Below, piece by piece: positions 1 to 34,233 of a DNA stretch of 34,233 bases. The translations under genes and the position numbers were made by a program. Origin of the DNA: a bacterium (GTDB lineage: Bacteria; Electryoneota; Electryoneia; Electryoneales; Electryoneaceae). Under the pieces are notes generated by a model. The model had not been told where the DNA came from and searched no databases. It was given only the letters and a program-made list of their open reading frames with translations. Location: NCBI GenBank assembly GCA_043801585.1, contig JAZDLX010000013.1:1-34233 (forward strand), written 5' to 3'. Numbering within the stretch: the first letter of the stretch is position 1; each line of letters begins with the position of its first letter.

Positions 1-60
1 GAGAACGCCGACGACCTGACGCTGACCCGAGCCCTGGAGGGGCGGCGCGAACTGGATTGA
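1..60 (+). CDS. 3' end of an upstream CDS, product unknown (partial)
   Basis: Frame 1 reads ENADDLTLTRALEGRRELD* with GC-rich third positions; TGA at 58-60. Confidence 0.45.
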   Translation, partial: ENADDLTLTRALEGRRELD

Positions 61-181
61 TGCAGGGGCGACGGACTGACACTTGTGCCCACGGTTTCTC
101 CTGCTCAAATTGTGCTTTCTGGCCCCCGGCCCACGGGGGGGCTTGCCGTTTGCAGCTCGATGACAGCAATGGAGGTGGAAG

Positions 182-430
182 ATGAAGCTGAAACCTGTTG
201 CGCTTGGCCTTGCTTTTGGGATTCTCTGGGGCGTTGGCCTGATGCTCATCACCTGGTGGTTCATGATCGTCGGATCGCCCGGTAGCACGTTGGCGAGACT
301 CGGGATCGTCTACCTGGGATACCACGTTAGTTTCGGCGGTGGAATCATCGGCCTGATCTGGGGGTTCATCGACGGGTTCATCGGCGGTGTGGTTTTCGGC
401 TGGCTGTACAACAAATTCGTCCGGGAATAG
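182..430 (+). CDS. Small Gly-rich membrane protein (family often annotated 'bacteriophage holin')
   Basis: 82 aa, GGAGGTGG RBS at 171-178, hydrophobic helices, motif GLIWGFIDGFIGG..FGWLYN. Confidence 0.75.
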   Translation: MKLKPVALGLAFGILWGVGLMLITWWFMIVGSPGSTLARLGIVYLGYHVSFGGGIIGLIWGFIDGFIGGVVFGWLYNKFVRE

Positions 431-814
431 ACTGTTCGCCTGCGGATTTTTCTCGTCCGTGAAGGAACAGAACACCACCGCCGAATTTTCGTATCCGCCT
501 GTTTGTGCGAGTTTTGTCTACTCTGCTGGACGGACCCAGAGGTTGCGCTCCTGGATGAAACCGGGAATGCAATCGATGGAATCGCCATGCTCAGACACCC
601 TGAGGGAGGGGAAGCGGGGCGGAGCGGCCAGAAAATGAGTCATCTCGTTGTTTTTCGTTATCTCGCGGCGAACGGAGTTCAATGCTTGCACTCTATAGTG
701 TAGGCCGTATTGTCCATGTCTCCGGGAGACGCAAATGGATCGCGTTGATAATGCCCAACCTACCATGTTAGCCACCCCTAACCCATTGACTTTCCTTGCA
801 ATTAGGTGCTCACT

Positions 815-832
815 ATGCGATATTTGTCACAT
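815..832 (+). promoter_or_regulatory. Rex/CRP-FNR-like operator upstream of nifJ
   Basis: ATGCGATATTTGTCACAT fits TGTGA-N6-TCACA with one mismatch; TTGACT hexamer at 786-791. Confidence 0.5.
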
Positions 833-873
833 CGAAAGACACGGCCCTGAAAAGGGGAGCACTCTCGTGCCGG

Positions 874-909
874 GCCCGGCCTTCGCGCATGCAGAAGCGG
901 GCTTTTTTT
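874..909 (+). terminator. Terminator-like hairpin in the nifJ leader
   Basis: GCCCG-gc-CTTC...GAAG-CGGGC followed by T7 (903-909), 30 nt before the ATG. Confidence 0.45.
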
Positions 910-939
910 GCGATAGAACCAACCGTAAGGAGTCAAACG

Positions 940-3900
940 ATGGCCGGCAAGTTCGTCACCATCGACGGGAACGAAGCGACGGCTTATGTCGCCCACAAGG
1001 TAAACGAAATCTGCGCGATCTATCCGATTACCCCCTCTTCCAGCATGGGTGAATGGGCTGACGAATGGTCGGCACAGGGGCGAAAGAACATCTGGGGCAC
1101 GGTTCCCCAGGTTGTTGAAATGCAGTCCGAGGGAGGTGCTTCGGCTGCTGTCCACGGCGCTTTGCAGACTGGAGCCCTGACGACAACGTTCACTGCATCG
1201 CAGGGACTGTTGCTGATGATTCCGACGATGTTCAAGATCGCCGGGGAGTTGACCAGCACAGTTTTCCATGTTTCGGCACGTACTATCGCGACCCATGCCC
1301 TCTCGATCTTTGGCGACCACAGCGACATCAACGCAGTGCGTACCACGGGATGGGCGTTGCTCGCCTCGAACAGCCCCCAGGAAGCTCAAGACATCGCGCT
1401 GATTGCTCAGGCGGCGACGTTGAAGGCACGTGTGCCCTTTGTCCACTTTTTCGACGGATTCCGGACGAGTGCGGAAGTGCAGAAGATCGAGCAGCTCGAT
1501 GACTCGGTGATCCGTGCGATGATCGATGACAATTTCGTGCGTGCCCACCGCGCCCGTGGAATGACGCCGGAGAAACCGGTGCTGCGTGGTTCGAGCCAGA
1601 ATCCGGACGTGTTCTTCCAGGCCCGTGAGACGGTGAACAAGTACTACACTGCGGTGCCGGGAATTGTTCAGGAGTCAATGGATGCGTTCGCGAAACTGAC
1701 AGGCCGCCAATACCACCTTTACGAGTATCTCGGCGCTCCCGACGCGGAGCGTGTGATTATCCTGATGGGTTCGGGTGCTGAAGCCGTGCATGAAACGGTG
1801 GATTACCTCGTCGCCAAAGGCGAGAAAGTTGGTGTTCTGAAGGTGCGCCTCTATCGTCCTTTCGCTGCGGAGGCGTTTGTCAAGGCGCTGCCGAAGAGCG
1901 TGAAATGGATCTCTGTTCTTGACCGCACCAAGGAACCGGGCGCCACGGGCGAACCGCTTTACCTGGATGTGATCAGCTCCATCGATGAGTTTGGTGGCGA
2001 TTTCGCGCCGAAGGTTGTCGGTGGTCGCTATGGCCTCTCGTCAAAAGAGTTCACTCCCGCGATGATCAAGGGTGTTTATGACGAGTTGAAGCAAGACAAA
2101 CCGAAGAATCACTTTACCGTCGGCATCAAGGACGATGTGACACATACCAGTATCGACTACGATCCCAGCTTCAACGTTGAAGCGGATGACGTTTTCCGTG
2201 GCAAATTTTTCGGCCTGGGGAGCGACGGCACGGTCGGCGCGAACAAGAACAGCATCAAGATCATCGGCGAAGAGACCGAAAACTACGCCCAGGGTTACTT
2301 CGTTTATGACAGCAAAAAGGCCGGTGCGATTACAACCAGCCACCTTCGGTTCGGACCCCGACCGGTTCACTCGACATACCTGATCGACAGCCCGCAGTTT
2401 GTCGCCTGCCACCAGACAGTGTTCCTCGAGAAATACGACATGCTGTTAGGTATTCGAGAGGGTGGCACCTTCCTGCTGAACACCCCCTATGGCCCGGATG
2501 AAATCTGGGATCAACTGCCCCGTCCGGTGCAGCAGACGATTATCGACAGGAAACTGAGATTCTTCGTCATCGATGCCTACACGGTGGCCCGTGACAACGG
2601 TATGGGTGTGCGGATCAACACGATCATGCAGACCTGTTTCTTCGCGATCAGCGACATCCTTCCCCGTGAAGAGGCGATCGAAAAGATCAAGAGTGCGATC
2701 AAGAAGACCTACGGCAAGAAGGGCGAGCAGGTCGTCCAGATGAACTACAAAGCGGTCGACAACACCCTGGCGAACCTGTCTGAAGTGAAAATTCCGGATA
2801 AGGTGACCAGCACGATCGAGCTGCGGCCCGCTGTCCCCGCTGAAGCTCCGGAATACGTGCAGAAAGTGCTGGGCGAGATCATCGCCGGACGTGGCGACGA
2901 CCTCCCCGTTTCGGCATTCCCCGAAGATGGCACTTTCTCCACGGCGACCACGAGGTGGGAGAAACGGAACATCGCGCTGGAGATTCCAGTCTGGGACGAG
3001 ATCATCTGCATCCAGTGCGGCAAGTGCGTTGTCGTCTGCCCGCACGCCTCGATCCGCGCCAAGGTGTTCGACGCCGAGCTGCTGGCGAAAGCACCCGAGA
3101 CCTTCAAATCCTGCAACTACAAGGGCAAGGAATACGGCGAAGGAAAGAAGTACTCAATCCAGGTGGCGCCCGAGGATTGCACCGGGTGTCAGCTCTGCGT
3201 CGAGGTCTGCCCCGCAGCGGATAAACAGACGGGTAAGAGGGCGCTCGAGATGGCGGACCGGATTCCACTGCGCGCCCCGGAAGCGAAGAACTTCAAATTC
3301 TTCCTCGACGAGATTCCCAATGTGGACCGCAACCTCGTCAAGCGCAACGTAAAAGGCAGCCAGTTCCTCGAGCCGCTCTTTGAATACAGCGGCGCCTGCT
3401 CCGGGTGCGGCGAAACACCCTATGTGAAGCTCGTCAGCCAACTCTTCGGTGACCGCGCGATTATCGCGAACGCCACAGGTTGCTCCTCGATTTACGGCGG
3501 CAACCTGCCGACGACACCGTGGACGATCAACAAGGACGGCCGCGGACCGGCATGGAACAACAGCCTCTTTGAGGATGCCGCTGAATTCGGACTCGGTTTC
3601 CGTTTGACTGTGGACAAACAGAACGAACAGGCGCGCGAACTGGTAGTTAAGCTGAAGGACACCATCGGCGCCGATCTCTCTGCCGCGATCCTTGATGCAG
3701 ACCAGAGCGATGAGCCGGGCATCTTTCAGCAGCGCGAACGTGTCGCCGAGTTGAAGAAAAAACTGGGAGGCAACAAGGCCGCTGACGCACAGAACCTGTT
3801 TTCCATCGCCGACATGCTGGTGAAGAAGAGCGTCTGGTCAATCGGCGGTGACGGCTGGGCGTATGACATCGGCTACGGCGGTCTCGACCATGTCCTCGCC

Positions 3901-4497
3901 AGCGGGCGCAATATCAACCTGCTGGTGCTGGATACCGGGGTCTATTCTAACACGGGCGGGCAGGCGAGCAAGGCGACGCCGCTCGGCGCGGTAGCCAAGT
4001 TCGCCGCCAGCGGCAAGCCCGTGGCCCGCAAGGACCTTGGCATGCTGGCGATGTCCTACGGCTACGTGTATGTCGCACAGGTGGCGATGGGCGCCAGCGA
4101 TGCACAGTTGATCAAGGCGATGCTTGAAGCGGAGGCTTATGACGGTCCGTCGATCATCATCGCCTACAGCCACTGCATCGCGCATGGCATCGACATGGAA
4201 AAGGGTCTGGATGCCCAGAAGGCCGCCGTGGAGTCGGGTGCGTGGATTCTCTTCCGATACAACCCGACGCTGAAAACCGAGGGCAAGAATCCGATGCAGC
4301 TTGACAGCAAGCCGCCGAAAATCTCTGTTGGTGAATGGATGGGCAGCGAGACCCGTTTCCGGATGCTGCACAAGAGCAAGCCGGAACTCGCCGCAAAGCT
4401 GGAGGCGATGGCCGAGAAGGATGTCAAGGCCCGTTTCCGTTACTATCAACAACTCGCGTCGCTTGATTTCTCCGGCAATGGAGACAGTCAGGCCTGA
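940..4497 (+). CDS. nifJ: Pyruvate:ferredoxin (flavodoxin) oxidoreductase, homodimeric type
   Basis: ATG 940 with AAGGAG RBS; motifs YPITP, MQSEGGA, GLGSDGTVGANK, two [4Fe-4S] motifs (CIQCGKC..CP, CTGCQLC..CP), TPP motif GGDGWAYDIG. Confidence 0.97.
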   Translation: MAGKFVTIDGNEATAYVAHKVNEICAIYPITPSSSMGEWADEWSAQGRKNIWGTVPQVVEMQSEGGASAAVHGALQTGALTTTFTASQGLLLMIPTMFKIAGELTSTVFHVSARTIATHALSIFGDHSDINAVRTTGWALLASNSPQEAQDIALIAQAATLKARVPFVHFFDGFRTSAEVQKIEQLDDSVIRAMIDDNFVRAHRARGMTPEKPVLRGSSQNPDVFFQARETVNKYYTAVPGIVQESMDAFAKLTGRQYHLYEYLGAPDAERVIILMGSGAEAVHETVDYLVAKGEKVGVLKVRLYRPFAAEAFVKALPKSVKWISVLDRTKEPGATGEPLYLDVISSIDEFGGDFAPKVVGGRYGLSSKEFTPAMIKGVYDELKQDKPKNHFTVGIKDDVTHTSIDYDPSFNVEADDVFRGKFFGLGSDGTVGANKNSIKIIGEETENYAQGYFVYDSKKAGAITTSHLRFGPRPVHSTYLIDSPQFVACHQTVFLEKYDMLLGIREGGTFLLNTPYGPDEIWDQLPRPVQQTIIDRKLRFFVIDAYTVARDNGMGVRINTIMQTCFFAISDILPREEAIEKIKSAIKKTYGKKGEQVVQMNYKAVDNTLANLSEVKIPDKVTSTIELRPAVPAEAPEYVQKVLGEIIAGRGDDLPVSAFPEDGTFSTATTRWEKRNIALEIPVWDEIICIQCGKCVVVCPHASIRAKVFDAELLAKAPETFKSCNYKGKEYGEGKKYSIQVAPEDCTGCQLCVEVCPAADKQTGKRALEMADRIPLRAPEAKNFKFFLDEIPNVDRNLVKRNVKGSQFLEPLFEYSGACSGCGETPYVKLVSQLFGDRAIIANATGCSSIYGGNLPTTPWTINKDGRGPAWNNSLFEDAAEFGLGFRLTVDKQNEQARELVVKLKDTIGADLSAAILDADQSDEPGIFQQRERVAELKKKLGGNKAADAQNLFSIADMLVKKSVWSIGGDGWAYDIGYGGLDHVLASGRNINLLVLDTGVYSNTGGQASKATPLGAVAKFAASGKPVARKDLGMLAMSYGYVYVAQVAMGASDAQLIKAMLEAEAYDGPSIIIAYSHCIAHGIDMEKGLDAQKAAVESGAWILFRYNPTLKTEGKNPMQLDSKPPKISVGEWMGSETRFRMLHKSKPELAAKLEAMAEKDVKARFRYYQQLASLDFSGNGDSQA

Positions 4498-4544
4498 CGT
4501 TTGATGACTGAGGGGGGCCGGTTCCACGGGAACCGAGCCTGATC

Positions 4545-4581
4545 GAGGAGGGGACCGCTTCGGCGGTTCCCTCTTCGTTTT
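4545..4581 (+). terminator. Intrinsic terminator of nifJ
   Basis: GAGGAGGGGACCGC-TTCG-GCGGTTCCCTCTTC stem with cUUCGg loop, then GTTTT. Confidence 0.8.
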
Positions 4582-4623
4582 CCAGACAGTTTGGAAAATC
4601 AATTCTACCCTAAACCGTCTGGA
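4581..4623. repeat. Palindromic element, copy A
   Basis: TCCAGACAGTTTGG-N15-CTAAACCGTCTGGA; arms recur at 5888-5941. Confidence 0.75.
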
Positions 4624-4951
4624 TATTCATCATCAGTTGCTCTGAGACAGTATACCCCAATGCCGCATTGATGGCATTTGGATATGCTGACCCAAGGTGG
4701 GTTTCCGAAAACAAAGATCCTGTGTTGCACGTCCCTTCGTTACATGCGAGCTTGCACCTTCAGTGCTGCGGTTCACTCATCTTCGGTGGTTGAGGATGAC
4801 TGAAGAATCCCAGGGCGGCCAGCGAGAGCGGCCTGGCATTGCCAACGCCGGAAGTGGAATACGACACCCCGCCACGTTTCTTGCTCACATTAGCGACTTA
4901 AGAGCGGTTACTGCTACAGCATATCAAGGTCATAAAAACAGATAACCACAT

Positions 4952-4978
4952 AAAAACCCCCGGCATGAACCGGGGGTT
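4952..4978 (-). terminator. Intrinsic terminator of the repeat lipoprotein gene
   Basis: Minus strand AACCCCCGG-TTCATG-CCGGGGGTTTTT. Confidence 0.8.
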
Positions 4979-5005
4979 GAACAGCTCGGACGTCAACGAA
5001 AAAGA

Positions 5006-5569
5006 TTACTTCCCTGTGGGTTGCGCGGCAGGTGTTACTTTCGCCGGTTCTGCCGCAGGTTTGGTTATCTCTTCCGCCGGAGCCACTTCCGTCACGGGTT
5101 TGGTTTTAGAAGTGTCTTTCGGCGCTGCCTGCATAGTGGCTGCCGGTGCCGTGGCTGCCGGTGCCGTGGCTGCCGGTGCCGTGGCTGCCGGTGCCGTGGC
5201 TGCCGGTGCTGTAGCCGCCGGTGCCGTGGCCGCCGGTGCCGTGGCTGCCGGTGCCGTGGCTGCCGGTGCCGTGGCTGCCGGTGCCGTAGCCGCCGGTGCC
5301 GTGGCCGCTGGTGCCGTGGCTGCTGGTACCGTGGCCGCTGGTGCCGCTTGCATCATGGCCTTAGCCTTGGAAGTGTCTTTTGGCGCTGTTTCCATTTTAG
5401 GCGCTTCTTTGGCCGGTGCCGCTTCCATCGTGGCCGGGGGTTGCACGACCTTTTGAACCGGTGGTGGAGCCTGCTTCTCCACCGTCTTCTTCTGGATCGC
5501 TGCGCATCCCACAAACAGGACCATTGCGAAGAACGCCATCACAAGCATCACTTTGCCCAATCCGCGCAT
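5006..5569 (-). CDS. Ala/Pro/Thr-rich low-complexity lipoprotein with (APAAT)14
   Basis: GGGAGG RBS, signal peptide with lipobox FVGC, downstream terminator, repeat variation mostly at synonymous positions in this frame. Confidence 0.85.
   Translation of the reverse strand: MRGLGKVMLVMAFFAMVLFVGCAAIQKKTVEKQAPPPVQKVVQPPATMEAAPAKEAPKMETAPKDTSKAKAMMQAAPAATVPAATAPAATAPAATAPAATAPAATAPAATAPAATAPAATAPAATAPAATAPAATAPAATAPAATMQAAPKDTSKTKPVTEVAPAEEITKPAAEPAKVTPAAQPTGK
5136..5345. repeat. Coding tandem repeat, 14 x 15 bp
   Basis: Unit GTGGCTGCCGGTGCC and variants; encodes APAAT (one VPAAT). Confidence 0.95.
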
Positions 5570-5759
5570 CTCTGTATCCTCCCTTTCTTAGTTCTCACTT
5601 TTGCAAGATAGAAAGAGAATGTTCAATTAGTAACGAGATATTCCACTTTCGAACTCGCTGCTCGAGCCAAAAAATCGGAGGAAAAACCGAGGAATCGAAA
5701 TAAAACAAGATTGCAAGGGTGGTGAAGAAACCGGCAAAATCGGGGAAACTGACACAAAC

Positions 5760-5844
5760 TCAGGTATTCTGTCCCAGCTTGCGCGCGGCGGGGAAGAGGA
5801 TGTCGTTGAGGATCAGGCGGCAGCCAGGATTGTTTTTGTGCAGG
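5760..5844 (-). pseudogene. Orphan duplicate of the last 27 codons plus stop of the 6697-8016 gene
   Basis: LHKNNPGCRLILNDILFPAARKLGQNT* vs LHKNSPGYRLILNNILFPAARKQEQKT*; 15 mismatches in 84 nt by manual alignment, no gaps. Confidence 0.9.
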
Positions 5845-5887
5845 GAACCCCTCCCGACCATTCGGGACAGGGGGCTACACTTGCTGC

Positions 5888-5941
5888 GAGTATCCAGACA
5901 GTTTAGAACACTGGTGCATCCCCTGAACCGTCTGGATACTC
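5888..5941. repeat. Palindromic element, copy B
   Basis: GAGTATCCAGACAGTTTAG-N16-CTGAACCGTCTGGATACTC, 17/19 inverted match. Confidence 0.8.
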
Positions 5942-5955
5942 CTCTCTTCACAAGG

Positions 5956-6600
5956 CTACGCGTTGGGAGTCGCTTTATCCTTTTGAAAGAGGAGGACGAA
6001 TCCCACAATTCCCGCAATCAGCAATGTAACATCTTGATAAACCCCAAGTTTCAACGCGGCGATAAAACCGATCAGCGACCAGAGCAACGGTATAATCGCC
6101 ACGGCGATTCGGCCACGGCCCTTCCACCAGAGAAAGATTCCGAAGGTGAAGATGGTCAGCGGGCAGGGGAGCCCAAAGGTCGGCATGGCGGGGTAGGCGT
6201 GACCCGTCATTGGGCTGAGGATGGGGTAGATGACGGTTGCGAAGAGGACAAAGACCCATCCGGGAATACCGCGTGAATCTGTCAGCTCGCCGAAAGAGAA
6301 CGTGTTCTTCACCAGTCCGAAATAGAGAAGGAGGATCGCTTCCAGCAGGTAGACCGCGCCAAAGAGACGGGCGGCGGGATTGATGGGTGCGAAATAGGCC
6401 AGGTGATACATGACGCCTTACCACGCCCAGAGAAACGCAAGGCCAAGGGATGCCCACCGGGCTCCGTTTCCGACCTTGAACACCGCAAGCGCGGCGATGC
6501 CCGCGGCGACGAGGTAGAGCACAATCTGCATCGGCCACACGGCCTGGTTATAGCAGGCGAAGACTCCAAAGAATTGCCCAGGTGTAAATGGCAGGTTCAC
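5956..6600 (-). pseudogene. DUF6064-like membrane protein interrupted by an in-frame TAA
   Basis: GTG 6600 starts NLPFTPGQFFGVFACYNQAVWP...LWAW; TAA at 6418-6420; same frame continues GVMYHLAYFAPINPAA...FGLPCPLTIFTFG...LGVYQD. Confidence 0.75.
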
Positions 6601-6696
6601 AATTTTCCCATTCTGTGAGTGTTGGATGTTGTTTCCGGGAGGGTACGCCCGCAAGGCTGACTGTTCAGCATGGCGAGCATACACTCCCGGGCGCTG

Positions 6697-8016
6697 TCAT
6701 GTTTTTTGTTCCTGCTTGCGTGCTGCCGGGAAAAGAATGTTGTTGAGGATCAGGCGGTAGCCGGGGCTGTTTTTGTGCAGGTTCAGGTCGGTGGGCGGGT
6801 CGCCGATCTGGTGACGGTAGTCCTCCGGGTCGTGACCACCGTAGAATGTCCAGGTCCCTTTGCCGAACGTGCCGTGGATGTACTTAGCGATCCCCAGCCC
6901 CTCCATGCGCCCCATCACAATCACGGCAGGTTTCAAAAATTCCTCACGGAAAGCTGTCGTTTGCCCCATGAATCCTTTGATCACGCTGGTGTGGCATTGG
7001 GTGAGCATCGTTGGCACGGGATCGTGCTTCGCCGAGAATTCGAAAAGGGTGAAGTAGTCACCCCTGTCGCCGCGTGGGCTGATTCCCGTGGACGGCGTAG
7101 CGTCGATGTCGCTGAATTCATATTCGGCGGGGTTCGCTTTCAAGTGGAAATTCTGGAACGCCCAGGTGCGGCTGAAATCGAGTTTCTGCTGCGCTTGAGG
7201 ATCGGGCGGGTCGCCGTCAAAGGGGGCGTCGACGATGTCCACGCCGAGCGCCGCCTGGGCAATGTCATAGCTGTCCGAGGCGCTGCACATGGCAAAGAGG
7301 AAACCGCCATTATCCACATACCGCCGAATGGACTCCACGACGGCGGATTTCATCTGGGATACTTTTTTAAATCCGAGGGAACGGGCGAGGGCTTCCTGCG
7401 AGAGCTGCCGTTGCCGGTACCAGTCGGCATTGCGGTAGGTCGCCCAGAATTTTCCATACTGTCCGGTGAAGTCCTCGTGGTGCAGATGGAGCCAGTCGTA
7501 ATCGGCAAGCCGTCCCGCCAGCACCTCCGGATCGTACACCTTGTCGTAGGAAATCTCCGCGTACTCGAGCACGAGGGTAACGGCGTCATCCCACGGCTCG
7601 TTGTCCGGAGGGACGTAGACCGCGATTTTGGGAGCCTTCTCGAGTTTGATCCGCTCCATGTTGCCGGCATCGATTTCCGCGTAGATCTGGGCAACGGCGG
7701 CGTCCGAGACCCGTTCGGTGCGAACTCCCCTTAGCCGGGCGAGCCGTTCAATGTTCTCGTTGTCGGGAAGCAGGAAGGATCCGCCCCGCCAGTTCAGCAG
7801 CCATTCCGCCTCGGCGCCAGCGGCGAGGGCGTTGTAGGTGATCCCGTAGGCACGCAGATGATCGCTCTGGGTCAGGTCCATCGGAATCAGCAAGTGGTCC
7901 GCTAAAGTGGTCCGGGGCAGGGCGAGGAGGAGCACGGCGGCGAAGAGAAAAAGAAGCAAATGCCGAATCGACGCCTGCCCCATGTCTCTCATTCCGTTAT
8001 CCGTCAACCGGGTCAT
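6697..8016 (-). CDS. Conserved exported protein of the family commonly auto-annotated 'asparagine synthetase B' (class I amidotransferase-like segment); function uncertain
   Basis: Signal peptide; motifs LLIPMD..Q.DHLRAYG, DWLHLHHEDFTGQYGKF, GGFLFAMCSA, YGGHDPEDY, SPGYRLILNNILFPAA. Start uncertain (8016, 7992 or 7983). Confidence 0.75.
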   Translation of the reverse strand: MTRLTDNGMRDMGQASIRHLLLFLFAAVLLLALPRTTLADHLLIPMDLTQSDHLRAYGITYNALAAGAEAEWLLNWRGGSFLLPDNENIERLARLRGVRTERVSDAAVAQIYAEIDAGNMERIKLEKAPKIAVYVPPDNEPWDDAVTLVLEYAEISYDKVYDPEVLAGRLADYDWLHLHHEDFTGQYGKFWATYRNADWYRQRQLSQEALARSLGFKKVSQMKSAVVESIRRYVDNGGFLFAMCSASDSYDIAQAALGVDIVDAPFDGDPPDPQAQQKLDFSRTWAFQNFHLKANPAEYEFSDIDATPSTGISPRGDRGDYFTLFEFSAKHDPVPTMLTQCHTSVIKGFMGQTTAFREEFLKPAVIVMGRMEGLGIAKYIHGTFGKGTWTFYGGHDPEDYRHQIGDPPTDLNLHKNSPGYRLILNNILFPAARKQEQKT

Positions 8017-8078
8017 TGATCCGCCGCCAGGTATCATCGCTGTTGTTTCCTCGAGTGCACGATCTGCTCTGCACACGC

Positions 8079-8630
8079 TCAGGAAAGAGTGGGGTTCCGA
8101 GGGGTGCCGTCTCGCTTCAGTGCGAATTGGGAATTGTACTCGGTTTTGATCGCGCGCGGTGTGCGAGTCTCAACGATCTCGACAAGTTCCTGAACTTGTG
8201 TGGAGCTGTAGAGGCCGCCGGAGATGGAGATTTTTCCCGTCTGAAAGACAAGTCTGATCCTTGAGGATCTCCTCTGCCTGCTTTTCATGTTTCGTGCCGC
8301 GCGGGAAACCTTGACCTCTCGCAGTTCATCGAAGGGATACCAGATCGGCGTGGAGCCGGATCGGGCGATGCCGATTCCGGATGGGCTGTAATAGATCTTT
8401 TTCAGAACCAGCTCGCCGAGAATGTACAGAATCATCAGGGCGATGACGCCCATGGCAACCAGCATCGGCCAGTCGAGCGGACTGGAGATATATTTTTGGT
8501 AATCGATGTTTTTCAACGGACCCTGCATGATGAACAGGATGACCGCGAACACGGGTGCCACCAGTTTCGCAAACTGGGGCTTCAAACGTTTTGCGTCCGG
8601 GTGCAGGGGAAACGGACCTATTCCATCCAT
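8079..8630 (-). CDS. Hypothetical membrane protein (2 TM helices plus basic C-terminal domain)
   Basis: GGAGG RBS, 183 aa, two hydrophobic segments. Confidence 0.75.
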   Translation of the reverse strand: MDGIGPFPLHPDAKRLKPQFAKLVAPVFAVILFIMQGPLKNIDYQKYISSPLDWPMLVAMGVIALMILYILGELVLKKIYYSPSGIGIARSGSTPIWYPFDELREVKVSRAARNMKSRQRRSSRIRLVFQTGKISISGGLYSSTQVQELVEIVETRTPRAIKTEYNSQFALKRDGTPRNPTLS

Positions 8631-8709
8631 GGCATGCCTCCATTGGCCTTTTCATGAAACTACATGAGGTTCCATTTCTCTGCAAAGGATAATAGTGAAG
8701 GATGGTATC

Positions 8710-8744
8710 AAAAAGAACCCGTGACGTTTGGCGACGTCACGGGT
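8710..8744 (-). terminator. Intrinsic terminator
   Basis: Perfect 11-bp stem ACCCGTGACGT/ACGTCACGGGT then TCTTTTT on minus strand. Confidence 0.85.
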
Positions 8745-8830
8745 GGGCGAGCGAGGGAGGCAAGCCGTGAATGCCCCCCAATGCTTGTTGCGCTGGGTGT
8801 GTCCGGTGATTCAAGCCGAACAACACCCAC
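8710..8830 (-). ncRNA. Candidate sigma-54-dependent small RNA (~120 nt)
   Basis: Lies between a consensus -24/-12 promoter and a terminator; three hairpins; no RBS-led ORF. Confidence 0.6.
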
Positions 8831-8840
8831 CAAGTAGATG

Positions 8841-8957
8841 AGCAACCTTGATGCCAGAACTGTAACTCATTGAAAGTATGAGCACTAGACTTTTCCGGGG
8901 TCGGCGGAAAAATCCCGCATGTCCAGAAATGAACGGGAGATGTACCGGAAGAGAACA
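8841..8957 (-). promoter_or_regulatory. Sigma-54 promoter with IHF-like site and tandem activator sites
   Basis: CTGGCATCAAGGTTGCT (8857-8841); TTTCAATGAGTTA just upstream; TGT-N10-ACG (8920-8935) and TGT-N11-ACA (8941-8957). Confidence 0.8.
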
Positions 8958-9019
8958 CACGGGATGACCATTTTGCTGCGTAGAAAAGCTGATTCCCCCG
9001 ATGTTAGCAGCCTTGAGGA

Positions 9020-10417
9020 TTAATGCCACCCGATGAAGAAGGGTGGGACCAGCAGGGCGAAACCGACGCCGATCAGGATGACCTGCAACGGCAGTTGCCA
9101 GCGTGCCCAGCGGTCCCAGGGAACCTTCGCCACCGAAAGAATCCCCATCAGCACCGCGCTGGTCGGGATGATCAGGTTGGTGAATCCGTCGCCGAACTGG
9201 TAGGCGAGAACCGCCCACTGGCGGCTGACGCCGAGCAGGTCCGAGAGCGGGGCCATCACCGGCATTGTCAGCGCCGCCTGACCGCTTCCACTGGGGACAA
9301 AGAAGTTGATCACCGTCTGCACGAGGAACATCGCCCAACTCGAGAAGATTGGATGCAGTCCGCCGATCAGGCCCGAAAGTCCGGCGAGCACGGTGTCGAT
9401 GATCCTGCCGTCTCGGGCGATGATCAGGATACCACGGGCAAGGGCGATGATCAGCGCCGTGCCGACGAGTTCACGGGCTCCTCTGAAAAACGACTGTGAA
9501 ATTTCGTTGCCTTTCAGTCCACCGACGATTCCCACCGCGATGCCCGTGCCGAAAAACAGCGCGGCGATCTCCTCGATGTACCAGCTGAACTTGAGCACAC
9601 CGACCACCAGCAGCACCATCGCCAGCCCGAAAACGGCCAGGGTAAAACGGTGGCGGAGGTCGAGCCGGGCGCCAAGATGAGCCTCCTCCTGTTCGTGTTC
9701 AGCGCGGATCTCCTGGTCCATCTCGAAGGTTGGCGAAAGTTCAGGACGAGCCTTGACACGAGCCGCATGACGGAGGACATACACCGTGGCTACAGTTGTG
9801 ACCACAAACCAGACAACGATCCGGTACTGAAGCCCGGAGAACAGCGGGACATCGGCGATGCCCTGAGCGATGCCCACGGTGAACGGGTTGAAGAATGCCC
9901 CGGCGAATCCTGCGCCCGATCCGACAAAAGGAATTGCCACGCCCGTGATCGTGTCATATCCGAGTCGGATGGCGAGTGGAATGAAGAGCAAAACAAAAGG
10001 AATGGTTTCCTCGGCCATTCCGAACACCGCGCCGCCGAGGGAGAACAGGACCATGAACAGTGGAATCAGGGCGAGGCGGACGAAATAGCTGTGGTCGTGG
10101 GCGTGCACCAGCGATCGGATGGCGGCGTCGATGGCGCCGGTTCTCTGCAGGACGAAAAATGCACCGCCGACGATCAACACAAAGCCGATGATTTCCGCCG
10201 CGTCGACAAATCCTTTGATCGGCGCAAGGAGAATTCCACTGATCCCCTGCGGATTGCTGGCGATACGGTGAAAGGAACCGGCAACAACCATCTCGCGGCC
10301 ATCCACAACGGCACGGTCGAACTCTCCGCCGGGAATGATCCAGGTGAGGATTGCGGTAATCGCCAGCAGGCCGATCATCAACAGGGCGGTGTCGATCGCT
10401 TTCATCTTCGTCTTCAT
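9020..10417 (-). CDS. YfcC-family (ion transporter superfamily) transporter
   Basis: ATG 10417 with GGAGA RBS; many TM helices; motifs LTWIIPGGEF, GMAEETIPF, NPFTVGIAQGIA, PSGSGQA, AYQFGDGFTN. Confidence 0.9.
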   Translation of the reverse strand: MKTKMKAIDTALLMIGLLAITAILTWIIPGGEFDRAVVDGREMVVAGSFHRIASNPQGISGILLAPIKGFVDAAEIIGFVLIVGGAFFVLQRTGAIDAAIRSLVHAHDHSYFVRLALIPLFMVLFSLGGAVFGMAEETIPFVLLFIPLAIRLGYDTITGVAIPFVGSGAGFAGAFFNPFTVGIAQGIADVPLFSGLQYRIVVWFVVTTVATVYVLRHAARVKARPELSPTFEMDQEIRAEHEQEEAHLGARLDLRHRFTLAVFGLAMVLLVVGVLKFSWYIEEIAALFFGTGIAVGIVGGLKGNEISQSFFRGARELVGTALIIALARGILIIARDGRIIDTVLAGLSGLIGGLHPIFSSWAMFLVQTVINFFVPSGSGQAALTMPVMAPLSDLLGVSRQWAVLAYQFGDGFTNLIIPTSAVLMGILSVAKVPWDRWARWQLPLQVILIGVGFALLVPPFFIGWH

Positions 10418-10569
10418 GTGCCGGATTCTCCGTCTGGGCTGTGGTCGATTCGGCAAAATAGGGTGTAAGAGGGGGGCTTTGCACAAGTCCAGGTTAAGCA
10501 GGCCATCAATGACCGGGAGAGGTGGGACGAATGGATGTTGCCGCTGGCTCTCGAGCCTGCGCGAGACTG

Positions 10570-10598
10570 TTGCTTACTGATCGATCAGTAAGTATGTT
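10570..10598 (+). promoter_or_regulatory. Sigma-70-like promoter overlapped by a perfect 20-bp TetR-type operator
   Basis: TTGCTT-N17-TATGTT; CTTACTGATCGATCAGTAAG (10573-10592) is its own reverse complement. Confidence 0.8.
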
Positions 10599-10652
10599 TG
10601 TGGTGAGCCAGGTTATGGTAGCTCAGAAAAATTGCTTTGAGAGGAGTAACAA

Positions 10653-11504
10653 ATGTTTGGATATGACGGAGGACGTGGATCCGGAGGTAGCGGCAAAGGC
10701 GGTGGCTCGGGGGGCGGTGGCAAAGGTGGTGGCTCGGGCAGGGGCCGTGGACAAGACGGCAAAGGCTTGGGCCGGGGAATCGGGCGTTTTGCTGGTGGTG
10801 AGCACCCAAAACGTCATCGCGGTCTGACAGAATTTGGCTGGCGATGGCACGAACACGGGCTCTCCCGAGCGGAGCAGGGGGAGCGGACGCGTGAAGACAT
10901 CCTCACGGCGGCAACATCCCTGTTCTCGGAGAAGGGTTTTGCGGGAACGTCGATGCGCATGCTCGCCCACGCAATCGGAGCGTCCCAGGCGCTGCTCCAC
11001 TTCCACTTCGGGAGCAAGATGGGTCTTTACCGTGCGGTCCTCGACAAAATGAAGGGCGGGCGTGAGGAAACCCTCGAAATGCCGTCGCAGGAGGATACGG
11101 ACTTTGAGGACTCCTTCCTGGATGGACTTTCGGCCCGGTTGCGTTACTACCAGAAAAATCCCGCACGAGCAAAAATTGTTCTTTGGTCGGCGCTTGAGGA
11201 CATGGACGAGGAATCGCCGGACATGGTTCGTGTTCGGGAAAAGATCATTGAGTGGTTGCAGCGAGCGGAGTCGGAAGGACTGATTCGAGAGGAGATTTCC
11301 CTGCCGCACCTTGCGGCGATGCTCGCAGGTATAATCCTGCTCTGGCCGCTTATCAGGGAGCGCTATACCGAGATGCTGCAGCGCGAGGAGCGAAAAAACA
11401 CCGACATGCTGTACAACGACCTGATCCTTGAGATTTTCATGCGTGGAGTGGGAACGAAAGCGTTGGAACAGGACGAAAAAAAGCGGCGGTTGAAGGAATC
11501 CTGA
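10653..11504 (+). CDS. TetR/AcrR-family regulator with Gly-rich N-terminal extension
   Basis: GAGGAG RBS; HTH region ILTAATSLFSEKGFAGTSMRMLAHAIGASQALLHFHFGSKMGLY. Confidence 0.9.
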   Translation: MFGYDGGRGSGGSGKGGGSGGGGKGGGSGRGRGQDGKGLGRGIGRFAGGEHPKRHRGLTEFGWRWHEHGLSRAEQGERTREDILTAATSLFSEKGFAGTSMRMLAHAIGASQALLHFHFGSKMGLYRAVLDKMKGGREETLEMPSQEDTDFEDSFLDGLSARLRYYQKNPARAKIVLWSALEDMDEESPDMVRVREKIIEWLQRAESEGLIREEISLPHLAAMLAGIILLWPLIRERYTEMLQREERKNTDMLYNDLILEIFMRGVGTKALEQDEKKRRLKES

Positions 11505-11535
11505 AAGAGATCGTGGGCCGGAAACGGAGCGTGAG

Positions 11536-12192
11536 ATGAAAAATCTGATGCGGTCCCAGTTTGGACATCCCCATGGAATCCTCGGACATCTCGTCGGCTG
11601 GGCGATGTCGATTGAGAATAAAGAGCGAAACGAATGGGTTGTCAAACAACTGCCGGTGAGGAAGGACAGCCGCGTATTGGAAATCGGATTCGGGCCCGGA
11701 GTGGCGTTGAGTTGTCTGGCGCAGCGTGTTGAAGAAGGTGAGATCGTCGGTGTCGATTCATCCGCCATTATGGTCGCTCAGGCGTCACACAGGAACGCAG
11801 ACAACATCCGCAAGGGGCGGGTTCGACTGATCCACGGTACCGTCGAGGAGATGACGGATGACGATGGACTGTTCGACGTGATCTTTTCGGTGAATACTCT
11901 GGGCAGGCACCAGGAGCTTACGGAGGGACTCAATCGCCTTCAGGCGAAGCTGAAGCCGGGCGGGACCCTGGTCATTGCACACCAGTCACCAACGAAGCAA
12001 AGCATCGAGCAGCTTGAAAGCTACCGGCGAGACATTCATCGGGCGATGGCTGCCGTGGGATTCGCGGACTTTCAGATTCTACAGAAAGAAATGAAACGTC
12101 AACCCATATGCCTGATCATGGGGAGAACGCCTGCCAAAGTGGATTCATCTGAATCGACCTTGAAAGCGAAAGAGGGAAGCGTCGTTGAATAA
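11536..12192 (+). CDS. Class I SAM-dependent methyltransferase
   Basis: Motif I VLEIGFGPG, GVDSS, FDVIFSVN, LKPGG; N-terminal QFGHPHGILG. Confidence 0.92.
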   Translation: MKNLMRSQFGHPHGILGHLVGWAMSIENKERNEWVVKQLPVRKDSRVLEIGFGPGVALSCLAQRVEEGEIVGVDSSAIMVAQASHRNADNIRKGRVRLIHGTVEEMTDDDGLFDVIFSVNTLGRHQELTEGLNRLQAKLKPGGTLVIAHQSPTKQSIEQLESYRRDIHRAMAAVGFADFQILQKEMKRQPICLIMGRTPAKVDSSESTLKAKEGSVVE

Positions 12193-12198
12193 CCCTTA

Positions 12199-13068
12199 TC
12201 AAAACGGGTTATCCATGATCGCGCATCCGCAGACGGTGTCCGAGAGACCGCAATAGAACTGAACACGGCCGTCCGCGAGCGGGACAAGCCCGCCGCTGAT
12301 GACCACATCATGAAGCTCGGGCTCACGTTTCGCCACGGCCTTGGGGAAGTCTTTCCTCTCCGCAATCACACGCATCGGAGTGGCTTTCCGTGAAGCGACA
12401 TCCCAGACAAACGCCGTCGCCCGGTAATGTTTGAGTTGGTTTTCACGTTCGTCCGTCGAAAACTCGGCGGCATGGCCGAGAACTCCGACGAGCCCCGGGG
12501 CGAGCAGTCGAACCTCATTCGCGCCGCCCCAGGTATCATCACCAAACTGCCCGGGGATCAGCGGCGCATGAACAAGGTCCGCCGTCGCCAGGTCAGCAAG
12601 CCGCGCGAGGATCGTAAATCCAATTTTACCCCTGCCACCGATTTCTCCCATCGGACGGGTGAAAACACCGATCCGGCCGTCGTCCAGTTCGAGCAGCCGG
12701 ATGTCTTTCATCGTCAGGGGTCCTTCAGCGAAAAGTTTCAGATCGTGTACGGTGTTGCCACGGTAGAACAGCGTCTTCCACGAGTTGTTCTCCACCGGAT
12801 AACGTACTCCGCCAAACACGAACTCTCCATGAACGCGGGAAATGAAAGGATCCTGGAGAGGAAATGACGGCGAACCGGTGATCCGTTCCCACCCCTTTTT
12901 GGTTTCTGTGAAAAAGAATATGTGGGAGTCTGTCTCGGAGGTGCGTGACTCCACCCGCGCGGCGAGGGTTCGCACTCCATGATCGTCAAAGGGAGCGGTG
13001 GGGTTGTAAACATCCAGCCCTTCAACATCGGGACCGTGAAAACGGAGAAGTTCAGAGGATAGAATCAT
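12199..13068 (-). CDS. DUF1861 / GT108-like beta-mannoside transferase/phosphorylase
   Basis: Motifs DVYNPTAPF, ARVESR, LQDPF, GP..MKDIRL, VFTRP, GGANE, GVLGH, DVVISGGL, GLSD; ATG 13068 with GAGGG RBS. Confidence 0.8.
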   Translation of the reverse strand: MILSSELLRFHGPDVEGLDVYNPTAPFDDHGVRTLAARVESRTSETDSHIFFFTETKKGWERITGSPSFPLQDPFISRVHGEFVFGGVRYPVENNSWKTLFYRGNTVHDLKLFAEGPLTMKDIRLLELDDGRIGVFTRPMGEIGGRGKIGFTILARLADLATADLVHAPLIPGQFGDDTWGGANEVRLLAPGLVGVLGHAAEFSTDERENQLKHYRATAFVWDVASRKATPMRVIAERKDFPKAVAKREPELHDVVISGGLVPLADGRVQFYCGLSDTVCGCAIMDNPF

Positions 13069-13091
13069 GTTGCCCTCGGGTTGAACTCTGT

Positions 13092-14657
13092 TCAGCGTGG
13101 AGGAAGATAGTTTTCCACCAGTTTTTCGTATGCGGACACCTGCTCTTTTGCCCACCGTTTTCCGGTTTTCATTTCCTTCGACATGATTTCCGCAACTTTC
13201 GGTGCGATAGCGAGGCTGGCTTTCGCGTCGAGGAGAAGGCTGCGCGTGCGTCTCGCGAGAACATCCTCCAAGGAACGAGCCATTTCCTCGCGAACCGCCC
13301 AGACAATTTGGGCGCCGATCACAGGCAGGTTGGAGTGCAGTCGTTCGCCGAGTTTTTTCTCCTGTTTCGCAAGGGCGAGAATGTCGGGTGCGTCGGAGCC
13401 GTATTCCGCGAGTTCACCGAATTCATGGGAATGGGTATGGTAGCCGTGAATGTTGAGGTTGCTGGTGACACATGGTTGTTCGTCGAGACGCGCAATGACG
13501 GCTGCGTGATCCACGGTTTCCTCCGCCATGCGCCGGTAAGTCGTCCACTTCCCACCGGCAATGGTCACAAGCCCGCTATGGGAAATGGCGATTGTATGAT
13601 CCCGGGAAATCGCGGCGGTGTTGCCGTTGTCATCGGCGGGACCAACGAGTGGGCGAATACCCGCAAAGACGCTGAGTACATCACTGTGGGTTGGATCCTG
13701 CGAGAGATAGCGGGCCGCATGGCCGACAAGGAAATCCACCTCTTCTTTCAACGGTATCGGTTCGAGCGGAATCTGATGCACGGGCGTGTCGGTTGTTCCG
13801 ACAATCACCCGGTTCTGCCAGGGAATGGCAAACATCACCCGGCCGTCATCCGTGTGGGGAACCATAATGGCGTTGTCGCCGGGCAGAAACCTCCTGTCAA
13901 TCACAATGTGAACACCCTGGCTCGGCCTGATGAACGCGCTGGCGTTGGGATCGTCAAGGCGCCGCAGGGCATCGGAAAATGGACCGGTGGCGTTGATCAC
14001 GGCGCGGGCGCGCAGTTCATGGTTTGCGCCGCTCTCTTCATCATGCACGGTGACACCATCAACGAAACCGTCCGTCTTCGTCAATCCGGTGACCTTCATG
14101 TAATTGAGCGCCACGGCACCCTGTTCCACCGCGGTTTGCAACAGTGCGATGACGAAACGGGAATCATCGAACTGTCCGTCATGGTAGATCACTCCGCCGC
14201 GAAGACCATTCGTTTCGATGGTGGGGATGCGTTCGAGAGTTTCATCTCGCGAGAGGAGGCGGGTTTCGCCCAGGTTATGACGGCCCGCAAGGACGCTGTA
14301 AAGTTTGAGCCCGATACCGTAGAAAGGCGCCTCCCACCAGTCGTAGTTGGGGACGACAAAGGGGAGGTTGTGAACGAGGTGCGGGGCGTTCCGGATCATC
14401 AGCCCGCGTTCGTGCAACGCTTCCAGCACGAGGGTAAGATTTCCCTGTTGCAGGTAACGAACTCCGCCGTGAGCGAGCTTGGTGGACCGGCTGGAAGTGC
14501 CTTTGCTGAAATCGTCCTGTTCAAGCAGAAGGATGCGATAGCCGCGCGCGGCCGCGTCGAGCGCGATGCCGGATCCCGTGGCGCCGCCTCCAACGACAAC
14601 CATATCCCAGGGGCGGTCGTTTCCGATAACCTGACGAAGCATGGATTCGCGGTTCAT
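13092..14657 (-). CDS. glpD: FAD-dependent glycerol-3-phosphate dehydrogenase/oxidase
   Basis: GGAGAGG RBS; VVGGGATGSG, GTSSRSTKLAHGGVRYL, DGQFDD, NATGP, GTTD, GGKWTTYR. Confidence 0.95.
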   Translation of the reverse strand: MNRESMLRQVIGNDRPWDMVVVGGGATGSGIALDAAARGYRILLLEQDDFSKGTSSRSTKLAHGGVRYLQQGNLTLVLEALHERGLMIRNAPHLVHNLPFVVPNYDWWEAPFYGIGLKLYSVLAGRHNLGETRLLSRDETLERIPTIETNGLRGGVIYHDGQFDDSRFVIALLQTAVEQGAVALNYMKVTGLTKTDGFVDGVTVHDEESGANHELRARAVINATGPFSDALRRLDDPNASAFIRPSQGVHIVIDRRFLPGDNAIMVPHTDDGRVMFAIPWQNRVIVGTTDTPVHQIPLEPIPLKEEVDFLVGHAARYLSQDPTHSDVLSVFAGIRPLVGPADDNGNTAAISRDHTIAISHSGLVTIAGGKWTTYRRMAEETVDHAAVIARLDEQPCVTSNLNIHGYHTHSHEFGELAEYGSDAPDILALAKQEKKLGERLHSNLPVIGAQIVWAVREEMARSLEDVLARRTRSLLLDAKASLAIAPKVAEIMSKEMKTGKRWAKEQVSAYEKLVENYLPPR

Positions 14658-14875
14658 GAACCTCTCCGGGTGAGTGGTTGCCCTCTGTTCATCAGGGAAA
14701 CATGCATTAGTCTGAACGGGTACACTCAAGGTAGCGGGTAAAGGCTGAAAGATTCCACGACTGCCGTGTGTCAACTCCCGGCACAGCTCTCACGCAAAGC
14801 GTACAGCAAAGCCGGATCTCTTTGAATTTGCTCCTGCTCTTGGCACCTTGGGGGCAAGCAACCGTGGAGGCTCGC

Positions 14876-16375
14876 GTGGTGAAGCTCGTCATGGCCATTG
14901 ACCAGGGGACAACATCCTCCCGATCCATTCTGTTTGACGGTGAGGGGCATGTTGTTTCCCGGGCACAGAAGGAATTTACGCAGCACTATCCCGAACCCGG
15001 ACAGGTGGAGCACGATCCGCGCGACATCTGGTCAAGCACCGCTTTTACCATCACAGAAGTGATTCACGGCGTGGGCGTCTCGCTGAAGGACATCGCAGCG
15101 GTCGGAATCACCAACCAGCGGGAAACAACCCTCCTCTGGGACCGAAAAACGGGCCAACCTCTCCACAATGCCATTGTCTGGCAGGATAGACGAACTGCCG
15201 GAATGTGTGACACGCTGATTTCGGAAGGGCATGGCGGGATGGTTCGTGCGAAAACCGGATTGATCATTGACGCCTATTTCAGTGCGACAAAACTTGCATG
15301 GCTGCTCGATCATATAGAGGGAGCACGTGATCGGGCGCGACGCGGAGAGTTGGCGTTCGGCACGGTGGACACCTGGTTGATTTGGCAGCTCACTGGCGGC
15401 CAGGTTCACGCCACCGATGTGACGAATGCGTCACGGACAATGCTCTTTAATATCCATGAAAGCAGGTGGGACGAGGAGCTGATCGCGTTGCTGGATATTC
15501 CCCGTGAGCTTCTGCCCGACGTTCATCCCTCGAGCGGAGTTATGGGGGAAGTGATCAACGACATTCTTCCCGGATCTGTTTCGATTTCCGGGATCGCAGG
15601 GGATCAGCAGGCCGCGCTCTTTGGACAGGCATGTTTTACGCCAGGCCTTTCCAAGATGTCCTATGGCACCGGGGGATTCCTCGTACTGAACACAGGAACG
15701 GACGCAGTCCAATCGCGCAACAACCTGCTGACGACAGTCGCCTGGGACATTGGAGAGGGTATCCGTTATGCGCTCGAAGGGAGTGTCTATGTCGTCGGAG
15801 CGGTGGTACAATGGTTGCGGGATGGCCTTGGAATCATTCGTTCGTCGTCGTCGGTGGAGCCGCTTGCCAACACTGTGAAGGACAACGGAGGCGTGTTTTT
15901 TGTACCCGCATTCACTGGACTCGGGGCGCCTTATTGGGATCCGTACGCAAGAGGCACCATCGTTGGCTTGACTCGCGGCACTGAAGCGGGACATATCGCT
16001 CGAGCGGCGCTGGAGTGCATGGCGTACCAGACGCTGGATGTCCTGCGTGCAATGGAGAAGGATGCCGGGCGGCCAGTGGAAGAACTTCGGGTGGACGGTG
16101 GAGCGGCTGTCGACGATACGCTTCTTCAGTTTCAGGCGGATATCGCAGGGATACCGCTGGTTCGTCCAGCCGTGCTTGAGACGACGGCGCTCGGCGCTGC
16201 CTATCTGGCCGGGCTGGCTGTCGGTGTATGGAAAGACACGGATGATGTCGCTGAGCGCCGGCGGGTGGAACGCGTTTTTGAACCGGCGATGCCGGTTGAT
16301 CAAGCGGAAAGTTTGATGGCATTGTGGCATCGTGCGGTGGAGCGGTCATTGCGTTGGGAAGAGCCCGATTCATGA
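14876..16375 (+). CDS. glpK: Glycerol kinase
   Basis: GGAGG RBS, GTG start (14876 or 14879); [55 protein letters not shown]. Confidence 0.96.
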
Positions 16376-16407
16376 AGAAATGGCACACGCATTGTAATCC
16401 AGAGAAT

Positions 16408-16442
16408 GAAATCCCCGGACGAGTAAATCGCCCGGGGATTTC
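16408..16442. terminator. Hairpin between convergent glpK and the cus operon
   Basis: GAAATCCCCGG...CCGGGGATTTC, perfect 11-bp stem. Confidence 0.7.
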
Positions 16443-16489
16443 TTCGTGCTGAGTGCCCTGGGGGGATGGGACACCAGCAATTTCCGTGC

Positions 16490-16924
16490 TTAATGCCTGT
16501 GTCCTGAGTGATCCATGCTTTTCATGCTTCCCATCTTGCCTTCCTTTGCACCTCTCTCGAGCGGGACAAGTTTCATGCCGCAGACGGGGCAATTCTTAAG
16601 AGTGTCCGATGCTGTCACGACAGAACACGAAGCCATCGGGCAGACGTAAAGCTGCTTCGCTTCCCGAAGTGTTTTGACTTGCTCATCGCTCATCTTTTTC
16701 AGGGGCATGCCGCATGCGTTAATGGTGCAGTGAGCGTCGGGATTGTCGCTGACGATGTAAGGATGCATCGGACAACTGTAAAGAGAATCAGCGGTGAAGA
16801 CGAAGCCCATGTCCTTGTGCATCATCATCCCAGAATCCTTGTCGCCGTGCATCTGTCCCTGTTGCGCTAAAAGGGGAAATGCGAACAACGCAAGGACGGC
16901 TGCTATCACGAAAAACTGTTTCAT
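16490..16924 (-). CDS. Periplasmic heavy-metal-binding-domain protein, Met/His-rich
   Basis: AAGGAG RBS, signal peptide; YSCPMHP...C..CGMPL and YVCPM..C...CPVCGMKL; C-terminal MDHSGHRH. Confidence 0.85.
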   Translation of the reverse strand: MKQFFVIAAVLALFAFPLLAQQGQMHGDKDSGMMMHKDMGFVFTADSLYSCPMHPYIVSDNPDAHCTINACGMPLKKMSDEQVKTLREAKQLYVCPMASCSVVTASDTLKNCPVCGMKLVPLERGAKEGKMGSMKSMDHSGHRH

Positions 16925-16967
16925 TCTGATCTCCTTCACGTGCTTATGGTTGCGTGTTGTTTGTTCA

Positions 16968-19900
16968 TCAAACGGTATCTTTTCCGACTGTTGGGACAGC
17001 GTTGTCTTCGGATTCCCTGCCAGTCACCTCCGCCCGGACAGAACCCCGCTTCACCAGGTAGTAAATCGCGGGAAGGATCAGCAGCGTCAGCAGAGTGGAG
17101 GAGATCAACCCTCCGACCATCGGGGCGGCGATCCGTTTCATGATTTCCGAGCCGGTTCCGATGCCGAACATGATCGGAAGCAAACCGATCAGTGTTGTCG
17201 CCACTGTCATCAGTTTCGGACGAACGCGCTCCACAGCGCCTTCCATCACTGCTGCCCTGAGATCGCCGGTGGTGTTCATCCGCCCTTCGTTTGTGTAGCG
17301 CGCATGGGCCTCGTCGAGGTAGACAAGCATGACCACGCCGGTCTCCGCCGCGAGGCCGAGCAGGGCGATGAACCCTACCGCCACCGCCACCGATATGTTG
17401 AATCCGAGGAGGTACATCAACCAGACGCCACCCACCATCGCGAAGGGGAGGCTTCCCATGACAATCAACGTTTCGGTGACATTCCCGAAGTGGATGTAGA
17501 GGAGCAGAAAGATCACAAGCAGTATCAGCGGGACGATCAAACGGAGGCGCTGACTTGCGCGTTCCATGTACTCGAACTGTCCGGACCAGACGATGGAGTA
17601 ACCTATTGGCAACTGAACGTTCTCGTCGACGACGCGGCGCAGCCGTTTGACAAGTCCGCCGATGTCGCTGTCACGGCTGTCCACGTAAACCCAGACAGTT
17701 TTTCTCGCGTTCTCCGTCTTGATCATCGGCGGGCCGTCGGTGATCCTGATGTCGGCGAGTTGCGCCAATGGAACGAAGCCACCCCGGTCCAAAGGAACCC
17801 GAACCCGAGAGATCATCGCAAGGCCGTCTCGACGCTCGCGAGGATAGCGGACGTTCACAGGATAACGAGCCTGGCCTTCAACGGTCCAAGTGACGTTCAT
17901 TCCGCCGAGGGCGGTCGAAATCACATCCTGAACGTCCTGAATAGTGAGGCCGTAGCGGGCAATTTCATCACGGCGAATATCGATGTCGATGTACTTCCCG
18001 CCGACGACACGTTCTGCATAGATACTGGTGACGCCGGGCTGTCCCGCCAGGGTCCCCTCGATTTCCTCGCCCAGCCGGGCGAGAGTGGGCAGATCATCCC
18101 CGAGGATCTTGATCCCGACCGGTGTCTTGATTCCGGTCGACAGCATGTCGATCCGTGTGCGGATCGGCATTGTCCAGGCGTTGGTCAAGCCGGGAATTTG
18201 AATTGCTGCATCGAACTGGCGAATCAGCTTGTCGGTGGTCATCCCCGGACGCCACTGGCTGTGATCCTTTTTCAGGATGATCGTCGTTTCGATCATCGAC
18301 AACGGAGCCGGATCGGTGGCGGTTTCAGCACGGCCGATCTTCCCAAAGACATGTTCAACCTCGGGGAAGGTGGCAATGATGCGATCCGTCTGCTGGAGCA
18401 GCTCGCGGGCTTTCTCCGGACTGATTCCTGGTGGAGTGGTCGGCATATAGAGCAAGTCGCCCTCGTTCAACGGAGGCATGAATTCGCTGCCGAGCTGCGA
18501 CCAGGGCCACAGGGTAAGGAGAACCAGAATCCCTGCTCCGGCGATAACAAGCGCCGGTTTTTTCAGGACGGAAACGATGAAGGGACGGTAGGCGTGGATC
18601 GCGATTCGGCTGATCGGGTTGCGTTCCTCGCTGAGGATTTTTCCGCGAACGAAGAAAATCATCAGCACGGGAATGATGGTAATTGCGAGAAACGCGGATG
18701 CGGCCATGGCGAAGGTTTTGGTGAACGCCAACGGCCGGAACAGACGGCCTTCCTGGGCTTGAAGGCTGAATACCGGGAAAAAACTGACGGTGATGATCAG
18801 CAGGCTGAAGAAGAGAGCAGGACCGACTTCTTTTGCCGCGTCGGCGATGATGAGTGCGTGCGGTTTCTTGCCTGCATCACGCTCAAGGTGTTTGTGGGCG
18901 TTTTCGACCATCACCACGGATGCGTCCACCATGACGCCGATGGCGATAGCGATTCCTCCCAGCGACATGATGTTTGCGTTGATCCCCATCCACTTCATCA
19001 TCAGCAGGCTGATCAGAACTCCCGCCGGAAGCGTGAAAATCGCGACGAGTGAGCTGCGAACGTGGAGCAGGAAGAGAATGGTGATCAGCGCAACGACGAT
19101 CATTTCCTCGGTGAGCTTTCCGCGCAGGGTATCGATGGCACGTTTGATCAGATCGCTGCGGTCATAGGCCGGAACAATCTTCACGCCTTCGGGCAATCCC
19201 TTCTGCAGCTCTGCCAGTTTGACCTTGACCGCGTTGATAGTTTTCAAGGCGTTTTCGCCAAAGCGCATGATCACGACGCCACCGACCGTTTCTCCCTCGC
19301 CATTCCATTCCACTATTCCACGGCGGAGTTCGGGACCGACGTGAATGTCCGCCACCTGGTTGAGCACGATGGGTTGTCCGTTGTGGTCTCTGCCGAGGAC
19401 GATGGCTCCAAGTTGATCGATGATGTCGCGGTCCGATTTTCCACGCAGGTATCCCAATCCGCGGACAAAATATTCTGTCTCCGCCATTTCAACAAGCCGT
19501 CCACCGACGTCGGTGTTGGAGGCCTTGATTTGCATCTTGACGTGCTTCAGTGAAATGCCAAGGGAGGCCAGTTTGTCCGGATCGACGACGATCTGGTATT
19601 GCTTGACGTAACCGCCGACGCTCGCCACCTCGGCAACACCGGGAACCGTCTGCAGCTCGTAGCGCAAGTACCAGTCCTGGAGGGAGCGAAGCTGCGAGAG
19701 ATCGTGATCTTTCGATTGCAACGTGTATTCGTATACCCAACCGAGCCCGGTGGCGTCCGGGCCGATGCGGGGGGTGACACCGGATGGAAGCCGGGATGCC
19801 GCCTGGTTGAGGTATTCGAGGACCCTGCTCCGCGCCCAGTAGAGGTCGGTGCCGTCCTCGAAAATCAGGTAAACCATACCGTAGTTGAAGAACGAATAGC

Positions 19901-20156
19901 CACGAACATCCTTCACGTAAGGCACGGCGAGCAGCGCCGTTGTCAATGGATAGATCACCTGGTCTTCGACGACCTGGGGAGATTGTCCGGGATAGTCGGC
20001 GAGGACGATCACCTGGACATCGGACAGGTCGGGGATAGCGTCCACCGGCATTGTCAGCATCGCCCAGATTCCGAGTCCGACCACCGCAGCGGTCAGGAGC
20101 AGAACAAGCAGCCTGTGCTTGATGCTTCCTTCAATTACTTTCTCAATAGGATTCAT
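16968..20156 (-). CDS. cusA: CusA/SilA-type heavy-metal RND permease
   Basis: DAIPDLSDVQV, GPDATGLG, GVMVDA..VMVEN, RVRPKLMT; Met residues in LLYMP, PLSMIET and IDMLSTG match the Cu(I)/Ag(I) site of CusA. Confidence 0.95.
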   Translation of the reverse strand: MNPIEKVIEGSIKHRLLVLLLTAAVVGLGIWAMLTMPVDAIPDLSDVQVIVLADYPGQSPQVVEDQVIYPLTTALLAVPYVKDVRGYSFFNYGMVYLIFEDGTDLYWARSRVLEYLNQAASRLPSGVTPRIGPDATGLGWVYEYTLQSKDHDLSQLRSLQDWYLRYELQTVPGVAEVASVGGYVKQYQIVVDPDKLASLGISLKHVKMQIKASNTDVGGRLVEMAETEYFVRGLGYLRGKSDRDIIDQLGAIVLGRDHNGQPIVLNQVADIHVGPELRRGIVEWNGEGETVGGVVIMRFGENALKTINAVKVKLAELQKGLPEGVKIVPAYDRSDLIKRAIDTLRGKLTEEMIVVALITILFLLHVRSSLVAIFTLPAGVLISLLMMKWMGINANIMSLGGIAIAIGVMVDASVVMVENAHKHLERDAGKKPHALIIADAAKEVGPALFFSLLIITVSFFPVFSLQAQEGRLFRPLAFTKTFAMAASAFLAITIIPVLMIFFVRGKILSEERNPISRIAIHAYRPFIVSVLKKPALVIAGAGILVLLTLWPWSQLGSEFMPPLNEGDLLYMPTTPPGISPEKARELLQQTDRIIATFPEVEHVFGKIGRAETATDPAPLSMIETTIILKKDHSQWRPGMTTDKLIRQFDAAIQIPGLTNAWTMPIRTRIDMLSTGIKTPVGIKILGDDLPTLARLGEEIEGTLAGQPGVTSIYAERVVGGKYIDIDIRRDEIARYGLTIQDVQDVISTALGGMNVTWTVEGQARYPVNVRYPRERRDGLAMISRVRVPLDRGGFVPLAQLADIRITDGPPMIKTENARKTVWVYVDSRDSDIGGLVKRLRRVVDENVQLPIGYSIVWSGQFEYMERASQRLRLIVPLILLVIFLLLYIHFGNVTETLIVMGSLPFAMVGGVWLMYLLGFNISVAVAVGFIALLGLAAETGVVMLVYLDEAHARYTNEGRMNTTGDLRAAVMEGAVERVRPKLMTVATTLIGLLPIMFGIGTGSEIMKRIAAPMVGGLISSTLLTLLILPAIYYLVKRGSVRAEVTGRESEDNAVPTVGKDTV

Positions 20157-20240
20157 CGGTCTACCGTGTAAAAGCCGCTTCGCGTCCCGTCCGCCGTGGG
20201 GGGGTAGACGGATCGGGACGCTATGCGGCTACCTTCTCGT

Positions 20241-21878
20241 TCAGTGAATGTGTCCGGCGTGAGCAGTCGCGTCGACGGTGGTTTCCGCGGACCCGGTCTC
20301 TCTGGTTCGGTCGATCCGTCGCTGAATAGCCTCCTGCAGTTTTGCTTCGCTGTCGAGGAGGAATTGCGCGGAGATCACGACTTTTTCGCCGGCTTGCAGG
20401 TTGTGCTCGACTTCGTAATAGCGGTCGGTTTCAATCCCCAGGTGAACTTCCCGGGGTTCGAAGATTCCGGGTGCTTTTTCGATAAACACGAGGTCGCGGG
20501 TGCCGCTGCGTATAACTGCAGATTTCGAAATGGAGATGGCATCCCTGACCGGACGGGCGTGGAGGTTCACTTCCACATACATGTCCGGTTTCAGGGCGAG
20601 GTTCGGATTGGCGAGTACGACGCGGACGTCGGTGGTGCGGGTGACTGAGTCCACCGTCGGATAGATGTAGTCGACGCGTCCCGAAAAATCCTTGCCAGGC
20701 AGGTAGGACGATTCGATCGACACCTCATCGCCCACGTGAACCCAGGGAGTTTCATATTCGTAGATCTGCGCGATCACCCAGACGTGCGATAGGTCCGTGA
20801 TGGTGAACAGATCCATGCCCGGTTTGACGGCCGCGCCTTCGATCACGTTTTTCTTCAACACGTAACCATCCATCGGTGCGACGAGTGTCAGCGTTTTGCG
20901 CGTTTTACGTGTCTGTTCGAGACGGGCGATCTGGTCATCCGTGATGCCCCAGAGTTGCAGCCTTTTCTTCGCCGCGGCAAGCAGATCCGCTCCGCCGCTT
21001 GCAACAGAGGTGACCCCGCTGGTTTTCAGCATCTCTCCGCTTCGCAACGCCAGGAGATACTCTTCCTGGGCGGCAACGAGCTCGGGGCTGTAGATGTCGA
21101 GCAGCGGTTCGCCGGTCGTGACAAAGTCACCCGTGCGGGAAACATGCAGGTCTTCCACCCACCCGGAGACACGAGCGTTCAGCGTTGTTTCGCGGTCTTC
21201 AGCAACGCCCACCGTGCCGTTCGACCGGATATCAATGGAGAGATCACGGCGAGCGACGAATTCCGTCCGGACTCCGATGTTCTGCATCGTCACCGGATCA
21301 ATCCTCACCGTCATATTCGAACCGCTCTGGGCCGAGGTCTTCAGCGGGGTCAGCTCCATGTGGCAGATCGGGCAAAGGCCGGGGTGGTCCTGGATCACTT
21401 GCGGGTGCATGCCGCAGGTCCAGAGTCCGCTCTCCGAGGTCTCGCTGGAGCTTGGAATTTCACCTTTCATTTCCCCAGTCAAAGGCGTCCCGGCGGTCTC
21501 GGCCGGTTTGCTCGAAGGGTCGTAGTAGGGAGACTCGGTGATCGGGATGGTGCCCTCATGCTTTCCTTCGAAAACCTTCATCGGATTGCTTGCCAGTACA
21601 TAGAGGCCGCTTTCATCCGGCAACGGCGTTCCCGGTTTGTGCCCCTCGACCTTCGAGAGTTTCATTCTGCAGAGCTCGCAGGTGCCGGGCTGGTCACTCG
21701 CTTCCCAGGGGTGCATCGCGCAGACGTAGAGATCCTGGTAGGGGATTTGTTGAAGAACCTGCGCCTGTTGGGTGCGCGCCGCTTCTCTTTTCCTATCCGT
21801 TGTCGAGACGTATGCAGTTACGACAATCAGGAGGAAGAGGATCACAGTAGACATCAGAGTTATCGTTTTTCGTTTCAT
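20241..21878 (-). CDS. cusB: CusB-type periplasmic adaptor with two N-terminal metal-binding domains
   Basis: YVCAMHP..CELCRMKL, WTCGMHP..CPICHMEL, IYSPELVAAQEEY, LKPDMY, AQFLLDSE; ends HAGHIH. Confidence 0.92.
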   Translation of the reverse strand: MKRKTITLMSTVILFLLIVVTAYVSTTDRKREAARTQQAQVLQQIPYQDLYVCAMHPWEASDQPGTCELCRMKLSKVEGHKPGTPLPDESGLYVLASNPMKVFEGKHEGTIPITESPYYDPSSKPAETAGTPLTGEMKGEIPSSSETSESGLWTCGMHPQVIQDHPGLCPICHMELTPLKTSAQSGSNMTVRIDPVTMQNIGVRTEFVARRDLSIDIRSNGTVGVAEDRETTLNARVSGWVEDLHVSRTGDFVTTGEPLLDIYSPELVAAQEEYLLALRSGEMLKTSGVTSVASGGADLLAAAKKRLQLWGITDDQIARLEQTRKTRKTLTLVAPMDGYVLKKNVIEGAAVKPGMDLFTITDLSHVWVIAQIYEYETPWVHVGDEVSIESSYLPGKDFSGRVDYIYPTVDSVTRTTDVRVVLANPNLALKPDMYVEVNLHARPVRDAISISKSAVIRSGTRDLVFIEKAPGIFEPREVHLGIETDRYYEVEHNLQAGEKVVISAQFLLDSEAKLQEAIQRRIDRTRETGSAETTVDATAHAGHIH

Positions 21879-21882
21879 GGTC

Positions 21883-23223
21883 TCACTCCGAAATCGTTGA
21901 CTCGGAATCCGTCAACTCAGGGCTTCCGGCCAAGGCGGCGAGGGCTGCCCGTGTTTTCGCGCGGTCGCGAAACCGTGCGTAAAGTTCCAAGCGCGCATTA
22001 ATCAAGGCGGCTTCCGCAGTCAGCATTGCTTCCACATCCACCTTGCCGACAGCATAGGATGAGATCGCCGCATCGAGTGTTGCGGACGCCAGGGGAATCA
22101 CCCCCTGCTGGTAGTAATCCACCTGTTGCGCAAGGCGTCTGTCTTCATCGAGGAGGGTGGCCGCTTCAAGTCGAACGTTCAGCTCCTCGTTGTGCAGTTT
22201 CTGGTTCGCCTCGCGAAGGTTGGCGCGAGATTCGTCGATGGCGCGGTTCTGTTTTGATCCCGCAAACAGGGGGACGGAAATTCCGGCGGTCACTGTCAGA
22301 AAGTCGGGACGCAGGGTGCCGTTGGGGGCGTTCTGACGAAATCCGTACCCGGCGGAAAGCTTCAGGTCCGGCACGCGCATCGCACGAACCGACCGTTCAC
22401 TCTCGCTCATCGCCTCCACAGTCAGTTTCACAACTCCCAGCCTCGGGCTCCGTGAGAGAACCGTCTGGCGAACCCAAACGCTGTCCAGGGCGGGAAACTG
22501 TTCCGGCAAATCGGGGAGCTGTTTTGCAACAGTCTCCGGATCGCCTCCGATGAGTGCCATCACCCGCCGCGCGGTGCTGCCTGCCTGTTGGGCGAGCAGG
22601 GTGCGGCGGTCGGCGAGTTTCGTGCGTTCGGTTTGCAGACGGAGGATGTCCTGCTGCAGGCCGCGTCCGGTTTCATATTTGGTCTGCGTGATGGAAATCA
22701 GGTTATCGAGCAGGCCGAGAGTGCTGTCCACTGCGTTAAACGACCGGCGCAGATAGGCGTAATCCCATGCTGTTGCCGCGATCTGGCGTCCGAGTTCAAA
22801 TTCTTTGTCGAGCAAACGCTGGTGTGAAGCTTCAGCGAGGGACATCGCCGCTGCCTTGTTCGCTCCGTAACGGTGTGTCAACGGGATGGCCTGTCCCACA
22901 GTGATCCAGGTGGCGGTCATCGGTTCCTGGTTGAAGGAGAAGGTGTTGACGGGAAGGTTCGTGGCACCGAAAACGAGTGTCGGGTCCGCCCAGGCTCCCG
23001 CCTGGGGAACGCGTTGGTCAGAAGCTTGAACCTGTTCACGTGCTGCGAGCAGCGCCGGGTTGTTGGCCTGCCCCTGGGCGATCAGAGAGGCAAGAACTGG
23101 ATCGAACGGCAGGAACGCCGGTGCCTGCTGTGCCCGGGCCGGGAAGGCGAGAATTAACGCAAGTGCGCCAGCCGCCAGCCATTTGGTACCAGAACCTGTT
23201 TTCCTGATGTTTATGTTGAACAT
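21883..23223 (-). CDS. TolC/CusC-family outer membrane factor
   Basis: Signal peptide, NNPAL, ADP, YETGRG, helical repeats; first gene of the cus operon. Confidence 0.88.
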   Translation of the reverse strand: MFNINIRKTGSGTKWLAAGALALILAFPARAQQAPAFLPFDPVLASLIAQGQANNPALLAAREQVQASDQRVPQAGAWADPTLVFGATNLPVNTFSFNQEPMTATWITVGQAIPLTHRYGANKAAAMSLAEASHQRLLDKEFELGRQIAATAWDYAYLRRSFNAVDSTLGLLDNLISITQTKYETGRGLQQDILRLQTERTKLADRRTLLAQQAGSTARRVMALIGGDPETVAKQLPDLPEQFPALDSVWVRQTVLSRSPRLGVVKLTVEAMSESERSVRAMRVPDLKLSAGYGFRQNAPNGTLRPDFLTVTAGISVPLFAGSKQNRAIDESRANLREANQKLHNEELNVRLEAATLLDEDRRLAQQVDYYQQGVIPLASATLDAAISSYAVGKVDVEAMLTAEAALINARLELYARFRDRAKTRAALAALAGSPELTDSESTISE

Positions 23224-23282
23224 GCTGTGTTTCCAAAGCTGATTAGATCAAGGTTTACCCATCGATCGTTCAGCTTCTACAG

Positions 23283-23399
23283 GGCAACAGGCATGCCAAT
23301 CCGCACTTTAGTGGAAGTGTTGAATAAATAAATAGATGCGACGAAACAAACGCGGCGTTTTGGAGAACGATTCGTTCAACGATTGAACAAAACGTTCAA
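23283..23399 (-). promoter_or_regulatory. Sigma-54 promoter and upstream activator site of the cus operon
   Basis: TTGGCATGCCTGTTGCC (23299-23283); AT-rich spacer; CGTTCAACGATTGAACA (23373-23389). Confidence 0.8.
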
Positions 23400-24739
23400 T
23401 CGCGATGGAAACCGTACAGAAGCATCTTTCTGCGCAGGGTGGGACGGCTGATCCCGAGGATTTCACAGGCCCGGCCGAGGTTGCCTTTCGTGGCGGCGAG
23501 CACCCGTTCGATGTGGCTTTTTTCCACGGACTCCAGCGTCTGGTTCCAGTGCTGCAAATCGCTGGCGGACTCCTGCTCCGGCGGGTTTTCCACTGTGGGG
23601 AGATCAATCCGAAGGGTGTCATCGGGACTGCTGATGACTCCCGCGGTAAGACGGTTCTCAAGTTCCCGAACGTTACCCGGCCAGGGGTATCGTTTCATCC
23701 GGGCGAGTACGTCCGTGGGTACCTGGCCGACATTCCGGCGCAACTGCTGGTCGATCCGTCCGAGGAGGTGCTCGATCAGCGGTTCAATGTCCTCGGGCCG
23801 TTCGCGAAGCGGTTGCAGGTGAATCTCGATCACCTTGAGACGGTAGTAGAGGTCCTCGCGGAAGCCGCCCTCGCGGACGAGCGCGGCAAGGTCACGGTGG
23901 GTTGCCGCGATGACACGGGCGTTGAACTTCTTCGGGACGTTGGACCCGACACGTTCGTAGGTGCGTTCCTGCAGGACACGAAGCAGTTTGATCTGGAGCG
24001 ATGGGTCGAGGTCGCCGATTTCGTCCAGAAAGAGGGTACCCTCTCCCGCGAGTTCAAGCCGGCCGGGACGGTTCTCATTGGCACCGGTGAATGCTCCTTT
24101 GACGTGGCCGAAAAGTTCCGATTCGAGCAGCGTCGGGACGAGAGCGGAACAGTTGAGTGGAATAAAGGGAGCGTCGGCGTTGGTGAAGCGGTGGATCGCC
24201 CGGGCGACGAGTTCCTTCCCGGTGCCTGATTCTCCGGTAATCAGAACGTTTGTGGCGCCGCGGCTGGCAAGACCGATTTGTTTGTGCACCTCCACCATGC
24301 TTCGGCTCTGCCCGACGATCTTGTCACCGCTGCGCTCGCTGGCGAGGTCGGCGACGAGGGCGAGATGGCGCTGGCTTTCGCGAAGGTTGAGCCCTTTCTC
24401 CACAGCAATCTCGAGCTCGTCGATATTCAGCGGTTTATGGATGTAGTCGAAGGCGCCCGCCCGCATCGCGGCGATCGCCTTGTCAAGGTCTTGGTGTCCA
24501 GTGATCATGATCACCACGCCGCCGAGTCCTTCCTGACTGGCGGTTGTGAGCACGCTGATGCCATCCCCATCCGGAAGCATCAGGTCGAGCAGCACGAGGT
24601 CGGGCCTTTGGTTTCTCCACGCGTTGAGACCGCTCTCTACAGAGCCTGCCGAGGAAACATCATGACCGGCATCGCCAAAAGCCAGTTCGAGCGTTCGGCG
24701 GGCGGCGCGATCGTCGTCAATGATCAGGAGTTTCGCCAT
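23396..24739 (-). CDS. Sigma-54-dependent (NtrC-family) response regulator
   Basis: Receiver (IIDDD, LLDLMLP), Walker A GESGTGKE, GAFTGA, FLDEIG, FREDLYYRL, WPGNVREL, Fis-type HTH. Confidence 0.95.
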   Translation of the reverse strand: MAKLLIIDDDRAARRTLELAFGDAGHDVSSAGSVESGLNAWRNQRPDLVLLDLMLPDGDGISVLTTASQEGLGGVVIMITGHQDLDKAIAAMRAGAFDYIHKPLNIDELEIAVEKGLNLRESQRHLALVADLASERSGDKIVGQSRSMVEVHKQIGLASRGATNVLITGESGTGKELVARAIHRFTNADAPFIPLNCSALVPTLLESELFGHVKGAFTGANENRPGRLELAGEGTLFLDEIGDLDPSLQIKLLRVLQERTYERVGSNVPKKFNARVIAATHRDLAALVREGGFREDLYYRLKVIEIHLQPLRERPEDIEPLIEHLLGRIDQQLRRNVGQVPTDVLARMKRYPWPGNVRELENRLTAGVISSPDDTLRIDLPTVENPPEQESASDLQHWNQTLESVEKSHIERVLAATKGNLGRACEILGISRPTLRRKMLLYGFHRD

Positions 24740-26573
24740 AACCTCTCTCCATCGGCAGGGTGACCGTGAACGTGCTGCCGGAGCCCTCCTCGCTGTGAAC
24801 GGAAACGGTTCCACCCTGAAGGTCAACGAATTTTCGCACGTTTGCCAGCCCCAATCCGGTTCCCTCCTCTTTCGTCGTGAAGAATGGATCGAAGATGCGG
24901 GGGATCACCGAAGCATGAATTCCACGTCCTGTGTCGGAAACCTGAATCAGCAGATGAGAGCTGTCATCCGTACTGAAACGAAGAGACACCTTCCCGCCAG
25001 GCTCGCAGGATTCGATGGCGTTCAACAGCAGGTTGATCAACGCCCTCAGAAGCTGCTCCGCGTCCGTTTGAAAGGATGGCAAGTTCTCCGGCTGGACACT
25101 GATCTCGATCTGGATTCCCGCCTTTTTTGCTCGCTCGCTTAACGCTCCCACCGCCCGGCGCGCGAGGTCATGAGAGTTGCACTCCTCGTGGACAAAATCG
25201 GTCGGCTTGCTGTAAGTGAGTAATTCACTGAGCATCGTTTCGAGTCGCGTTGCCTGGCTGACAGCGAGTTCAAGGTGTTCAATGTTCGCCGGTTCATTGT
25301 CAAGTCGGCGCTGGAGCAGACGGAGATTCATTTTCACGGAAGAGAGCGGGTTGCGCATTTCGTGAACGATACTCGCAACGAGTTGTCCGATGGCGGCCAT
25401 TTTCTCCGATTGAACAACCCGTTGCTGGCTTTCACGCACCACTTCCCGGGAATGTTGAAGGGCGTCGACCATCTGGTTGAATGAGCGAAGGAGTAATCCA
25501 ATTTCGTCGCCACTTCTGCGTTCCCGAACCCGCACGGTGACATCACCCTCGGCAACCCTGCGGCTCGCCTCCGCCAGCTCGACCATCGGGCGGCTCCAGG
25601 TGCGGGCCATTGCGACAGCGGCCAACAGCAAAACGATCATCACACCAACGGTTGCAAACAGGCTGTTGATGACGATCATCCGCAGTGGAGTGAGAGCCTC
25701 GCTGACGTTCATCTCGCCAATCAACGCCCAGCGTGGCCCCGGGAGATACGCATACGCACCAACTACTTCGTTGCCGAGGAATCCCCTGTACACTTCGGTC
25801 CCCTGCTTTCCCTTCAACGCGGCGAGCACCGTCGGGATTGGCATTTTATGTGTGAGTGGGTCGGGGTGGTTGCGCATTCGTGACGGGGTCAGCATCACCG
25901 TGTCCGGCCCCACCAGGTACACCTCTCCGGACGTTCCGAGTCCGGCGGTATCCGTGAGTATTTTTTCGAGAACAGGTCGTGTGGCGAGGCGGAGCAAAAG
26001 GAAACCGGATGGTTTTCCGTTGTCCTGTTGCAAAGGTTGGGCGATATCCAGCACGGGCTCTTTCCATTCGGAAAGGTGCACGGGGCCATAGACAGGATTG
26101 GAATCGACGCCTGCCGTTTCCGGGGTGTGGAACAACTGGATGTGCGATGTCCAATCCGAGGAGCTTGCAATCAACGTTCCGGATATATCAAGGAGGGCAA
26201 CCTCTCGAATACCGAAGACATCCTCCCGCCACTCTCCGCGGTCAAGAGCTGTCTGCAATTCCGTGCGATCATTTTTCGCGACTGGCGGGTGAGCGAGAAG
26301 GCTGCGTACGTTCGTCGGAGCCGTGATCGCTTCGATGGATCGTACATGATGAAAGAGGAAGAATTCGAGGCGGGCTTGTCGTTCCCGAACCACGCCCATC
26401 ACATGGTTTCGCGCCATCGAAAGAATCGCCTCGTGCGCCTGGTTTGTCCCGATTGCTGCGAGGACGACCGCGGCCACCAGAATCAGCACCGCGCCGGCTC
26501 CAAAGAGCTGCACGGCGAGGCGGTTTCCCCGGCCAGGTTGTCGATGATCCCTTTTTCGTAGGCTTGTTGCCAC
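24717..26573 (-). CDS. Sensor histidine kinase (periplasmic Cache-like domain, HAMP)
   Basis: Two TM helices, HAMP (DEIGLL..SFNQM), H-box HEMRNPL, DTGRG, FDPFFTTK, GTGLGL; overlaps the regulator start. Confidence 0.93.
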   Translation of the reverse strand: MATSLRKRDHRQPGRGNRLAVQLFGAGAVLILVAAVVLAAIGTNQAHEAILSMARNHVMGVVRERQARLEFFLFHHVRSIEAITAPTNVRSLLAHPPVAKNDRTELQTALDRGEWREDVFGIREVALLDISGTLIASSSDWTSHIQLFHTPETAGVDSNPVYGPVHLSEWKEPVLDIAQPLQQDNGKPSGFLLLRLATRPVLEKILTDTAGLGTSGEVYLVGPDTVMLTPSRMRNHPDPLTHKMPIPTVLAALKGKQGTEVYRGFLGNEVVGAYAYLPGPRWALIGEMNVSEALTPLRMIVINSLFATVGVMIVLLLAAVAMARTWSRPMVELAEASRRVAEGDVTVRVRERRSGDEIGLLLRSFNQMVDALQHSREVVRESQQRVVQSEKMAAIGQLVASIVHEMRNPLSSVKMNLRLLQRRLDNEPANIEHLELAVSQATRLETMLSELLTYSKPTDFVHEECNSHDLARRAVGALSERAKKAGIQIEISVQPENLPSFQTDAEQLLRALINLLLNAIESCEPGGKVSLRFSTDDSSHLLIQVSDTGRGIHASVIPRIFDPFFTTKEEGTGLGLANVRKFVDLQGGTVSVHSEEGSGSTFTVTLPMERGYGETPDH

Positions 26574-26590
26574 CGTCTCCTCGATGAAAA

Positions 26591-28708
26591 CTAACGCAAC
26601 GCGGTGGGAGGTGAACTGGCATCAAGAAGCATGCGATTGACCAACCCCGCCCAGACGTAGGTCGTGTGCCAGCCTCCCCACGCCTCGTCCGGACTGTAAA
26701 ATTCCCACAGCGTGTGGGTCTCCCGCAACACCTGAATCATTCCCCGGGCTACGCGGTGAGCGAGTTCGCGAGCGTCGTCATCGTATCCATAGTTGAACAA
26801 ACCGCGTTGGATAAGGTAATTCCACTCCACCCACACAGGGCCGTTCCAATAACCTTTCGGGTTGTAAAAGGGGTCATCGGCGGACAGGCTCGGAACTCCG
26901 TATTGTCTCCAGAACTCATTCCTGTTGGTGAGGTGTTCGCCGATCAACCGGGCCGCTTGCTGTTCGGATGCGATCCCCGCCCAGAGGGGGAGAAATCCAA
27001 TAATCTCCTTGCGTTTCAGATCGTCCGGACGGTGTACGGAGAAGTTGTGATGATTAAGAGAAACGTGGTAAAAAAATCCTGTCTCCTCATCCCACATTGT
27101 GTCGCGGATTTTCTCCGCGCGCGCCTCTGCCTCCATTCGAAAATCGGCAGCATCGTTGAAAAGGCCAAGTTCCCGCGCCATCTCCGCAAGCGACTTCGCC
27201 TCCATGACAAGTATGCAATTCAGGTCGAGCGCCTCCACTTCGGTGGGGTCGGCGACCTCGTCCCAAACGGCGACACGAGCGTCACGCACCGATTCCAGCA
27301 CCGCGTTGCCTCCCCATTCGCAGAGACCGTCGCCATCCCTGTCACGGTGGGCTGTGTACCAGCGGTATAGCCGCTTGGAGGATGCGTACATCTGTTCGAG
27401 GAATGGACGGTCGTGGGTGATGCGGTACACTTCCCAATTCGTCCACGCGTACCAGGGAGCGGAGGTGGTGCGCTGGCCGTTCGTTTCGATCGTTTCGTTC
27501 AGGTAGGGACCGATGCGGTACGGGATGTAGCCATCCGTGTCCTGACGCATCGCGAAAAAGCGCTGGCTGTCCATGGCCCCGGCCGGATCCATCAGCGCGT
27601 ACGCCATCATCGTCAGGCTTTCGTGAAACACCTGCCCGCCGTGTCCCCACCCCCAGCTCGGCTCTCTGCTGAAGACGTAATAATTCACCGGAGCGTCAGC
27701 TTCCGGAGGGAGCATCACCTGCCGCATCATCGCCCAGCAGCTCCAGTAGAGAAGCTGGAGGTTCTTGTCGTTTGACTTCAGAGGCGGCACCCTTCTGAAC
27801 AACTCCTCGTCGTTGCGCTGCATTTGTGCAAAGTCGCTGGCCAGTAGCATGCGGGCTTTGCCTCGAAGTTCATGCCGTTCGGACTCAGTGGCTGCCACAC
27901 CACGCACGATGCGCACCTGGCGGCGAGCCATGGGGAGCATTTCGATGTCCAGCAGGAGTGCGACCGTTCTCGCACTTATTCTTTCTTCCAACCCTTTATC
28001 AGCCACACTGTGAAGCAGCACCGACAGAGCATCGGCCGTGCCATCTTGTGCGGTCAGCGTCGCGGGGCGAGAGATGAAACCGGGATTCGCAAGCACGAGG
28101 TCGTGGACCGGGGAAACAGCAGGAACGTCATGCTCAAGGGTCCAGAGATCCGGAGATTCCTCGTGCTGCATGGTCATGCCACCCGGTTCGAATCGAATCT
28201 TTTGGAAGACATCCTTTTCGTACCGGAGATAGAGAAGCAACTTCACAGTGCGAGGAAACCGAGTCAGATTGCGAAGCGAAATCTCCTGCATGGCGAGTTG
28301 GCTCGAATGCACGACAAATGTGCCGGAAATCTCCAGGTCGGACAGCGGGCGGCCCTTCCATTCCATCATGTCCGGGTAAGAGAGCGTTATCAGGGGTGCT
28401 TCATTCCACTGCTTCAACGTGACAGCTTCGCGGTCTCCATCCGATACTGCCAATCCCCATTCTCCGGCACTGTCCGTCGTGAATTCCACGGGGGAATCGC
28501 GATCGTAGAATCGAAAGTGGTACCCTTCGTCAAGAACGAACCTGCTTCGTTCTTTTGTTGCGGCATAGGTCGTGTAAAGCGGCGAGTCCACCGAAACCTT
28601 CAGCCGTGAGAGAGGAGGTGTGGAGATGTTTTCGCATCCGGTGACGATCACCGCAAGAAATACGAAACCATGGACGGTATGATGGAAAAACCGGCGAAGC
28701 GCATCCAC
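26591..28708 (-). CDS. GH63/MGH1-like (alpha/alpha)6 glycoside hydrolase, probable lipoprotein
   Basis: AAGGAGG RBS; lipobox VTGC; motifs DRDGDGL, ESVRD, MWDEETGFF, FLPLWAG, YWNGPVW, WEFYSP. Confidence 0.75.
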   Translation of the reverse strand: MDALRRFFHHTVHGFVFLAVIVTGCENISTPPLSRLKVSVDSPLYTTYAATKERSRFVLDEGYHFRFYDRDSPVEFTTDSAGEWGLAVSDGDREAVTLKQWNEAPLITLSYPDMMEWKGRPLSDLEISGTFVVHSSQLAMQEISLRNLTRFPRTVKLLLYLRYEKDVFQKIRFEPGGMTMQHEESPDLWTLEHDVPAVSPVHDLVLANPGFISRPATLTAQDGTADALSVLLHSVADKGLEERISARTVALLLDIEMLPMARRQVRIVRGVAATESERHELRGKARMLLASDFAQMQRNDEELFRRVPPLKSNDKNLQLLYWSCWAMMRQVMLPPEADAPVNYYVFSREPSWGWGHGGQVFHESLTMMAYALMDPAGAMDSQRFFAMRQDTDGYIPYRIGPYLNETIETNGQRTTSAPWYAWTNWEVYRITHDRPFLEQMYASSKRLYRWYTAHRDRDGDGLCEWGGNAVLESVRDARVAVWDEVADPTEVEALDLNCILVMEAKSLAEMARELGLFNDAADFRMEAEARAEKIRDTMWDEETGFFYHVSLNHHNFSVHRPDDLKRKEIIGFLPLWAGIASEQQAARLIGEHLTNRNEFWRQYGVPSLSADDPFYNPKGYWNGPVWVEWNYLIQRGLFNYGYDDDARELAHRVARGMIQVLRETHTLWEFYSPDEAWGGWHTTYVWAGLVNRMLLDASSPPTALR

Positions 28709-29080
28709 AGTTCAGCCTCCTTTCAGAATGACGCGGGCAGAGGGGTCTGCATTGCTGAAGTGTGGTGAATCGATCCGGTTGGTTGCAAGGGGGAAACACA
28801 GGGATCCTGTTTCGCAGATTTCTGCTGAACATGATCTGAAGGTGGGAGAAGCCCCGGATCTGACTTGGCCGCTTGTCGTGCACCTATGCCCTCTCCGGCG
28901 AGAACGACACAGAGATTGTTCTGGCAAAGAAAAGGTTTTCGAAAGAACCAACAAGCGACCCATAAATTACGTTAAAACAAGAAAATACTAGGGAGTATGA
29001 TAGAGAGTCGAGTTGACTTTCGGCACATAGATTTTTCTCTTCGATTGATATTATTTGGGATTTAAGTGACAGGGGAGTCT

Positions 29081-29659
29081 ATGTCGGCACGGAGAATCCT
29101 GCTGCTGCAACTGATTAGCGGCTTCTTGCTGTCCTTTTTAAAAGTCAATGCAGGCGCTAACCAGCGTCCTCCGAGTGCGGAGTCTTCGGATCTCGACTGC
29201 CCCCAACGCCATGTCGAGGATAACTGGACCCAGCTTCGACAACCGTTGCGCTTCAACCACCAGAAAACCGCTTTTCCTTTGCCGGGTAAGCACCAGAAGA
29301 CCTCCTGCCAGGCATGCCATCCGGGCGGAAGCCGGGAAAAACAGCACGCTTTTTCCACCGCACCCACCAACCGTGCTACCTGCTATGCTGACGTACACCG
29401 TGCCGAGATGGGCGTGCAATGTGAACGGTGCCATTCCCCGGAGGACTTGCATGGGAACAATCTGCTCTTTGACCATGACGGGGATTCACGTTTTGCGTTG
29501 CGCGGAGCGCACGAAAGGGTCGCCTGCAGCGACTGCCACCATGATGTCGAGCGGGCGGACGGAAAGAGCTACGTGCGTTATAAGCCGCTGGACCTCGCAT
29601 GCGCTTCATGCCATAGTCCCCAGTCGATCAAACGTTGGGAGAATGAGCAGCATAACTGA
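29081..29659 (+). CDS. Multiheme cytochrome c, probably degenerate (4 intact and 2 broken CxxCH)
   Basis: GGGGAG RBS, signal-like N-terminus; CQACH, CERCH, CSDCH, CASCH; FxLxGxH repeats; broken motifs CPQRH and RATCY. Confidence 0.75.
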   Translation: MSARRILLLQLISGFLLSFLKVNAGANQRPPSAESSDLDCPQRHVEDNWTQLRQPLRFNHQKTAFPLPGKHQKTSCQACHPGGSREKQHAFSTAPTNRATCYADVHRAEMGVQCERCHSPEDLHGNNLLFDHDGDSRFALRGAHERVACSDCHHDVERADGKSYVRYKPLDLACASCHSPQSIKRWENEQHN

Positions 29660-29887
29660 TGGACGACAAAAAGACTGATTTTCGCACGCTCCCACCACTT
29701 CTATTTTCTCCGCTCTAGCAGGTTTTCGCGATACAGTGGTCTGCCAACATCCGGAAATCCACAGGGTCCTTCAGGTTTGAAGACCTGAAGGAATCAAAAG
29801 ATCAATCCCTGATCTCTAGTGAAACGCACAAACAACAAGTGTTTGCAACGCACATTTTTGTTCTCCATCGACAACTTCAAACCTGAT

Positions 29888-29993
29888 CGTCCCAAATTGC
29901 GACAACCCGTACCACACTGCAACGGATTTCATCGAAAGTCAAGTAGCTATTCGCTTGTGATATAAAGAGTTATGAATTGGTACGGGGTTTGTA
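29888..29993 (+). promoter_or_regulatory. Probable sigma-54 promoter with tandem activator sites for the ABC operon
   Basis: TTGGTACGGGGTTTGTA (29977-29993; GT at -12); CGT-N11-ACA (29888-29904) and CGT-N11-ACG (29908-29924). Confidence 0.55.
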
Positions 29994-30021
29994 CCCCTCT
30001 CCTCAAAGAGCGGGAGACTGG

Positions 30022-31266
30022 ATGGACCTGGATCGAGAAAAGAAGGATATCGATCGTCAACGGCTGCGCCGGGTGCTGATTGCCGCCGGGTGTGTGGGGG
30101 CGGCAATTGTCCTTTTCTTTGCTGTTCGGCACCTTGTCAGCCCCTCTGTTTCACTGAAACGGCTTCGCTTTGGGACGATCGATCGTGGCGATGTTCGCGC
30201 CTCCATAGAAGCGACCGGCACGATACAGCCCGGCGAGGAACGCGTACTTGCCGCTCCTTTCGACAGCCGGGTTGCCTCCATTCTCTGCAAGACCGGTGAA
30301 TCGCTGGAACCGGGCACTCCGCTGCTGACTCTCGACGACCGTGAACTTCGCAACCACTACGATCGGATCAGCGACGAAATCGCTCTCAAGCGAAATCAGA
30401 AAGACCAGCTCGTGATCGAGCGTGAACGAACGCTTGACAGGATGAAAAGCGACAGCGAAGAGCTGAACCTGAAAGTGGAGTACCTCGATGCCAAGACGAA
30501 ACAGCAGCAGGAATTGTATGACATGGGGGCGGCGACAGATTGGGCGTTGAGGCAGGCACAGCTCGACGAGAACATCGCCCGGCTGCAAGTCGAGCACCAC
30601 AACCGGGAATTTGAACGGACAACCCGCAGTTTGGAAAAACAGATTGAGGGCGCCGGGATCGAAATCAAACTGCTTGCGGGGGAGCAATCGGAGCTGAAGA
30701 CTCAGCTTGACGAGGCGACTGTCCATGCGGGAATCCGGGGCGTGCTCACGTGGATCGTTGAGGAAACGGGCGCGAGTGTCCGGACGGGGGATGTTCTCGC
30801 CCGGGTGGCGGACCTTAGCCGGTTTCGCGCGGAAGCGTCTGTTTCCGACATCCACATTAACCGGTTGAAAGTCGGAATGCCGGTGGTGATCATCGCCTAT
30901 CAGGACACTCTCGGGGGTGTCATCTCGAGCATCTCTCCGGCCGTAGAACGGGGGGAGGTCAATTTTGACATTGAATTGGATGATCCTCGAAATCAGGCGC
31001 TCAGAGTGAATCTGCGAGTGGATGTCCACGTGCTTTATGACGTGGTCCACGATGCGCTTCGCCTGTCCAAGGGTGCCAGTATACAGGGGTCGGGAACGCA
31101 AGAGGTGTTTGTTCTCCGGGGAAATGAGCTGGTTCGGACGAAAGTGACGCTCGGGCTGGCTGGGGTGAAAACGTACGAAGTGGTCTCAGGGTTGAGCGAA
31201 GGGGATCGAGTTGTCCTTTCCGACATGCGCGATTTCATGCACCTGGAGCGGATACGGCTACGTTAA
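30022..31266 (+). CDS. HlyD/MacA-type periplasmic adaptor
   Basis: GGGAG RBS, N-terminal TM, biotinyl-lipoyl-like halves, coiled coil, VVSGLSEGDRVV. Confidence 0.9.
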   Translation: MDLDREKKDIDRQRLRRVLIAAGCVGAAIVLFFAVRHLVSPSVSLKRLRFGTIDRGDVRASIEATGTIQPGEERVLAAPFDSRVASILCKTGESLEPGTPLLTLDDRELRNHYDRISDEIALKRNQKDQLVIERERTLDRMKSDSEELNLKVEYLDAKTKQQQELYDMGAATDWALRQAQLDENIARLQVEHHNREFERTTRSLEKQIEGAGIEIKLLAGEQSELKTQLDEATVHAGIRGVLTWIVEETGASVRTGDVLARVADLSRFRAEASVSDIHINRLKVGMPVVIIAYQDTLGGVISSISPAVERGEVNFDIELDDPRNQALRVNLRVDVHVLYDVVHDALRLSKGASIQGSGTQEVFVLRGNELVRTKVTLGLAGVKTYEVVSGLSEGDRVVLSDMRDFMHLERIRLR

Positions 31267-31305
31267 TGCGGGCTGCGCCGGAGTGCGCACCCGGGAGGAG
31301 TTGAC

Positions 31306-31968
31306 ATGATTCAACTTTCGAACGTTCGCAAGGTATATCAGACCGAAAAAATCCTGACCCTTGCTCTGGACGACATCGATCTTGAAGTCAAAGATGGGGA
31401 ATTTGTGTCGGTAATGGGACCTTCTGGATGTGGAAAGAGCACGCTGCTGAATATGATCGGTCTGCTCGATGCTCCTACGGAGGGTCGCATTAACATCGCC
31501 GGGCAAGAGGTTTCTCGACTCGGAGATATCCGTCGAGCTCACTACCGCAACGAGTACATCGGATTTGTTTTCCAGCAGTTCCATTTGATCCGCGAGTTAA
31601 GCGTTCTGGACAACGTTGAAATACCGTTGTTGTACCGGCGGGTTGGACGAAAGGAGCGTCGGAAACGGTGTCTCGACGCCCTGGAACAGGTCGGTTTAAG
31701 CTCGCGGATCCATCATCGGCCGACACAACTCTCCGGTGGTCAACAACAGCGTGTGGCGATCGCACGGGCGATCGTTGGCCAGCCGAAAATTCTGCTGGCG
31801 GATGAGCCGACGGGAAACCTCGACAGCACCATGGGCGACGAGATCATGAAGATTCTTCATGATCTGAACGCATCCGGGACGACGATCGTAATGGTCACCC
31901 ACGACCGAGACTTGGCGAAGCGGACGATGCGCGTGGTGCATCTGTTCGACGGCCGTCAAATCCATTAA
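31306..31968 (+). CDS. ABC transporter ATP-binding protein (MacB/LolD type)
   Basis: GPSGCGKS, GFVFQQF, LSGGQQQR, LLADEPTGNLD, VTHD. Confidence 0.96.
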   Translation: MIQLSNVRKVYQTEKILTLALDDIDLEVKDGEFVSVMGPSGCGKSTLLNMIGLLDAPTEGRINIAGQEVSRLGDIRRAHYRNEYIGFVFQQFHLIRELSVLDNVEIPLLYRRVGRKERRKRCLDALEQVGLSSRIHHRPTQLSGGQQQRVAIARAIVGQPKILLADEPTGNLDSTMGDEIMKILHDLNASGTTIVMVTHDRDLAKRTMRVVHLFDGRQIH

Positions 31969-31978
31969 GGAGGCTGCC

Positions 31979-33238
31979 ATGTTGCTGAATTACTTGAAGA
32001 CGACATTGGCGGTGCTGCTGAGGCGAAAGTTTTTCACGTTCGTCAATATTTTTGCAATCACCTTCACACTCGGTGTGTTACTCACGGTAACTGCAATCTT
32101 TGATTACGTTTTTATCAGTTCGCCGCCGGATATCCACGGTGACCGCACCGTGGGAATCTATCGGGTTACGGCTGAATATAAACGCGACAAGGGAGGCATA
32201 GGCACTTCCAGCGGGTTTTCCAGTTTTCATCTGCTGAAAGAACTCCTGCCCGGCCTTCCCGGGGTGGAAAGGTACTCTGTCCACAAGGTCGTGTGGAAAG
32301 CACAGGTCTTTTTCGACAACCGCCGTGCCGATCTTTTCGTGAAATACATGGACGCCAAGTACTGGCAGTTAATGCAGTTCAACTTTCTCGAAGGACGGCC
32401 ATTCACACAAGATGAATTTGCTTCCGCGAGTCCGGTGGCTGTGATTAACCGTGCTGTTCGAGAGAAGTATTTCGGGAATGGACAGGCTGTTGGTAGGACG
32501 ATAGAAATTGATGGAAATCGAATTCACATTGTGGGAGTGGTCGAAAATGTTCCGATTCTTCGTGCCGTCACTACCTTTTCGGAAGTCTATCTACCCTACA
32601 CCCTGCTTTCGGATTACGATCAGCCGCATCAGGTAGATGGCTTGTGGGAAGCAACCATCAGGGTGAATTCCAAGGAAGACATACCCTTGATGCGTGAGGA
32701 GTTTGTCAGGCGATTGGGAGAGTATCTCGCTGCACGACCAACCTATGTCAATATCTTTGCCCGTCCGGAAACAGTCGTCGATATGGTCGCAAGAACACTC
32801 TTAAGCTTTGGTAAATCAACCGAAAGCATGACGTGGTTGCTGAATTTGTTGTTCGCCGGACTTGCGGTCATGTTCATGATTCTCCCGGCTGTCAATCTGA
32901 TTAATCTGAATACCAGCCGAATTCTTGAACGTTCTGGAGAAATCGGCGTGCGAAAAGCCTTCGGCGCCTCCTCGTTGACGCTCGTTGGTCAGTTTCTCGC
33001 GGAAAATATCCTGCTGACAATTGTGGGCGGAATTCTTGGGCTTGCATTTGCATACCTGCTCCTCGATTTCGTCGTCAACGCGGGACTGATCCCTTATGGG
33101 ACGTTCAGCGTGAACTACCGCGTGCTCCTGGTGGGTGTTCTCGCCGTATTTGTTTTTGGATTGTTGTCTGGAGTTCTTCCTGCCTGGAGGATGTCACGGA
33201 TGCATCCAGTCGACGCATTGAAAGGGGGTGTCCTGTGA
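31979..33238 (+). CDS. ABC permease (MacB periplasmic core plus FtsX domain)
   Basis: AAGGAGG RBS; LEGRPF, AVGRTI, IVGVV, ERSGEIGVRKAFGAS, PAWRMSRMHPVDALK. Confidence 0.92.
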   Translation: MLLNYLKTTLAVLLRRKFFTFVNIFAITFTLGVLLTVTAIFDYVFISSPPDIHGDRTVGIYRVTAEYKRDKGGIGTSSGFSSFHLLKELLPGLPGVERYSVHKVVWKAQVFFDNRRADLFVKYMDAKYWQLMQFNFLEGRPFTQDEFASASPVAVINRAVREKYFGNGQAVGRTIEIDGNRIHIVGVVENVPILRAVTTFSEVYLPYTLLSDYDQPHQVDGLWEATIRVNSKEDIPLMREEFVRRLGEYLAARPTYVNIFARPETVVDMVARTLLSFGKSTESMTWLLNLLFAGLAVMFMILPAVNLINLNTSRILERSGEIGVRKAFGASSLTLVGQFLAENILLTIVGGILGLAFAYLLLDFVVNAGLIPYGTFSVNYRVLLVGVLAVFVFGLLSGVLPAWRMSRMHPVDALKGGVL

Positions 33239-34233
33239 TTCGCCACTTGTGGAGATTGTTCTGGGTCCGGCGCCGTGTCAACGGAATGCTTCTGGTGGAG
33301 GTCGTACTCTCGTTCATCGTGCTCTTCATCGTGGTCTACCTGGCGATGGGCAGCGTTCAGCGATGGAATCTCCCAACAGGTTTTGACTATCACGACAGGT
33401 ACGTGGTGTACCTGGACTGGTTGCAAAGTGAAAAGGCGAGCAGGGAGCAGGCCCGAGAGAGGCTCGAACTGGGTGTTCGAATGATGCGTGAAGCGAAATC
33501 AATGCCCGGTGTGCTCGCTGTAGGGGCGATGGATCCGCCCGTGTATGGAATTGGATACAGTTATACACGTTTGGAATACAACGGTCGCAAAATTAACTGC
33601 GAATTTGCTCGAGCAGATGTGGGCTTGAAAGATGTTTTTGATATCCATGTCGAACAAGGGCGTTGGTTTGAGGAAGCTGATAATGCTCTTGACTGGAATC
33701 CCGTTGTGATCACTCGCCAAATGGCGGAGGAGCTGTTCGGTGACGATGATCCGTTGGGCAAAAGTGTCGACGAAGGAGAAATTTTACGTGTCGTTGGTGT
33801 TATTGACGCTTTTCGGCCTCATGGAGAATTGGCGGCCCGGCTTCCGGTGATTTTCGTACATCAAAGAACGGTGCCAGGCGAGGACTCCATTCGGCCCTTG
33901 GTGGCATTGGTTGTGCATGCGGATGCGAAAGTGCCGGCGGACTTTGAATATGATTTGCTGAAGAAAATGCAGGCGTTGGCGCCGGATTGGTCGATTACTG
34001 TGAATTCATTGGAGAACATGCGGTCTTCTTCCATGCGGTTCGGATTGATGCCCATTGTAATTGTAACGATCATCGCGATCTTCCTCCTTGTGATGGTTGT
34101 CCTCGGAATGGTCGGTGTGTTCTGGCAGGCGGTGATCAGCCGTGTCGAGGAATTGGGTTTGCGAAGAGCTTTTGGCGGGACTCGAACACAGGTGCGCTGG
34201 CAGATTCTCGGAGAGGTCATCGTACTTACCCTT
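33235..34233 (+). CDS. Second ABC permease (FtsX-like), truncated by the window end
   Basis: GTG overlaps the previous TGA; frame read by hand is open for 333 codons; QGRWF, PLGK, VVGV, RVEELGLRRAFGG. Absent from the ORF track because there is no stop. Confidence 0.9.
   Translation, partial: MIRHLWRLFWVRRRVNGMLLVEVVLSFIVLFIVVYLAMGSVQRWNLPTGFDYHDRYVVYLDWLQSEKASREQARERLELGVRMMREAKSMPGVLAVGAMDPPVYGIGYSYTRLEYNGRKINCEFARADVGLKDVFDIHVEQGRWFEEADNALDWNPVVITRQMAEELFGDDDPLGKSVDEGEILRVVGVIDAFRPHGELAARLPVIFVHQRTVPGEDSIRPLVALVVHADAKVPADFEYDLLKKMQALAPDWSITVNSLENMRSSSMRFGLMPIVIVTIIAIFLLVMVVLGMVGVFWQAVISRVEELGLRRAFGGTRTQVRWQILGEVIVLTL

Follow-up and report, generated by a model that had tools for sequence, protein, structure and literature searches.

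The window, that is, the whole stretch of 34,233 nucleotides analysed here, corresponds to contig C21 of the source genome (G000). The element under study occupies a gap between two minus-strand genes, yfcC (stop at 9020), whose product belongs to the YfcC/DcuC family, and a gene for a 183-aa protein (start at 8630). We refer to the predicted RNA of this gap (window 8709-8830, minus strand) as the 8830 sRNA, and to its two candidate target genes, both on contig C72 of G000, as gene A (C72:14653, 699 aa) and gene B (C72:5688, 814 aa). G001 denotes a second genome of the same genus, the only one in the comparison set. The host family probably coincides with that of Candidatus Electryonea clarkiae (Electryoneota, FCB group), judging by a protein of the same-family genome G002 that shares its N-terminus with P0013, a protein attributed to that organism. 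The features are as follows.

8957-8941 and 8935-8920, minus strand: tandem activator-like sites, TGTTC-N7-GTACA and CGTTC-N6-GGACA, about -127 to -90 from the predicted start
8875-8863, minus strand: IHF-like site recognised by its sequence, with a putative role in bending
8857-8841, minus strand: sigma-54 -24/-12 promoter with correct GG-N10-GC spacing; predicted +1 at about 8830
8709-8830, minus strand: predicted small RNA of about 122 nt, drawn from the fold and the G001 homologue, without an Rfam match
8828-8795, minus strand: hairpin 1 at the RNA 5' end; its 3' arm includes the 5' half of seed A
8804-8783, minus strand: seed A, 22 nt, antisense to C72:14664-14685 (gene A nt +12 to +33, codons 4-11)
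8779-8755, minus strand: hairpin 2 with a 9-nt loop (8771-8763); its 3' arm masks the anti-Shine-Dalgarno element
8771-8746, minus strand: seed B, 26 nt, antisense to C72:5668-5692 (-20 to +5; gene B Shine-Dalgarno and GTG)
8710-8744 overall, minus strand: intrinsic terminator with an 11-bp stem (8744-8717) and a U tail
8657-8685, minus strand: probable sigma-70-type promoter of the 183-aa gene, TTGCAG-N17-TAGTTT, outside the 8830 sRNA

An earlier note on this DNA, made from the letters alone, had placed the tandem palindromic sites, the IHF-like site and the -24/-12 promoter on the minus strand ahead of two hairpins and an 11-bp terminator with a U tail, and all of these lie where it put them. 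The IHF consensus is WATCAA-N4-TTR, from which the site at 8875-8863 departs by one mismatch. The genome encodes rpoN, four HU/IHF-family genes and, among the 22 matches listed, 17 enhancer-binding-protein matches at E below 1e-20. G000 and G001 each have a single copy of the tandem-site pattern and the 14 other family genomes have none (control 0); no further sigma-54 promoter among the 50 examined carries it. On the other side of the RNA, the TTGCAG and TAGTTT hexamers at 8657-8685 are unchanged in G001 and the first half of their spacer differs; this is probably a separate sigma-70-type promoter for the 183-aa gene, with a weak match at -10. The product of that gene (window 8079-8630, minus strand; also L181:714-1376) is a membrane protein with no Pfam or NCBIfam match, and the gene sits before a conserved 439-aa gene in G000, G001 and a further relative, G008.

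Several other sigma-54-like sites were noted during this survey. Four more promoters of this kind in G000, at C84:61033 (-), C105:10428 (+), C113:54630 (-) and C201:2239 (-), precede structured stretches of 94-224 nt that end in terminator-like hairpins and show no standout start-region match. Two facing sigma-54-like promoters at C78:147974 (+) and 148001 (-) overlap within about 30 nt, and a canonical one at C113:71237 (+) lies 98 nt upstream of a gene that we take, from its N-terminal sequence, to be dnaK-like. Within the window, a sigma-54 promoter at 23298 (-) carries a related palindromic site at -91 and leads into an operon resembling outer-membrane efflux, membrane-fusion and heavy-metal RND genes (23223-16968); a gene pair for a sensor kinase and a sigma-54 response regulator (26573-23396) lies immediately before it.

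We then asked what kind of transcript the promoter would produce. The 8830 sRNA folds at -58.6 kcal/mol (z = -4.99), a stability that none of 200 shuffles equalled. With the terminator removed the fold keeps z = -3.2 in G000 (0 of 300 shuffles) and z = -1.3 in G001 (34 of 300). Covariance-model search against Rfam returned no match at gathering score anywhere in the window, and one chance match (E 3.9) within 8600-9050, outside the 8830 sRNA; the models for Qrr, GlmY/GlmZ, Pxr, CrcZ and FopS were among those that did not match the RNA, whose family the earlier note had likewise failed to recognise. BLAST found no paralogue in G000. A reading frame of 40 codons, from GTG 8830 to TGA 8708, crosses the RNA; it has no ribosome-binding site and is broken by indels in G001. 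A literature search, chiefly of openly searchable papers, returned nothing on this RNA or on sRNAs of Electryoneota. The locus thus shows the traits of the sRNA class, namely its own promoter and terminator, a non-coding body and conserved structure. To judge from sequence, the enhancer-to-terminator unit is an independently promoted, sigma-54-type, terminated small RNA that has not been described, and we consider it very probable that the 8830 sRNA is transcribed as such.

Conservation was assessed in several sets of genomes. G001 alone of 40 relatives holds the unit (73% identity over 324 nt by BLAST), with the RNA homologue at C93:2875-3033 and synteny with the 183-aa gene kept. Identity between the two genomes is high in the enhancer (33/37), the promoter (15/17, GG and GC invariant), the IHF-like site (10/13), seed A (20/22), seed B (22/26) and the terminator (31/36); it is lower in the spacer (25/44), behind the promoter (4/10), in loop 1 (5/9) and behind the terminator (11/24). 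For comparison, six orthologous genes agree at 37-57% of their four-fold synonymous sites. As read from these alignments, the conservation of the unit exceeds chance and follows function, with motifs kept and spacers and synonymous sites diverged. The earlier note had made its proposal depend on promoter and stems being conserved in relatives, and enhancer, promoter, three hairpins and terminator are all kept in G001. Among 33 base pairs there are two two-sided changes, three one-sided changes and two broken pairs, leaving 97% of cells paired; the compensatory changes are C-G to U-A in hairpin 2 and A-U to G-C in the terminator. With two copies only, 129 of 500 shuffles reach the observed covariation.

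Outside the genus no homologue was found by BLAST (41 genomes), covariance model (61 genomes and 16 family genomes) or enhancer pattern (16 genomes), the model recovering the 8830 sRNA in 2 of 61 genomes and 2 of 16 family genomes. Twelve other loci upstream of the orthologue of the 439-aa gene, three of which end at contig edges, contain no homologue, and G008 has the orthologue of the 183-aa gene with no such element in front. A 16-nt pattern occurred in at least 120 metagenome stretches, none of which, among the loci compared, matched the 8830 sRNA, and viral contigs gave no matches. From these counts, and from the G008 gene that stands without the element, the RNA appears to be genus-specific in this sample.

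Self-BLAST of G000 revealed two short matches on C72, each antisense to a gene start. Seed A forms an unbroken 22-bp helix with gene A (-46.6 kcal/mol). Seed B forms 23-24 bp with gene B, interrupted by a single bulge and a single mismatch, and the anti-Shine-Dalgarno element UGCCUCCCU makes up the middle of this seed. The loop of hairpin 2 (8771-8763) is complementary to AGCC-GUG-AA at the gene B start and costs 0.1 kcal/mol to open; after both RNAs have been opened, the toehold yields a net -9.5 and the full duplex a net -20.0 kcal/mol. For seed A, entered through the inter-hairpin linker, the toehold and full-duplex values are -4.7 and -13.0 kcal/mol. Co-folding reduced the unpaired fraction of gene B positions -14 to +5 from 0.29 to 0.06, and the same region of gene A was little changed (0.56 to 0.50). 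Since the gene A site lies downstream of the ribosome site and accessibility there barely moves, the sign of the seed A effect is less sure than that of seed B. Opening of seed B did not ease opening of seed A, which makes it probable that each site is served by its own sRNA molecule. An extension of the seed A duplex by the 5' arm of the RNA was rejected, as the RNA's own species was not preferred. RNA and targets reside on separate contigs in both genomes (C21 and C72 in G000, C93 and C21 in G001), and the RNA is not encoded opposite its targets as a cis-antisense RNA would be.

Pairing energies are kept in G001 (-45.2 and -44.6). The seed A changes there convert a C-G and an A-U pair into wobble pairs, one at the cost of a hairpin pair. 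Random placement of equally many changes spares pairing as well in 18% of cases for seed A and 4% for seed B, and the sparing of pairing is therefore weak support. Neither target site varies between the two species, and a compensatory change between RNA and target is accordingly not seen. Codons 3-10 of gene A are the same in both species, against 32% codon identity for the gene, and the signal peptide diverges right after them; other cassette genes likewise have conserved 5' ends, the TonB receptor sharing 11 identical codons. Among P0121, P0123, P0003 and P0004, proteins from closer relatives, P0121 departs from gene A at codon 10.

To place these matches in a genome-wide setting, target scans were run on our own gene calls (2611 genes in G000). 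When the whole RNA body was compared with 2540 start regions, an unbiased ranking, gene A came first and gene B third; when opening costs were included (2499 start regions), gene B came first and gene A third. The second-ranked candidate, C108:16856, was rejected as its pairing is lost in G001 (-36.3 to -15.4). In a scan for unbroken helices over both strands of G000, seed A gave the best non-self helix, the next (-41.1) lying deep within a coding region, and the 16-bp core of seed B ranked 17th. Seed windows, chosen after the BLAST matches, were ranked against 2557 start regions: gene A was first for seed A (-44.3, next -31.4) and gene B first for seed B (-45.6, next -37.4). None of 27 shuffled seeds did as well, one seed B shuffle coming within 0.3 kcal/mol (-45.3). 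Of 23 other stretches behind sigma-54-like promoters, none matched the seed A helix (best -41.7) and none had two of its top four matches on one contig. By simple arithmetic, the chance that the best match of the second seed falls in the same cassette is about 5/2556. 19-mers shared by intergenic DNA and the opening 45 nt of a gene numbered 23, of which 20 lay within 140 nt of a contig end; those away from contig ends are that of the 8830 sRNA and two others. In G001, BLAST of its RNA against its own genome returned the gene B site as best non-self match, and the gene A site tied for third among 11. Searches for analogous antisense RNAs gave nothing convincing at gene B starts in G011, G013 (one query), G014, G015 and G008, nor at gene A starts in G008, G005 and G012; for the gene A starts and for gene B in G008 the best non-orthologue had E about 1. 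In genus g11, too, a long antisense match at the orthologous starts was not seen.

The 8830 sRNA therefore displays the conserved, accessible complementarity to distant translation starts that characterises trans-encoded sRNAs, and we judge the mRNAs of genes A and B to be its likely partners. The earlier note had proposed a trans-acting RNA pairing through UGCCUCCCU with the ribosome sites before the 8630 gene and a lipoprotein gene at 5569. Its choice of class survives, as does the anti-Shine-Dalgarno element, which acts in the prediction as part of seed B on gene B; its named targets do not, and it missed the second seed (8804-8783, for gene A). At the 8630 and 5569 sites the 7-nt matches do exist, at chance level, and these 7-bp pairings are net unfavourable (+0.9 and +3.4 kcal/mol) because the element is locked in hairpin 2 and costs 8.6 kcal/mol to open over 7 nt. 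The 8630 gene ranks 786 of 2540 in the unbiased scan and 244 of 2499 with accessibility. The 5569 gene (window 5006-5569, minus strand), which is absent from the automatic gene calls and was tested by hand, encodes a 187-aa probable lipoprotein with a long AAPAT repeat run and no Pfam match.

The targets belong to a cassette of six co-oriented genes on C72 that encode a TonB-dependent receptor, the gene B product, a PorV/PorQ protein, a 1479-aa T9SS cargo protein, a TPR protein and the gene A product. Gene A encodes a signal-peptide protein with a T9SS C-terminal domain, and gene B a signal-peptide protein with a weak PorZ/PorU-like tail. Within the family, 14 of 16 genomes carry gene B and 15 of 16 a homologue of gene A; relatives of gene B also occur in KSB1 and Marinimicrobia. 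In ribosomal-type codon bias the receptor ranks 123 and gene A 126 of 2121, a hint that both proteins are abundant. AlphaFold models of the two cargo proteins (pLDDT 89.7 and 80.2) consist of Ig/FN3-like sandwiches; their fold matches are partial (beta-sandwich/FN3, PorZ/PorU, GH2 accessory domain; TM by query at most 0.24) and their Atlas matches are unnamed T9SS-tail clusters. Neither set of matches includes a clear catalytic one or supports a nuclease or glycosidase identity. An 18-bp hairpin with no U tail (G000:C72:14592-14631, L029) stands directly upstream of the gene A ribosome site, and a hairpin of different sequence occupies the same place in G001 (C21, upstream of 28997, L214); the element could serve in processing or stabilisation and so set the stoichiometry of the cassette. 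Both genomes also have a gene A paralogue (G001:C20:15409-17367, L228; G000:C83:5125-5991, L229, ending at a contig edge). The N-terminus of the G001 paralogue differs and would not be matched by seed A, so the 8830 sRNA may discriminate between paralogues.

RNA chaperones were searched for as well. Hfq (PF17209) was found in none of the 16 family genomes, 12 of which are at least 90% complete (control positive in 5 of 14); ProQ was found in neither genus genome, and RRM proteins (PF00076) in neither (92% and 94% complete; control positive in Bacteroides). We favour, as reasonably likely, a reading in which a sigma-54-driven 122-nt sRNA represses genes A and B in trans without Hfq by means of two long seeds. 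Upon a signal, an enhancer-binding protein on the tandem sites would fire sigma-54. The open loop of hairpin 2 would pair with the gene B GTG start, and the helix would grow by displacing the 5' arm of hairpin 2 until it covered the Shine-Dalgarno sequence (23-24 bp) and blocked ribosome loading. On gene A, the inter-hairpin linker would seed on codons 4-7 and extend into hairpin 1 to 22 bp, a duplex of a size suited to RNase III that would overlap the five-codon window. The two cargo proteins would then drop, the receptor and PorV cistrons not being directly bound. Each hairpin would keep part of its seed out of reach until it met the matching toehold, giving specificity without a chaperone; affinity as well as specificity would come from the length and self-masking of the seeds. 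A bolder version is tentative: a natural two-key toehold switch, recent, genus-specific and built from antisense copies of its targets, whereby a chaperone-free RNA may shut two cassette subunits and leave receptor and PorV on.

Other explanations were weighed against repression in trans. The same RNA and partners could be retained with the seed A duplex, at least, guiding cleavage, processing or stabilisation of the cassette message, so that subunit ratios would be reset and the 699-aa protein perhaps even raised. Seed A does bind within the coding region, its 22-bp duplex suits RNase III, which G000 encodes, and the hairpins before the gene A ribosome site in both genomes are what such processing would lead one to expect. 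We nonetheless hold it unlikely, as seed B covers the gene B Shine-Dalgarno and start codon outright, no release of a ribosome site is predicted, and the seed A duplex overlaps the five-codon window of gene A, where pairing blocks initiation according to one study (PMC7534054). It is quite improbable that the RNA represses broadly through its anti-Shine-Dalgarno element, or is itself sponged by the cassette message, with the two best matches only part of its pairing. Seed B includes a general anti-Shine-Dalgarno element, net energies of -11 to -13 kcal/mol occur at several unrelated start regions, and 11 bp match over the likely ribosome site of another TonB receptor gene, C181:23739; against this, the element is locked in hairpin 2 at the cost given above, the best alternative target is not conserved in G001, and C181:23739 ranks 70 of 2499.

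That the matches are relics of an origin by copying of two gene starts, in an RNA with another function such as protein binding or with none, would accord with its restriction to one genus, with the downstream gene standing alone in G008 and with the lack of long antisense matches at orthologous starts in G008, G005, G012 and genus g11. Yet synonymous sites are about half diverged and the seeds have kept 20/22 and 22/26 positions with pairing intact, and a relic would hardly be expected to expose a loop complementary to precisely a start codon, which makes this account very unlikely. A role in cis, as an attenuating 5' leader of the 183-aa gene or as a yfcC 3' UTR and terminator, is suggested by the position between two same-strand genes and by the synteny kept in G001; the interval from yfcC to the sigma-54 promoter showed no strong terminator, so yfcC read-through probably stops at the same terminator. 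However, in the ligand-free read-through fold the terminator stem has probability 1.0, no terminator-disrupting alternative structure of the riboswitch or attenuator type appeared, and pairing of the anti-Shine-Dalgarno element with the 8630 site reaches 0.06. The 183-aa gene also seems to own a conserved promoter and occurs without the element in G008, and a cis role leaves the two distant matches unexplained; we regard it as highly improbable. A leaderless 40-residue peptide from GTG 8830 would use a frame that is open in G000, and is next to impossible given that the frame has no ribosome-binding site and that the G001 indels contradict it.

The predicted repression by the 8830 sRNA was compared with known systems. 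RybB/MicA-type sRNAs are sigma-E- and Hfq-dependent with short seeds; the likeness to them is that of an alternative-sigma RNA on the early coding region of an envelope-protein mRNA. GlmY/GlmZ act as decoy or activator tied to glmS and RapZ, whereas the 8830 sRNA has no Rfam match to them and its best targets are not glmS. The earlier note had likened the architecture to that of Qrr and GlmY, which is borne out for the promoter layout and fails for the rest, Hfq being found in none of the family genomes. In the accessible part of the source, Vibrio Qrr1-5 are driven by an enhancer-binding protein and sigma-54, are multi-hairpin RNAs with a terminator, and pair with targets through the first two stem-loops (PMC3730234). 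The sigma-54 promoter with upstream activator sites is shared at the sequence level; relative to Qrr as described there, the 8830 sRNA has far longer predicted pairing, no Hfq found in its family, no Rfam match and no quorum-sensing context in view. Another RpoN-dependent pairing RNA is C. jejuni FlmE, as the available text reports (PMC11187230).

The closest functional parallels come from Bacteroides. GibS of Bacteroides thetaiotaomicron resembles the 8830 sRNA as an intergenic trans-acting sRNA with two seeds in an Hfq-less FCB-group host; it is described as binding carbohydrate-related genes in their translation-initiation regions through two distinct seeds, and as a ligand of the RRM protein RbpB (PMC11697453, PMC13750123). 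Compared with that description, the 8830 sRNA differs in its sigma-54 promoter and enhancer, in having no Rfam match and no RRM family match found in the genus, and in seeds of 22-26 nt, partly hidden in hairpins, each aimed at a separate cistron of one cassette. The FopS family is portrayed, in the same partly available sources, as 14 paralogues with one single-stranded 5' seed and housekeeping-sigma promoters that bind the susC receptor leader (PMC11697453, PMC13750123), with its structure deposited in Rfam (PMC11697453). Post-transcriptional repression of a TonB-dependent import locus would be common to both, being predicted for the 8830 sRNA, which is single-copy and matches two internal cargo cistrons rather than the receptor. 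The R1 seed shared by GibS and FopS and the FopS structure, a single-stranded 5' part plus terminator, are not found in its three-hairpin fold, which has no Rfam match, and an RRM partner such as RbpB is not detected, PF00076 having been found in neither genus genome. DonS of Bacteroides fragilis, reported in the available text to be encoded opposite its target and to repress a TonB-linked utilisation locus free of Hfq (PMC13750123), shares the long complementarity; the 8830 sRNA differs in lying on another contig and using two short antisense blocks. For Rfp18 of Flavobacterium psychrophilum, a T9SS host, stem-loop pairing with secreted-protease and adhesin mRNAs is predicted (PMC9723704). 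A structured sRNA, secreted-protein mRNAs and a T9SS-bearing bacterium are common to the two; Rfp18, in the part of the source available, uses one pairing region for many targets and no sigma-54 link is seen. By analogy with these systems, the 8830 sRNA would work like GibS and FopS, appears to be promoted like Qrr, and belongs to none of these families.

The prediction supplies a concrete, testable RNA-target circuit in an uncultured lineage of the FCB group in which Hfq, ProQ and RRM chaperones were not detected, and it suggests how specificity may be achieved free of chaperones, through long seeds that hairpins conceal and toeholds release. Of the six genes in a cassette common in the family, two stand out as candidates for regulation; the prediction ties them to a sigma-54 signal and offers a lead on the role of unannotated T9SS cargo proteins. 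If the two-key reading is true, it would amount to signal-driven remodelling of a surface import machine and would provide the first sRNA-target pair for Electryoneota.
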